NCBI RefSeq assembly: GCF_044704955.1 | Contig: NC_091977.1 | Span: 249,178,001-249,242,000, forward strand | Direction of reading: 5' to 3' | Source: Pristiophorus japonicus | Lineage: Eukaryota | Length of the DNA stretch: 64,000 nucleotides | Part shown: positions 1 to 64,000 of the stretch, piece by piece | How positions within the stretch are numbered: position 1 is the stretch's first letter | Layout: each line of letters starts with the position of its first letter | The notes under the pieces: generated by a model | Told to the model about the DNA's origin: nothing | The model's database searches: none | What the model saw: the letters and a program-made list of their open reading frames with translations, nothing else | Translations under genes and position numbers: made by a program

Positions 1-1699
1 GCGTGCCGTTGGTCACACCAGACTCGGGCGCATCACAGGCACAAGCTTTGCTTGAGCTTGGGCAGGTGATGCAGGGTTGCATAGAGTGGTGAGACAACGC
101 TCAAATGTCCTGTTCCCCGTTCAAGCAAACCAGTCAATGATGAGCTGCCGACATAAGGCTCTTGCAGCATCCACATCTCAATGATGGATTGTGGTGGTTG
201 TGGTAGGGGTTCCTTTCCAGGCTTCTCTTCCTCATCCTCCTGAGGTGGTCCTGCAATCCCCATTGGCAATGCCTGTCCCCTCATGATGGTTAAGTTATGT
301 AGCGTGCAGCACATGACAATGAACTCGGAGACCTGCGGGGGAGTATTGAAGGCTGGCTCCACAGCGGTCCAGACATCAGAAGCACTGCTTCAGCATGCCT
401 ATCGTCTGTTCAATGATGTTGCGGGTGGCTGCATGGCTGCCATTATAGTGCTGCTCGGCTTCTGTGGCAGGGGTTCCGGAGGGGGGTCATGAGCCAGGTG
501 GCCAGGCCATATCGTTTGTCCTCAATCAGCCAGCTCTGACCTTGTCTTTATTGGTGAAATATGAAAACATCATGTTTTCTCCCTGGATAGCGGGCATTGA
601 CTGAGAGAATGCGATGAATGTGATCGTAGACCAGCTGAACGTTTAATGAGTGGTATCCCTTTCTGTTTCGGAAGACCTCTGCATTCTGCGTTGGTGCTCG
701 CAGGGTGACATGCATACAGTCAGTGGCACCCTGAACCTTGGGGAAGCCAGCAAATCGTCCATCTTATTCTAGCTCTCCCTACACATTGGGAACTCGATGA
801 GGTCCATCCTGCGTGCATACAGTCCCCTTGTCACCTGGCAAGTGCAGCAATGTGTAGCATGCTGTGAGATGCAGCATATGTTCCCTGCTGTTACCTGGAA
901 GGAGCCAGAGGCATAGAAGGCAAGTGCCACAGTAATCTTCACCTCGATGGGCAGCGCATTCCTGGTGCCGCTGGTAAGCTGTAGGTCTGCCTGTAGGAGC
1001 TGGCATATCTCTGTCAGCACTTCTTTTCTGAAGCGCAGCCTTCGAACACACTGCGCATCAGAAATGTGTAGGTATGAGGGATGTTCCCTGTAAGCCCGTG
1101 GGGAGTAAGGCCCCCTCCCCAAATGTCTGCGACCTCTTTGATTCTGTTGTAAACCATGGACAATAAGCCTCCTTCTAGCTTGAAGCCGCCTGACAATAGC
1201 AACCAGCATAATTTGTTGCCGAACTAGCATTGCCCCCTTACTGACTCTCTTACTGACCTTGAAAACAAAGGGTTAAGTCACGTAAAAGTGCTGCTTTAAA
1301 GTGTGCCCTCACGGAACGTTCTGCGCGCAACCGGGGCAGTCACTGACAACTGCGATACAAGATTCTCCAGCCTCCCTTTAAATATGGCGCCAATTGCGCC
1401 TGCTGCACCCTAGGACCATCTGATTTTTTTGGTCGGGTCCTGGGACGGACGCAAAATCAGGCATAATGCCTAAAAGTTCCACCCGGGGCACTAGCACAGC
1501 TTTACACAATGATTGACATCATCCTGACGATCAAAATGGAGGATGGGGCGGGGGTAAGTGTTTGCGCCGCCGCAAAACCATCGCCGAAACTTCCAGCCGG
1601 TGGCTAAACCCTGGACGCCCTGTTTGAGGTCCAGAAACACCTTTTTCCGTCCCACTGAGATGCGAAACGTGGCACAAATTAGCAGAAAATCCAGCCCCC
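1..1699 (-). mobile_element. PIF/Harbinger DNA transposon remnant with disrupted HARBI1-like transposase
   Basis: ORFs 769-1230 (CVRRLRFRKE...ALAFYASGSFQ) and 33-362 (CCTLHNL); GGGGCTGGATTTT-type end at about 1699; other end outside window. Confidence 0.8.
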
Positions 1700-1733
1700 T
1701 GTGTTTAAGTTTGTAGTGGGGCTTGAAGTCATA

Positions 1734-2347
1734 GGGACCGAAATTGATGGCCTTACCGGCCACTGCCGCTGACATTCCTCTTGAAGTTGTGTGCCCAGTG
1801 CCACTTTCCATTTCGTGTGGAGCAGGAGGGAGGGGAGAACCGCCAGGATCCGCCCGCTGATGTCAGTGGATGGCCGAGTGGCACAACTGTCCTCCCACCC
1901 GCCGAGATGCCATATTGATGCGGGTATCGGCGTCAGAACGGAGAAGGACCGCTGGCTGGAGGCTGTTCTATCTCAGACAGTGAGTATATGAAGAGCTGAA
2001 AAAAAGGTTAGTAATCATTTTTAAAATGTTTTCTTTGCAGCGACTTACCTGGATGGGGTCTCAGATGTTTTTTTTGCTGATTTTCCTTTTCAGGTCTTCA
2101 ATCTTCCGTGGGCCCGACTCTATCGTTGGTGGCACATGGACGGCAAGTGCCTTTGCCACCGAGATTGGGTGCTCCCACCGGCTGCCACATAGATTGGCGG
2201 CATAAGTCCCTCCTTGGCCACCTGCCACCCTTTCAAGGACCTTTTTGACGAAAACCCTGCCCAAAGTACCGTCAGGTACCTCGGAGGCCATCGGCGGGCC
2301 TTTCGGCGGCATTTGGGCAGGTGGAGGCCTTCACCGATTTCGGCCCC
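1734..2347. mobile_element. Harbinger-type MITE
   Basis: TIRs GGGACCGAAATTG / CGATTTCGGCCCC; 3-bp ATA on both flanks. Confidence 0.75.
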
Positions 2348-2598
2348 ATAATTTCTAACTCAGGTGAAAACACTACCAACTGATGAAACCAAGTACGCAT
2401 TATACCAATCATATGGCTCCCAGGGTCGAATGTAGCAGTTTTGGCAACAGGTATGTATTCCTATTGTTCAATGAACGTGTCAGAAGATGCTGTTCTTTTT
2501 AGTTAGACAAATGGATTAGTAAGGTAGATACATACACAGATAATAACAATAATATAAAGATGAATTATGCATCAACATCTTCAAAGAATATTACTCAC

Positions 2599-2834
2599 TT
2601 TGAATTAAGCAGGATGCAAATGGCTTCCATGACAGTCGTAACTAGATCTGGAGGCTTGGTGAATACTCTGACTTCAGATATATCTGCTTTGTCCAATGAA
2701 TCGAGGGCTTTGTTTGCTGCATCCAAGGCAGGCATAGCTTCATCGAGATCTCGCTGAGCATCATCAGCTATAGCTTGGGTCTCTGCAGCTTTTGCCTTGG
2801 CTAAAGCTTCATCTTCCTGTACAACACTACGAAT
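2599..2834 (-). CDS. DNAH6: Dynein heavy chain exon, stalk CC1 into microtubule-binding domain ([10 protein letters not shown]...ILLNSK)
   Basis: attag acceptor, gtgagt donor; 236 bp; [37 protein letters not shown] read from the reverse complement; gene continues beyond both window edges. Confidence 0.92.
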
Positions 2835-2916
2835 CTAATACACGCAAAATGTTGGGTATAATAAATCTCACATCTATTTTTGAACATTATTCAGTTTAAA
2901 CATCAGCTGAATTATA

Positions 2917-3725
2917 AGAACATAATAGGAGCAAGAGTAGGCCACCTGGCCCCTCGAGCGGACTCAGCTCCACTTCCCTGCCCACTCCCCATAACCCTTT
3001 ATTCCCTGATCGCTCAAAAATCTGTCTATCTCCACCTTAAATATATTCAATGGCCCAGACTCCAGAGCTCTCTGGGGCAGAGAATTCCATAGATTTACAA
3101 CCCTCAGAGAAGAAATTCCTCCTCATCTCAGTTTTAAATGTGCGGTCCCTTATTCTGAGACTCTGTCCCCTAGTTTTAGTTTCCCCGATGAGCCCCCTCA
3201 TTATCTTATATGTTTCGATAAGATCACCTCTCATTCTTCTGAACTCCAATGTGTATAGGCCCAACATACCTATCTTCATAGGTCAACCTACTTATCTCCA
3301 GAATCAACCTGGTGAACCTTCTCTGAACAATGCAAGTATATCCTTCCTTAAATACGAAGCCCAAAACTGTATGCAGTACTCTAGGTGTGGCCTCACCAAT
3401 ACCCTGTACAGTTGTAGCAGGACTGCTCCGCTTTTATACTCTATCCCCCTTGCAATAAAGGCCAACATTTCATTTGCCTTCCTGATCACTTGCTATAACC
3501 TGCATACTAATCTTTTGTGTTTCATGCACCAGGACCCCCAGGTCCCACTGTACTGCAGCACTTCGCAATTTTTCTCCATTTGAATAATAACTTGCTCTTC
3601 AATTTTATCTGCCAAAGTGGATAACCTCACATTTTCCCACATTATACTCCATCTGCCAAATATTTGTTCACTCACTTAGCCTGTCTATATCCTTTTGCAG
3701 ATTTTTTGTGTCCTCCTCACAATTA
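2917..3725 (-). mobile_element. CR1 LINE 3' fragment
   Basis: RT C-terminal peptides (LVRPHLEYCIQFW, LEFRRMRGDLIE) and CR1 3' tail. Confidence 0.85.
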
Positions 3726-3748
3726 TCCTACATATAAGCTGCCATAAC

Positions 3749-3959
3749 TATTGAGTTTCTAACACAGATGAGACTGCACACAGGGAGGTTAAAGTAACAG
3801 TGACCTCAGTCTTTAATAAGACACTCCAGAGTGAGGAACAGGCCTTAGGGGCCGGCTTATATCCAGTGCTTCCAAGGGATGCTGGGATCCCTTGGGACTT
3901 CAGGGGATGAGCTCCCTGGTGGCGGAACATGGGAGTGCATGCTTTACAGATACACAACA
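3749..3959 (-). mobile_element. Solo LTR (Gypsy-type)
   Basis: TATTG...CAACA termini with perfect ATAAC 5-bp TSD; shares the GCTTATAT...CCCAAG...GGGATCC core with LTRs at 29083 and 34544. Confidence 0.8.
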
Positions 3960-4044
3960 ATAACTATGAAACATATCAGTTTCATAATCGACAACACATA
4001 TTAATAAAGGGGAATCTAGCTGTAAAAGAACTTTAAAATATATA

Positions 4045-5137
4045 GGGGCTGAAATTGGTCGACATGGCGCCCCCTACCGCCCACGTTCTGCCCAAAAATG
4101 TGATTTTGGTCAAAAAACATCGACATACCGCTCGGAAGATTATACATTATTGACATACTGCCGAGCGGTATGCACATTGTCCGCCATGTAGGACCACCCG
4201 CATACCGCCCAAAAAGTCCGTTTTTCATCGCATACCACCGGAGCTACATACCGTCCTGGAAAAGGTGGTTTTACATGATGGTAAGTGGGCGGGAATGGGT
4301 GGAGTGCACGGATCCGCCATTTTGGAAATCGAGAATTGTCAGCTAAAGCAGCAGCTCTGTATTTCTGAGGTGAACCGTGATTTTACTGTGCGATTTTGAT
4401 TAAAAACGGTATATTTACCATTTCTGAGCAACTTAAGATAGAAAGGCATTTAGTTGTATTTTTTAAGAATGGAGCCTGTTTATCTCAGCCTGTATTGCTG
4501 ACAACCTGTCTAATGGAGGAACCAGGAAGTTTATTCAGCATAGTTATAAGGGTAATGGAAGAGGTCGCAGAATGATGATGATGAGGAGGAGGAGGAGGAG
4601 GAGGTGGAGGCCCTACCTGCAAAGGATCTTCAGGGAGAAGTGTTTATACTTTGACCTGACCGATCGACAGTGTGTCCGAAGGCTGCGCTTCCGAAAATAG
4701 GTCATCACTGAGATTTGCCTGCTCATTAAAGCAGACCTGCAGCCTAGTACCAGCAACATTACTGCACTCTCTGTCGAGATGAAGGTGACTGCGGCACTTT
4801 CCTTTTATGCATGTGGGTCTTTTCAGGCATCAGCTCGGGATATATGCTCTATTTCTCAGGGCACTACTCATCGGTGCATTCAACTGGTAACCAAAGCACT
4901 GTATGCACGCCGGATGGAATTTTTAAACTTCTCAGTGACCAGGGAGGCAGAGAGTGACAGGGCTTTGAGATTTGCACGCATTGCCGGCTTCCCCAAGGTG
5001 CAGGGTGCTATTGACTGTACCCATATTGCCCTGCAAGCACCATTACAGGAGGCGGAGGTGTACCAAAACCGAAAGGGATTTCACTCCTTCAACGTGCAGC
5101 TCGTATGCGACCATACACAGCGGATAATGGCAGTAAA
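4045..5137 (+). mobile_element. Harbinger element: left TIR plus transposase, cut by assembly gap
   Basis: GGGGCTGAAATTGG start; ORF 4779 with GFPKVQGAIDCTHI and NRKGFHSFNVQLVCD. Confidence 0.85.
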
Positions 5138-5271
5138 NNNNNNNNNNNNNNNNNNNNNNNNNNNNNNNNNNNNNNNNNNNNNNNNNNNNNNNNNNNNNNN
5201 NNNNNNNNNNNNNNNNNNNNNNNNNNNNNNNNNNNNNNNNNNNNNNNNNNNNNNNNNNNNNNNNNNNNNNN
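5138..5271. other. Assembly gap (134 N)
   Basis: Run of N. Confidence 1.
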
Positions 5272-5997
5272 CTGTTAGGTGATATAATGTATGTAGTGCG
5301 GCTTTGACAGAACATTGAATGGTTGAAGGTAGTTATTTATGTAGTATGCACAAAAGTACATCTGAAAAGCTGGTGTTAAAAGACTGTAGCTACCATTTCT
5401 TCCTTTTGTGTCTGGAAGACTGTTGTACAGGTTTTCTTTTTAGTTGCTTAGGGTGTATATTTCTTTTAGGTCGGAGCCGTTCTGCTCCACAGCAGAATCT
5501 AGGAAAGGTCAGATCAGAGAAGGCAGCAAATTAGGGGAGGGCAGGGTTTGGGTTAGGGGTCAGTATATTGAGAGAGGGGGGGTGGTGGGGGGGGGGCGAG
5601 AAATAAAAGCGGCTGAGTTCAGCAGCAGATGAAACTGTCTGGGATGGGAACAACATATGGGGAGTCCTGGGGTTGGGAGCAGTATATGATGAATTAGATC
5701 ATGGCATTCATGGATCACACTTTGATGTGGAGAAAAAAGGTAAACTGGCGGAGCAGAGTGTCTGCCTTTTATAGAACTTGTCTGATTTTCTTTCCATACA
5801 GTTGAGGCAGTGAAAATGAAAATCTATTTCATCATGACATACCAGTAAAAGGCAGATGTGTTAATTGGCTACTTCCCAATAGTCTGGCTAGCTACAATTG
5901 ATTTGGAGAGCAGTTTCAGACAACCATGAGGAGAAAAGAAGTTTAAAGAAGCAGTAACATTATTGTGTGATCTCTAGATTCTTAGGTAATCTGTAGA

Positions 5998-7500
5998 TGT
6001 CAGTCTTGGCTCAGTGGTCGCACTCTCACCTCTCAAGTTATGGGTTCAAGTACCACTTTAAATACTTGAGCACATAATCTAGGTTGACATTTCAATACAG
6101 TCTATGGGGTCAAGTTTCGGGCCACGCCTCGAACGGTGCAGCACCGCAAGCCACGCCTGATTTCCACGCTCAATACCGCGCCTAAAACTTACCCTGGTAT
6201 TCACCCCGCTGCTGGAACGTTCCAGGCCCTTGGCGCAGCGTAGCACAAGCTGTGGGGGGGGGCGGAGCCAGGTACCAGCGCTGAAAACAGTGCCGGGACC
6301 TCTGCACATGCGCGCTAGAGTGTGCACGCATGTGCAGTAGCTCCAAGCTGCCAAGGCTGCGTGGGAGGGGCCCAAAGCACGCCGCCCCTAGCCCTGGCCG
6401 AATGGGCTCACTGGGACGGCAAAGATCGGACTCAAGCCTCCCTCCTCTTCATCGCTTCATCTTCAGCTCCTGCTCCGACTTTCCCCCTGTTCAGGTCCGC
6501 TGCCTGTCTCTCCCCCAGCCCCGTTCAGCTCCCGCTCCGGCTCCCCCCACCCCCATCCCGTTCAGCCGTTCCCTCTCCCTCCACGTCCTCAGCGGGGCCC
6601 GCCCGGCCAGCATCTTGCCGGGGGCGGCCCCACCCGAAGTCTTCGGCCCGGCTTCCTCTCATTGGCCGGGCCTGTTCAGCCACCCCCCCTCCCTCTCCCC
6701 TCTTCTTCACCTCTCCCTCCCTCTCCTCTCCCCCTCTCCCTCCCTCTCCTCCTCTCCGAAACACAGAGAGACACTACCAGAGAGAGAGAGAGAGAGAGAG
6801 AGACACTGACAGACAGAGAGACAGACACACTGGGGGGCGGGGGGGGGGTCCCATCCCAGCACACTGTTGGAGGGCTCCTGTTGCTGCAGTCGGTGAGTAG
6901 AAACTTAATTTTTTATTTATTGATTTTTTTATATATTTTTTTTTTGATTGATTTATTGGTTGATTTATTGATTTATTTATCATTTATTAATGATGATGGC
7001 TCTTTATTTGTAAAAGTGGTGTTTCCTGTTTTTAAACTTCCCTTCTCCCCACCCCCCTCCCAATCTCTTGTTCCTTACGCCTGATTTCTAAGCGTAGGCA
7101 AGGTTTTTCTGAGCGTACAAAAATCTACACTTACTCCATTCTAAGTTAGTTTGGAGTAAGTTTTCGCTGCCTAAACTTGCAAAACAGGCGTAAGTGGCCG
7201 CTTTTGAAAAAAAAATCTGTTCTAAAATGAAACTGTTCCAACTCACTAGAACTGGAGCAAACTAAATGCCGAGAATTGCAATTTCTAAGATACTCCACTC
7301 TAAGCTAGTTGCTCCAAAAAAATAGGAGCAACTCAGGCCGAAACTTGACCCCTAAGAGAGTACTGTACTGTTAGAGGTGCCACCATGATGAGATGTTAAA
7401 CCAATGCCCCAACTGCCCTGGAAGTAAAAGATCCTATATGACACTAATCGAAGAAGAGCAGCAGAGTTCTCCCCCTGTGTCCTGGCCAAAAGTTATCCCC
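5998..7500 (+). mobile_element. tRNA-derived SINE (HE1/V-SINE-like), split by a MITE
   Basis: A box TGGCTCAGTGG, B box GGTTCAAGT; body resumes at 7353; homologous to the reverse complement of 27280-27563. Confidence 0.7.
6106..7352 (+). mobile_element. Harbinger-type MITE, family A
   Basis: TIR GGGGTCAAGTTTCGG / CCGAAACTTGACCCC; arms homologous to 45291-46474 and 61582-63588; internal CT- and AG-rich tracts. Confidence 0.8.
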
Positions 7501-7900
7501 AGGATGCATTTATTTGTAACACCTAAAGCTCTGATTGGGCCCCCTTGATGACAAGTCCTTATTGCTGATTGGTCCCCATGGAGGATAAGACACACACAGC
7601 AGTTTATTTTTGCAAAGTGTAATTCAAGCCATTCTGACTGCCGACTCCAGACAGATCAGAGCTCACTTAGAACAGACAGGGCTCACTCTCACGGGTTGCG
7701 ACTGTCATGTATTCTACTGTCATTGTAATCCATGAATAAACTGACCGAAGCTGTATACCGTGAGAACACTGACCACTAGATGGCGAACTTGTGGGAGACA
7801 CTCCTAACCTGGACTTTCAGGTATAAAAGGAGAAGCTCCACCCACCTTCATCACTTCAGTGCTGGAATAAAGGTTACTGGTCACAGAGTGACCTTCTCTC

Positions 7901-8060
7901 AACTGTCACAGGATGGGAGAGTGGAGAGCACCAGTTCCAACTGTCACAGGACTAGAGAGTGGAGAGCACCAGTTCAAACTGTCGCAGGAGAGAGTGGAGA
8001 GCACCAGTTCCAACTGTCACAGGAGAGAGTGGAGAGCACCAGTTCAAACTGTCACAGGAG
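7901..8060 (+). repeat. 35-38 bp tandem repeat AACTGTCACAGGA(nnn)GAGAGTGGAGAGCACCAGTTC(C/A), 4 full units plus a partial
   Basis: Directly visible; 2 full units plus a partial in copy 2 (about 42515-42609). Confidence 0.95.
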
Positions 8061-8910
8061 CATCCAGTCGTGCCCCGGTAACTGCCCCCAAAGGAAGTGG
8101 AGTGTGGGAAATTGCACTCCGCTTCCATTGAGGGGTGGTAAGGCCAATTCTGCGGCGGGAGCAGGACTTCCACGATGGGGGCTAAAATTCCCTGCCCCAG
8201 AAGGTTACCGCCTCCAAGATGGGAGCCTGTGCGGGGAGGCAGAGGGAAGTTGAGGGGAGACGGGGGGGGGGGGGGGGAAGTAGTGGAGGTGGGGGGTGGG
8301 GGGCGGAGAAACCCAGGACGGGGGACAGGAGGGGCCACATTGCAGCGGAGGTCTGGGGGGGGCGACGTGTGTTGGGGGCTCTGTGCCTCGGTGCGGGGAA
8401 TGTTCAGAGTGGGGTGGACGGGTTGACTGTGCAGATGGTGGTTGGTGAATGTGGTGTGGTTGGTGTCGCGGGGGCGTGGCTCCGGGATGGCCGGGGCTGG
8501 GGGCTCGACATCCGGGGGTGTTTGGCAATTGGGAAGGATTCTGACGGGACGGGGTGGATTGGGTGCGGGGGGAGTGTTCCCGGTGTTGGGTGGGTCCGGA
8601 GCCGGTGGGGGGGGCCACGCTCTTGGGATGGGGGGTGGGCTGTTGGGGCTGGGATAGTGAGAGACTTCTTCACTCAGGGAGTTGTTGGCCTGTGGGGTTC
8701 CCTGCCGCGGAGAGTTGTTGATGCCAGTTCATTGGATGTGTTCGGGAGGGAGTTGAATGTGGTCCATGCGGCTGGGGGTGTCGGGGGATGTGGAGGGGGC
8801 GTGGGGGGGAAGGTGCTGGGGTGGGTGATCAGCCATGATCTTGTTGAATGGCGGTGCAGGCTCGAAGGGCCAAATGGCCTACTCCTGCACCTATTTTCTA
8901 TGTTTCTATG
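7903..8910 (+). mobile_element. Composite non-autonomous retroelement: VNTR + MITE-like segment + internally deleted, A->G hypermutated CR1 (copy 1, inserted in Gypsy 5' LTR)
   Basis: Absent from the 3' LTR; ends in CR1 tail CTATTTTCTATGTTTCTATG; aligns to in-window CR1 copies with mostly A->G changes; second copy at 41679-42609. Confidence 0.85.
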
Positions 8911-11900
8911 GGCCTCGTGTGCATGTATACTGTATAGTAAGGACACATTATTGGCGACGAGAAACTTGGATTTGAACCACGCGAGCATGGCAACTAGCAG
9001 TACAGACGAGAGGTACTGTGTTGGTGATGACTGGGACGATTTTATTGAGAGACTACAACAAAGTTTCGTCACGAAGGAATGGCTGGGACAGGATTCGGCC
9101 GACAAACGCAGGGCTCATCTCCTGACGGTTTGTGGATTCAGGACATACTCCCTGATGAAGAACCTTCTAGCGCCAGAGAAGCTGACAGACAAGACTTTTG
9201 AAGAGCTCAGTAAGTTGATCGGGGAACACTTTAAACTGGCGAGCAGCATGTACATGGCGAGACATCGGTTTTACACACACCGGCGGCGAGAAGGGCAAAG
9301 CGTTCCAGACTTCGTGGCAGACCTCCGGCGACTGGCGAGCCTATGTAAGTTTCCAGATGCATGCAGAGCGGAGATTCTGCGAGACTTCTTTATTGAGGGC
9401 ATTGGGCAGGCTGGGGTTTTCAGGAAACTGATTGAGACCAAAGACTTGACCCTGGAAACGGCGGCTTTGATGACCCAGACATTTATTTCAGGGGAGGAAG
9501 AGACCAGAATGATGTTTGACAAAAATCTTGGTTTAAATGCAGCAAATGGACAGGGAGTCAACATTGTTAACGCGGCACACAGTTCTCCAGGCAGACAGGG
9601 GCAATCAGATATGCCCGAGCATGTAGTCGAACCCAAAGGGGGAATTCAAGAGACAATGGCTAGCTGAACAGCGATTCATGCCATCGCAAGGGACAATGCG
9701 GCCAGTAATGGAGCCATCAACACCTGTCAATGATGCACTAAAGGACAGTTACAGAGACAGTCAGAGATGATCGACTGGTGATGGACCTTTTGTTTCCAAC
9801 AATGGCTCATGTTGGAGGTGTGGAGGCAAACACAAAGCCAGAGCTTGCAGGTATCAGCAATATACCTGCAGAAACTGCAACATCAGCGGTCACTTGGCGC
9901 ATATGTGCAGGAAGCCTACTGCCAGGTTGATGTACGAGGAGGACGGGGATGATGTAAGCCCTACGACGCCAAATGGACACTGGGGGAAATCGTTGGAAGC
10001 TGAAGTTCAGTGAGTTCATACACCAGGATGCCACCGATAATGATGAAAGTGCTCCTCAATGGCATCCCAGTATCAATGGAGCTAGACACGGGGGCCAGCC
10101 TGTCCCTGATGAGTATCAAACATTTCGACAAGTTGTGGGCGTCCAAGGCCAGGAGGCCAAAATTATTGCCAATTGACGCACAGCTACAGACATATGCAAA
10201 GGAAATAATTCCAGTGCTCAGCAGCGCCACGGTAGTCGTGACCCACAAAGATTCGGAGAACAGATTGCCATTCTGGATTGTCCCGGGGGACGGTCCTGCA
10301 CTGCTGCGGAGGAGTTGGCTGTCTGTCATCAACTGGAAATGGGGCAATGTCAATGCAATTTCTTCTGTGGAGCGAGCATCGTGCTCACAGGTCCTGGACA
10401 AATTTGACTCACTATTTCAACCCGGCATTGGCACTTTCATGGGGACTGAGGTAATGATTCACATAAACCCGGACGCCAGGCCAGTGCATCACAAGGCCAG
10501 AGCGGTGCTGTATGTGATGCGGGAAAAGATAGAAGGCGAATTGGACCGCCTGCTGAGGGAAGGCATCATCTCGCCAGTCGAATTTAGTGACTGGGTGAAC
10601 CCGATCGTACCGGTGCTGAAGGCGGGGATGAGTCGGTCAGGATATGTGGTGATTACAAGGCCACCATCAATCGGGTGTCACTCCAGGACCAGTACTCACT
10701 ACCGAGAGCGGAGGACCTCTTTGCGATGCTATCCGGTGGCAAACTTTTTTCAAAATTGGACTTGACCTCAGCTTACATGACCCAGGAGCTGGCGATTGAG
10801 TCGAAGAAGCTGACCACCATCACGACACACAAGGGGTTGTTTGAGTACAACAGATGTCCGTTTGGAATTCACTCAGCCGCCGCGATTTTTCAACGAAATA
10901 TGGAAAGCCTCCTCAAGTCGATTCCAAGGACGGTGGTTTTTCAAGACAACATCCTCATCACGGGTTGTGATACTGAAGAACACCTCCGCAACCTGGAGGA
11001 GGTGCTACGCAGACTGGACCGGGTAGGTGTGCGACTGAAAAAGGTGAAGTGCATCTTCCTAGCTCCAGAGGTAGAATTCCTGGGGATGAGGGTAGCAGCA
11101 AACGGGATCAGACCTACTGCGTCCAAAACAGAAGCGATCCAGAGAGCACCCAGACCCTGTAACACGACGGAGCTGCATGCGTTCCTGAGGCTCCTGAACT
11201 ATTTTGGTAACTTTCTTCCCAAATTGAGCAGCTGTTAGAGCCACTACAAGCACTCCTACGCAAAGGTCGCGAATGGGTCTGGGGGGGCAGCCAGGAAAGG
11301 GCTTTTGATAGAGCACAAAATTTGTTCTGCTCCAACAATCTGTTAACACAATATGCCCCATGTAAGAAACTTGTTTTAACGTGTGACGCGTCGTCCTATG
11401 GGGTCGGGTGTGTGTTGCAGCATGTTAATGCCAAGGGTCAGTTACAGCCTGTAGCTTATGCCTCCAGAAGTCTGTCCCAGGCAGAATGGGGCTACGGGAT
11501 GGTAGAAAAGGAAGCGCTTGCATGTGTATATGCTGTAAAAAAAAAAAATGCACCAGTACCCGTTTGGCAGGAAATTTGAGCTGGAGACAGATCACAAACC
11601 CCCAACGTCCCTTTTGGCCGACAACAAGGCCATAAATGCAAATGCAAATGCATCGGCCCGCACACAGAGGTGGGCACTCATGTTAGCCACCTATGACTAT
11701 ACAATTCGGCACAGGCTGGGCACTGAAAACTGCACCAATGCACTCAGCAGGCTCCCACTAGCCACCACCGAGGGAGCAACCGAGCATGCTGCTGAGATGG
11801 TCATGGCTGTTGAAGCTTTCAAAAGCGAAGGCTCACCCGTGACAGCCCGTCAGATTAAAGTCTGAACAAATAAAGACCCGCTACTGTCTTTAGTCAAGAA

Positions 11901-13973
11901 ATGTGTCCTGAATGGGGACTGGGTAGCCACGTACGTGGCATGCCCTGAGGAATTGAAACCATTTCACAGGCGCAAGGATGAACTCTCGATTCAGGTCAAT
12001 TGCCTACTATGGGGAAACCGAGTAGTCATGCCCCAGATGGGCAGAGAGATGTTCATCAGAGAACTCCACAATGAGTACCCGGGCATTGTCATGATGAAGG
12101 CAATTGCCAGGTCACACGTTTGGTGGCTAGGGAGAGATGCAGACCTGGAACTTTGTGTTCGCATGTCCAACACGTGTGCCCAGCTGGGCAATGCGCTCAG
12201 GGAAGCCCCCCTTAGCCCCTGGTCCTGGCCCGCCAAGACATGGTCACACATCCATGTGGACTACGCAGGTCCTTACATGGGAAAAATGTTTTTGGTTGTA
12301 GTAGACGCCTACTCCAAATGGATCGAGTGTGACATTCTCAATTCAAGCACATCCTCTGCCACGGTAGAGAGTCTATGGACAATGTTCGTCGCCCATGGTC
12401 TACCGGAAGTCTTGGTCAGCAACAATGGCCCGTGCTTTACAAGCATTGAATTCCAGGACGTCATGACAGGAAATATCTAACCATATCAGAACGGCACCGT
12501 TCAAGCCGGCCTCAAATGGCCAGGCGGAACGAGCCGTGCAGATAATCAAACAGGGGATGCTCAGAATCCAAGGGGGTTCCCTACAAAGCCGCTTATCACG
12601 CCTTCTGTTAGCCATTGGATGCCGACCACACTCGCTCACATGGGTCCCACCCACAGAGCTGTTAATGAAAAGGACGCTCAAAACCAGGTTATCCCTTATA
12701 CACCACCATGAAAGAAATTGTTGAGAGCAGGCGCCAGTCACAATGTGACGACCATGACAGGAATGCGAGGGCGCGATGTTTTGATGTCAATGACCCTGTC
12801 TTTGTCCTCAACTATGCTGCAGGGCCTAAATGGCTTGCAGGCACCGTGATTGCCAAAGAGGGGAATAGGATTCTGGTAAACACGTGGATCAAACAAAAGG
12901 GAGGTTCAGCAACCCCACAGAAGAAGCAGAGGAAGAACACGATGTAGAGTTCACTCCTCCACAGGTGACCGAACACCAGAACCAAGAGGAGCAGAGTCCA
13001 GTCACGCTGGGCAGTCCGGACAGGCCTGAGGCACCGCAAACAGCAGACACTCAGGCCAGCGACCAACAACCGGAGCCCCAACTCAGGTGCTCTACAAGGG
13101 AGCGTAAACCACCAGAGAGACTTAACCTGTGATCCCAATAAGACTTTGCGGGGGGGGGGGGGAGGTGATGTCATGTATTCTCCTGTCATTGTAATCCATG
13201 TATAAACTGACTTAAGTTGTACACCGTGAGAACACTGACCGCTAGCTGGTGAACTTGTGGGAGACACGCCTAACCTGGACTTTCAGGTATAAAAGGGGAA
13301 GCTCCACCCACCTTCATCACTTCAGTGCTGGAATAAAGGTTACTGGTCACAGAGTGACCTTCTTTCAAGTACGGGCCTCGTGTGCATTTATACTGCATAG
13401 TAAGGACACATTGAAGACTTTCTCCCACCCCCACCAAAGAAGTTCCTGCCCTCACACCACCCCCCCTTTCCTGACCTTCCCCCCCACCCAAGTGCCTAAC
13501 CTCCCCCCAGCACAGGTTCCTGACTTCTCCCCCACCCTTTCGCCCTCCCCCATCTCTCTCTCTCTCTCTCTCTCTGTCTCCCCCTCCCCCCCTCTCTCCG
13601 TCTCCCCCCTTCTCTCTCTCCATCTGCAACTCTTGCTCTCTCTCTCATATTAGTGTCCCCAGCTCACCAGCTCGATGATAATAAGGCCCGAGGCCCAATA
13701 TCGGGTACGCTTCGGTCCTCACCATTCAGGCGCATGAATCATTCCTGGCGCCCCGCTTGCCCAAAAATGGCCAAGTATCTAGGCCAAGATTTTTAACATA
13801 TTATAAGACTGTATCAATATGACCACAATGGTGTCATTCAAAGTATATACAGCCCTTTCTGAGGAAGCTGCAAGAGGGTAAGTTAATTACCAGAAAGGAT
13901 ATTTACGAGAGTCAATAATATGCAGCTAATAATCATGGACTTCCTTTAAAATTATTGTCTTTAGATTGCTTAC

Positions 13974-14141
13974 CTGGTCTGCCTCTGCATGATCCACGCT
14001 CAAATTCTCTGTTAAAGCATTTATATCAATTGATTTCTGCTGAAGAATTGGCTCCAGAGCTGACAGATCAATTTGCATTTTGTCTACCAGCACATGAGTT
14101 TCTAGCAATTTGGAAAGACCATTCTTCACACGATCCCGGGC
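13974..14141 (-). CDS. DNAH6: Dynein heavy chain exon, stalk coiled coil ([15 protein letters not shown]...EADQ)
   Basis: taacag acceptor, gtaagc donor; 168 bp; in frame. Confidence 0.92.
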
Positions 14142-15810
14142 CTGTTATTATACAGGAAATATTAAAATTAATTCAGACAATGTAATAACTCATAAGGACA
14201 CTCTCAGCCTATCAGATTACACAATGAACGCAGATACATGCAAAAAGTTTGAATACTTATAAATAAAAATATGAAACAATCACCCACATGAAAGAGCAAT
14301 TAATTCTTTTTAGATAACTATAATCAGAAAATACAAAGATCTGTAATCAAATTCTAAATGATATCCCATTTTGAAAATGTTGAAATCTTTCTTGTATATC
14401 TCAGAAATATAACCAGAGTATGTTAGAAATAAGAAACAGTGACTGAATATTTAGTTTTGTGTCTGAGGACCTGAGTGGTGGAATTACCTTCCAAAGTGCA
14501 GCTGGGTGAAGTCTGACTGTTTTTTGGAGAATCATGAAAATAGATTGTTATGTCACAGTTCTATGCAGGGTAATCCAAGTATTATTTTATAAGTTTTCTG
14601 TCCATGAAAATAGCAGTAGGCAATAAAAATCCTTCAGCAGTCACCAACTTTCAAATTGAATCATATTTGAAAGTGCACCAAATCCGACAGAAGCTGCAGA
14701 GACTCGTGACAGTGCAAGAGCACTGAGCATTGTGTCACAATGAGAGTCCTGTTTCATATCTTGCTCTGTTCATTTGCCACTCTGAGTGATGTTGAACAAG
14801 AAGATGGCAGAAAGGGGCTGTACTGTCTCTCAGCAAGCACATTGGGATATTTGACAAAAGTCATGCCTGGATGGTCAATGCTACCTGGCAACTGAGGACA
14901 TTGGCAGCAATCTGGTACCAACAAATGTTATGAGGATTGAAGCTCCAAACTCTAAGTCCCTGTCGACTAATTAATTTCATGCAACAAAATGTAAAATGCA
15001 TGAAATGGATAATAAACCAACAAAAAATGGGACTACAAAATATAATCCACTATAACTACCAGTTCTCTAGAGAACTTTCAGTCTGTCAAATGCAATTAAA
15101 ACTAAAAAGGATCTTTGGTTCAACATGGATATGCTTCAAATATCCCCTTGATGATAAAGGCAAAAGTATGAACAAATAATTCATAGCAGCCCTATGAAAA
15201 ACAGTCCACTCACACCTCATAATTTTAAGGAAACAATACAATATTTCCCAGGATAAAAATGATTCTTATGTAAAAGCCACAATTAATTAACAGTTATTAT
15301 ACAGGTTTATATAATTACTAGAGAGTGGAAGAAAGAAAAGTCTCAACTTTATTACCACCTGGTTGTCAATGTATAATATAATAAATAATGGGGGGGATTT
15401 TTAGCTAAAAAAGTGTGTGTTTGGGAATGGGCGAATGGTTAAAAGGGATGAAACTGACAACGGGTTGGGAAGCCAGCTCGAATCCGCCAACTTCCGCTTT
15501 TAACTGCAGTGCTTTCAGCTGCTTGTGAGAAAGCCCCATGCGAAAGGCGGGTTGGCAATTGAAAGAGGTACAGTGGCAATTAGGAGCTGTTTTAACTGCA
15601 GATTTAAGCTTTAACTCTGAGTGTACAGATTTCCTGGGCTTCCTGGAACTCACCAGTGAAAGCAAGGCGAGATGACAGCACAAATTGAGGGGTCTGATCA
15701 AATGGCAGGCAAACAATCATACAAGTACGAAGACCTCACAACTGCTTCCTTGCCTAAGTAAAAGGCTTTTGGAGAGCGTGCTTTCACTACTTTGCAGCTG
15801 ATTTCCATTA

Positions 15811-16469
15811 CAGGCTGAACCCTCCCTCATCCAGCACCTCGGTACCTGGACTGTGCTGGATGAGGGATTTTGACGGATGAGGGGAGGTCATCGGCCCAGG
15901 GAGGGGTGTGGGGGGGGGCAGGGGGAGAGGTGGCCCAAGGTTGGGGGTGAGGGGAGTGGAGGAGTCGGCGGCCCAAGTGGGCCCTGAAGAGTTGGCGGGC
16001 CAGCGGGCCCCAAAGTGTCGGTGGGACCGAAGTGTCAGCGGGCCGGCCCGATTTCCCCCGCCCCAAGAGGAAGCACTGAGCGGAGGAGCGGCCTGCCAGA
16101 GTACGCAGCCCGCCTGGTCCGACCCCCAGAAGGGAGCACTGAGCGAAGGAGCGGCCAGTCTGAGGATGCGGCTCGCCGGCCTGACTCCCTGGAGGGTGCA
16201 CTGAGTGAGGAGCGACCAGCCCAAGGACTGTGGCTGCAGGAGTTCCAGCAGGGTGACGAGGCGGAGGCAGCCGATAACCCCGACTTCGAGGAGAAAGATT
16301 ATATTGGTGAGTACCCTGTACAAATTATTTTTTAATGTATGTTCTGAGATCGGGGAAAGAAGGATTTTGACCGGCACGTTCTGCATATGCGCCACCCGGA
16401 AGCCAGGAATGGAACCGGATGAAGGGTGGTGCCGGATAAGGGAGTCTCGGATAAGAGAGGTTCAACCTG
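15811..16469. mobile_element. Tc1/mariner-superfamily (pogo/Tigger-like) MITE
   Basis: TIR CAGGCTGAACCCTCCCTCATCC / GGATAAGAGAGGTTCAACCTG with TA on both flanks. Confidence 0.8.
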
Positions 16470-16949
16470 TACTTTGGAGGTCATTTGAATCAATGGATAG
16501 GGAATGAATTCTAAAAGAAGCAAAAAACATTTAAGTTGCTTTCATTGCTGATTTTCTAATTTTAACGTAATGTATAATTATTGTATATATTATTTAATTT
16601 TGTTTAATTATAATTAATCTTTATTATACTGATTTTACTATTGTATACTTCTTATTGTATTACTTAGAATGTAATTTAAATTTCTTTTTCAAAAAAATTT
16701 TGTCCGTGTCTATGCGTGCGCATTTTGGCTGCCACTTCAGACCTGAGCCTTTAACCTCATTTACACTTCCTTCTCCCGCTTTTGCTCTCTTTCCCTCCCT
16801 TATCAATATCTAACATGTTGTAAAACTGTTGTCAAATGCCTTGGGATGTTTTACTATGTCAAAGGCGCTATATAAATAAATATTATTATTTATGCTACCT
16901 TGGATTTTTGAGAGTCTGATCTGCACTTTGCATCTGTCAAACATCGGTT

Positions 16950-17430
16950 CAGCATGGATGCTGCTTATGCAGCTTTACCTTGGACCTCAGATGAGGACTA
17001 AGGTGAGCAGCAGTAGCAACAGCACCGGTAGCAGGAGAAGTATCAGCAAGAGCAGCAGCAGCCTTCTGCCAACCTGCCACTCCACAGGAGAGAGGGGATG
17101 AGCACAGGGGTGCTGCTTGTAGGAGGTGATACCCCCAACACAGTGTATATATAGGCAGAGGATCAGCTTCCTGGACATGTCGGAACACTAGTGCCTCAGG
17201 AGGTTCAGAACATCACGTCAGGTAGTTTCATACGTTTACAGCCTTGGGAAGAAGACCTGTTAGATGGACCTGATGGGCACCATCACCCTCAATTCTTCAT
17301 CTCTGGCTTCTTCCAGGAATCTGCAGGAGATATCTGCAGAATCTCACAATCTGCTGCCCACAAATGCATGACCGATGCCAGGGTCAACAACTATGTGCAC
17401 TTTGTAATTGATGAGGCCAGTCAGAAAGAC
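16950..17430 (+). pseudogene. Degenerate Harbinger transposase 5' fragment
   Basis: FFISGFFQESAGDICRISQSAAHKC resembles the FYASGSFQ..GDIC.ISQ motif of the other copies. Confidence 0.6.
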
Positions 17431-17599
17431 TGGCTGCAGGTTTTTGAGGCAAGTTGCTTTTTGCGTTTTTAATGGTTCCTGTAGCTTATTTGAGTAGAGG
17501 CTTGATGCAAGACATTTAAAAGGTTGTTAAAGTGTGCAGGGAGTGCTGCTAGATGTTTGCAAGACATTGGCTCTTAAAGGAAGATCTCTGAAAAATCCA

Positions 17600-20500
17600 C
17601 TTTCCCCCAATCCTGAGGGCTCTAGTTACTGTCCCCCTTGGGCTGCAGCATGACATAGTGATGGAGCAATGGCAGCAAAGGAGACAAGCTGCTCACATAG
17701 GGCAGAGGAGGGCTCTCAGCAGGAGGCCTTACCCTCCTGGGGTCTTCAGGGAGCATTTCTCCTATCTGTACCTAAGTCAGGAGCAGTGCGTTCTTCAGCT
17801 CGGTTTCACCAAGGAGGTCACAGAACTCTGCCACCTCTTGCAACCAGTCTCAGAGCAGGGAGAGGGCAGCACTGCCAATGGCTCTCAAGGTGACCATGGT
17901 TGACAATTTCTTCGCCAGCGAATCCTTCCATGCTGGAACAGGCGACATAGCTAATATCTCACAGTTCACAATCCATTGCTGCAACTGGGTGGTCACAGAG
18001 GCTCTGTCCGGTAGGAGAGTGGACTTCTGTGTCTTCTCTCTAAACGAAGAGAAGCAGGAGGAGCATGAACGTGGCTTTGCCAGGATATAGGGCTTTCTCC
18101 TGGTGCAAGACACCATTGACTGCACACATGTGGCTTTGTGGGCTCCGCATTTCACTGCTTGATATGTACCACAACCGAAAAGGCTATCACTTAATGTGTA
18201 GTTGGTGTGCGACCATGCCCAGCACATCATGCTGGTGAATTTCCATTATCCTAGCAGCAGTCATGATGTCTACATCCTGTGCCAGACCGGTGTGCCAGAA
18301 ATATTCCAGCCATAACGTCAAAAGCGAGGGTGGCTGCTCAACGGCAAGAGCTAGCCACTTCACACCTGGTTGATGACTCCCCTCTGCAATCCCACCACTC
18401 GTGGCCAGCAATCATACAAGGAGAGCCACGCTGCCACACAGAACATGATAGAGCAGAGCATTGGCATGCTGAAGCAACGGTTCTGCTGTTTAGATTGCTC
18501 TGGAGGAGCCCTATAGTATTCACCGGAGCCTGCTGTATTCTTCACAATCTGGCCATTACGCGGGCCTTGCCACCAGGGATACGGTCACCAGATCAGGAGC
18601 AGGAGGAAGAGGAGGAGGAAGAAGAGGAAGAAGAAACAGAAGAGCAGGAGGAAGCGAAAGCAAGGAGAAAATCCAGACAACCTAGTTTAAGGCCGAAATA
18701 TCCAGGATTGAAGCATCCACCTGCAGTACCAGTGAACTCTACCCCAATTCCCCATTAGTCCCACATCCTCCCTTCCCTTGGTTACTGACCATCACAGCAT
18801 CCTCTTGGCCACAATGCTGAAATAAAAGCCAACATTCCAATCCAACCTTATACATTGATCCATCCAATATTACATCAAAATATCAACTGATAACCTTTGT
18901 GCATTCCCTTAGTGACGGTCTTGCATGTGTCTTTGTCTATCCTCATGCTTCAACACAGTGCTACCCCAGTGGCTGCAGCATGGCTGGTGGGAGGCCCAGC
19001 TTCGGATGGCACCACTTTGGCATGGGTAGCATAGTCTGAGCTGGCCGACAGGAAAAAACAAGCGCAGTGTCAGAGTGGCAGTGGTGAGAGTATAAATGGT
19101 GTCATCATGAAAGAGGACAGCAGGGTCATCCTCCACAGATCCATTGCCACTCCCCTGGGGCAGCGCCTCAGCAAAACTAGCAATCTGATGGAGTACAGAC
19201 TGCTGTGAAACCCTGCAAGCCCCTTCCAACACTGGTAAACCCAGCCATGATGGCAGCAGTCTGTGTTTGCATGGTAGCAAGCTGAACATGACTTCAGTCT
19301 TGGCTATCACTGCAGCACTCAGACGTTGGGTGGATTCCGCTTGTGGTGCAATGGAAGCGGAGAATACGGCCATCGGACAAGGCATGAAGGTTGGGTCCAC
19401 AAGTGCATTAATGGATCTGCCCTTCCCTTCCATGCTAGAAAGGATGGGATCCAAGCTCTGCCCAAAGCCCTGTACAAGGCTGGAGCTGGATTCCTCCATG
19501 CTCCTTGACATTGCATTCAGGCTTTCTGGCAGGCCTGCCAGTGCACCAAGCATTTAATTGTAGGCTGCTCCATTAACATCTTTATCTGAGTCCTGTGCAA
19601 CAGAATTTGTGTACGACCTTGCCCTCCGGGTAACTGGCACCTGCACTGCCTTTCCTCCTGCCTGGCTGCAGGCTACTCATGCCTGGTGTCTAACCATGTG
19701 AAGATTCCACTTCTATCCTATCCTCTGAAGTATGTGGAGTGCCAGTATCTGAGCTAGTGAATGGGAGTGTGAAATCAAGTCAAGTTATTTCATCTTCTTT
19801 TTCACTTTACTCTCCCTCTTCTTGTTCAACCACTGGCTGGGCAAGCTGGACTTTTTAGGTGTCTGAAGTGATGAAGGCACAAGAGTAAGGTTGTGATGAG
19901 GTGAGGGGTGGAAAACAAGAGGTGCATGCTTTCACCAGGTGCGGCTTTGTAAGTCAGAAGAGATTGTGGGATGAGGGGGAAATGGGATGTGAGAAGGAGA
20001 ATAAGGTATGAGGATACCAGCATCTTGTATTCTTTCAGCACTGCCGCTGGCCACGGCCTCAGCAATGTTATCCCAAGAGTATCGTTTCCTCAATGGGAGT
20101 GAAGTCATGCAGGCGAGCCTGTCCCCCACCGGTTAAGTTGTTCTGGTGTCGGTCATGCACCACCTTTTCCTGCAAGAGCAGGGAAGTGTGTCAGTGAGAG
20201 TGATATATGTTTAGTTGATGTGGCTATCATGGTTGAATAATTGACAGTGTGTTCAAGCTGTGAAATGTGGATGTGAGGCTTACAGCAGTGGTAAGTGCGT
20301 GAGGGTGAGGTGAATGAAGCTAGGATTGTGAGGTGTGAGTCATGTTTGGTAGAGATTGTTAGGTGAGTGATGGGGGGTGTGGTGCATTGAGCAGCGTGTG
20401 AGTCTAGTGGTGCAGTTAGTAGGAGACGGCTTTTGAAGATGCATTCACTAATCATGACCACTCGCCTGAGGTCATTAAACATCATTGGGCACTGGAGCCA

Positions 20501-20951
20501 TGCCTCAGCGATCTGGTCCCACATCCTTCTTAGTGTTTCGGAAAGACCTCTTGAACTCCAGTGAGAAGAGAACCTCTCCTCGAGTGTTCACCCCCTCCAC
20601 AAATGGCTCAAGTGCTATATCCGAAACCCTGGGTGCACTTTCCTTGGCCTGGTTGAGTCATTTTGGTTTGTGGTGAAGCAGTTTTTGATAACCAGAAGGC
20701 AGTTCGCCTTTAAGAGGTGCAGACTGCCTTTAAAAGGCGCAGGCTAGTTTTAAATAAAGCTTTCAATAAAGGGAACATTGCAAACTCCTGCTAAGCACAC
20801 AGCCAGTCAGCAGCATGTTCAGTTAGTTGGGCTGTGCACTGCTATCATGCAAAGTAGCAGGCAGCACGAATTTTGTGAGCTGCCTGCACTCCTTTCAAAG
20901 GGCACGGGCCAATCGCGCATCGCAATCCCCACGCCAAATCCAATTTCACCC
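17600..20951 (+). mobile_element. Decayed autonomous-type Harbinger: transposase (+, about 17610-18720) and convergent Myb/SANT-like gene (-, about 18910-20660)
   Basis: Fragments RRPYPPGVFREHFSYL, FFASESFHAGTGDIANISQ, DTIDCTHV, ACCILHNLAI; minus-strand WDQIAEAW...QC...FNDLRR; end AATTTCACCC at about 20951. Confidence 0.75.
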
Positions 20952-21104
20952 TCTGCATATTTTATTTTAAGGATAGATTTTACACTTAATTTAAATAACA
21001 TTTGGAAAATAGGTATGCGCAGAAATTACTGCATTACTACATCACCAGAAGCAACATTTAATATCTTGGTTTTGATGAACAACATCGAAGACTTATAGCC
21101 TTAC

Positions 21105-21347
21105 CGAAATTAGTTCCTTCCGTTTCTCCTGCAGCATGGACAAGTACAGATTAATCAGTTCGAGGTAGGATGTGGGCGTCGTGTAGTACCTCCGTCGCAG
21201 CTCAACAAAGTATTGTTCTGCTATCACATTCACACTTGTGTGAACTTGTACACACATTTCAGAGAATTTTTCCTTCATTTCCTCACTGTCAAGGTCGACA
21301 TTTCTGAAAAGGTTCCTTGATACAGAAAGAAGGGCTTCTCGTGGCCA
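21105..21347 (-). CDS. DNAH6: Dynein heavy chain exon (WPREALLSV...KELIS)
   Basis: ttccag acceptor, gtaagg donor; 243 bp; [12 protein letters not shown] motif. Confidence 0.93.
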
Positions 21348-21404
21348 CTGGAAGAACAGAGGCATTAATTAATTACCACTTTATTAAGATTGCAAATAAA
21401 AACA

Positions 21405-21945
21405 AGTAGGAAGGCAAATGGCAACTCAGCCTTTATTGCAAGGGGGTTGGAGTACAAGAGTAAGGAAGTCTTTCTACAATTATACAGTGCTTTGGTGAGA
21501 AACCTGGAGGACTGTGCACATTTTTGGTCTCCTTATCTGAGGACAGATATAATTGCTTTAGAGGCAATGTAATGAAGGTTCACTAGATTGATCCTAGGAT
21601 GATAAGGTTGCCCTATGAGGTTGACAGGTTGTTTCCCCTGGCTGGAGAATCTAGAACTAGGTGGCATATTCTCAGGTAAGGGGTTGGCCATTTAAGACTG
21701 AGATGAGGATGAATTTCTTCACTCAGAGGGTTATGAATCTTTGGCATTCCCAAAGGGCTGCGGATGCTAAATCGTTGAGTATATTCAAGGCTGAGATGGA
21801 TAGATTTTTGGAATCTACGGCAATTAAAGGATATGGGGATAGGGTGGGAAAGTGGAGTTGAGGTCGAGGATCAGCCACGATCTTCTCGAATAGCGGATTG
21901 GCTGTACGGCCTACTCTTGCTCCTAATTTTTATGTTCTTATGTAT
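21405..21945 (+). mobile_element. CR1 LINE 3' fragment
   Basis: FIARGLEYKSKEV and NFFTQRVMNLW peptides; CR1 tail. Confidence 0.8.
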
Positions 21946-22555
21946 TAATAGCATTTTTCAGTTTACTACTTATTTTCATGATTGGCCAAATTGCAGAACA
22001 TACTTTAGATTTTAGCAAGCTGGAATAATCTACATGGGACCGAATCACAGAGGGCAATTTGAGGCTGGATCCAGTTAAAATCACCCAGGTCACTTGCCTG
22101 CTGGGAGTTGACCTGTCTCTATTTTAACCTGATCCACGGTATCCGGCAAGGATTCCCACCCAAAGCGAGCAAGGTCCTTTCTAACATGTGCATATCTGAT
22201 CCCAATGACACCATCAGAACTTGACTACAATTTTTACAAGTAGGCAACTTACCAGCTTGGCAGGCGGCCACCGGGCCATATTCATTTCCACTGCTTCCCG
22301 ACAACTTTCCACCCACAACAGGCGGGAAGTTGACGAGCAGCATTTAAATAAGTCCTGGGTGCATTTTGAACTAACACCAAAACTCACCCACCAAAAACTG
22401 GTCCCCAATTCAAAATAAAGCCACAGTGACACAAATACTGACAGGCTAACAAATCATCAATCCAAAATCAACGAATAAACTAATGGTATTCGAGAGTGTA
22501 GCCATGCAATAATAAATAATAAAATATCCATTAAGGTGAGATTTAGTTCACAAGT

Positions 22556-23549
22556 GGGCCTGGAGTTTCCTATATGGTTGCAACCTGAAAATGCACCCAA
22601 TGTCATGCCCATGTTGCTGATGTCAAAAAGTGCTCGAGTATCCTCCCAATCTCATTAGAATATGCTCAACTTAAAACGGGTCAGAAATCAGCAGAAACAA
22701 TCGGGGCCCAAAGAATTGCCGAACCCACACCAGTATTTTTCTTCTCTTAGATTTCAAGTTTCAACTCATTTAACCATTATTGATGCACATCAGGCACAGC
22801 AATCAGGGAAACATGGAAACATAGAAACATAGAAAATAGGTGCAGGAGTAGGCCATTCGACCCTTCGAGCCTGCACCACCATTCAATAAAATCATGGCTG
22901 ATCATTCACCTCAGTACCCCTTTCCTGCCTTCTCTCCATACCCCTTGATCCCTTTAGCCATAAGGGCCATATCCAACTCCCTCTTGAATATATCTAATGA
23001 AACTGGCATCAACAATTCTCTGCGGAAGAGAATTCCACAGGTTAATGAAGAAGTTTCTTCTCATCTCGGTCCGAAATGGCTTACCCCTTATCCTTAGACT
23101 GGGAAGCTTTCCAATTTCTAACATGACTAATACTTATGCTATAAAACACATGAAAAGAAACAGAAAATACAGAGCAGACCTCAGCGAGTATAAAATTTGG
23201 AAAAACTTGCTCAAAACATTGCAATTAAAAAGACCAGAAAAACTACTCTCTTTCCTGCTGCACCTGACATTCCGGTCGCAATGTTGAGAGACCCCCTTGA
23301 ACAAGTGCAATTAGCGGATTCCCACATTTGCGAGTAGGAGGCATTGCCAGTTTTGTGAGCGGAGATTCGTTCAGATGGAGGGTTGGATGGACGGATGTAA
23401 AAAAAAAAAATCGAGCAGACTTAGGTGTACTGTAGTTAAGTAAGTGACTCACATACGCCCAAAATTCTTCAATCTTTTAAACCACGCAATTTGTTTGCAC
23501 CCAGATTACAGGTGTATCTGGAGGCAAATGCAGAGTAAATCCAGGCCCC
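22556..23549. mobile_element. Harbinger-type MITE with a nested CR1 3' tail (-, about 22811-23100)
   Basis: GGGCCTGGAGTTT / AAATCCAGGCCCC termini; internal (CATAGAAA)n CR1 end. Confidence 0.6.
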
Positions 23550-24399
23550 GATCTTCCCTAGATCTTTAACTCTTTTAACTTACATGTGCAGTAACAAATG
23601 GGGAGAGTAAGCACAGCAGAGTTGAAAAATAAAGTTATTACTATTGATAGTTTTATTTAATTGTAATTTTTTATCCCATTGGTAAGCATTCTTGGAAGTA
23701 CAATTTTTGGCAATCAAAATTAAATCAAATTTCAATCATGCTGCTCCATTAGGGTGAGCATTTAAACTAAGTTTGGGGTGAGCAAATAACAGTCTGGCTT
23801 CTTTCCCAAAGACTTCTTCATAACAATCATGATAGCCCCAGCTGTTCTAATGATCTTCAGTAGTAAGTTTAGCTGAAGTTCCCTGGACCGGCTGGAAACC
23901 TGTCCAGGACCTAAATATTCCACGTCCCACACTTGTGTCCAGGTTTCTGGCATGACGTTGTGCTGGCAAACATTCTATCTACTCATTACAGAGTAATTGT
24001 CTTGGGGTCATCAGCGTTCCCGCACCTCAGGCATTCACCGGTACACCTGGTGTATGGTAGATACAGTACGATTGGTCTGAACAGGCATACTGAGTGACCA
24101 TAAGAACATAAGAAATAGGAGCAGGAGTAGGGCCTTTGGCCGCTCAAGCCTACTCCACCATTCAATATTTCAAGAACACTGACAGCACAAATGTCAAAGT
24201 AAATTTGCGCATGGTCACTTTAAGGAAGACGTGAATGATGTCATCGGACCCGTTTCCTTCAATTGAAACTCGCTGGGTGGGCTTAACTAGCCCAATCAGG
24301 GGAAAGTCATGTCAGAGACCGGGATGGAGCCAGCAGCGGGGCCAAGACCTGCCACTGACATCGCCCGCCTCAGACCCACGAGATAGGGAAAATTTAGGC

Positions 24400-24740
24400 C
24401 AGAGAGAGTGTTTTCACTTGTGGGAAAGAGCAGAACTAGAGGGCATCAATACAAGATAGTCACCAAGAAATCAAATCGGGAATTCAGAAGAAACTACTTT
24501 ACCGAAAGAGTGATGAGAATGTGGAACTCGCTACCACAGGGAGTAGTTCAGGCAAATAGTATAGATGGATTTAAGGGGCGGCTAGATAAGCATACGAGGG
24601 AGAAGGGAATAGAGGGTTATGCTGATAGTTAGATAAGGAAAGACAGGAGGTGGCTCAAGTGGAGCATAAATGGCGGCATGGATTGGTTGAGCTGAATATC
24701 CTGTTTCTGTGCCATATATCCCTTGTAATCCTATGTAATG
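24400..24740 (+). mobile_element. CR1 LINE 3' fragment
   Basis: SRTRGHQYKI...RMWNSLPQ peptide and tail. Confidence 0.75.
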
Positions 24741-25045
24741 TACCATTATCCTAAAGGGAGGGACTGAAAATCAAAGGAAGGGTCAACGTGTACTGTTCTC
24801 ACACAACTCCTGACAATAAATCTCAGGAATTTGCACAGATCTGGGCACAGCTACTCATTCACTCTCTTGGGAATAAGTGAGGTGACATGTGGAGGCCAAT
24901 GTTCAGAGCAAAAAATATTAATTCCTCAAGGAGATCATTTCAATTTCAAGAAATATATATTTGAATCTAGATCACCAATAGAGGTTGCAGCTAATTACAA
25001 GTAACTACCGCATTGTTCTTTCTTCTGTGTTAATTTAAAATGCAT

Positions 25046-25493
25046 GGGGCCAAATTTAAATTATCGCACACAATGGGTGGGCAAGTGTGTGCAACGATCA
25101 CACTATCTGCTCAATGGCACCTGCATAAGGCCTGAAGCTTTCCACATTCAGAGGGGAATGCAGTGGTTGGCAGCAGGTGGGAAGAGTTAGGCCCAGAAAA
25201 ATCAGTGGCACCACAATTTGTGCAACATTTCTGGAGTGGTGTACAGTGGTCCCTTGAAGGACCGCTAGTTAGGCCTCTCAACGGCAGTATGTGAAAAATG
25301 CATCAAGGCCAACAACAGGCGTAGGACTCCAATTGAAAATTAAATAAGGCCTGTTTTGAGGCATAAGCTGTGGCTGCCCATTTTAAGTTGGGAGGGCTTC
25401 GAGGCAGCCAGTGAATTTTTAATAACAAGTTTTGCCCGCCGACTGTCCTGCTTTTCTGCGTGCACGGGGTGGTGAGAAGATGAAGATTGGCCC
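25046..25493. mobile_element. Probable old Harbinger-type MITE
   Basis: GGGGCCAAATTT / AAGATTGGCCC imperfect termini. Confidence 0.45.
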
Positions 25494-25584
25494 TTGTATG
25501 ATCTTGGATAGGGTTCTGTGTTTTCCCTTATTTTAACAATGAAATGCCCAAATATGAGGGCAGACCCTAGCTGTTACCGCATAC

Positions 25585-25725
25585 CTGCACAAACCAGTCA
25601 ATGGTACAGCAGTTTACAAGGGATGGAAACATTCGACATCGAGCTCGAAATGCATCACCAACAGGACTCATGCATAGTACAATATGCAGTTTCTGACGAA
25701 CACGGTTTATAAAAAATTGAAAAAC
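25585..25725 (-). CDS. DNAH6: Dynein heavy chain exon (VFQFFINRVR...CTIDWFVQ)
   Basis: ttccag acceptor, gtatgc donor; 141 bp; LHIVLCMSPVG...FPSLVNCCTIDWF motif. Confidence 0.93.
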
Positions 25726-26364
25726 CTGGAAAAAAAACAGTACATTTAATGGATGCATTTTTTTCATACATTCTGGATTTTCATTATAGAATGACTGCAT
25801 ATAATTATAAGTTACCAAATATCTGTTGAACAACGATCCCTTGTGTAAAATTAAGTGAATTAATTGGCTAAAAAGAATGACTTCATTCCAGAAATTATTA
25901 AAACCAAAATGCCTTAAAACCTATAAAATGCTTTTGATTACCTTCTAGGCCATTAGGAAACCGACAGCTTCATTTTATTACATTAGTGCCACCAGCGAAT
26001 ATGAATAGGACAGAATGTGTTATATTCTTCTCCCATTACCACTATTATTGTATGATTTTAAAAATTTGGTCCTATGGAAAGGCAAGTCCAGTCAAGCTAG
26101 TGGAATATCTAATGATTAAAATCACAGAACCGGGGAAAAGGAGTAGAAATTTAACAAACTTCAAGTGAGATGGAGACTCCAATAATTATTCCGCATATAG
26201 TAGTATATAGTGCCAATCCAACCCTGCCCAAGAGCAGGATAGGCGCTGAGTCAGCACAACCTTATTGCACCCTTGATGGCGGGTAATGGTGCAAACTGAC
26301 TGCTGGTCTTGGGCCCTTAGGGGGACAAAAGCCAGAAGGCCTCTAGTACCAAAAGCGAAGAAAA

Positions 26365-27563
26365 GAAAGAAAGACTTGGATTTATATCGCGCCTTTCATG
26401 ACCACCAGACATCTCAAAGCCAATTAAGTACTTTCGGAGTGTAGTTACTGTTGTAATGTGGGAAACGCGGCAGCCAACTTGTGCATAGCAAACTCCCACA
26501 AACAGCAATGTGATAATGATCCAGATAATCTGTGTTATAAGAACATAAGGAATAGGAGTAGGCCACACGCCCCCTTGAGCCTGCTCCGCCATTTAATACG
26601 ATCATGACTGATCCAATCATGGACTCAGGTCCATTTCCCTGCCCACTCCCCATAACCCCTTATTCCCTTATCGGTTAAAAAACTGTCTATCACTGTCTTA
26701 AATTTATTCAATGATTCAGCTTCCACAGCTCTCTGAGGCAGCAAATTCCACAGATGTACAATCCTCCGAGAGAAGAAATTCCTCCTCATCTCAGTTTTAA
26801 ATGGGCGGCCCCTTATTCTGAGATTATGCCCCCTAGTTCTAGTCTCCCCTATCAGTGGAAACAGCCTCTCTGCATCCACCTGGTCAAGCTCGCTCATAAT
26901 CTTATATGTTTTGATAAGATCACCTCTCATTCTTCTGAATTCCAATGAGTAGAGGCCCAACCTTCTCAACCTTTCTTCATAAGTCAACCCCCTCATCTCC
27001 AGAATCAACCGAGTGAACCTTCTCTGAACTGCCTCCAAAGCAAGTGTATCCTTTCTTAAATATGGAAACCAAAACTGTATACAGTATTCCAGGTGTGGCT
27101 TCACCAATACCCTGTATAACTATAGCAAGACTTCCCTGCTTTTGTACTCCATCCCCTTTGCAATAAAGCCCACGATTCCATTGACCTTCCTGATCACTTG
27201 CTGTACCTGCATACTAACCTTTTGTGTTTCATGCACCCGGACCCCCAGGTCCCACTGTACTGCAGCACTTTGCAATTTTTTTATGTTGATTGAGGGATAA
27301 ATATTGGCCAGGACACTGGGGTTAACTCCACTGCTCTTCTTCAAAATAGTGTTATAGGATCTTTTACGTCCACTTGAGAGAGCAGACGGGGCCTCCGTTT
27401 AACCTCTCATCTGAAAGGCGGCACCTCCAACAGTGGAGTGCTTCTTCAGCACTGCACTGGAGTGACAGCCTCGATTTTTTTCGTTTTCAAGTCCCTGGAG
27501 TGGGACTTGAACTCACAACCTTCTGACTCAGGCAAGAGTGCTACCAACTGAGCCACAGCTGAC
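26365..27563 (-). mobile_element. tRNA-derived SINE interrupted by a CR1 3' fragment (-, about 26536-27276)
   Basis: A and B boxes on the minus strand at about 27500-27555; CR1 ORF 26625-27107. Confidence 0.8.
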
Positions 27564-29082
27564 ACTAAAAAGGTTTCCATCTTCCTTTGGTTTTCTGTCT
27601 GGTCCCCTTAGATGTTCTGATCTCAAGAGGTCTAATGCCAGTCAGAATCTAACGCCAGTTTCATCAGCTAGTCCATCAAAATTAGTGCCCTTCATTGGCA
27701 CAGGGAAGCCTAGGGCCATCTGTCTGGAGAAACCCCTGAAATCCTGGGACCACATAAAGGAGGCAGAGTCCTGGTGTAATGCTGTTATCGCCTCCTTTTC
27801 CTCTACATTTCCCACATTACAACAGTGACAACACTTCAAAAAGTACTTCAGCGGCCGTAAAGCACTTTGAGATGTCCAGTGGTCGTGAAAGGTGCTATAT
27901 AAATGCAAATCTTTCTTTCTTTACACGCGCCGCCCAGCCACTGGCAGCTACCCACCGGGGAAAGCGGCCAGCCGTTCCGTTCACGTGGGGCAATTTCCCT
28001 CGCGAGGCAGAAAGGGGTCAATGCATGGCCAACGGGGCAAGAACACGTTGGGGTAACCTTCTCCACCAGAAAAAGGCCTCTTTGAAGCGGTAATTTTTTT
28101 TAATTTTTTTTAAAAAGGGGCAATTTTGGCCCCTTTAAGTTATGAAGATAAGCACAAAGACAGTCAAATTCTGCACAGAGCACTATTTCTTGAACTACTG
28201 AGTCCAGGTATGCAGGAATTTATGGAATGCATCTTGTCAACAACAAATAAATTAGACAGTAAAACTGGATTTTCTATTAAGCAGTTTTGTTTAGTAAACT
28301 TCAGGAGTTGGGAGAAATGTTACAAAAATTTATTCCATGGGTGTCATTGGCTGCAAGAGAATGAATAGGATGGGCATGCTCCATTATGGTATAAATTATT
28401 TATGTTTGCTGGAGGGCTTGATAAACCAAGTGAGTTCTCTGCAGTCCACATTTTGTTCTGTAATTTTATTGGTTTATAGGAAGAGCAAAGGCCTAGATAC
28501 ATTACAACACTAACATTAAACAATCGTTTATTAGAAATCTTCCTCAAGTATATTTACAGTAGTTTGTCTTCTTTTCTTGCAATTTCATGATATAGGAAGA
28601 AATAATGATTTTAGTTTTTCCTGACCTACAAAGGGCATTGTTTCATTACTAGAGACATGCAATACACAAGTATTGATTTGATGATTATAGAACTCTAAAT
28701 CACATAGATAAAAGAATGTTTTGCACCATAGCATTGCACTGCAAATAAAATTTTGCCCTATGACCAATTCAATTGTACTTTGCATGTGCAACTTGTTGAC
28801 TATTAACGATTGCCAAAGGAAACTTACTTATTGAATAAAGATACAGGCAATATTTTGTATCAAGGTAATAAAATGCTTGCTTGATTTGTTTTTATTGGAC
28901 CTGAAGGAACATTAGAAAAACTTATTTCACAAGACGAATTTTGCTGCAAACATATCATGGATATTATAAAGCTTTTTCATGAAACACACAAGGCCAAAAA
29001 TCCATGTTTTTCTGGGTACATCGTAGCATAAGTACTGAAGTGCATCCGTCTATGACCCTATCAAGGTTTGGGTGGTTAGGTG

Positions 29083-32000
29083 TGTTATGTCTCAAATAAA
29101 GCAATGTGACTGAGTACTGTAGACTTGAGTAAGTGTGACTTTAGTCCCTTTATTCTGACTCCAGAGTGCCTGCACAGCATGGGAGGCCCGCTTATATGCA
29201 GTGCTCCCAAGTTACGCTGGGATCCTTTGGGACTCCAACAGATGCGCCCTCTGGTGGCAGTAGAATGCTGGTTACAAGGTGTTGCATACATAACATCACT
29301 CTCCCCCGCACTCCCCCACACCAAAATCAATAGTTCACTTATTTACAGGATGAGACGATCTGGGGCTTTCTATTCCCTAGTCGATCGTCTCGGTACAAAC
29401 ATAGGTGCAGGTGATTTGGTTGGGCCTTCGCTGGGCTGCTGGGGATGATGAGTTTAGCTTCGTGGTCAACCGTGATGTTGGTTGCCATTTGTGTGTGTAT
29501 CGGAGGGTCGAAGTTGGTGGTGTCCTCTTCAGGTTGCTCGTGGCTGTCAGTGAATCGCAGTTTGGTTTGGTCCAAATGCTTTCTGCAAGTTAATCCATTT
29601 GCAAGTTTGACCTCAAACACCCTACTCCCTTCTTTGGCTATGACAGTGCCAGCAAGCCATTTGGGACCATGACCATAGTTGAGTACAAATACAGGGTCAT
29701 TGACTTCAATATCGCATGACAAATTTGCGCGATCATAGAAACATAGAAAATAGGTGCAGGAGTAGGCCATTCGGCCCTTCGAGCCTGCACCACCATTCAA
29801 TAAGATCATGGCTGATCATTCACCTCAGTACCTCTTTCCTGCTTTCTCTCCATACCCCTTGATCCCTTTAGCCGTAAGGGCTGTATCTCACTCCCCCTTA
29901 AATATATCCAATGAACTGGCATCAACAACTCTCTGCGGTAGGGAATTCCACAGGTTAACAACTCTCTGAGTGAAGAAGTTTCTCCTCATCTCAGTCCTAA
30001 ATGGCTTACCCCTTATCCTAAGACTATGTCCCCTGGTTCTCGACTTCCCCAACATCGGGAACATTCTTCCTGCATCTAACCTGTCCAATCCCGTCAGAAT
30101 TGTATATGTTTCTATGAGATCCCCTCTCATCCTTCTAAACTCCAGTGAACACAGGCCCAGTCGATCCAGTCTCTCCTCATGTCAGTCCTGCCATCCCGGG
30201 AATCAGTCTGGTAAACCTTCGCTGCACTCCCTCAATAGCAAGAACGTCCTTCCTCAGATTAGGAGACCAAAACTGAACACAATATTCCAGATGAGGCCTC
30301 ATTAAGGCCCTGTACAACTGCAGTAAGATCTCCCTGCCCCTACACTCAAATCCCCTAGCTATGAAGGCCAACATACCATTTGCCTTCTTCACCGCCTGCT
30401 GAACCTGCATGCCAACTTTCAATGACTGATGTACCATGACACCCAGGCCTCACTGCACCTCCCCTTTTCCTAATCTTCCGCCATTCAGATAATATTCTGC
30501 CCTCCAGTTTTTGCCCCCAAAGTGGATAACCTCATATTTAACCACATTATACTGCATCTGCGATGTGTTTGCTCACTCACCTAACCTATCCAAGTCCTCT
30601 GCAGCCTTTTAGCGTCATCCTCACAGCTCTCACTGCCACCCAGCTTAGTGTCATCTGCAAACTTGGAGAAATTACACTCAATTCCCTCATCCAAATCATT
30701 AATGTACATTGTAAATAGCTGGGGTCCCAGCACTGAGCCCTGCGGTACCCCATTAGTCACTGCCTGCCATTCTGAAAAGGACCCGTTTATCCCGACTCTC
30801 TGCTTTCTGTCTGCCAACCAGTTCTCTATCCACATCAGTACATTACCCCCTATACCATGTGCTTTCATTTTGCACACCAATCTCTTGTGTGGGACCTTGT
30901 CAAAAGCCTTTTGAAAGTCCAAATACACCACATCCACTGGTTCTCTAATGTTACATGCTTTGTTGATGCCGCCTGCCCTCGACATGATCATGGAGATCAG
31001 GGTGGACTAGAGAGAGCCTTGCTTTGAGTGCCCTTTTCACGAGCAGTTCGGCAGGGGGATCCCCGGTGAGCGAGTGCGGTAGCTGAGCAGGACTCAGGAC
31101 AGGCAGGTCTGCAGGGAGCCTTCCGACACGCGTTTCAAGCTTTGCTTGATGCTTGATGGTTCTGCCTGGCTGTTGTTGTAGGCTTGAATGGGGCAGATGT
31201 GACGTGCTTGATCCCATTGTGGGTCATGAATTCCTTGAATTCAGCGCTGGTGAAGCACGGCCCAATGTCGCTGATAAGGCAAACATGGCTCGTAGGCTTT
31301 CGATGGTGGCAGTGGATGTGCTTACAGACATTATTACACACTCAATCCATTTTAAATAAGCATCCACAACAACCAAAAACATTTTGCCTAGAAACGGGCC
31401 AGCAAAGTCAATGTGGATCCTAGACCACGATTTGGAGGGCCATGACCACAAACTTAGCGGTGCCTCCCTGGGTGCATTGCTCAGTCGAGGGCAAGTGTTG
31501 CATTGGCACACGCAAGACTCCAAATCTGAGTCGCTGTCGGGCCACCACACATGGGATCTGGCTATAGCTTTCATCATTACTATGCCTGGGTGGGTACTGT
31601 GTAGGTTGCGTATGAGTAATTCCCTGCCTTTCTTAGGCAAAACCACGCGATTACCCCACAAAAGACAGTCCGCCTGTATGGACATTTTGTCTTTGCGCCA
31701 CTGGAACGGCTTGATCTCATCATGCATCTCCGCTGGACCAGCTCCCATGGAGGACACAGTTTTTTTTTTTTACAAGGGACAGTAAAGGATTCTGGCTGGT
31801 CCAGGTCCTGATCTAGCGGGCCGTAATGGGTGACTTTTCGTTTTCAAATGCATCCATCACCAAGAACAAGTCTGCAGGCTGTGCCATTTCCAATCCGGTG
31901 GTGGGCAATGGTAGCTGACTGAGAGCATCAGCACAGTTCTCTGTGCCTGGCCTGTGGCGAATTACATAGTTATATGCAGACAACGTGAGCGCCCATCTTT

Positions 32001-34741
32001 GGATGCAAGCAGAGGCATTGGTATTAATACCTTTGCTCTCTGAGAATAGCGATCTGAGCAGCTTATGGTCAGTTTCTAATTCGAACTTAAGCCCTAACAG
32101 ATACCGGTACATTTTTTTTACCCCGTAAACGCATGCCAGAGCTTCTTTTTCAATCATGCTGTAGGCCCTTTCGGCCTTGGACAAACTCCTGGACACATAA
32201 GCAACCGGACACATAAGCAATGTTCCCGATTCGTTTGCTTGTTGTACACACACCCGACCCCATACGAAGACGCATCGCAAGCTAGCACTAAACGTTTACA
32301 TGGGTCATACAGAATAAGCAGTTTGTTGGAACATAACAGATTTCTGGCTTTCTCAAAAGCAATCTCTTGTGATTTCCCCCATAACCCAGTCATCTCCCTT
32401 GCGTAGCAACACATGTAGAGGTTCTAGCAAGGTGCTTAACCCGGGTAGGAAATTACCAAAATAATTGAGGAGTCCCAGGAACGACCGCAGCTCCGTCACA
32501 TTCTGTGGTCTCGGCGCGTTCTTGATGGGCTCTGTCTTGGCATCGGTAGGCCTGATGCCGTCCGCCACGATTCTTCTCCCTAAGAACTTGACCTCTGGCG
32601 CCAGGAAAACACACTTCGAGCATTTCAATCTGAGTCCCATACGATCAAGCCAACTTAGAACCTCTTCCAAGTTCTGTAAGTGTTCGATGGTGTCCCGACC
32701 TGTGATCAATATGTAATCCTGGAAAACCACGGTGCGCGGAACAGATTTTAGCAGACTTTCCATGTTCCTTTGAAAAATAGCCGCGGCTGATTGAATCCCA
32801 AACGGGCATCTATTGTAGATGAACAGATCTTTGTGCGTGTTGATGCAGGTGAGGCCTTTCGAAGATTCCGCCAGCTCCTGCGTCATGTAGACCGAGGTCA
32901 GGTCCAACTTGGTGAATGTCTTCCCTCCTGCCAGTGTCGCAAATAGGTAGTCTGTCTTGGTTAGCGGGTACTGGTCCTGCACCAATAAACGGTTAATCGT
33001 TACTTTATACTCTCCACTAATTCTGATCGTGCCATCACCCTAGAGAACCGGAGCAATCGGACTGGCCCACTCGTTGAACTCAACTGGCGCGATGATGCCT
33101 CTCGTTGCAGCCTATCCAGCTCAATCTCCACTTTCTCTCGCATCATGTATGGCACCGCACATGCCTTGTGTTGGATGGGTCATGTACCGGGAACCAAGTG
33201 TAGCTGCACCTTCGCCCCAGAGAAATTTCCGATACCTGGCTCAAACAACGACGGGAACTTGTTCAAAACCTGGGCACATGAGGCGTCGTCGACGGACGAA
33301 AGCACTCGGATGTCATCCCAGTTCCAGCGGATTTTTCACAGCCAGCTTCTGCCGAACAGTGTGGGGCTATCTCCTGGTACAATCCATCGTGGTAGTTCGT
33401 GCACCACTCCATCATAGGAGACTTTTACTGCTGCATTGCCAAATACAGGGATCAGGTCTTTAGTTTAAGTTCTCAGCTTGGTATGAATAGGGCTCAGCTT
33501 GGGCCTTTGTGCCTTGTTGCACCACAGCCTCTCGAAGACCTTTTTGCTCATGATAGACTGACTCGTACCCGTGTCCAATTCTATGGATATTGGAATTCTG
33601 TTCAGTTCAACTTTTAACATGATCGGTGGACATTTCGTGGTGAAGGTGTGTACCCTGTACACTTCTGACTCCTCGGTTCAAGTCTCTACTTCAGTTTGAT
33701 CCGCCATGGATCGGTCTTCCTCTGCAACGTTGTGGTTTGCAGCTCATCTGCACATTCGCTGGAGGTGTCCCATTGTTTCACAGCCTTTGCACGCATAGTG
33801 TTTGAAGCGACATTGATGGGCTCGATGATTGCCTCCGCAGTGCCAACAAGGTGTTAATTGCCTCGCATTCACACTTGATGGCGGACTCTGAGTCATCTGA
33901 GGTCGTGCAGCTGCAGGCATGTATGTTCTGCCATATGCATTCCTGCCTGACAATGACATTACTTTGTGTACAGTACTTGCCGATGCATCACTATGCTGCG
34001 AAATTTGTTTGGTGTTATCGCTGGTGGACATAAATGCCTGGGCTATCATTATGGCTTTGCTCAGGTGCAAAGGATAACCTCATGGCCAATGCCAAGCAAA
34101 AAAAACTCTCTTAGCATTTGCTCCAGGAATCCACCGAATTCGCAAAGTCCTGCAAGGTGCCTTAGTTCAGCGACGTAGCTCGCCACTTCCTGGCCTTCAA
34201 ACCGTTGACATGGATAAAATCGATACTTTGCCATCAGAACGCGCTCCTTTGGATTTAGGTGCTCCCGGACCAGCGTACATAGTTCTTCATACGATTTGGT
34301 TGTTGGTTTCACCGGAGCAAGAAGATTCTTCATGAGGCCATAGGTTGTTGCCCTGCAGATGGTGAGGAGGATCGCCCTTCGTTTGGCAGCGTTCTCATTC
34401 CCTTCCAGCTCATTGGCCAAGTAGTATTGGTCGAGTCACTCCACAAAGGCTTCCCAATCGTCCCTTTCTGAGAATTTCTCTGGGATACCAACAGTTCTCT
34501 GCATTTGAGAGTGATGGTTCATTATCTATTACTCGACGCCAGTTGTTATGTCTCAAATAAAGCAATGTGATTGATTAAGTGTGACCTTAGTCTCTTTATT
34601 CTGACTCCAGAGTGCCCTCACAGTATGGGAAGCCCGCTTATATGCAGTGCTCCCAAGTGATGCTGGGATCCTTTGGGACTCCAACAGATGCACCCTCTGG
34701 TGGCGGTAAAATGCTGGTTACAAGGTGTTGCATACATAACA
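29083..34741 (-). mobile_element. Gypsy LTR retrotransposon, decayed (LTRs 34544-34741 and 29083-29295)
   Basis: TGTTATG...CATAACA LTRs; perfect AGGTG TSD; PBS TGGCGTCGAG; gag zinc knuckles, LDTGT protease, RT, RNase H and integrase fragments. Confidence 0.95.
29734..30946 (-). mobile_element. 5'-truncated CR1 inserted in the Gypsy integrase 3' region
   Basis: VYLDFQKAFDKVPH, GVPQGSVLGP, FADDTK; (TTTCTATG) tail. Confidence 0.9.
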
Positions 34742-36449
34742 AGGTGTACATTCCATTTTATATGGGAATAGCAGGCACCTAGGTCACATCTCGGATGCCT
34801 GGCAAAAACATGAAGCTGGTAAATCCAGTGCAACTTGCTGGGCCATTGATAACCCCCTCCCCCAGAATAACTTTTACAATGTCCTCAGGAGCTCCCTTTG
34901 TAAGGGGTTCTAGTTAATTTTTTCCCCTTTTCTTCGAGGAATCAGGTTGTGATAAAAAACTGCCCAGTACTGATGTTTCAAGAGAGAGGGACAAATAAAG
35001 GCTGAATTGTGACCAATGTTCCCTTGATGATTTTTTTGGGTGCGCGGTTCCTTTAATTGGCTGCATGGTCCAGTCAAAATGTAATCACCAATTGAAACAG
35101 TGGTAGGTGGCATGCGCGGAACTTCCAGACAGCTGCGTAGCTGCACAACTTAGCGGGAATGTTGTCTGTGACCTCTCCCGGATTGGCTTGCTAAATTGCC
35201 AATTAAAGTTACCAGCTTGACTGAGAAAACTCCCTTTTAACTATGAGAGCTAAAGCAATTACATTTACTATTCAGCTAAGACCCCTTCCCTCCGCTGGGC
35301 ATATTGAATGAAGACCATTCCAACATTAGAGCCGAGAACTGAAATTGCTGGATGACTCCTCATTGTCTCCAACCTGATAATAGTATGTAAGAATGCACAA
35401 TTTGTATAACTGCTTCATCTGGTATTCAACTAATGCCCTAATCAACATCCCTGATAGCTTGTGTGTCTCGAGGAATTAATTCTTTGTGAACTGAATCTAA
35501 TTTCATACCAACATAAATTAAACAAAACTATCTTCCAGGCGCAGGGGACTTCTCCCAATGTCCTGGGTAACATTTATACCTCGATCAACATCACCAAAAA
35601 ACAGATTATGCGATAATTTATCACATGACTATGTACTTTGTTGTGCGCAAATTAGCTTCATGCTTGCTTACTTTGCAATAGTGACTGCAGTACACAAGTG
35701 CTTCACTGACTGTGCAGTGTTTTGGGACATGCTGAAGACTCAAAAGACACTATATACATGAAAGTCTTTCTTTCTGGGCCAAATAGGTAAATATCTGAAA
35801 TCCTTAAACTGACCTGTAGCCATGGGATCTGGGAACACTGGGAAGGCAGCCCAGCAACTGGCAGTGCTGAGTTGGAGTTTCATGGTCAAAGTGGTATTTT
35901 GAGGGAGACTCCCTGTTTCTGGTAGCACTGAGAGGAAACACTCAGGACAGTTTGAATTATCTCAGCAGAGGAATTGCAAGCATGAATATTATTAGGTTTT
36001 TGAGACAGCCTGAAGGCTTTTCAACCCTTGGAATTCTAAGTAAATCCCAAGGAAACTTGACCTGAAAGCTATAAAGAAAGGAAGACTTGCATTTATGTAG
36101 CACCTATAGTGACCAGATAATCGTTTTTTGTCATGTTGATTGAAGGATAAATATTGGCCAAGCTGAATCAAAAGGATGATGAACAATTGGGGGTAGAGAA
36201 TGTTTATCATTGTTCTGAGTCAGGATTACATATAATTTCATGAAAGACACAGATAACAGCTAAAGGCTGCTGAGTTTCTGAATTTGTCACATCCTTGACA
36301 AGGGATTCTTTGTCGTCAGTATACAGTAACTTTAAGTTATCCAGTAAGTAGTTAATTGAGGTTGTAGCTAGTGTATTATCACTTAGTCGTGATTTCCATA
36401 TGTCTTTAATATACTTGTGAAATGGAATAGGTATCTGAGGAGACAAAGC

Positions 36450-37975
36450 AAAATTACTGGCAAAATTCGATTACCCTGATCAACACTTCAAAGCTCTGTT
36501 TCCCACCCGCAGCCAACCAAATGGAGAGGCTTGCTGACTGTAGGACAAACAGGCCTGTGGCACTAGGCCACAGAGAGGAGGGAGGGAGGGAACGCTGAGT
36601 GGATGGAGATGGGGGTGGGAGAGGGTGAATTGGGGACAGAGGATGATCGTTGGGGTCAATTGGGGCCGGAGACTGGTTGTGGGAGGGGGTGATTTGGGAG
36701 GATGATCGGGTGGGGGAGGGGGGGGGGGCGGGGGTGGAGAGAGATAAATCTGGGCTGGAGGGCAATCAAGGGTTGGGAGGGGGGCAGATGAATCGGGGTC
36801 GGAGGATGATCGGGGTGGTGGGTGTGTGAATTGGGACCGGAGCAGGATCAGAGGGTAGGATGAATTGAGTGGGGGTAAATTGGGGCCAGAGAAGGATCTG
36901 GGGGGAGTGTTGAATCGATGCCAGAGGAGCATCAGGGGTTGGGGGTGTGGTCGTTGGGGGCCGGAGGGGGGAGGCCAGGAAGGCAATCGAAGGCTGGAGG
37001 TGGGAGGTATTAGGCCAGAGTGGGGATCAGAGGCCTAGGTTGGGGAGATGTCTGATCATAGGTGGTGGGTGAAGCAGGGTCGCTGGATTCATCAGGTAAG
37101 TATAAAGGTACATACCTCCTAGATCCAGCAGTCCTTGCCTCCAGTTAGCCGCTGGGTTCCCGAGGCCCTGGAATCCCAGCCAGCCAGAGTTAAATTTGAA
37201 AAGGTGGATCACTAGGAGGCACGCCAGACTCATTATCATATTTAAATGAGTGACCTGCTTTCTGGGACCAGGTTGGCTGCCCGCCCCCATTCCGCCTCGG
37301 TTAAAACCAAAAGTGGTCGGATTGGAGACGGGTTGGGGTCGGGATTCCGTTTTTATAACTCTTTAACCTCTCACCCGACCCCAATTCACCTGTTTTTTGG
37401 GGTTAAAATTCCACCCAGACTCTGAAATTCTAGGGTTGGAAGAGGGATTTGCACCTATGCCCAGGAAGTAGATCTATGGAAATTTGGGCAACCCTCAGCC
37501 GCCTGCTGGCACTCAGGTAAAGTGTGGGTATTGGGTATCAGGGTTCCGGTGTGGGGGGGGGGGGGGTGTGTAGTGTCATGTGGTAAAAAAGGGGTGGCAT
37601 TGTCCTAAGCTTTTTTTAATGGGCTTGGCGGAAGTCTCCGGTTCCACCTGGCCTCACAAAGTAAGAAACTTATCTTGAATGGCTTCTTCTGTTTCCGATA
37701 CTCTTCCCACTTGACTTTACCCTGGCTGGAATGTCGCGGCAGCAGTGTTAGGTCGGAGTTATAATTGTGGCCGGGCACGATATCATCATCAGACCCCGAG
37801 CTACAGATTAAAAGAAGGACCTCGCCAGCTCCAAGGTGGGCCTTTTCCAGCTGCGCAGAAGAGCAGGTTAAAACTGAAGACGATGGGATCCAGGTAGGAC
37901 ATTGGCAGCTAAAGTCACCCAGTTTATTTTAACTGCCTACCCACTGGATGGGTGGCAAGGTTAGAATTGACCCCC
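36450..37975. mobile_element. Probable Harbinger-derived non-autonomous elements with a G-rich degenerate repeat (about 36570-37080)
   Basis: Ends such as AAAATTCCACCC (about 37416) and GAATTGACCCCC (about 37975); boundaries uncertain. Confidence 0.4.
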
Positions 37976-38387
37976 ATATTGTCACATTGTAAGAGTATTC
38001 CTCCCAGCCGAGCTACCAACAGCCATCCTTTGCAAGTGCCAGTATTCGGGTCAGATCATGTTAGCATGTGAAGTATTAATTTGCATTCCTGTGCTTTTGG
38101 GGTGGGGGGGTGAGGGGGAGGAAGCACACCATATTAGACAAGCAAAGATCTGACCGCCAGAAATTGCACGAGAATGTCTGAAATTGATTCACCTCCAAAC
38201 TTTCCTGTAGGATAAGCACTTGCTGTCGCTCTGTCATCAGAAACTCACCAATAGAGGGAAGGTAAAGGTTCAAATCTGCAACCTACCATTCTGTGCCACA
38301 GCACAAAATCCCACCTTTCTGCCACCTACCTAGTAATACGCACAGATTAAAGTGGCTGTATCCAGATCAGTGCTTTTGAAATCTTAC

Positions 38388-38540
38388 TTCATCTCTGTTT
38401 CCTTCTGGTATTCCAGCATCTTTAGCTTTTGGACGTGTAGCGGCAAGAACTTGCTCAAGCTCATCTTTCTCAAACAGATTTGGAACGTCTCCCGAGTTGA
38501 GGATGTTATTGATATCTTCTAGAAATTCCTCTGCTATGAT
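38388..38540 (-). CDS. DNAH6: Dynein heavy chain exon (IIAEEFLEDINNILNSGDVPNLF...GNRDE)
   Basis: caacag acceptor, gtaaga donor; 153 bp; FLEDINNILNSG.VPNLF motif. Confidence 0.93.
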
Positions 38541-38789
38541 CTGTTGGGCAACAATAATATGTTTGCACAATCTCCTGTATGTTGATAATTACACCAGCAT
38601 GGACAGGAAATACACTTAACAGTTGGCATAGCACCCATCATTCTAGAAAATTATGCCCACAGTGTTTGAGTCCCGGGTCTGTCACATGTAAAAAAAAATG
38701 TAGGCATGCTCATTGGCACGGGCCATGTCTTACTTATGTTAATACCACGTTTATAGAAGATGTACAAATAATAAAAAGATATGACTAGA

Positions 38790-40880
38790 AAGTACTAGAA
38801 AGGCTGGCTTTACTTAAAGTTGATAAGTCACCAGGGCCTAATGGGATGCATCGTAGAATGCTGAATGAATTAAAGATGGAAATTGTGGAGGTACTGGCCA
38901 TAATCTTCCAATGCTCCTTAAATACAGGGTGGTGCCAAAGGGTAGAATTGCAAATATTATACCCTTGTTGAAAAAAGGGTGTAAGGATAAGCGCAGCAAC
39001 TACAACTACCGTCCCATCAATTTAACCTCGGTTGTGCGGAAGCTTTTAGAAACAATAATCCAGGACAAAATTAAGAGTCACTTGGACAAGTGTGGATTAA
39101 CTAAGGAAAGCCAGCATGGATTTGTTAAAGGCAAATTGTGTTTAACTAACTTGATTGAGTTTTTTGATGAGGTAACAGAGAGGGTTGATGAGGGCAATGC
39201 GGTTGATGTAGTGTACATGGACTTCCAAAAGGCATTTGATAAAGTGCCACATAATAGGCTTGCCAACAAAGTTGAAGACCATGGAATAAAGGGGATAGTG
39301 GCAGCATGGATACAAATTTGGCTAAGTGATAGGAAACAGAAAGTAGTGGTGAATGGTTGTTTTTCAGACTGGAGGAAGCTATACAGTGGTGTTTCCCATG
39401 GATCAGTACTAGGACTACTGCTTTTCTTGATGTATATTAATGACTTGGACTTGGGTGTACAGGGCACAATTTCAAAATTTGTAGATGACACAAATCCTGG
39501 AAGTGCAGTGAATAGTGAGGAGGATAGTGATAGACTTCAAGAGGACATAGGACAGGTTGGTGAAATGGGCAGACACGTGGCAGATGAAATTTAACGCAGA
39601 AAAGTGCAAACTGATACATTTTGGTCGGAAGAACGAGGAGAGGCAATATACACTAAAGTGTACAATTCTAAAGGGGGTGGAGGAACAGAGAGACCTGGGG
39701 ATATATGTACACAAATCATTGACGTTGGCAGGGCAAGTTGAGAAAGCGGTTAAAAAAGCATATGGGATCCTGGGCTTTATAGAGACAGAGTACAAAAGCA
39801 AGGAAATGATGATGAATATTTATAAAACACTGGTTCGGCCTCAATTGGAATATTGTGTCTAATTCTGGGAGCCGCACTTATGGAAGGATATGAAGACCTT
39901 AGAGAGGATGCAGGAAAGATTTACCAGAATGAGGAAAGGTGATATGAACTAAATGGTACAATTTTAAAGAGGTGCAGGAACAGAAAGAGTTGGGGGTGCA
40001 AAGACATAGATCTTTGAAGGTGGCAGGACAAGTTGAGAAGGCGGTTAAAAAAGCATATAGGTTCCTTGGCTTTATTAATAAAGGAATGAAGTACAAAAGC
40101 CAGAAAGTTATACTAAACCTTTATAAAACACTGGCTAGGCCTCAGCTGGAGTATTGTGCCCAATTCTGGGCACCACACTTTAGGAAGAATCGCATGGCCT
40201 TGGAGAAGGTGCAGAAGAGATTTACTAGAATGGGCCAGGGATGAGGGGCAACAGTTATGTGTCGAGATTGGAGAAGCTGGGATTGTTCTCCTTAGAGCAG
40301 AGAAGATTAAGAGATTTGATAGAGGTGTTCAAAATCATGAATGGCTTTGATGGAGTAAATAAGGAGAAATTGTTTGCAGTATAGTATTAGGCAGTCCCTC
40401 GTATCGAGGATGACCCGCTTCCACACCAGAAAGGGATGAGTTCACAGGTGTTTCAATGAGAGACCTGACATTCTAGGTCCCGAATGACATATTGAAGGGT
40501 GGAAGATGCCTGTGCATGGATTCTTTCAACGTGGGGTGGCCGTTGCACCCCAGCCACCACAGTGACAGAAGGGTCGGCAACCAGAGGACGCAGATTTAAG
40601 GTAAATGACATTAGAACGAAAGGCGACACGAGGGAAAACTTTTTTATGCACTAAATGTTTATGATCTGGAATGCACTGCCTGATAAGATGGTGGAAGTCG
40701 ATTCAATCGTGGCTTTCAAAAGGGAATTGGTTAAATACCTGAAGGGAAAAAAAATGCAGGGCTACAGCGAAAGAACAGGGGAATGGAACTAGCTGAAGTG
40801 CTCTTGCAGAGAGCTGGCACGGGTTTAACAGGCTGAATGGCCGCCTTCTGTGCTGTAACCATTCTATGATTCTATGACTA
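38790..40880 (+). mobile_element. CR1 LINE RT region plus 3' end, with a duplicated C-terminal segment
   Basis: ORF 38911-39594 (NYRPINLTS, DFQKAFDKVPH); HKSL..AGQVEKAVKKAY occurs twice; TTCTATGA tail. Confidence 0.9.
40381..40560 (-). mobile_element. Short insertion in CR1, probably the 3' end of an RTE-type LINE
   Basis: Interrupts CR1 at TTTGCAGT / AGTGACAGAAG; TAGGCAGTCCCTCG..CGAGGATGAC recalled as an RTE-like tail, family call tentative. Confidence 0.45.
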
Positions 40881-40887
40881 TATACCA

Positions 40888-42760
40888 TGGCCTAGAAATT
40901 CAGCTGCTCATCACCTATTTTCTGGTCGCTAAACAGCCTCCGAAGCTTTCAATACAGCAAGTATAGTGTACACATTCCTGGCTGGCAAAGATAGAAAAAG
41001 GTAGATGCACTCATGATAGGAGCACACATGGGGATCAGTTTAACAATGGATGGAGGCAAGATGATTCTTGCTCAGAAATACCGAGAAAGACTGTCCAGCA
41101 AATCTGTAAGTTTACATTGTGATTGGAGCTGGGTGTGCAAGATCCATGCGTTGGGAATGGTTCCAAATGCATCTTTCTAAGGTCATTTTCTTAATTCTAG
41201 GCTACCAAGTATGGTTGGGAAGGCTGATATAAATTAAGTAATTAGAAATAAGTTAGGAGAAACAATGAGTAATTCTTATGCCACTCTGAAAAGATAAAAT
41301 GGACTATAACACTTTTTACACTGTTTAACTCTGTTTAGAGCATGAGGAACATCTATTGCCCATCTATCTCGAAATCCCAGATGAGGTACATGTACTCCTT
41401 TGGAATAAATCTTTCCTCCGGTTCTTTCCAGGTACCACGGAGGACCTGTCAGTCTGCAGCAGATCATTGCACAAAACAGGTGACTGATACCTTAACTGCA
41501 ACAGCAAGCAACATCACTGTCCCCTTAGACAACAGGAAAGAAGAAGATTGAGCACGAGGTTTCCATCGAGTAACAGGATTCCAAAAATCCAGGCTGTCAC
41601 TGCTGTGCTACAGATGGCTTTCCAATTGCCAGTCACTTCAAGACTGACTGCATGCTTTTAGTACATGAGCAGCCCACACATAGAAACATAGAAACATAGA
41701 AAATAGGTGCAGGAGTAGGCCATTTGGCCCCTCGAGCCTGCACCGCCATTCAACAAGATCATGGCTGATCACCCACCCCAGCACCTCCCCCCCACACCCA
41801 CCGACCCCCCCAGCCACAAGGACCACATCCAACTCCCTCCCGAACACATCCAAAGAACTGGCATCAGCAACTCTCCACGGCAGGGAACCCCACAGGCCAA
41901 CAACTCCCCGAGTGATGAAGTCTCTCACAATCCCAGCCCCAAACAGCCCACCCCCCATTCCAAGAGCGTGCCCCCCCCACCCGGCTCCAGACCCACCCAA
42001 CACCGGGAACACTTCCCCCCGCACCCAACCTGCCCCGTCCCGTCAGAATCCTTCCCAAATGCCGAACATCCCCGGATGTCGAGCCCCCAGCCCCGGCCAC
42101 CCCAGAGCCACGCCCCCGCGATGCCAACCACACCACATCCACCAACCGCCATCTGCTCAGTCAACCCGTTCATCCCACTCTGAACATTCCCCGCACCGAG
42201 GCACGAGCCCCCAGGCCCGCCCCTCCAACACACTTCGCGCCCCCCCAGACCTCCGCTGCAATGTGGCCCCTCCTGTCCCCGGCCCTAGGTTTCTCCGCCC
42301 CCCCACCTCCACCACTCTCCCCTCCATCCCCCTCAGCCTCCCCGCACAGGCTCCCATCTTGGGGGCGGTAACCTTCTGGGGACAGGAATTTTAGCCCCCA
42401 GCGTGGAAGTCCTGCTCCCGCCGCAGAATTGGCCTTACCACCCCTCAATGGAAGCAGAGTGCAATTTCCCACACTCCACTTCCTTTGGGGGCAGTTACCA
42501 GGGCATGACTGGATGCTCCTGCGACAGTTGGAACTGGTGCTCTCCACTCTCTCGTCCTGTGACAGTTGGAACTGGTGCTCTCCACTCTCCAGTCCTGTGA
42601 CAGTTTGAATATATATATACGGGTTGTGAAATTCTCCACATCAGCCACCGTGTCTTGGAAGCTGCGAGACACATTCCAATGATTCCAACCATCTCTCATG
42701 CACCAAAAGCTCAGAGGATGTGAACGGAAGTGAGCTCATTCTCCAGCCAGCAGTAGTATT
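40888..42760 (+). mobile_element. Old Harbinger transposase remnant hosting composite element copy 2
   Basis: GGCCTAGAAATT start; LSSGSFQ...CQSAADHCTKQVTD fragment. Confidence 0.5.
41679..42609 (-). mobile_element. Composite VNTR/MITE/A->G hypermutated CR1 element (copy 2)
   Basis: Reverse complement is colinear with 7903-8910, including the GGGAAGGA|TTCTGACGGG deletion junction and tail. Confidence 0.88.
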
Positions 42761-43184
42761 ATATACTGAATTCGCTGTTAGAGTATGTAAGGTAGGAATG
42801 CCAGGGTGGGTCACAAAGATTTTATGCTGAAATATACAATCACAAACTCTCCTTGCCCAATTTCAATGCAGAATATCTGTTTGCTTCCACTAGACCCATA
42901 TTATTGATTATTTTAGTAACAAACTGTGAAATATTTAGCTATCATTGTTAAAAATGTAATGTTGAGAAATTGATAAAACATCTGATAGACATTGTAATTT
43001 AACAAAAACAAGAAAAGGTTTAATATTTACAAAAACTGACATTTATCCCCTCTAATTTATTTTCTTCTCTTACTAGCAGAACTTTTCAGATTGATTAATG
43101 TTGTGAACAAGGCGAAGGACAGAGATTTGTATCACATTTCACCAGTTGAGAGAAACAAGGTTACTGCTTTTTCAAAAGCCATAC

Positions 43185-43416
43185 CTGTGTGTCAGTAAAG
43201 AGAAAGACCGTATCTTTGTCCTCAACCCCAGCCAAGATATAAAGTTTCCGCAGGTCCTCGTGGAACGATTCATAGTTATAACCACGGCTGAGTTCAATTT
43301 GAAAGCACTTGTAGTTACATACGTGAGCAGCCAGTCGTGTGAGGGACTGTTTGCCCGTACCTCCAATACCCACAAGAAGTGCATTCCCTCGTTCTTGGCG
43401 AATAATGCGGGCAATT
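43185..43416 (-). CDS. DNAH6: Dynein heavy chain exon with AAA4 P-loop (GNALLVGIGGTGKQS)
   Basis: ttgcag acceptor, gtatgg donor; 232 bp; Walker A GxGGxGKQS of dynein AAA4. Confidence 0.93.
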
Positions 43417-44435
43417 CTGCAAGATCATTATAGAATCGTCTCAGATAGCATTCTTATTCTCAGCCACTAATTTCTTCAAAATATTATGCTGCTCTCAAAC
43501 ACCTGTAGCAAGTTGCTTTCACAACCTCCAACCCCTGATATAGTACATGCTGTTTTCCATTATTACACATTCGTATCCTCAGTCTCTGTAATGTTTTCAG
43601 TTGTCTCTGTGTGTTAATCCCCAAGAACAATTTCAAAGTTGTTAGGCACCTGTACATATTTACAATATTCTAACTTTAACTTAGTCCTCTTGTTTTAGGA
43701 GTGTTTTCTTCAGTATCTCCAATATGCAATGAATCCCATGGCACAAGTGCAAATTGGGAAAACCAGAGTTAATAGAAGAGCGACCCCTGATCTCCCACGC
43801 TCCCAGGCCTGACTCCCGATCTCCCTCCCCCGATCCTTGGTCCCGTGATTCTCGGACCCCCAATCTCTGTATTCGAGCCTCATCATCCTGGCGCAGGAAA
43901 TGTAACCTGCTTCTCCCGCATGCCCCAAAATAGCCACACACAAACTTCTGGGCCTTGGTATTTTCTGTAAACATACCAGTAATTAAACATGTCAATGTTT
44001 GGTTATCCATCAATAAGCCTATGCTGCTATGCAAGCATAACATATCTTCTATGTAGGGTAAGAGCTCGGAGCTGCGGGCGGTGGGACATCGGAGGGTCAG
44101 AGATCCCGGGGTCAGGGTGGGTGCCAAGAGTAGCAGCGATTGGGAGGGTCTTTAATCTGGGCTTGATATTCAGATAAGTTACTTACCTTTTTTGTTGCAG
44201 CGTTCCGTAGAGCTGGTTTCCCTGAGTGCAGCCTGTGATGGCGGGGGCAGCTTCAGGGCAAATCAATGTTGGAGTGGGGATTTCAAGCAAGCATCAGGCC
44301 CCTTATTTGGATATGCAAAGTCTAATGCCCACTATTTTGAGGTCTTAAGTGTCCACGCACTGTGCAATGCGATTTCTAGGATGAAATATCTCAACTGCAC
44401 AAAATGGTACCACTAACTGAAATAATGCATAGACG

Positions 44436-45097
44436 AGGGGGGAGAAATTCAGTCGCGTCTCTGTTGTGGCGTTAATAGAGGCGGAGTGGTACTTTTAGCG
44501 TCTTGAAAACGTTTGCGACTCCCGTCCAGAAATTAGTCAGAATCGGTCAAAGAGCTGACATGGGTGCTAAATCAGCCATTGCACACTAGAGCTGGGGGAA
44601 CGCTAATGAAAATGCCAGCGCTAAGTTTAACTGAGTCATTGCAGATCCCGGGAAAAGCCAAATCTTAAATGCACCCATTAAAGTTTTCTCAAGCTGAACT
44701 CTTATTTCTGTCTGCCGCTGCAAACTCAGAGGATCACCACCGTGCTGTGTGTAAACATTGCACTGACTGTGACCTCCGAGGGAAGCGCTTCCTTATCCCT
44801 TTAAGTAGCCACCAGTTAACAACTCTGCAAGCCTATACCAACTGTTTTTCCAGACGTTTTTCTTGGTGGCCACTACATGAGGCGGCCACACCTAATTTTC
44901 AGACTGGTGCACAAGTGTGGACGTTGCATCAGGAATAGGTCATGATCAGAATGATCATCAAGCAGCCAGGCGCTACTGGTTTGCACCCCCTTTGAGCCTC
45001 TAATGAATTTTTGGTCAGGGCGGTAAACACTGCGCTCCCAGTCGGTAACCTCTTGCGCTCCCATTAACGTTCCCTCTGGCTGCTAATCTCCAGCCCT
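44436..45097. mobile_element. Probable Harbinger-type MITE
   Basis: GGGGGGAGAAATTCAG / CTAATCTCCAGCCC imperfect termini. Confidence 0.5.
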
Positions 45098-45290
45098 AGG
45101 TATTTATATCACTGTACGAATGGATTGCACTCTCTGTGAATCATCATATCTGTAAAATTTCAATTGCACTCTGTGTGAACTATCATTATATACCTCTAAA
45201 ATTTCAATCAAACAATCAAACAGTTTAGGTAGTGACCAGTTAAGCAAAATTTTGGCAAAGTATTTACAAGTGTGGATTTTTGGAGACTTT

Positions 45291-46474
45291 GGCCCCAAGT
45301 TTCCACATGATTTGCTCCTGATTTTTAGGAGCAACTGGTGGAGAACAGAGTATCTTAGAAATCGCAATTCTCCACATTTAAGTTATCTGCAGTTCTAGTC
45401 ATGTAGAACAGTTTCACTTTTGAACAGAATTTTTTTTCTCAAAAGGGGGCGTGTCCGGCCACTGACGCCTGATTTGAAAGTTTCCACAGTGAAAACGTAC
45501 TCCAAACTAACTTAGAATGGAGCAAGTGAAGATTTTTGTAGGCCTGAAAAAACCTTGTCTACACATTAAAAAAATCAGGCGCAGGTTACAAATTAGGCGT
45601 CCGGAACGAGGTGGGGGGGGAAGGGAAGTCATTACATTCTACAATAAATCCTTAGTTATACTTATACAGATATTATACAAATAATTCCAACCTGAATAAA
45701 AATTAATCAGCAAAGAAAAGATTAAATAAACCATGTTCCTACCTGTGTGAAAGTGCTTCAGGCAGGGAGAAGGCTGCAGGAAGCCTCACAAGTTGAGGCA
45801 GCCGTTCCCGATGGCAGGGGGGGTGGAGGCAGTGAGGAGGCAGCCGGTCCCGACGGCAGCAGGGGGGAGGCAGGGAGCAGGCAGCCGTTCCCGACGGCAG
45901 GGGGGGGAGGAGGCAGTGAGCAGGCAGCCGTTCCCGACGGCAGCGGGGGGGAGGCAGTGAGAAGGCTGCAGGAAGCCTCAGAAGTTGAGGCAGCCATTCC
46001 CGACAGCGGGGTGGGGGGCGGAGGCCCACCTGCCGTCGGTCGGGCCCGTCGGGAAACGGCTGCCTCAACTTTTGAGGCTTCCTGCAGCCTTCTCACTGCT
46101 GCAAGAAGCCTCAGTGCTGATCATGGAAGGGCAATGTGGTTTTATTAAAAAATGTTAAAAATTGAACAGCTACAAAGAACTACAAAAATGGGCGAGTGCC
46201 AATGTTTCCTTCACACTGCGCGTGCGCGAACGCTCCAACGCGCACGCGCAGGCATGCCGGCACGGAAAAAAACTCATTTAAATGGTACCCGCCCCCTCCT
46301 ACTCACAAAATCGGCGCGAGTGGTAGGCTCCGCCCCCTGGGCGCCGCGCCAAGCTGACATCGAGCTGCAAAGCTCGGGAATAGTGCGTTTTTTTTCAGGC
46401 GCCGTTTTCGGCGCGAAAAACAGGCGCCCAGCTCGGAGGGGCGCCTGTTTTGCCGCGTGTGGAAACTTGGGGCC
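45291..46474 (-). mobile_element. Harbinger-type MITE, family A
   Basis: TIR GGCCCCAAGTTTCCAC / GTGGAAACTTGGGGCC; TTT 3-bp TSD; internal GCAGCCGTTCCCGACGGCAG repeats. Confidence 0.85.
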
Positions 46475-46795
46475 TTTGTTCCTGGCGCAGAGTTTCACTC
46501 AACAGAAACTGAATAGCTTCTGTCTTGTTCCTTAATTCCTTAATAGATTTTGCCTTTGAATCCTCAAGTACATCATTCCTTTCTAGTACTGTAACAGTCT
46601 CTTTGATCAATACTGCAACCTTCCCTATCTTTTCTGAATACATTGTAGTCAAGAATATTAAGTTCCCATTCCTCCCTATGTTTGAGCCAGGCCTCTGTTA
46701 TTGACACGACAGCATAATCTCATGTGGCTACTTGTGACTGCAGCTCACCAGCCTTATTACCACGCTCCAAGCATTACACACATGCACACTAAACC

Positions 46796-48773
46796 CATAG
46801 AAACATACAAAATATGTACAGGAGTACGCCATTCGGCCCTTCGAGCCTGCACCGCCATTCAATGAGTTCATGGCTGAACATGCAACTTCAGTACCCCGTT
46901 CCTGCTTTCTCGCCATACCCCTTGATCCTCCGAGTAGCAAGGACTACGTCTAACTCCTTTTTTTAATATATTTAGTGAATTGGCCTCAACAACTTCCTGT
47001 GGTAGAGAATTCCACAGGTCCACCATTCTCTGGGTGAAGAAGTTTCTCCTCATCTCGGTCCTAAATAGCTTACCCCTTATCCTTAGACTGTGACCCCTGG
47101 TTCTGGACTTCCCCAACATTGGGAACATTCTTCCTGCATCTAACCTGTCTCAACCCATCAGAATTTTAAACATTTCAATGAGATCCCCTCTCATTCTTCT
47201 GAACTCCAGTGAATACAAGCCCAGTTGATCCAGTTTTGCTTGATAAGTCAGTCCCGCCATCCCGGGAATCAGTCTGGTGAACCTTCGCTGCACTCCCTCA
47301 ATAGCAAGAACGTCCTTCCTCAAGTTAGGAGACCAAAACTGTACACAATACTCCAGGTGTGGCCTCACCAAGGCCCTGTACAACTGTAGTAATACCTCCC
47401 TGCCACTGTACTCAAATCCCCTCGCTATGAAGGCAAAGATACCATTTGCTTTCTTAACCGCCTGCTGTACCTGCATGCCAACCTTCAATGACTGATGTAC
47501 CATGACACCCAGGTCTCTTTGCACCTCCCCTTTTCCTAATCTGTCACCATTCCGATAATAGTCTGACTCTCTGTTTTTACCACCAAAGTGGATAACCTCA
47601 CATTTATCCACATTATACTTCATCTGCCATGCATTTGCCCACTCACCTAACCTATCCAAGTCAATCTGCAGCCTCACAGCATCCTCCTCGCAGCTCACAA
47701 TGCCACCCAACTTAGTGTCATCCGTAAATTTGGAGATACTACATTTAATCCCCTCGTCTAAATCATTAATGTACAATGAAAACAGCTGGGGCCCCAGCAC
47801 AGAATCTTGCGGTACCCCACTAGTCACTGCCTGCCATTCTGAAAAGTCCCCATTTACTCCTACTCTTTGCTTCCTGCCTGCCAACCAGTTCTCAATCCAC
47901 GTCAGCACACTACCCCCAATCCCATATGCTTTAATTTTGCACACTAATCTCTTGTGTGGGATTTTGTCGAAAGCCTTCTGAAAGTCCAAATACACCACAT
48001 CAACTGGTTCTCCCTTGTCCACTCTACTGGAAATATCCTCAAAAAATTCCAGAAGATTTGTCAAGCATGATTTCCCTTTCACAAATCCATGCTGACTTGG
48101 ACCTATCATGTCACCTCTTTCCAAATGCGCTGCTATGACATCCTTAATAATTGATTCCATCAATTTCCCCACTACTGATGTCAGGCTGACCGGTCTATAA
48201 TTTCCTGCTTTCTCTTTCCCCCCTTTTTTAAAAAGTGGGGTTACATTGGCTACCCTCCACTCCATAGGAACTGATCCAGAGTCTATGGAATGTTGGAAAA
48301 TGTATATGCTATTTCCAAGGCCACCTCCTTAAGTACTCTGGGATGCAGTCCATCAGGCCCTGGGGATTTATCGGCCTTCAATCCCATCAGTTTCCCCAAC
48401 ACAATTTCCCGACTAATAAGGATTTCGCTCAGTTCCTCCTTCTTACTAGACTCTCTGACCCCTTTTATATCCGGAACGTTGTTTGTGTCCTCCTTGGTGA
48501 ATACCGAACCAAAGTACTTGTTCAATTGGTCTGCCATTTCTTTGTTCCCAGATATGACTTCCCCTGATTCTGACTACAGGGGACCTACGTTTGTCTTTAC
48601 TAACCTTTTTCTCTTTACATGTCTATAGAAGCTTTTGCAGTCCATTTTAATGTTCCCTGCAAGCTTCTTTTCGTACTCTATTTTCCCTGCTCTAATCAAA
48701 CCCTTTGTCCTCCTTTGCTGAGTTCTAAATTTCTCCCAGTCCCCGGGTTCGCTGCTATTTCTGGCCAATTTGT
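46796..48773 (-). mobile_element. CR1 LINE 3' half, relatively young
   Basis: 371-aa open RT stretch at 47150-48265; 3' tail at about 46796. Confidence 0.92.
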
Positions 48774-50128
48774 ACAAACCGGACGGTCTGCACCAAGGCA
48801 GGACCGGAACCAATGTCCTCGGGGTTATGTTTGCTAGTGCTGTTGGGGAGGAGTTAAACTAATATGGCAGGGGGATGGGAACCAATGCAGGGAGATAGAG
48901 GAAAACAAAAAGGAGACAAAAGCAAAAGACAGAAAGGAAATGTGTAAAAGTGGAGGGCAGAGAAACCCAAGGCAAAAAACAAAAAGGGCCACTGAATGTA
49001 AAGGGGCTGCAGGAGGGGTCAAAACTAAAAATTATGGTTTAAAAACTAGTATTAAAACACTCTACCTAAACGCATGCAGCATTCGAAATAAAGTAAATGA
49101 GTTGACGGCACAAATCATTACAAATGGGTATGATTTGGTGGCCATTACAGAAACGTGATTGCAGGGTGACCAAGACTGAATTAAACATACATGGGTATCT
49201 GACGATTCGGAAAGATAGACAAGAAAGGAAAGGAAGTGGGGTAGCTCTGTTAATAAAGGATGATATCAGGGCCGTTGTGAGAGACGATATTGGATCTAAT
49301 GAACAAAATGTTGAATCATTGTGGGTGGAGATTAGAGATAGTAAGGGGAAAAAGTCACTGGTGGGCATAGTTTATAGGCCCCCAAATAATAACTTCACGG
49401 TGGGGCGGGCAATAATCAAGGGAAATAATGGAGGCATGTGAAAAAGGAACGGCAGTAATCATGGGGGATTTTAACCTACTTATCGATTGGTCAAATTAAA
49501 TCGCACGGGGTAGCCTAGAGGAGGAATTCATAGAATGCATATGGGATTGTTTCTTAGAACAGTATGTTACAGAACCTACAAGGGAGCAAGCTATCTTAGA
49601 TCTGGTCCTGTGTAATGAGACAGGAATAATAAACAATCTCCTAGTAAAAGATCCTCTTGGAATGAGTGATCACAGTATGGTTGAATTTGTAATACAGATT
49701 GAGGGTGAGGAAGTAGTGTCTCAAACGAGCATACTATGCTTAAACAAAGGGGACTACAGTGGGATGAGGGCAGAGTTGGCTAAAGTAGACTGGAAACACA
49801 GACTAAACGGTGGGACAATTGAGGAACAGTGGAGGACTTTTAAGGAGCTCTTTCATAGTGCTCAATAAAAATATATTCCAGTGAAAAAGAAGTGCGGTAA
49901 GAGAAGGGATAACCAGCCGGGGATAACCAAGGAAATAAAGGAGAGTATCAAATTAAAAACCAATGCGTATAAGATGGCCAAGGTTAGTGGGAAAATCGAA
50001 GATTGGGAAAATTTTAAACGACAGCAAAGGATAACTAAGAAAGCAATAAAGAAAGGAAAGATAGATTACGAAGGTAAACTTGCGCAAAACATAAAAACAG
50101 ATAGTAAAAGCTTTTACCGATATATAAA
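48774..50128 (+). mobile_element. CR1 LINE 5' part (ORF1 end plus endonuclease domain), head-to-head with the previous fragment
   Basis: LYLNACSIRNK, AITET, VYRPPN, MGDFN and SDH endonuclease motifs. Confidence 0.88.
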
Positions 50129-50284
50129 TATGGTTCGGGGAGGGGAAAACACCCGACCGCGGTGCCGCCCAAACCCCGCGGTAGCCGTCCCTTCAGGGAC
50201 GGTGAATTTCGGCCCCATGGTGTGTGTGTTTATTTATAAATAAATCAATCAAAGAACTAGTTGATGCTGAATAAAATACAGTAC

Positions 50285-50439
50285 CTAGAAACATGTTCGA
50301 CAGCATCTTGAAAGAAAACCAGTTTCATCTCTTTGGGACTTGTCATATTATAGTCATCCATGTAATCCCGTAAAGTAGATTTTACTTTTTCATAATTTTT
50401 CAGATCTTCATAAAGTCGGTCTGCTTTCTCCGCTCCAAT
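50285..50439 (-). CDS. DNAH6: Dynein heavy chain exon (IGAEKADRLYED...AVEHVSR)
   Basis: ttttcag acceptor, gtac donor; 155 bp; MKLVFFQDAVEH motif. Confidence 0.9.
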
Positions 50440-50584
50440 CTGAAAAGAGTAATTGTAAACTTTATTGTATAAATTATGCATTATGTATAATCTATGGAAT
50501 AACAGATACCTTGGAGTGATTATATGTGGAATAATGGCTTCATTGACTTGACTACATGCATAATAATGGGAATGTAGCAGTAAT

Positions 50585-51535
50585 TATACAGAGAACAATG
50601 ATTCAGACTTGAATGAAGGGGGTATGATTAAGAAGTTTGCAGTTGATACTATAATCAGCTGTGTGGTTGATAATGAAGAAAGCTGTCGACTGCACAAAGG
50701 TATCAATGAACTGGTCAGATGGGCAGAACGGTATCAAATGGAATTCAATCCGGAGAAGTGTGAGGTAATGCATTTGGGAGGGCTAACAAGGCAAGGGAAT
50801 ACACATTAAATGGTAGGACACTGAGAAGCACAGAGGAACAAAGGGACCTTGGAGCTCATGTCTACAGATCCCTGAAGGTAGCAGGCCAGGTAGATAAGAT
50901 GGTGAAGAAGGCACACGGAATACTTGCGTTTATTTGCCGATACATAGAATACAAGAGCAGGGAGGTTATGCTTGAATTGTCTAAAACACTAGTTATGCCA
51001 CAGCTGGAGTACTACGTGCAGTTCTGGTCACCATAGTGCAGGAAAGATGTGATTGCACTAGACAGGGTATAGAGGATTTTGCCTGGACTTGAGAATTTTA
51101 GATATGAGGAAAGATTGGATAGGCTGGGTTTGTTTTCTTTGGAACAGAGGAGGCTGAGGGAAGACCTTATTGAGATGTATTAAATTATGAGGGGTCTAGA
51201 TATAGAGTGGGTAAGAAGGACCTATTTCCCTTAGCAGAGGGGTTGACAACCAGGGAGCGTAGATTTAAAGTAATTGGTAGGATGTTTAGAGGGGAGTTGA
51301 GGGGAAATCTCTTCACCCAGAGGGTGGTGGGGGTCTGGAACTCATTACCTGAAAGGGTGGTAGAGGCAGAAATTCTCACCACATTTAAAAAGTACCTGGA
51401 TGTGCATGTGAACCTACAGAGCTACGGACCACGAGTTGGAAAGTAGCATTAGGTTAGAAAGTTCTTTGTCTGCCGGTGCAGACATGAAGAACTGAAATGG
51501 CCTCCTTCCATGCTGTAAATTTCTATCATTCTATA
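50585..51535 (+). mobile_element. CR1 LINE 3' fragment
   Basis: QMEFNPEKCEVMH and FTQRVVGVWNSLPE peptides. Confidence 0.85.
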
Positions 51536-51984
51536 ATAGATATTGAGGACTGATTTTGGAGGGAATAATGAATATATAGAATAATAGCATAGACAATAAA
51601 ACATACCTAGCAGTGACATTACAGATAATAAATAAGCATGACTGTTTCCAAGTTAATAATCAAATCAACTCTTTCAAATGACATCTGAACTACATGAGAT
51701 TAACTGTCTTTTGAACCCTAAGAATAGATCCTGGCCTTGATATTGTTTCTTGCTGTTAGTTCATGCTTGAACTATAAATTGTTTTATTATTTATGGAATT
51801 TTTATTCAGTTGTAATAATTTTTGCACTACCATCTGGCAGCATGATTAGTATCTTTTATACATGATGTTTGCCGCAAGGAAGTTGAGCATTATAACGACA
51901 TTTGTGCAAATTTATTAAGAAACAAAAATACATACAAGATAAATTTTAAGCATAATATATAGTTGCCTATATTATTAATAATTA

Positions 51985-54955
51985 TTCCAATATAGACTGG
52001 GAAGTAACAATGTAAAGGGCAAAGAGGGGGATGAATTCCTGAAATGTGTACAAGAGAACTTTCTAGATCAGTGTGTTTCTTGCCAACAAGGAAGGAGGCA
52101 GTGCCGGATCTAGTTCTGGAGAATGAAGTGGGGCAAGTGGAGCATGTTTTAGTGGGGGAGCATTTGGGAAACAGTGATCATATCATCAGATTTAGAATAG
52201 TTATGGAAAAGGACAAGGTACAATTAAGTGTAAAAATACTTAGCTGGAGGTGGGCTAACTACAGTGAGTTGAAAAGTGATCTGGCCCAGGTGGATTGTGG
52301 AATCAAAAATTGGTATACAAAACAGTAATTGCCCTTCAAAGAGGAAATGGTTTAGGTACAGAGTAGACACATTACTATTTGAGGGAAAAGAAGGACATCC
52401 AAAGCTAAAGTTCCCTGAATGACTGAAGATATAGAGGTTAAAATGAGACAGCAAAAGGCGGCCTATGACAATTGTAAGGTTCATAATACAGCAGAGAACC
52501 AAGCTGTATATAGAAAGTACAGCGGAAATGTAAAAAAGGGAATAAGAGGGGCAAAGAGAGAGTATGAGCAAAGATTAGCAGCTTACATTAAAGGGAACCC
52601 AGTTTTTTTTATTAAAAAAACATAAATAACAAGAGTGTAGTCAAAGGAAGGGTGGGGCCAATTAGGGACCAAAAAGTAGTTCATTTGTGGAGGCAGAGGG
52701 GTGCGGTGGGGAAACTTTTAGAGACAATAATCTTGGACAAAATCAAATTATATTTGGAATACTATGTTAATAAATGAAAGTCAACATGGATTTGTAAAAG
52801 CCAAATTGTGTTTGAACAACTTGATCAAGTTCTTTAATTAAATAACAGAGAGGGTTGATGAGGGCAGTGCAGTTCAAGTTGTGGATGTGGACTTTCAAAA
52901 GGCATTTGGTAAAGTACCATAAAATAGCCTTGTTAGAAAAATTAAAGCCTATGGGATTAGATGGATACAAAATTGGCTAAGGGACAGAAAGCAGAGAGTA
53001 GTGGTGAATGGTTGTTTTCAGACTGGAGGGAGATGTACAGTGGTGTTCCTCAGGTATGGTATTAGGACCACTGCTCCTTTTGATATATAATAATGACCTG
53101 GACTTGGGTATATAAGGCATAATTTCAAAGTTTGCAGATGATACAAAACTAGGAAATGTAGTAAAAAAAAAAAATGAGAAGGATGGTAACAGACTTCAGG
53201 ACGACAGAAGACTCGTGAAATGGACAGATTAATGGCAGATGAAATTTAACGCAGAAAAGTGTGGCGTGATACATTTTGGTGGGAAGGATGAGGAGAGGCA
53301 ATGTAAACTAAATGGTACAATTTTAAAGGGGTGCAAGAACAGAAAGAGCTGCGGGTGCATATACAACACAAGTCTTTGGAGGTGGCAGGACAAATTGAAA
53401 AGGCTATTAAAATAGCATATAGGATCCTTGGCTTTATTAATGATGGAATTAAGTACAAAAGCAAGGAAGTTATGCTAAACCTTTATAAAACATTGGTTAT
53501 GCCTCAGCTGGAGTATTGTGCCCAATTCTGGGCACCACGCTTTAAGAAGGATGTACAGAAGAGATTTACTCTAAGGGGCCAGGGATGAGGGACTTCAGTT
53601 ATGTGGAGAAACTGGAAAAGTTGGGGTTATTCTCCTTGGAGCAGAGAAAGTTAAGAGGAGATTTGATACAGGTGTTCAAAATCATGAATGGTTATGATAG
53701 AATAACTAAGGAGAAACTGTTTGCAGTGGCAGAAGAGTCGGCAACCAGAGAACACAGAACCAGAGGCGATATGAGGAAACAGTTTTTTTCAACAGCAAGT
53801 TGTTGTACTCTGAAATGCAATGCCTGAAAGGGTGGTGGAAGCAGATTCAATACAAGTTGAACCTCTCCAGTCCGGCACCCTCGGGACCTGACCAGTGCCG
53901 GACCAGAGAATTTTCTGGACCACGGGAGGCCACGCCGACCCCAGACTTGCTGGATACTGCTGACCTGGGACTGGCTGCTCCTCATCTCCCCGCCATCTCC
54001 GATGCTCTGAAACCGCTGCAGACGCGGCTAAAGCAATCATCGGGCCGATCTAAATTATATTAAAATAATCCAGTAATGAGGGATTTTACTGTTTGCTGCT
54101 TCAATATATTTGAATTGACGCCTGCTGTCAGGAGCCAGTTATTATTAACAAAGAGACAACAAATACCACAACTAATCGCCATAGAATGCATTCATTTTCT
54201 CCTCATCTCTGAGACAATTATATCTCAACAGTTTTGCGGTGATATCCCAGTCAATTAATCATGATCCCTCAGAGCATCAGCAGAAAGGATTTGTTTCCAA
54301 AAGATCAGCATTAAAATTAGTCAAATTCTAACTTTTTCACTAGATCAAATGAAATGTCCCCGTTTGACTCCAGCCATTTCACTTAAAGCTGAAGTTATTT
54401 AACATTCAACAGACTAAAACAAATTAAGGTTGGTCACCACATCATTGCATTTCTGAAACTAATTTGAAATTGGCAAGTCCGTCGATGGGAAGGAGAAATT
54501 ATAGGATGTGCCCTAAACTTAATGAGGCAAAGTCGCACTGTTGCTGTCAGAGTCTGACCTCTGAGTAAAGTAAAGAGGGGGGTGGGGGAGGAGGGGAAGT
54601 GGCCAGTCCCAGGAGACAGTGCGCCGACTTGGCCTCGGAAGAAGCACCGGAGGTTTCGGGGAGAGGAGAGGAGCAGCTAGCCCCAGGACACAAAGCAGGT
54701 TGTGACCCCCCCCTCAACCCCCGTTGGGAATAATGCCAGACCAGGGAGGTTGCCGGACCAAAGAGTCCTGGACTAGAGAGGTTTAACCTTATTAACATTC
54801 AAAACGGAATTGGATAATACTGGAAGGGAAAATATTTACAGAACTATGGGAAAGAGCAGGTGAGTGGGATTAATTGGATAGCTCTAACAAAGAGCCGGCA
54901 CAATCATGATGGGCTGAATGGCATCCTTCTGTGCTGTATCATTCTCCGATTCTGT
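51985..54955 (+). mobile_element. Degenerate, internally deleted CR1 LINE
   Basis: EN (HLGNSDH) through RT and tail fragments; interrupted at 53853. Confidence 0.8.
53853..54790. mobile_element. pogo/Tigger-like MITE nested in CR1
   Basis: TA-CAAGTTGAACCTCTCCAGTCC / GGACTAGAGAGGTTTAACCT-TA; TIR similar to 15811-16469. Confidence 0.75.
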
Positions 54956-55019
54956 GATAATTAACTTATGATTCCAGTAAGATGTAATTCACAAAAGTAA
55001 ATGAGAGCTGTCTTTTTAC

Positions 55020-55093
55020 CTTCAAGAAATCTCCAAAAATAATTGGTTTGCTGAGAAAATAACTTGGCTCCAGCTGGACTGTAAAGTGTTTGT
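55020..55093 (-). CDS. DNAH6: Dynein heavy chain exon (N/KHFTVQLEPSYFLSKPIIFGDFLK)
   Basis: tttaaag acceptor, gtaaaa donor; 74 bp; PIIFGDF motif; frame not shown in the ORF track but joins both neighbours in frame. Confidence 0.85.
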
Positions 55094-55232
55094 CTTTAAA
55101 AGAAAGGAAAAATAATTAAAAAGATGAAAATACAAATAAATGATTTCCTGTATCATTGGTAAAATAACTTCATAAAGTCCCGTTCTTTCAAAGTAAATGA
55201 ATTGGAACCACATTTCATCATATCAGGAACTA

Positions 55233-58200
55233 GGAGCTGGATTTTCCTGTTAGTGCCTTGGAGGGGCAGCAATGACAGCGGTAAGCATTTCCCGGCAGGC
55301 GGCCAGATTCCAGCTCCCTGCCGGGACTTTCGGTGCCGGTTTCGACTGGGTGCAGAGCACTACCACCTGGAAGAGGCGAGCCTCTGGTTGAGACACGGGC
55401 TTGATTTTGGGCTGCCGCCTGATCCATAGCGCTCCATAGAGCACTGTGCTGGGACCGACTGAAAGCGCGAGTTAATTATTGGAAATGTTTTTGTTGGTTT
55501 TGTGATGTATTTGCAGCCATACTCTGTACCATGCATTGTACAATGTAATTACATGTAATAGCCAACAGATGGGGAAAGCCCAGGAGGCAAACATTACTGC
55601 ACCTCGTGCCGCCTCCCTATATAAAGCAGGCTCCCCCTGCAGTGCTCACTTTTGGAGTTTACATCAAACCTGAAGGTCACAAGGTGATCAGCTCCAGCAT
55701 GGGCCACGTCTCATTTATTATAGTGATAAGCATATGTATCAACTGGCGACAAGGATGGGATACTAACATGCAGCTATGGCCACCGTTGACTACATCGAGC
55801 GATATTGCGTCGGGGAACACTGGGATGACTTAATTGACCGGCTGGATCAATGCTTTGTCGCGAAAGACTTAGGAGCCGCGAATGCCAGCAAACGCAGAGC
55901 CGTCCTCCTCACGGTCTGCGGATCACGGACATACACACTGATCAAGGACCTACTGGCCCCGACGAAACCCGCTGAGAAAAGTTACGAAAAACTGTGCGAG
56001 CTAGTTCGAAATCACCTAAAGCCGAAACGTAGTGTGCTCATGGCGAGGTACTGTTTCTACACCCACCGGCGCGGAGTAGACCAAGATGTGGCAGCATTCA
56101 TCGCTGAGCTAAGGCGTCTTGCTGGGCCATGCAAATTCGGGACAGTTCTTGAAGAAATGTTAAGAGACGACTTTGTTTTGGGAATCGGGCACGAAGGGAT
56201 TTTCCGCAAATTGCTAGCGGAGGAAGACTTGGACCCAGCCAAAGCCACTTAATTGCTCAGGCATGCATGGCCAGAGAGGAAGAAACAAAGCTACTCTACT
56301 CTCAACTTCGGAATCACCTGGGGCCAAACGTAGTGAATAAGCTAAATTCGTCAGCAGACAGGAGAAGTGCCCCCAGCTGGGCTAATGCGACCTCTGCTTG
56401 ACCTGAGATGATTCACTCACCACAACAATGGACTAATGCGAAGAGATCAGTACCTGTGAATGCAAGTCCATCAGCAAGCTGTTGGCACTGTGAAGGGGCT
56501 CATCGTGCAAACCAGTGCAGGTTCAAACAATATGTCTGCAAGAATTGCTCAATGATGGGGCAGCTCCAACGAATGTGTAAATGTGCTACAACTCGATACG
56601 TAGTGGAGCATGGGAGGTCAAGTGTAGATCCTGAGGATCGCGCAGAGGTGACCGAGGAGGAAGAGGTACATGGGGTGCACGTGCATGAAGTGCACACCTT
56701 TACCAACAAGAGTCCCCCGATTATGATGAACGTTAAACTGAACAGCATACCGGCACCGATGGAACTGGACACGGGTGCGAGCCAATCGATCATGGGCCAG
56801 AAGGCCTTCGAAAAGTTATGGGCAAACAAGGCACACAGGCCCAAGCTGTGCCCGATCGACGCGAAGCTGCGCACCTACACTAAAGAGATTATCCCGGTCC
56901 TCGGAAGTGCAATGGTTCAGGTGCTGTATGATGGTTCTGTGCATAAACTGCCACTATGGATTGTTCCCGTTAACGGGCCCACGCTGCTTCACAGAAGCTG
57001 GCTACGGAACTCTAACTGGAAATGGGGCGATGTAAAAGCATTATCGTCGGTGGAGAAAGCCACGTATGCGGAGGTCTTCGACAAGTTTCCGTCACTGTTC
57101 CAGCCTGGCATCAGCAGCTTCACAGGGGCCAAGGTGACAATTCACCTCAGCCCAGATGCGAGACCCATTCACCACAAGGCCAGAGCGGTCCCTTACATGA
57201 TGTGAGAGAAAGTAGAAGTTGAGCTAGATCGGCTTCAGCACGAAGACCAGTACCCGCTACCCAAGGCGGAGGATTTGTTCGCGACCCTGTCGGGTGGAAA
57301 GCTGTTTTTGAAACTGGACCTCACCTCGGCGTACATGACCCAAGAGCTGGCGGAATCGTCCAAGAAGCTGACATACATAAACACACACAAGGGGATGTTC
57401 GCATACAACCGGTGCCCCTTTGGGATCCGTTCAGCGGCTGCGATCTTCCAACGAAACATGGAGAGCCTGCTGAAATCTGTCCCGGAAACAGTCGTCTTCC
57501 AAGACAACATCTTGATCACCGGACACGACACCGATGAACACCTCCATCATGTGGAAGAGGTGCTACACCGACTAAATCGAATAGGTCTAAGGTTGAAACA
57601 AACCAAATGCGTCTTCTTGGCACCAGAGGTGGAATTCCTGGGAAGGAGAATCGCAGCAAATGGCATTAGACCCTCAGACTTCAAGACGGAGGCGATCCAG
57701 AAGGCCCCGAGACCACGCAACACGATGGAGCTGAGCTCGTTCCTAGGACTACTGGACTACTTTGGTAACTTTCTGCCTGGGCTGAGCACTTTGCTTGAAC
57801 CATTACTGTTCCGTTAGGGTGATGACTGGGTCTGGGGTAAAAACCAAGGAACTGCCTTCGAGAAGGCCAGAAACTTATTGTGCTCAAACAAACTACTGGT
57901 GCTGTGATATCCCTGTTGGCACCTTGCCTTGGCGTGCGATGCGTCATCCTACGGGATCGGGTGTGTGCTTCAGCAAGCGAATGTGTTGGGTAAGCTCCAA
58001 CCTGTAGCGTATGCATCCCGCAGCCTTTCCAAGGCCGAAAGGGGGTACAGCATGGTCAAAAAGGAGGCCCTAGCTTGTGTATACACGGTAAAAAAGATGC
58101 ACCAGTATCTATTTGGCCAGCGGTTCGAACTAGAAACCGACCACAAGCCGCTCACGTTGTTATTCTCTGAGAGCAAAGGCATTAATACTAATGCCTCAGC

Positions 58201-60071
58201 TCGAATTCAGAGGTGGACATTAACGCTGTCGGCTTACGACTACACGATCTGCCACAGACCAGGCACGATAACTGCGCAGATGCGCTCTGTCGGCTCCCGC
58301 TCGCTACCACCGAGGGTGAAGCAGAGCAACCCGCGGAACTAGTCATGGCCATGGAAACCTTCGAGGGCAAAGGGTCACCCGTCATGGCGCATCAGATAAG
58401 AATCTGGACCAGCCAAGACCCACTGCTGCCCTAGGTGAAAAACTATATATTAAGTGGAAACTGGGCAACAACGTCAAGAGAGATGCATGGCGATTTTAAG
58501 CCATTTCACTGGCGCAAGGACGAGCTGTCCGTCCAGGCCGACTGCATTTTGTAGTGAAATTGCGTAGTCCTGCCCAAGAAGGGCAGAGATTTATTTGTCA
58601 AGGATCTCCATAGCACACACCCTGGCATCGTAATGATGAAAGCTATTGCGAAATCGCACTTGTGGTGGCCCGGCATCGACGCAGACTTATAGAGTCGTGC
58701 GTACGCCAGTGCAACACGTGCGCGCAAATCAGCAACACACCCAAGGAAGCCCCTCTGAGCCTCTGGTCCTGGCTCTCCAAACCCTCGTCCCATATCCACG
58801 TAGACTACGCAGGTCCCTTTCTAGGAAAAATGTTCCGAGTTGTAATTGATGCTTATTCGAAATGGATCGTGTTGTAACGGCATAAAGCATGTCAGGTCGG
58901 CCCCGTTCAAACCAGCCTCCAAAGGCCAAGCTGAAGGGGCAGTACAGATCATAAAGCAGGGCATGCAGCGAGTGACAGAAGTCCCATTGCAGACCCGTCT
59001 GTCTCGCGTGCTGCTTGCATATCGGGCGAGGCCCCACTCACTCACAGGGGTTCCGCCCACCGAACTCCTCATGAAGAGGACCCTCAAAACAAGGTTGTCC
59101 CTCGTGCACCCGGTTTTAAGTGAGATTATCAAAAACCGGCGTCTTAAGCAATGTACATATCATGACCGCAACTCTGTAACACGTTGTATCAATGTCTATG
59201 ACCCTACTTTCGTGTTGAACTTTGGTACGGGCCCCAAGTGGCTTGCAGGCCAAAGAGGAGAGTAGGGTACTCGTGGTATGACTCACTAATGGCCAAACCT
59301 GCAAGAAGCACATCGATCAAACCAAATTGAGGTTCACCGATGATCCAGAACCGCTGGATGACTGCAGTGACATCGACTTCCAACCACAAGCAACAGAACC
59401 GGCAGTTCACCAAGAGACAGAACCCATCGCACCGGACAGTCCGACCAGAGCCGCAGCACCACAAGGCAGCGACATTCCGGTCAGGCCGCCCACACCCAAC
59501 TCAGACACTCAATCAGAGGGCGCAGATCCCCGGTCAGGCTTGACCTGTAAACCACATCTGAGACTTGGGGGGGAAGTGTTGTTATGTATTTGCAGCCATA
59601 CTCTGTACCATGCATTGTCCCATGTAATTACATGTAATAGCCAACAGATGGGGAAAGCCCGGGAGGCACACATTACTGCACCTCGTGCTGCCTTCCTGTA
59701 TAAAGCAGGCTCCCCCTGCAGTGCTCACTTTTGGAATTTACATTAAACCTAAAGGTCACAAGGTGATCAGCTCCAGCATGGGCCACGTGTGATTTATTAT
59801 AGTGATGAGCATATATTTCAGATTTTATTTCTTTTCTGCTCAGGCCTCTCTTAGTGTGCTCCGAGGCCTGCATTTTTGCTCGGGATTTTCAGTTGCTGAG
59901 CCAGCCTTGCACCCTAAGAGAGGTGTGCAACACCTTCCTTAGCGCTCCGCCTCACACTCAGGGCACAGCTGATGAATTTTGCTGACTGATGCGCAAATTG
60001 TTCCCACGCGCAAACTTTATCGCCCCGCCGCCATTACCACCCCGAAATGAGCAGAACCAAAAATCCAGTCC
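55233..60071. mobile_element. Harbinger-type MITE split by the Gypsy insertion
   Basis: GGAGCTGGATTTT / AAAATCCAGTCC termini flanking the provirus. Confidence 0.55.
55501..59820 (+). mobile_element. Gypsy LTR retrotransposon, decayed (LTRs 55501-55741 and 59580-59820)
   Basis: TG...CA LTR pair; TSD GGTTT/GATTT; PBS TGGCGAC; PPT; gag at 55776, LDTGA, RT, RNase H, integrase; internal deletions near 57245 and 58870. Confidence 0.93.
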
Positions 60072-60582
60072 TGAGGTGGAGTGACACTGCTTGCGGTGAC
60101 GGCCTCGGTGATCTGGTTCCACATGCTGTTTTCGGGAGAGCCTCCTGGCCCCCTGTGGGTAGAGGACCTCTCTTGCAGTGTTGACCACCCCAGCGCAAAG
60201 CTGAAGTGCTGTCCGTCAGACCCTGGGTGCCTCTTCTCTGGCTTCCTGAGCCATTTAGTGTTGAAGCACTTTTCCCATTTTTTGAGGTTTAGAAGGAAAT
60301 TCAGCTTTAAGTGCCACAGAATCCCATTTGATAATTTTTTTTTGAAAGGCAGCAAGGGCTGAAACTGTATTATAATTTAGATTAGTTCCGAATGCATTGC
60401 CCCTTTAATTCATAGTCCTTTTAATTGCCCACAATTCCTTGCGAACTCCACAGCCTTGGTCCTCGAGACTGTTAGAAGCTGCAACGCTCCTGGACAGGAA
60501 CTTCGGGTCAGATGCCTTCACTAAATCCACCAGGAAGGTGTTACATGGTAAGTCATTGCTGCGCTACAAATTTCCAGCCCCC
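60072..60582 (-). pseudogene. Harbinger Myb/SANT-like ORF 5' fragment with element terminus
   Basis: AREVLYPQGARR and WNQITEAVTASS fragments; AAATTTCCAGCCCC end. Confidence 0.5.
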
Positions 60583-60799
60583 GTGACAATCTTTGCCCGG
60601 TAGCACTGCGGCCATTTTCAGCAACCATAAACCTGAGGCCTTGGTGACATCAGCAGGTTTCTGTCAATGTCGAGTTTCTAGGCCTAGATGTCAATGTTAA
60701 GCTCTAATCAAGCTTTCCGAAATGTGCTAGGAAAAGAGCTACAAGATTTGTCTTTGACTAATATAAATTATCTATTAGGAGTTTGAATATAATATTTCC

Positions 60800-60966
60800 A
60801 CAAGAGCAAAATACTGCGGATACTGGAAATCTGAATTTAAAATCAGAAAATTCTGGAAATACTCAGCAGGACAGGCAGCATCTGTGGAGAGAGAAATAGA
60901 GTTAACGTTTCAGGTCGATGACCTTTCATCACAACTTCACGAAAGGTCACCGACCTGAAATGTTAA
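60800..60966 (-). mobile_element. Penelope-like element terminal remnant with inverted duplication
   Basis: About 30-bp inverted repeat at 60902-60966; minus strand GATGAAAGGTCATCGACCTGAAACGTTAACTC...CACAGATGCTGCC recalled as a PLE end. Confidence 0.65.
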
Positions 60967-61037
60967 AACTTTAGGACTGCCATGTAACATATAATCTGTG
61001 AGCATTTTGAAGCATTGGCTATATTAGAATTCCTTAC

Positions 61038-61184
61038 TGGCCATTTCACACAACATGTTATTGAAGTAAAGTTTGTCTTCACTGTTGATTAGACGATCAT
61101 GGAAGACGCGTTGACATTCATGGCAAAAAAGCCTAAAGATTTGATCATCAGTTCTTACAGTACTAGGATTACACTGAAGAATTC
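61038..61184 (-). CDS. DNAH6: Axonemal dynein heavy chain exon (GILQC...CEMA), first exon in window
   Basis: tttcag acceptor and gtaagg donor; 147 bp; IFRLFCHECQRVFHDRLI dynein motif; phase matches the next exon. Confidence 0.9.
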
Positions 61185-61286
61185 CTGAAAGGGAAAAAAA
61201 ACACATTTAAAAGAAAGAAAAAAATCAAATGCCAGAAATCTGCAATCAGAGTTTGAAAGAGAAAGATAGGCTAGTGTGTCATCTAT

Positions 61287-61554
61287 TGTAATGTATGCAC
61301 CTGTGAGTATGCTCACTAGCTTTGTAGAGTTGTTGAGTTAAGGAGTGGCTTAGCCAGTCACATGATGTTCACAAGACTCAGTAAAACCCCAACCAGTTGG
61401 GTCTGGGGGACCCACGGTGGTTGTGAGCTTGGTGGATGAACTGGTAATGTGTAGTGTGATTGTTAAACCTTTTGCTAATAAACCAATTAGTTCCTAATAG
61501 CAATATGTTGCTATGAATTCTTAAGCAAAGAATCCATGCAGCAAATACATTATA
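61287..61554 (+). mobile_element. Solo LTR
   Basis: Inverted termini TGTAATGTAT / ATACATTATA; near-TSD TCTAT/TCTGT; internal AATAAA. Confidence 0.7.
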
Positions 61555-61581
61555 TCTGTGGCCTTGAATCGTAGATGTAAT

Positions 61582-63588
61582 GGGCCCAAGTTTCCACAAG
61601 AAAAACAACGGGCGCCCCTCCGAGCTGGGCGCCCGTTTTTCGCACCTAAAAAAATCCTCGGTAGTCTCCACCGACTTACAGGTCCTGTGGCACTCGGCGC
61701 AGCCGGCACGAGTTGTGGGGGGGGGCGGAGCCAGGTCCCTGCGCTGAAAACAGTGCCGGGACCTCTGCACATGCACGCTACAGTCGGCATGCAAGTGCAG
61801 TAGCTCCAGGCGCCGAACTGTGTGGGAGGGGCCCGAAGCACGCAGCCCCTAACCCTGGCCCAATGGCCTCACTGGGGCTGCGTGAATGAGGCTCCTCTCA
61901 CGGCCAGCTCCTGCTCTCCGCCCAACCAGACCCGACACTCGCTCCGCCCCCCGCCGACCAGACCCGACCCGACACCCGCTCCCCCCCGCCCCGACCCGAC
62001 ACCCGCTCTCTCCCCCCGCCCCGACCCGACACCCGAGACCCGCTCCCCCCCGCCCCGACAGAGACCCGACACCCGCTCTCTCCCCCCGCCCCGACCCGAC
62101 ACCCGAGACCCGCTCCCCCCCGCCCCGACAGAGACCCGAGACCCGCTCTTCCCCCCCCCCCCGACCCGACACCCGAGACCCGCTCCCCCCCGCCCCGACA
62201 GAGACCCGACACCCGCTCTCTCCCCCCGCCCCGACCCGACACCCGAGACCCGCTCCCCCCCGCCCCGACAGAGACCCGAGACCCGCTCTTCCCCCCCCCC
62301 CCCGACCCGACACCCGAGACCCGCTCCCCCCCCGCCCCGACAGAGACCCGACACCCGCTCTCCCCCCCCGCCCCGACCTGACACCCGAGACCCGCTCCCC
62401 CCCGCCCGACAGAGACCCGAGACCCGCTCCCCCCCCCGCCCCGACCCGACACCCGAGACCCGCTCCCCCCCCGCCCCGACAGAGACCCGACACCCGCTCT
62501 TCCCCCCCCCCCCCCGACCCGACACCCGAGACCCGCTCCCCCCCGCCCGACAGAGACCCGAGACCCGCTCCCCCCACGCCCCGACAGAGACCCGACACCC
62601 GCTCTTCCCCCCCCCCCCGACCCGACACCCGAGACCCGCTCCCCCCCGCCCGACAGAGACCCGAGACCCGCTCTTCCCCCCCCCCCCCGACCCGACACCC
62701 GAGACCCGCTCCCCCCCCGCCCCGACAGAGACCCGACACCCGCTCTCCCCCCCCGCCCCGACCTGACACCCGAGACCCGCTCCCCCCCGCCCGACAGAGA
62801 CCCGAGACCCGCTCCCCCCCCGCCCCGACAGAGACCCGACACCCGCTCTTCCCCCCCCCCGCCCCGACCCGACACCCGAGACCCGCTCCCCCCCGCCCGA
62901 CAGAGACCCGAGACCCGCTCTCCCCCCCCCGCCCCGACCCGAGTCCCGCTCCCCGACCCGAGGCCCGCTCCCCCCCCCCCGACCCGACACCCGCTCCCCC
63001 CCCCCCTCTCTCCCCCCCCCCTCTCTCCCCCCCCCCCCCACCCCCTCTCTCCCTCCCTCTCTCGCTCCCTCTCTCGCTCCCTCTCTCGCTCAGCGGCACG
63101 AACAGCTGCAGAATTCTCCCTGGCTGAAACACTTTCGCACAGGTAGGAAGATGGTTTATTTAGTCTTTTCTTGGCTTATAAATGTTTATTCAGGTTGGAT
63201 TTATTTGTATAATATTTGTAGAAGTATAAATAAGGATTTATTGTCAAATTTAATGAGTTCCCTTCCCCCCCACCTCGTTCTGGGCGCCTAATTTGTAACT
63301 TGCGCCTGATTTTTTAATGTGTAGAACAGGTTTTTTCAGTTCTACAAAAATCTTCACTGGCGCAATTCTACTTTAGTTTGGAGTACGTTTTCACTGTGGA
63401 AACTTTCAAATCAGGCGTCAGTGGCCGGACACGCCCCCTTTTGAAGAAAAAATTCTGTTAAACTAAAACTGTTCTACCTGACTAGAACTGCAGAAAAAAA
63501 AATGTGGAGAATTGCGATTTCTAAAATAGTCCGTTCTCCACCAGTTGCTCCTAAAAATCAGGCGCGAATCATGTGGAAACTTGGGCCC
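61582..63588 (+). mobile_element. Harbinger-type MITE, family A, with expanded VNTR
   Basis: TIR GGGCCCAAGTTTCCAC / GTGGAAACTTGGGCCC; arms closely match 45291-46474. Confidence 0.88.
61930..63000. repeat. C-rich compound minisatellite
   Basis: Interleaved units CCCGACCCGACACCCGAGACCCGCTC(C)n and GCCCCGACAGAGACCCGA(C/G)ACCCGCTC. Confidence 0.95.
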
Positions 63589-63624
63589 ATTATGTTGGAC
63601 GTAGTTTGGGTGTTTGATTATTAC

Positions 63625-63635
63625 ATATATATATA

Positions 63636-63680
<45 letters not shown>

Positions 63681-63687
63681 CTATATA
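63625..63687. repeat. (TA)n(CA)n microsatellite
   Basis: Directly visible. Confidence 0.95.
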
Positions 63688-63847
63688 CAAAAATATAATT
63701 AGAATGATAGCATCTTAATCTTTTGATGGGAGAATGTTTCTTTCAGTTCTTCAAAGACACAGTAAATGCCTGGGGCCTCCTCTGACCGCAGCTAGAATTT
63801 CCACATCTCCTCCATTGTTAAAACTGTCTATAAGAAGCTTCCTTTTT

Positions 63848-64000
63848 CATAAGAACATAAGAAATAGGAGTAGGAGTCGGTCATTTGGTCCTTCGAGCTT
63901 GCTCCGCCATTCAGTAAGATCATGGCTGATCTTCTACCTCAACTGTACCTTCCCGTACTAACCCCATATCCCTTGGTTACCTTAGTATCTAAAATTCTAG
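63848..64000 (-). mobile_element. CR1 3' tail
   Basis: CATAAGAACATAAGAAATAGGAG, the reverse complement of a CR1 end. Confidence 0.8.

What the first reader, a model, noticed from the sequence alone, without database searches (positions are those of the whole stretch)
7903..8910. SVA-like composite architecture: VNTR head + MITE-like hairpin segment + deleted CR1
Seen, four parts: (1) 35-38 bp tandem units at 7901-8060; (2) a non-CR1 segment at 8060-8217 with a hairpin GGAAGTGGAGTG...CACTCCGCTTCC and a Harbinger-TIR-like GGGGCTAAAATT; (3) CR1 inter-ORF/endonuclease start at 8218-8538; (4) joined at GGGAAGGA|TTCTGACGGG, the CR1 RT C-terminus and 3' UTR. About 2.4 kb of ORF2 is missing, estimated from in-window CR1 pieces. 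No Pol III A/B boxes are evident and the head is not visibly A-depleted. Inference: a CR1-mobilised non-autonomous element, not a classical tRNA SINE; its true 5' end may be longer.
Basis: partly seen in the sequence, partly recalled or inferred. Interest (0 to 1): 0.7.

Follow-up and report, generated by a model that had tools for sequence, protein, structure and literature searches.

The report
Edited-RNA retroposon that seeds giant satellites
This stretch is one of at least several hundred copies of a protein-less jumping element whose retrotransposon part has two thirds of its A letters changed to G, likely by the RNA-editing enzyme ADAR before the RNA was copied into inherited DNA, and whose tandem-repeat head likely grew after insertion into satellite blocks of 150,000 to 340,000 bases at several chromosomal sites.

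Summary
The four modules are real and travel together: a dispersed family (733 exact junction matches, about 3% diverged) of satellite head, 158-bp segment and a CR1 LINE lacking 2.36 kb. The segment is an unedited piece of a MITE-like family; GGGGCTAAAATT is not its terminus. The 'VNTR' is a major satellite (175,758 unit matches). Four of eight giant arrays traced (148-338 kb, partly read) end in this element, and their flanks rejoin into one host repeat (C17: 4-bp duplication, 19 intact relatives), so each is one insertion whose head likely grew in place. A second, unedited CR1 family (323 junctions) carries the same satellite reversed. Not an SVA, not a tRNA SINE. This scan reported the edited family, and three copies beside giant arrays, before on other DNA; the flank test, MITE origin and second family I did not see in the notes shown. 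Editing enzyme, promoter and source locus are inferred.

The parts
7900..8059 (+). 5'-truncated satellite head, 4.4 units of a 35-38 bp (usually 37/38 bp) repeat that also forms 75-340 kb arrays elsewhere in the genome
8060..8217 (+). Unedited subterminal fragment of a dispersed MITE-like family (68-79% to 20 relatives), cut about 25 bp short of that family's right end
8085..8135 (+). Hairpin inherited from the MITE-like family
   Evidence: z -7.3; the arms are also in the family alignment
8218..8538 (+). CR1 inter-ORF region and start of the ORF2 endonuclease, A>G hypermutated (84 of 126 A in the family consensus)
8539..8843 (+). CR1 end of ORF2 and 3' UTR after a 2.36-kb deletion, A>G hypermutated
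8844..8910 (+). Spared CR1 3' end: stem-loop and (TTTCTATG)n tail, likely the recognition signal for the CR1 reverse transcriptase
   Evidence: 2 of 17 A changed in the last 78 nt against 59 of 81 before, p 4e-6; fold z -2.2
7703..7902 (+). Left part of the host LTR into which this copy inserted (continues at 8911-8949; 4 bases lost, no duplication, microhomology at both ends)
8911..8949 (+). Right part of the interrupted host LTR; partner LTR at 13169-13412
41678..42609 (-). Second copy of the same family, 2.4 satellite units, same junctions and same A>G pattern

Best explanation
This is one copy of a young family of non-coding retroposons made of a satellite head, a MITE-like fragment and an internally deleted CR1 LINE in which 64% of the adenosines read G, likely because ADAR hyper-edited one founder RNA that was then reverse-transcribed into the germ line; the family is likely copied in trans by CR1 proteins through its spared 3' end, and some copies' heads likely grew in place into satellite blocks of 148-338 kb. 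Steps: (1, inferred) a 5'-truncated CR1 landed near the end of a MITE that lay beside a satellite array; (2, inferred) a transcript reading out of the array paired its CR1 part with an antisense CR1 and was edited; only the CR1 part changed (shown); (3, shown) the edited, deleted form is shared by all copies sampled, so editing came before amplification; (4, inferred) CR1 ORF2 primes on the unedited 3' stem-loop and tail and copies towards the 5' end, stopping at random (random 5' ends, tails of 1-3 units and short or absent duplications are shown); (5, shown) four giant arrays and the body behind each sit as one insert in a host repeat; (6, inferred) such arrays grew after insertion by unequal exchange or repeat-driven copying, because cDNAs of 150-340 kb are not known for LINEs (own knowledge).
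For: A>G 145 of 167 mismatches against 5 G>A, 2 T>C, 4 C>T; 5' neighbour U 31/34, A 56/73, C 28/45, G 30/69 (p 6.7e-6), the order U>A>C>G given for human ADAR1 and ADAR2 (PMC3113232, passages). A is ancestral: other CR1 subfamilies hold A at 65, 66 and 76 of 84 sites, and three ordinary parent copies show 1 A>G in 8-11 mismatches. The segment has no bias: 5 A>G, 6 G>A of 49. All 35 junction-picked, 14 seg/CR1-junction-picked and 31 first copies are edited; 733 exact matches to the edited junction against 5 with the parental A, and these 5 are otherwise edited. The G-rich form stands in contigs of 4 of 4 public runs laid, from 3 studies, so it is no assembly error. A young CR1 with open ORF1 (esterase) and ORF2 (endonuclease + RT) and the same 3' end exists. 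Arrays on C17, C20, C10 and C11 end in the body. C17 flanks are adjacent in 19 intact copies of a host LINE, with a 4-bp overlap; C10 flanks are adjacent in the MITE consensus; C20 flanks share about 30 bp of a host tandem repeat and C11 flanks continue in one relative. These four bodies are more diverged (3.6-6.1%) than 77 dispersed copies (median 2.9%, p 0.002).
Against: No unedited source locus and no antisense partner were found. The 3' neighbour shows no significant G preference (p 0.37). No edited body with satellite on both sides, which a master inside an array would give, was among 13 loci. Four of eight giant arrays (C3, C14, C19, C11:142.9 Mb) do not end in this element; one of them (C14) belongs to a second family, three are unexplained, and C19 holds a diverged unit that may be older. 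Arrays were read only in part: 57 of 147 kb (C17), 67 of 185 (C20), 24 of 279 (C10), 52 of 338 (C11); their lengths rest on the assembly. The higher divergence beside arrays is rich in transversions (43 ts, 50 tv against 667, 449) and may reflect local error or mutation, not age. Mobilisation by CR1 and the promoter are untested.
Confidence: 0.8

Rival explanations
1. The A>G burst came from a process other than ADAR: an error-prone reverse transcription under unbalanced nucleotides, or slow strand-biased DNA mutation or GC-biased conversion at a source locus.
For: No 3'-G preference; no source hairpin found; a small A>G excess continues among copy-private changes in the CR1 part (53/4345 against T>C 43/8787, p 9e-6).
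Against: One change type on one strand, 64% of A, with C, G and T almost untouched (18 of 464); the 5'-neighbour order of ADAR; the change stops at the CR1 boundary and spares the adjoining MITE piece, which an RT error or a local DNA bias would not do. APOBEC gives G>A on the sense strand (PMC4866542, passages), the opposite direction, and A is ancestral.
Confidence: 0.07
2. The giant arrays did not grow in place: a short-headed copy took up a ready-made block of satellite from another array by ectopic recombination or break-induced copying, or a very long read-through RNA was reverse-transcribed whole.
For: Head lengths have a long tail (1 unit to at least 5.3 kb); all arrays share unit variants; arrays without the body exist as possible donors.
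Against: Each array has its own mix of unit variants, as local homogenisation would give; bodies beside arrays are more diverged and share few private changes with dispersed copies, so they are not the main masters. Whole-RNA copying of 150-340 kb is far beyond known LINE products (own knowledge). In either form the retroposon still fixes where a new array appears.
Confidence: 0.25
3. The satellite unit is itself a promoter (a monomer promoter as in mouse L1, or a degenerate Pol III A/B-box pair formed across two units), so that any copy with a few units can be a master.
For: One-mismatch A-box-like and B-box-like words lie in the units; several weak subfamilies point to more than one master; two unrelated CR1 families carry the satellite as head.
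Against: The second family carries the satellite in the opposite orientation, which fits transcription of arrays on both strands or read-through better than a directed promoter; no strict B box; 5' ends fall at any phase. The GC-rich, CpG-gaining edited body could also act as promoter.
Confidence: 0.25
4. One reading: an SVA-like composite with a defined, not yet seen 5' module and a MITE terminus inside.
For: Modular build, tandem repeat, LINE-derived 3' part.
Against: No shared sequence 5' of the satellite in 7 long dispersed heads, one 5.3-kb head and 4 giant arrays; the repeat is terminal; the TIR-like word is internal.
Confidence: 0.05

Closest known systems
Stringent-type SINE/LINE pairs of cartilaginous fish: HE1/HER1, SINEX-1_CM/CR1-2_CM (PMC3747384, passages and table rows seen)
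   Same: Non-coding element that shares the 3' end and short-repeat tail of a CR1-clade LINE and likely borrows its enzymes.
   Different: No tRNA or 5S head; the head is an open-ended satellite; the CR1 part is 690 bp from two distant places and hypermutated.
VNTR composite retrotransposons SVA, LAVA, PVA, FVA (PMC4432496, abstract seen)
   Same: Modular, non-autonomous, with 30-50 bp repeats that change length at the DNA level.
   Different: There the VNTR is central, behind an Alu-like 5' part, L1-mobilised and hominoid-specific; here it is terminal, a genomic satellite, and reaches hundreds of kb.
ADAR hyper-editing of repeat RNA, including chicken CR1 and elephant shark (PMC5625713, two passages; neighbour rules PMC3113232, passages)
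   Same: Dense sense-strand A>G with 5'-G avoidance in CR1 sequence.
   Different: Those are RNA events; here the pattern is fixed in DNA and founded a family.
APOBEC-edited LTR retrotransposons fixed in vertebrate genomes (PMC4866542, passages); A-to-G hypermutated retroviral DNA (only a reference title seen, Kim et al. 1996 in PMC4189041; avian cases named in earlier notes, not read)
   Same: A host deaminase rewrites a retroelement in one round and the product integrates.
   Different: G>A on cDNA of LTR elements, mostly dead ends; here A>G on RNA of a non-LTR element, and the product went on to amplify.
Satellites grown from tandem repeats inside Ogre LTR retrotransposons of Lathyrus sativus (PMC7004042, abstract and Discussion read); other TE-derived satellites (PMC9659126, passages)
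   Same: A dispersed mobile element carries a short array that now and then expands into a long satellite block.
   Different: Carrier here is a non-LTR, non-autonomous element; the array is its 5' end; single insertions are bracketed by rejoinable flanks; two carriers use the same satellite in opposite directions.

Membership tests
SVA-type VNTR composite | Central VNTR between fixed 5' and 3' modules | tested here: not met
   No module 5' of the repeat in any 5' end read
SVA-type VNTR composite | Alu-like 5' domain, poly-A tail, L1 partner | tested here: not met
   Tail is (TTTCTATG)n of CR1 in the 31 copies listed; no 7SL/Alu match in Rfam
tRNA/5S SINE | Pol III head with A and B (or C) boxes | tested here: not met
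   No tRNA, no Rfam family, no strict B box; only one-mismatch words
CR1-dependent non-autonomous retroposon | 3' end and tail shared with a CR1 LINE | tested here: met
   young intact CR1 with the same end
CR1-dependent non-autonomous retroposon | Dispersed copies with fixed 3' and random 5' ends, unrelated flanks, short or no target duplication | tested here: met
   (the automatic duplication count there includes chance 4-mers and is not used as a number)
CR1-dependent non-autonomous retroposon | Mobilised in trans by CR1 ORF2 | not testable with these tools
   Needs a cell assay
ADAR hyper-edited RNA (signature) | Clustered A>G on the transcribed strand only | tested here: met
   145 of 167 mismatches; window copy 134 of 181
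ADAR hyper-edited RNA (signature) | 5' neighbour U>A>C>G | tested here: met
   0.91, 0.77, 0.62, 0.43; p 6.7e-6 (rule)
ADAR hyper-edited RNA (signature) | Weaker 3' G preference | tested here: inconclusive
   G 0.70, A 0.70, C 0.62, U 0.54; p 0.37
ADAR hyper-edited RNA (signature) | A long double-stranded partner covering the edited part | tested here: inconclusive
   Source locus not found; the second family's CR1 is only 67% alike and lacks the inter-ORF match
MITE (source of 8060-8217), PIF/Harbinger type | Short non-coding dispersed element with terminal inverted repeats and TWA duplication | tested here: inconclusive
   1,318 first-look candidates, 40 scored; sharp shared right end in 16 of 19 and a shared left end about 750 bp away, imperfectly inverted, often next to TA; duplications not counted, partner transposase not sought
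TE-carried satellite that expands in place | Same unit in short arrays within dispersed elements and in long arrays bracketed by one insertion site | tested here: met
   interiors read only in part

The most novel reading that the evidence does not exclude
One transcribed satellite and CR1 form a self-spreading loop: arrays are read out on both strands into neighbouring CR1 tails, CR1 copies these RNAs to new sites, the heads regrow into 100-kb satellite blocks, and these blocks become new sources. One arm of the loop was rewritten by ADAR in a single RNA, and this rewriting (which removes pairing with, and silencing through, the abundant parent CR1 and adds CpG/G-rich sequence) is what let it amplify: host RNA editing created a successful mobile element and, through it, new satellite loci.
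Probability: 0.3. Interest if true: 0.9.

Novelty: new variant of a known kind. Interest (0 to 1): 0.78.

Why it matters
If right, RNA editing, usually seen as a non-heritable brake on repeats, was written into the germ line and founded a family of many hundreds of copies. Such families would be mis-dated and mis-named by repeat libraries, since one round gives about 25% divergence. The family also gives a within-genome series from 1 unit to about 9,000 units at insertion sites whose empty state can be rebuilt from host repeats. That makes the old question of how a satellite reaches new chromosomes, and which sites let it grow, directly testable, with a second, unedited carrier of the same satellite as a built-in control.

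Tried and rejected
tRNA or other structured-RNA head: none. Satellite unit derived from the young CR1, the MITE or the second family's body: scores within those of shuffled units. Unedited deleted precursor: 5 of 5 and 14 of 14 hits with a parental A are edited copies with one back-change. CR1-element chimeras made by template switching: the 13 loci with a CR1 tail next to satellite are 12 young unedited CR1 insertions (11 with satellite on both sides) and one short tail piece. A giant-array copy as master of the family: its private changes are mostly not shared. Splicing through editing-made sites as cause of the deletion: possible in letters, but the would-be acceptor has no pyrimidine tract; a 2-nt microhomology jump is simpler. 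One rare-variant pattern gave only 4 hits and did not locate arrays. Sequencing runs: no RNA holder listed; this says nothing on expression. Whether the host LTR element is Gypsy was not confirmed by a family scan; the name is recalled. Paper searches that gave no report of an ADAR-edited founder of a retroposon family or of this element: editing; shark, CR1, satellite; satellites and composites. The library lacks most subscription papers, Dfam and Repbase were not available, and no supplements were read, so a repeat-library entry for the family cannot be excluded.

Full report
Observation. The four parts are in the sequence as described. The copy sits in one LTR of an LTR retrotransposon: 7703-7902 and 8907-8949 match 13169-13412; four host bases are lost and there is no duplication. 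A second copy lies at 41678-42609 on the minus strand. The genome (G000) has 5.9 Gb; that it is a shark is an inference from the repeats and from earlier notes, not a result of mine.

A family. A search with 8040-8230 gave 2,014 first-look candidates; the 40 scored were 98-100% identical. All 30 fetched run to the CR1 tail. The 22-mer across the deletion junction has 733 exact matches and its reversed control none; this is a lower bound for copies that reach the junction. Copies differ from the consensus by a median 2.9% (77 copies). 3' ends are fixed with 1-3 tail units; 5' ends fall anywhere: of 30 copies taken in chromosome order (these include the two window copies), 19 reach the satellite, 2 stop at the segment start, 3 inside it and 6 inside CR1. 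This is the pattern of target-primed reverse transcription (established knowledge).

The CR1 part is hypermutated. Of 20 unedited CR1 loci extended upstream, 6 hold both pieces whole; in L050 and L061 the gap is 2,358 bp. With symmetric scoring against the parent consensus, 145 of 167 mismatches are A>G, 64% of 226 aligned A; G>A 5, T>C 2, C>T 4. The window copy alone gives 134 of 181. The edited share by 5' neighbour is U 0.91, A 0.77, C 0.62, G 0.43 (p 6.7e-6), the order reported for human ADARs (PMC3113232, passages); the 3' neighbour is not significant (p 0.37). A is the ancestral state: three other CR1 copies of more distant subfamilies hold A at 65, 66 and 76 of 84 sites, and the endonuclease start LCLNARSIRNKVDEL reads LCLGAGSVQSGVDGL in the element. 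The change begins eight bases into CR1, spares the MITE piece (5 A>G, 6 G>A) and spares the 3' end (2 of 17 against 59 of 81, p 4e-6), which LINEs of the stringent type need (PMC3747384, passages). Every copy examined carries the pattern, so it came once, before amplification; a small later A>G excess in the CR1 part hints at further light editing. Contigs of 4 of 4 runs laid, from 3 studies and two organism labels, hold the G-rich form, one of them across the junction; the best DNA run may be the assembly's own sample. I did not find the unedited source or its antisense partner.

The middle segment. It is 68-79% like the right subterminal part of a dispersed family of about 750 bp (1,318 candidates, 40 scored, 20 aligned). 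The hairpin belongs to that family. Its true right end lies about 25 bp beyond the point where CR1 takes over, and GGGGCTAAAATT aligns to an internal word. Imperfect inverted ends next to TA suggest a Harbinger-type MITE (class by recall).

The head is a satellite. One 21-mer of the unit has 175,758 exact matches. Dispersed heads followed to their 5' end were 1.3-2.8 kb (7 of 7) and 5.3 kb, all ending inside the repeat in unrelated DNA. A rare unit variant (114 hits, first 100 listed) marked eight large clusters, and I located both ends of all eight. Four end 3' in the edited body: C17 148 kb, C20 186 kb, C10 280 kb, C11 338 kb (the last with part of the body deleted). For C17 the 5' and 3' flanks are neighbours in 19 intact copies of a host LINE, overlapping by the four bases AAAG, and their translations join in frame. 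For C10 they are neighbours in the MITE consensus. For C20 they share about 30 bp of a host tandem repeat, and for C11 one relative continues across; these two are weaker. So array plus body is one insert. Every stretch and probe read inside these four was satellite, but only 9-39% of each was read. The bodies are more diverged than dispersed copies (3.6-6.1%, p 0.002) and are not the main masters. Growth after insertion is the simplest reading; uptake of a block from another array remains open.

Arrays without this body. C14 (199 kb) begins with the satellite joined in reverse to a different, unedited CR1 that starts at the end of ORF1, runs 3.3 kb to its tail and has a second CR1 3' end behind it. 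That junction has 323 exact matches, and 30 of 30 loci fetched continue into the same CR1. So a second family carries the satellite the other way round. C3 (227 kb), C11:142.9 Mb (75 kb) and C19 (a diverged unit) have neither body at the ends read and are unexplained.

Mechanism. Shown: modules, co-occurrence, spectrum and context, spared end, single-insert status at C17 and C10, a young CR1 with open ORF1 and ORF2 and the same tail. Inferred: ADAR as enzyme, an antisense CR1 as partner, CR1 ORF2 as mobiliser, transcription out of satellite arrays, growth in place. Whether the deletion came before or after editing cannot be told.

Comparison. It works like a stringent CR1-dependent SINE and, loosely, like SVA (PMC4432496, abstract), but fails the defining tests of both. 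The editing resembles hyper-edited CR1 RNA (PMC5625713, two passages) and, in logic, APOBEC-edited LTR elements fixed in genomes (PMC4866542, passages; PMC2873906, passages, treats A>G clusters as RNA events). The satellite link resembles Ogre-derived satellites (PMC7004042, abstract and Discussion). Searches listed no paper on an edited founder of a retroposon family or on this element; subscription papers, repeat libraries and supplements were not seen.

Earlier notes of this scan. After I had measured the A>G pattern, searches showed that at least nine notes on other pieces of this genome describe the same edited family; after I had traced the arrays, one search showed one note that places three copies at ends of arrays over 100 kb. 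These are not independent support. A look-up by the head's sequence gave nothing.

Verdict. Observation confirmed; reading partly right; new variant of a known kind; interest 0.78.

Noticed in passing
G000 C14:121.50 Mb (L317), C8 (L328), C1 (L211/L329), C17 (L220/L330), L331-L360: Second satellite-headed family: reversed satellite + unedited CR1 from the end of ORF1 through ORF2 (67% to the first family's parent) + a second CR1 3' end; 323 exact junction matches; one copy heads a 199-kb array.
   Followed up: partly
L213, L214, L218, L221, L222 (inside satellite arrays): Very young full-length CR1 copies, up to 99.5% alike, with open ORF1 (GDSL/SGNH esterase) and ORF2; likely a currently active subfamily and candidate mobiliser.
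   Followed up: partly
G000 C19:11.36-11.51 Mb (L185, L186, L196, L242): Array of a diverged, heterogeneous form of the same satellite unit with no retroposon body at either end; may be the oldest array.
   Followed up: partly
G000 C3:299.87-300.10 Mb and C11:142.86-142.93 Mb: Giant arrays without either body; the C3 array ends in a reading frame that looks like a hAT-type transposase (recalled, not tested), the C11 array in another G-rich tandem repeat.
   Followed up: partly
G000 C11:14.93 Mb (L260): The body behind the 338-kb array has lost the MITE piece and the first 85 bp of CR1 through a short shared word between satellite and CR1.
   Followed up: no
window:7703-13412: LTR retrotransposon with two LTRs differing at 15 of 243 places; related pol-like pieces at 31159-33873 and 55796-58877.
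   Followed up: partly
window:61918-62973: GC-rich 70-bp tandem array of about 14.5 copies (TRF score 1336) with CCCGAC/GAGACCC sub-repeats.
   Followed up: no
window:45796-45966 and 16057-16228: GC-rich 41-bp (4.1 copies) and 63-bp (2.8 copies) tandem repeats.
   Followed up: no
run X6 (organism B) laid on window:8040-8910: Contigs under a second organism label hold the edited body, one across the deletion junction; the family may be older than a species split, or the labels may be one species.
   Followed up: no
L004/L031, L087, L093: Copies with an unedited CR1 3' end in inverted orientation directly beside them; possible present-day ADAR substrates.
   Followed up: no

Follow-up and report, generated by a model that had tools for sequence, protein, structure and literature searches.

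The window, a 64,000-nt stretch of DNA from the shark Pristiophorus japonicus, holds on its plus strand a degraded Gypsy-like LTR retrotransposon (7703-13410) in which both LTRs are present and remnants of protease, RT, RNase H and integrase lie in separate frames. Its 5' LTR is split by a composite, non-coding element (the focal copy), in which a truncated minisatellite and a hairpin-forming head precede two pieces of a CR1 LINE. As the focal copy splits only one of the two LTRs, it was inserted later than the Gypsy-like element. Within its CR1 part many adenines of the parent sequence are replaced by guanine (these sites are called edits below), and across 8201-8800 the proportion of A falls to 9-19% while that of G climbs to about 50%. 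The earlier note on this DNA had described 8218-8910 as one edited CR1 sequence; the stretch is indeed edited CR1, but it consists of two CR1 pieces joined at 8539/8540 (Table 1).

Table 1. Features of the focal copy, its insertion site and the related sequences in the window.
Feature	Position	Strand	Remarks
5' part of the 5' LTR of the Gypsy-like LTR retrotransposon (host site split by the element)	7703..7902	+	188/200 columns identical to the unsplit 3' LTR (13169-13410)
Minisatellite of 37/38-bp units, 5'-truncated	7903..8056	+	up to 5.3 kb in other copies
Head of ~160 bp, non-CR1, apparently unedited; strong predicted hairpin with core stem 8093-8126	8057..8217	+	
Hyper-edited start of CR1 ORF2 (endonuclease N-terminus)	8218..8539	+	consensus A>G 84/128, T>C 0/54
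Internal-deletion junction; ~2.4 kb lost (rest of endonuclease and RT), 2-nt microhomology	8539..8540	+	
Hyper-edited 3' end of CR1 ORF2 and start of 3' UTR	8540..8826	+	consensus A>G 57/80, T>C 0/63
Almost unedited 84-nt CR1 3' tail, predicted stem-loop, 8-nt terminal repeats	8827..8910	+	
Remainder of the split 5' LTR; few bases lost, no target-site duplication	8911..8947	+	
Second family copy in the window, 5'-truncated inside the minisatellite	41680..42609	-	G at 133/135 scored edit sites
Ordinary unedited CR1 3' part, first comparator	29734..31000	-	

The predicted fold of the head is strong (z -4.55, with none of 200 shuffles equally stable). Its sole Rfam match was weak and far below the gathering score, a search for tRNA genes returned none, and no tRNA-, 5S- or 7SL-derived head of the kind that marks a Pol III SINE was found in the sequence recovered, the true 5' end of the element lying beyond the recovered array. 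A homologue of the head with 75% identity stands outside the family (L025, 129-216), which identifies the head as a piece of another palindromic repeat. On the 3' side of the deletion the final ~370 nt of CR1 are kept, and splicing was ruled out as the cause of the deletion, since GT-AG ends are absent on both strands. The family tail is identical to the consensus of its CR1 lineage in 82 of 84 columns, and its predicted terminal stem-loop is that of an ordinary CR1. The element has no reverse transcriptase or endonuclease of its own, the RT region being deleted and the open frame across the focal copy being without a Pfam match.

To compare the element with its proper relatives, a lineage-matched comparator was built from the nearest CR1 lineage (30 endonuclease segments and 10 3' segments). 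Over the 612 columns of the body, 141 of 208 adenines have become G in the family consensus (68%, of which a few may be lineage differences, as the parent is itself a consensus), and T>C is seen at 0 of 117 thymines. Only two further adenines had changed to other bases, G>A and C>T were confined to 2/192 and 4/95 sites, and substitutions other than A>G numbered only 13 in all. This spectrum speaks against both APOBEC editing, for which clusters of G>A on the sense strand are expected, and strand-symmetric GC-biased conversion, as the earlier note had argued. When 40 ordinary CR1 segments were aligned to the same consensuses, A>G was seen at 65/4865 sites (1.3%). The focal copy taken alone gave A>G at 135/216 and T>C at 1/141 sites (Fisher p 2e-39).

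The earlier note had drawn its claim from 80 nt, in which 8663-8742 and the reverse complement of 29901-29980 show 10 mismatches, all of them A>G and together affecting 10 of 20 adenines, with T 4/4, A 3/4, C 1/5 and G 2/7 converted by 5' neighbour. Both counts were reproduced exactly, and alignment of 8218-8910 to the lineage consensus, with the complete spectrum and neighbour table, extended the strand-specific bias over the whole body, the tail being spared. T>C changes as frequent as A>G, one of the outcomes named in that note as contrary to its claim, did not occur. Conversion in the family depends on the 5' neighbour in the order T (29/29), A (54/69), C (29/42) and G (29/66; chi-square p 1e-7), and a dependence of this kind, again as claimed, recurs in five other edited copies described below; the 3'-neighbour bias of the family is not significant (p 0.37). 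All 31 TA dinucleotides of the parent are lost, and the consensus gains four G4-type motifs (parent 0) and has 37 CpGs against 10 in the parent. Among the 13 non-A>G changes of the body, 10 adjoin an edited A, and seven have the edit on their 3' side, as compared to 21% of sites; these are possibly reverse-transcriptase errors next to inosine. A stop-free frame of 493 codons (8186-9667, plus strand) spans the edited body and the tail and continues into gag-like sequence of the host LTR element. It has no Pfam match and is probably a by-product of the TA loss, with which most stops are gone.

By contrast with the body, only 1 of the 17 adenines in the final 84 nt is changed, against 12.3 expected from the body rates, and none of 200,000 simulations gave so low a number.

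The ancestral state was assessed with a purine-degenerate motif, which has 15,686 matches in the genome. Among the 100 of these that were listed, 91 have A throughout the key sites, where no more than the CpG site varies, and 20 of those loci yielded a parent consensus with an open ORF2 frame of 1002 aa; a parent copy matches Pfam Exo_endo_phos (PF03372) in the region corresponding to 8218..8539. As the earlier note had held, the A state is therefore ancestral, and the possibility it had raised against itself, an intact, coding, G-rich parent subfamily, is not what is found: the parent that codes for protein is A-rich, and the G-rich family is non-coding. The CR1 at 48780-49300 in the window was rejected as a parent because it belongs to the wrong subfamily and shows many non-A>G differences, and the lineage-matched consensus was used in its stead. 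An unedited precursor joining head and CR1 gave 0 exact matches and was absent from the 30 copies checked; the unedited direct parent, the master locus and its promoter were looked for and not found.

The focal copy is not a lone fossil, as the earlier note's single stretch might imply, but one copy of a large dispersed family. A search of the genome (5.9 Gb) returned 2,791 candidates, and the 40 that were scored, the window itself excepted, were 87-91% identical to the focal copy. Genome-wide there are 843 exact matches to a 24-mer from the edited 5' piece and 1,196 to a 25-mer from the edited 3' piece, the latter being a minimum copy number; as this 25-mer is present in 19 of 30 copies in each of two sets found in other ways, we estimate ~1,900 copies. 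The copies share a common 3' end with 8-nt repeats and have variable 5' cut points and unrelated flanks, and their median non-CpG distance to the consensus is 2.2% (73 copies). Target-site duplications are not a rule, a raw match of 7-10 nt being seen in 10 of 49 copies. The arrays of the 13 long copies retrieved all run out into unrelated flanking sequence, with no common upstream end, and none of these copies is a master locus, since every one ends inside the minisatellite. The claim that a hyper-edited transcript was retrotransposed in the germline is supported for the family; the focal copy itself is a later retrocopy of an already edited master.

All copies record one editing history, and the edits were fixed before the family was amplified. 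In 80 distinct copies scored, at most 10 of 144 edit sites were in the A state. Outside CpG and sublineage sites, G>A occurred among the copies at 128/7745 edit sites and at 219/13214 ancestral G sites (p 1.0); for these rate counts 73 of 82 copies were used, with L198 (a short 3' copy misaligned into its flank), L214 and seven junction-pattern loci left out. Two sets of candidates for a partly edited subfamily were rejected: five loci with AA at two edit sites proved to be fully edited copies with scattered G>A, as did the 30 checked out of 52 loci that read A at the head junction. No intermediate subfamily was found in 110 copies scored. Among the copies, kept A>G (51/5444) exceeds T>C (51/9850) by 1.8-fold (p 0.003), and one edit site reads A in 25 of 73 copies while one kept A reads G in 13 of 73. 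This excess and these two polymorphic sites may leave room for slight later editing. At the 3' ends of three copies (L023, L027 and L029), some letters within the tail or directly preceding it are those of unedited or other CR1 subfamilies, and this points to an exchange of tails by template switching or conversion.

The G-rich element is not an assembly artefact. As the claim of the earlier note required, the G-rich body is present in independent sequencing contigs, from one DNA run and from four more (three samples under the same organism label and one under another); these four are of unrecorded kind and say nothing on expression. One contig, from the run under another organism label, spans 8373-8605 across the deletion junction.

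The deletion can also occur in unedited sequence, as a single locus (L214; G000:C18:40836870-40838580) shows. This locus is an unedited CR1 with ORF1 and the exact deletion junction of the family, and has A at 128 of 136 edit sites. As a candidate for the direct parent it is unproven: it lacks the head, carries the other allele at seven endonuclease and at least two 3'-segment lineage-polymorphic sites, and has only 2 of the 14 non-A>G changes of the family in common with it. Inverted CR1 pieces spanning both segments lie 0.3 and 3 kb away, and might bear on a long RNA duplex at the source locus only if L214 were the parent. An inverted family copy (G000:C18:40846211-40847085) lies 7.6 kb from L214, and at about one copy per 3 Mb this adjacency is unlikely to be due to chance. 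L214 may be a sibling of the founder, or may have acquired the deletion from its inverted neighbour.

Hypermutation of the same kind recurs in CR1 copies outside the family. A motif from the RT region, which the family lacks, has 35,976 unedited matches in the genome. With four fixed A>G changes the same motif matches five loci, as compared to 0.001 expected by chance, and the opposite-strand control, its T>C mirror, matches 0 loci genome-wide; this strand test rests on 5 vs 0 (p 0.03). Each of the five loci is a CR1 retrocopy that is truncated at the 5' end, measures 0.9-1.25 kb and has 57-145 A>G changes; their sets of edits differ, overlapping only partially in pairwise comparison. Pooled, they show A>G at 469/1107 and T>C at 24/955 sites. 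Conversion by 5' neighbour was T 129/186 (a rate slightly inflated by the four pattern-fixed sites), A 139/241, C 99/259 and G 102/394 (p 2e-26), and by 3' neighbour G 201/394, A 110/242, T 98/257 and C 60/187 (p 5e-5). A mild excess of A>T (23/1107) over T>A (9/955; p 0.048) is seen in the tracts, as expected if reverse transcriptase sometimes places A opposite inosine, which its pairing order allows.

The tails of these five copies are untouched (0 of 82 adenines changed), with 126-261 nt between the final clustered edit and the end, so that all six tracts, that of the family included, stop short of the CR1 tail. In the overlap with the family 3' piece their edits number 102, and 92 of these hit family-edited sites, which implies that the ranking of sites is shared and that the family has come close to saturating it. 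For four of the five, the 10 kb of sequence retrieved contains no inverted CR1, and a hairpin at the insertion site thus does not account for the tracts. In one copy (L305) edited and unedited blocks alternate, with 18/33, 8/26, 0/23, 5/21 and 14/32 adenines edited in successive 100-nt segments. Edited retrocopies amount to 1 in 7,000 at this one RT site, or, as a rough figure that allows for the four required edits, to ~1 in 1,700. In the 1.2 Mb examined, the 311 CR1 segments searched contained no further hyper-edited CR1 beyond the family, and none of 341 segments put through a three-letter scan was T>C-biased. One of the single edited copies (L302) is inserted in a different tandem repeat array.

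Three other explanations of these patterns were weighed, and all of them fit worse than ADAR editing. Errors of the reverse transcriptase on unmodified CR1 RNA, for example under dNTP imbalance, would likewise be specific to the sense strand, limited to single retrocopies and different in each of them. We nevertheless regard this as improbable: the changes are almost purely A>G with a 5' order of T>A>C>G, hypermutation by dNTP imbalance favours wobble pairs (G>A, U>C) over A:C pairs, and the alternating blocks of L305 fit duplex segments better than they fit a nucleotide pool. A process acting on DNA at or after insertion, either polymerase-eta-like mutagenesis at WA motifs or an adenine deaminase on single-stranded DNA or cDNA, appears more improbable again. 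The 5' preference for T and A is also the WA motif of polymerase eta, but from that polymerase A>T and A>C changes would be expected in large number, and here they make up 2/143; deamination of the cDNA strand would give T>C on the sense strand, and neither the mirror motif nor the scan of the 341 segments found a copy biased in that way; and every tract ends before the CR1 tail. A gradual enrichment in G over many rounds, through GC-biased conversion or selection (for G-quadruplexes or for escape from silencing), could draw on the gained G4-type motifs and CpGs and on the 1.8-fold excess of kept A>G, but it is already largely refuted, and scarcely credible, given the strand asymmetry of the changes, the lack of an intermediate subfamily in the 110 copies scored, the small number of other substitutions between body and parent lineage, and the same pattern in single copies that were never amplified.

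Taken together, these data support the reading that the elements form a non-autonomous CR1-derived family whose founder was likely an ADAR-edited CR1 RNA, likely reverse-transcribed into germline DNA by the CR1 ORF2p, to which we assign a probability of roughly 90%. It builds on the observed strand, spectrum, context, spared tail, retrocopy anatomy and recurrence, with the enzyme inferred from its signature. On the best reading, retrotransposition of edited CR1 RNA in the germline was a rare but repeated event, and one of its products became a non-autonomous master. Such a history would begin with a CR1 transcript that paired with antisense CR1, of which there are tens of thousands in the genome, and whose adenines were deaminated to inosine. 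About 50% conversion is the ceiling for one ADAR pass on a perfect duplex; the 68% seen in the family lies above it, and more than one round or an unusual exposure must be assumed. The 3' tail would have been kept unedited by protection or by selection, and ORF2p would have primed there and read I as G. The edited copy, internally deleted, would then have been placed behind a hairpin repeat and a long minisatellite, an anatomy that is seen directly and an order of events that is presumed. That the unit was multiplied is shown by its dispersed copies: at least 1,196 of them, cut at variable 5' points, share the CR1 tail and the edits. This multiplication presumably went through read-through transcription from within or upstream of the minisatellite and mobilisation in trans by CR1 proteins, to which the CR1 tail points. 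Other CR1 retrocopies were separately hypermutated in the same manner, at roughly 1 in 2,000 to 1 in 7,000 at the one RT site.

Published work bears on the first of these steps. The lack of G upstream of the edited A is the ADAR motif, and CR1 is described as an ADAR substrate because its 3' fragments form inverted pairs (PMC3197674, PMC5625713). CR1 RNA is reported to be hyper-edited in chicken, and hyper-editing to be abundant in the brain of the elephant shark (PMC5625713). As counter-evidence, the reporter assay described in PMC5224506 shows human L1 RNA without detectable ADAR1 editing. A broader view, towards which we lean only a little, is that ADAR acts as a heritable germline mutator of LINE sequence: edited CR1 RNAs would be written back repeatedly via their intact tails, and one of them, remade in a single burst that changed about a quarter of its bases, removed every TA and added CpGs and G-runs, would have escaped the control aimed at ordinary CR1 and founded a retroposon family that is maybe still transcribed.

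Several known systems resemble this family in part. SVA and LAVA are composite non-coding retroposons with a long variable VNTR of similar unit size that are moved by a LINE in trans, and retroprocessing fixes edited RNA in organelles. The shark family differs from SVA and LAVA in its parts and its driver (CR1, with a repeat tail in place of poly-A), and no homology is claimed. ADAR-edited repeat RNA, as described for Alu, chicken CR1 and elephant shark brain, shows the same dense A>G clusters with depletion of 5' G, but the edits in those descriptions reside in RNA only, whereas those of the shark family are in genomic DNA, inherited and amplified (PMC3197674, PMC5625713). In BLV proviruses, clusters of ADAR-type A>G in about 70 bp of the 3' LTR similarly represent RNA edits made permanent by reverse transcription and integration; these are somatic, short and retroviral, whereas here the tracts are germline, 600-1,200 nt long and in a non-LTR element, with a family arisen from one product (PMC8025556). 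APOBEC-edited LTR retroelements of vertebrate genomes are likewise germline-fixed products of a deaminase that hypermutated an intermediate, but their G>A changes come from C-to-U on cDNA of LTR elements, and ours are A>G on the RNA-sense strand of a LINE (PMC4866542, PMC2873906).

With regard to structure, the bipartite LINE derivatives (RIME, NARTc, Bov-A and the derivatives of Vingi-1_EE) also join two distant LINE parts, keep an intact 3' tail, encode no protein and are trans-mobilised, and the passages of that account on ORF-less bipartite forms list them only for RTE, Ingi, Vingi and R2 (PMC5786205). The present family, by contrast, derives from CR1, is hyper-edited, and begins its CR1 part at the start of ORF2 and not at the 5' end (5' UTR) of the parent, with a foreign minisatellite and hairpin repeat upstream. 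SINEs of sharks and rays such as HE1, paired with HER1, have CR1-like tails, and the tail of a CR1-type LINE is consistent in both cases with the 3' end being stringently recognised; unlike in HE1, no tRNA-derived head was found in the family, and its body is LINE coding sequence (PMC3747384). A non-autonomous CR1 derivative is therefore of a known general kind, and an origin by hyper-editing was not found in print: in the main text of the full-text literature, which takes in few subscription journals, no account came up of LINE copies with A>G hyper-editing fixed in the germline, nor of a family descended from such a copy.

A-to-I editing is regarded as a change of RNA that is not inherited, and its apparent footprint lies here in germline DNA from at least six separate events, one of which seeded a family of over a thousand copies. 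Such copies would record, with dates, how deaminases acted on retrotransposon RNA in germ cells; they would point to a way in which a new repeat family could originate in one step, and would serve as a natural map of how much of the CR1 3' end has to stay constant if the RNA is to be retrotransposed, in the family its last 70-85 nt. They would be missed by standard repeat annotation; a three-letter scan can seek them in any genome.

Two smaller observations concern ordinary CR1. Seven segments (L088, L065, L140, L262, L275, L139 and L043) contain weak G>A-biased windows with 8-10 changes per 100 nt, which may reflect CpG decay or subfamily differences. In the CR1 at 46790-49900 of the window, the endonuclease part is inverted with respect to the RT and 3' part, a 5'-inversion structure, and hairpins within its own RNA are possible only where these parts overlap.

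What the first reader, a model, noticed from the sequence alone, without database searches (positions are those of the whole stretch)
41679..42609. Second, independently inserted copy: the hyper-edited element is an amplifying family, possibly re-edited each cycle
Seen: the reverse complement shares the architecture, deletion junction and most G sites of copy 1, but sits in a different host (Harbinger remnant rather than Gypsy LTR) with its own tail length and 5' end. It has extra Gs where copy 1 keeps A: CACTCAGGGAG -> CACTCGGGGAG and CTCGAAGGGCC -> CTCGAGGGGCC. Inference: editing preceded amplification, and private A->G changes may reflect further editing rounds, an A-depletion ratchet. Two copies in 64 kb suggest a high genomic copy number.
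Basis: partly seen in the sequence, partly recalled or inferred. Interest (0 to 1): 0.85.

Follow-up and report, generated by a model that had tools for sequence, protein, structure and literature searches.

The report
Retroposon family from one edited RNA
This G-rich stretch is one of an estimated 1,800 scattered copies of a short jumping element whose LINE-derived body has two thirds of its A's changed to G on one strand, likely by the RNA-editing enzyme ADAR acting on a single founder RNA; the copies show no further rounds of editing but likely swap sequence with neighbours up to about 10 million bases away.

Summary
Confirmed: a separate insertion of a dispersed family (1,117 junction matches, about 1,800 copies), roughly 100-fold rarer than two copies per 64 kb implies. 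Anatomy: 37-bp tandem array, 161-nt unedited head, two CR1-type LINE pieces joined across a 2,359-nt deletion, intact 3' stem-loop and tail. 145 of 227 LINE A's read G, ordered by 5' neighbour U>A>C>G like ADAR. Re-editing each cycle is not supported: edited and native G's decay alike (1.84% vs 1.86%), A>G is 135 of 3,252 changes, and 0 of 167 copies lost A's net. An unedited CR1 with the same deletion lies beside an inverted full-length CR1 on C18, a likely source or sister. Copies under 10 Mb apart share rare variants 4-12 times above background in a reticulate pattern, likely gene conversion. This scan found the family and the unedited relative before on other DNA; my look-ups showed no note of the neighbour exchange.

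The parts
41679..42609 (-). Copy 2 of the hyper-edited non-autonomous CR1-derived retroposon
   Evidence: 3.4% from family consensus
42521..42609 (-). 37-bp tandem array, 2 full units plus a part; 5'-truncated here; 0 to more than 180 units in other copies
42359..42520 (-). 161-nt unedited head, a piece of another dispersed repeat (74% over 153 nt to a flank of L062)
42048..42358 (-). Hyper-edited CR1 piece 1: spacer behind the ORF1 stop and start of ORF2 (endonuclease N-terminus)
41754..42047 (-). Hyper-edited CR1 piece 2: end of ORF2 and 3' UTR, joined to piece 1 at a 2-nt microhomology across a 2,359-nt deletion
41679..41753 (-). Unedited 3' end: predicted stem-loop and 8-nt tail repeats; all 12 A's kept in the consensus
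41731..41731 (-).
41909..41909 (-).
7900..8910 (+). Copy 1, inserted at the 3' edge of an LTR without target-site duplication
29734..30945 (-). Unedited 5'-truncated copy of the parent CR1-type LINE

Best explanation
This is one of an estimated 1,800 dispersed copies of a non-autonomous, CR1-derived retroposon whose shared A-to-G changes were fixed before it multiplied, likely because one double-stranded LINE RNA was hyper-edited by ADAR and then reverse-transcribed into the germ line. Shown: the anatomy, the strand-specific A>G load with ADAR neighbour order, equal decay of edited and native G's, neutral divergence of copies, variable 5' truncation, unrelated flanks. Inferred: (1) a CR1 copy lost 2,359 nt of ORF2; (2) its read-through RNA folded back on an inverted CR1 (the C18 locus L182 has exactly this layout and is likely the source or a sister of it); (3) ADAR edited about two thirds of the A's, sparing the 3' stem-loop and tail that the CR1 reverse transcriptase likely needs; (4) a 5'-truncated cDNA landed in a repeat fragment behind a 37-bp minisatellite, so head and array are unedited; (5) read-through transcription of that master and CR1 proteins in trans made the family; (6) copies now decay by CpG loss and G>A, regaining A's, and likely exchange patches with neighbours by non-allelic gene conversion.
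For: 145 of 227 aligned LINE A's are G, next class 5, T>C 2; edited by 5' neighbour T 31/31, A 56/70, C 28/43, G 30/67, p 1e-6, the order given for human ADARs in PMC3113232 (passages). Direction is fixed by the open ORF2 of the parent (Pfam RVT_1 and Exo_endo_phos_2). G>A at edited non-CpG G 209/11,382 vs native G 322/17,325, p 0.93 (site 291 left out). No copy of 167 keeps more than 10 A at the 145 edited sites. Net +6.9 A per copy, 0 of 167 with net loss. L182: unedited, same junction, ORF1 still upstream, 138 A>G to the consensus; inverted full-length CR1 begins about 270 nt downstream and covers both pieces at 88% and 84.5%; L182 carries the minor LINE haplotype seen in the element (two non-A/G markers together in 2 of 62 LINE rows). 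It is the only unedited junction found and the only junction-spanning hit among 40 scored of 7,343 candidates. Neighbour sharing falls smoothly from 17% of rare variants (<0.3 Mb) to 6% (3-10 Mb) to 1.4% (background), repeats in 40 new copies, adjacent pairs on C1 share 59 vs 14.4 in shuffles, maximum 32 of 5,000; shared sites cluster (span 175 vs 336 nt, 0 of 5,000) and are reticulate among trios.
Against: No RNA evidence at all, and ADAR is inferred from the signature only. The editing level (64-69%) exceeds the 50-60% in-vitro ceiling quoted in PMC3113232. A>G still exceeds T>C among copies (0.87% vs 0.48%; context-matched odds ratio 1.5, p 0.009). An edited family copy lies only 8 kb from L182 (about 1% by chance), so L182's deletion could have been copied from it; L182 is not closer overall to the de-edited consensus than other LINE copies (7.1% vs 3.8-5.6% for the nearest ones in the 3' piece), and 17 non-A>G changes are private to the consensus. 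Editing does not track local pairing with the C18 partner (0.915 vs 0.913), and that partner would also pair the unedited tail. Inside shared spans neighbours differ as much as outside (4.8% vs 4.9%), against long clean conversion tracts. The master locus and its promoter were not found.
Confidence: 0.85

Rival explanations
1. Copies are re-edited at each retrotransposition cycle, ratcheting A's away.
For: A>G per A is 1.5-1.9 times T>C per T; three mid-frequency A/G sites (270, 291, 363) are largely unlinked.
Against: A>C/T is raised as much, so A>G is 52% of A changes vs T>C 48% of T changes, p 0.37; no ADAR context (5' T 5/859, 5' G 54/6,277); parent LINE copies show ratio 2.0, or 1.4 without shared sites; 0 of 167 copies lose A net; site 363 is ancestral G, and six of nine mid-frequency sites are not A/G.
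Confidence: 0.05
2. The founder passed through two or more editing rounds before amplification, then stopped for lack of editable A's.
For: 64-69% of A's edited, 45-49% even behind G, above the 50-60% in-vitro ceiling; the edited body is predicted still to pair with the antisense CR1.
Against: No partly edited intermediate among 167 copies, 20 junction loci or 40 scored hits; a single in-vivo molecule may exceed the ceiling.
Confidence: 0.25
3. L182 is not ancestral: a full-length CR1 in an unstable inverted pair acquired the deletion by repair templated on the edited copy 8 kb away; the true precursor is lost.
For: Edited copy 8 kb away; a 22-nt edit-free stretch spans the junction; neighbours of this family exchange sequence.
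Against: L182 shares the element's minor LINE haplotype 70-90 nt from the junction across unedited A's; the one junction-near marker also occurs in another LINE copy.
Confidence: 0.22
4. Neighbour similarity comes from local re-transposition (copies spawning daughters nearby), not gene conversion.
For: Sharing pairs are about 20% closer over their whole length (4.8% vs 6.0%), not only inside spans.
Against: Trios show mutually exclusive sharing in all three pairs (L078/L079/L210; L001/L096/L097), which no tree gives; shared sites cluster; no shared 5' flanks seen.
Confidence: 0.25
5. The G-richness is a DNA-level process or artefact (APOBEC on the other strand, biased conversion, sequencing error).
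For: None found.
Against: Change is A>G on the sense strand only, stops at the LINE boundary and at the 3' stem-loop, has ADAR neighbour order, is identical in over a thousand loci, and contigs of a separate public run also lie along the edited body.
Confidence: 0.02

Closest known systems
ADAR hyper-editing of long dsRNA from inverted repeats (PMC4365171, passages; neighbour rules PMC3113232, passages)
   Same: Dense one-strand A>G, G depleted upstream, order U>A>C>G, inverted partner nearby
   Different: Here the edits stand in genomic DNA and were multiplied about 1,800-fold; level 64-69%
APOBEC 'DNA editing' of LTR retroelements in vertebrate genomes (PMC4866542, passages; PMC2873906, passages)
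   Same: Deaminase hypermutation of a retroelement fixed in the germ line
   Different: G>A on cDNA of LTR elements versus A>G on RNA of a non-LTR element; the word ADAR does not occur in PMC4866542
ADAR-type A>G hypermutation of Rous-associated and avian leukosis virus (as reviewed in PMC12925331, passage)
   Same: Edited RNA recorded in DNA through reverse transcription
   Different: Exogenous retroviruses, single clones; no amplified endogenous family in the passage read
Composite non-autonomous retroposons SVA and LAVA (PMC3287187, PMC5174737; search listing and abstract starts only)
   Same: Tandem-repeat region plus pieces of older repeats, moved in trans by a LINE
   Different: CR1 partner with its own 3' end, no poly(A), body rewritten by editing
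LINE-tailed SINEs with stringent 3' recognition, e.g. shark HE1/HER1 (PMC3747384, passages)
   Same: Keeps the partner LINE's 3' stem-loop and tail
   Different: No tRNA or other Pol III head
Gene conversion among neighbouring Alu elements (Aleshin and Zhi 2010, seen only as cited in PMC8230782)
   Same: Sharing of non-diagnostic variants that falls with distance
   Different: About 10 kb range in Alu versus about 10 Mb here

Membership tests
ADAR-hyper-edited sequence | Dense A>G on the transcribed strand only | tested here: met
   145 A>G vs 2 T>C
ADAR-hyper-edited sequence | 5' neighbour order U>A>C>G | tested here: met
   31/31, 56/70, 28/43, 30/67; same order against L182
ADAR-hyper-edited sequence | Double-stranded substrate | tested here: inconclusive
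   L182 has an inverted full-length partner; its transcription and source status are not shown
ADAR-hyper-edited sequence | Inosine in RNA, dependence on ADAR | not testable with these tools
   needs RNA or enzyme work
Non-autonomous non-LTR retroposon family | Dispersed copies, unrelated flanks, common 3' end, variable 5' truncation | tested here: met
   (20 of 40 junction-picked copies truncated inside the body)
Non-autonomous non-LTR retroposon family | 3' end shared with a partner LINE; no coding capacity for reverse transcriptase | tested here: met
   last 67 nt match the LINE at 66; the 2,359-nt deletion removes most of ORF2
Non-autonomous non-LTR retroposon family | Mobilisation in trans shown | not testable with these tools
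   needs a retrotransposition assay
CR1 clade (parent LINE) | ORF2 with endonuclease and reverse transcriptase, short-repeat tail, no target-site duplication | tested here: met
   Pfam hits; tails; copy 1 junctions; only 12 of 90 copies share 7 or more letters at both ends
CR1 clade (parent LINE) | Placement in CR1 by reverse-transcriptase tree; ORF1 esterase domain | tested here: inconclusive
   no tree built; ORF1 fragment gave no Pfam hit; the label CR1 rests on recalled features and on the scan's notes
SINE in the strict sense | Head from tRNA, 5S or 7SL with Pol III promoter | tested here: not met
   no tRNA, no Rfam match near threshold
Iteratively edited lineage (ratchet) | A>G excess with ADAR context on branches after the founder | tested here: not met
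Segmental duplication | Shared flanks | tested here: not met

The most novel reading that the evidence does not exclude
One ADAR-hyper-edited RNA molecule, made from a hairpin locus that still survives unedited on C18, was written into the germ line and founded a new 1,800-copy retroposon family, so a single editing event can be read site by site against its template; and the G-rich copies now recombine with each other over megabases, a thousand times the range reported for Alu.
Probability: 0.5. Interest if true: 0.88.

Novelty: new variant of a known kind. Interest (0 to 1): 0.74.

Why it matters
It shows RNA editing, usually seen as a brake on retroelements and as non-heritable, creating a successful new element: the edit removed most ATG-rich coding traces, tripled CpG (15 to 47, in 694 vs 866 nt) and added G-run motifs (0 to 4), while the spared last 67 nt map what the LINE machinery likely needs. 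The family is also a natural marker set for long-range non-allelic gene conversion, which distorts repeat ages and subfamily trees.

Tried and rejected
No RNA holder listed for the stretch; run X1 is of unknown kind, contigs only, and covers the element but not the flanks: no statement on expression. Four pattern hits that looked partly unedited (L177, L183, L184, L190 and others) were edited copies with private G>A; L193, L196, L198 were 5'-truncated copies over-aligned into flanks; L195 was an ordinary LINE with a chance match. A three-letter scan of 866 kb of fetched DNA found no other hyper-edited LINE copy (one search gave nothing; one search recovered the positive controls and only weak subfamily-type hits); this sample is small and biased and does not contradict notes of dozens genome-wide. 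Splicing as cause of the deletion: no GT-AG at the junction, 2-nt microhomology instead. A shared 5' head beyond the array: none in five long arrays of 57-184 units. Regex genotyping of two sites failed and was redone. Harbinger identity of copy 2's host: untested in effect. The bacterial promoter scan is irrelevant. No branch-mapped tree was built, because reticulation makes it unreliable; frequency classes were used instead. Rows dropped: 5 of 100 copies for the alignment, 1 of 128 (L155), nine mid-frequency sites, and sites near gaps or other mismatches throughout. Nine literature searches (listings and abstract starts) showed no retroposon family founded by ADAR-edited RNA; subscription journals, Repbase and Dfam entries and supplements were not seen.

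Full report
Observation. The reverse strand of window 41679-42609 aligns to 7900-8910 at 88%. Flanks differ, so this is no segmental duplication. Copy 1 interrupts the 3' edge of an LTR; comparison with the twin LTR shows short microhomology at both ends and no target-site duplication. Copy 2 lies in an old repeat with 7 other weak matches; the Harbinger label could not be confirmed.

Family size. A 24-letter head motif has 665 exact matches and is intact in 22 of 40 BLAST-picked copies: about 1,200 copies with the head. A junction pattern has 1,117 matches and hits 55 of 88 copies picked by the other motif: about 1,800 copies, one per 3.3 Mb of a 5.9-Gb genome; shorter copies are not counted. 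Two copies in 64 kb is about a 2% event, not a sign of extreme abundance. Copies are 3.4% from the consensus, end in the same tail and are cut at variable 5' points: 20 of 40 inside the body, the rest in a 37-bp array of 0 to more than 180 units with no common sequence beyond it.

Anatomy. Consensus 1-161 is an unedited piece of another repeat. 162-496 is the parent LINE's spacer behind ORF1 and the start of ORF2; 497-866 is the end of ORF2 and the 3' UTR; 2,359 nt between them are gone in three long parent copies measured, with a 2-nt microhomology. The parent has endonuclease and reverse-transcriptase Pfam hits; the name CR1 and the guess of a cartilaginous fish are recalled or taken from the scan's notes, not tested by a tree.

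The founding edit. Of 227 aligned LINE A's 145 are G, 78 stay A, 4 are other; no other class exceeds 5. By 5' neighbour: T 31/31, A 56/70, C 28/43, G 30/67, the order U>A>C>G reported for human ADAR1 and 2 (PMC3113232, passages; G depletion also PMC4365171, passages). The last edit is at 799; the final 67 nt keep all 12 A's, four of them behind T, and fold into a predicted stem-loop, as expected for stringent 3' recognition (PMC3747384, passages). The level exceeds the 50-60% in-vitro ceiling, which leaves a second round before amplification open.

Edits were fixed before amplification. In 127 copies (1 of 128 dropped) G>A at edited non-CpG G's is 209/11,382 and at native G's 322/17,325 (p 0.93); at CpG 207/2,462 vs 51/810 (p 0.06). 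No copy of 167 has more than 10 A's at edited sites.

No ratchet. Over 167 copies, nine mid-frequency sites left out, 3,252 isolated substitutions hold 1,049 CpG transitions, 1,299 G>A and 135 A>G; singletons hold 43 A>G and 46 T>C; every copy has gained A's or stayed level (mean +6.9). With those sites in, A>G is 153 of 2,801. Against my reading, A>G per A exceeds T>C per T (0.87% vs 0.48%; context-matched odds ratio 1.5, p 0.009). But A>C/T is raised alike (p 0.37 for a specific excess), the rate is not higher behind T than behind G, head and tail show the same ratio, and 29 parent LINE copies give 2.0, or 1.4 without shared sites. Of nine mid-frequency sites three are A/G; 363 is ancestral G, 270G goes with the older alleles, 291A goes with a younger allele (p 0.002), so the master lineage mostly lost G's; the polarity of 291 stays uncertain.

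A likely source. L182 (G000:C18, about 40,837,880-40,838,574, +) has the identical junction, ORF1 upstream, no array or head, and no editing: 138 A>G separate it from the consensus. A full-length inverted LINE starts about 270 nt behind it and matches both pieces; only 3 of 30 ordinary LINE loci had any inverted piece of 200 nt or more within 1.5 kb, one of them long. L182 shares a minor haplotype with the element. It is the only unedited junction found by two patterns and one DNA search (the last scored 40 of 7,343 candidates). Against: an edited copy lies 8 kb away, L182 is not nearer in overall distance, and editing does not follow local pairing. I put source-or-sister at about 0.78.

Neighbours exchange sequence. 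The share of rare non-CpG variants held in common is 16.8% for pairs under 0.3 Mb (9 pairs), 11.2% to 1 Mb (28), 8.5% to 3 Mb (58), 6.0% to 10 Mb (178), 2.1% to 20 Mb (193) and 1.4% beyond or across contigs; pairs with one of 40 newly fetched copies repeat the decay; adjacent pairs on C1 share 59 vs 14.4 shuffled (maximum 32 of 5,000). On C2 alone the first test was weak (12 vs 6.9, maximum 20). Shared sites cluster and are reticulate. Copy 2 shares site 357 with copy 1, 615 with copy 1, L096 and L097, 626 with L096, 822 with L097. Non-allelic gene conversion fits best; differences inside and outside shared spans are equal (4.8%, 4.9%; far pairs 6.0%), so tracts are patchy or old, and local re-transposition stays a rival. 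For Alu the range is given as about 10 kb (PMC8230782, passages). No control on ordinary LINE copies was possible.

Known relatives and novelty. Nearest are APOBEC-edited LTR elements (PMC4866542, PMC2873906; passages), ADAR-hypermutated avian retroviruses (PMC12925331, passage; it also says editing does not appear to be how ADAR1 restricts L1), and composite elements SVA and LAVA (listings only). PMC5974252 (passages) gave nothing on fixed edits. Nine searches showed no family founded by ADAR-edited RNA; repeat databases and closed journals were not seen. This scan noted the family, a similar copy number and the unedited relative earlier on other DNA; those notes are not independent support. 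Look-ups showed no note on neighbour exchange or on the test of re-editing.

Verdict. Real, striking family; amplification after a single (or brief) editing episode, confidence 0.85; re-editing each cycle 0.05. New variant of a known kind; interest 0.74.

Noticed in passing
G000:C18 about 40,846,200-40,847,100 (in L187): An edited family copy only about 2% from the consensus lies 8 kb from the unedited L182, on the other strand; about 1% by chance.
   Followed up: partly
L062, L064, L065 (arrays of 184, 155, 132 units): The 37-bp array reaches about 7 kb in some copies, with copy-specific mixes of unit variants; it may expand after insertion and seed minisatellites.
   Followed up: partly
window about 43185-43410 (-): Exon-like frame with a P-loop that I recall as a dynein heavy chain module; if so copy 2 sits in an intron in the gene's sense. 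Not confirmed by a search.
   Followed up: no
window 7703-13368: LTR element with 94% identical LTRs and a gag/protease-like frame; copy 1 was inserted after it.
   Followed up: partly
consensus 27-76 (window about 42445-42494, -): The unedited head holds an imperfect inverted repeat (weak Rfam microRNA-precursor match, far below threshold).
   Followed up: no
window 61928-63043: C-rich tandem array of about 1.1 kb; window 36500-37000 is a separate G-rich low-complexity stretch, not hit by the edited-LINE scan.
   Followed up: no
L086: The element's tail is replaced by an inverted LINE 3' end (tail-to-tail junction).
   Followed up: no
L202-L206, L208 (C13, 99-112 Mb): Six of the seven relatives of copy 2's host repeat cluster on one contig region, another hint of local spread or local homogenisation of repeats in this genome.
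   Followed up: no
L136 and L147, 5' ends: The two longest parent LINE copies carry different tandem repeats upstream of ORF1.
   Followed up: no
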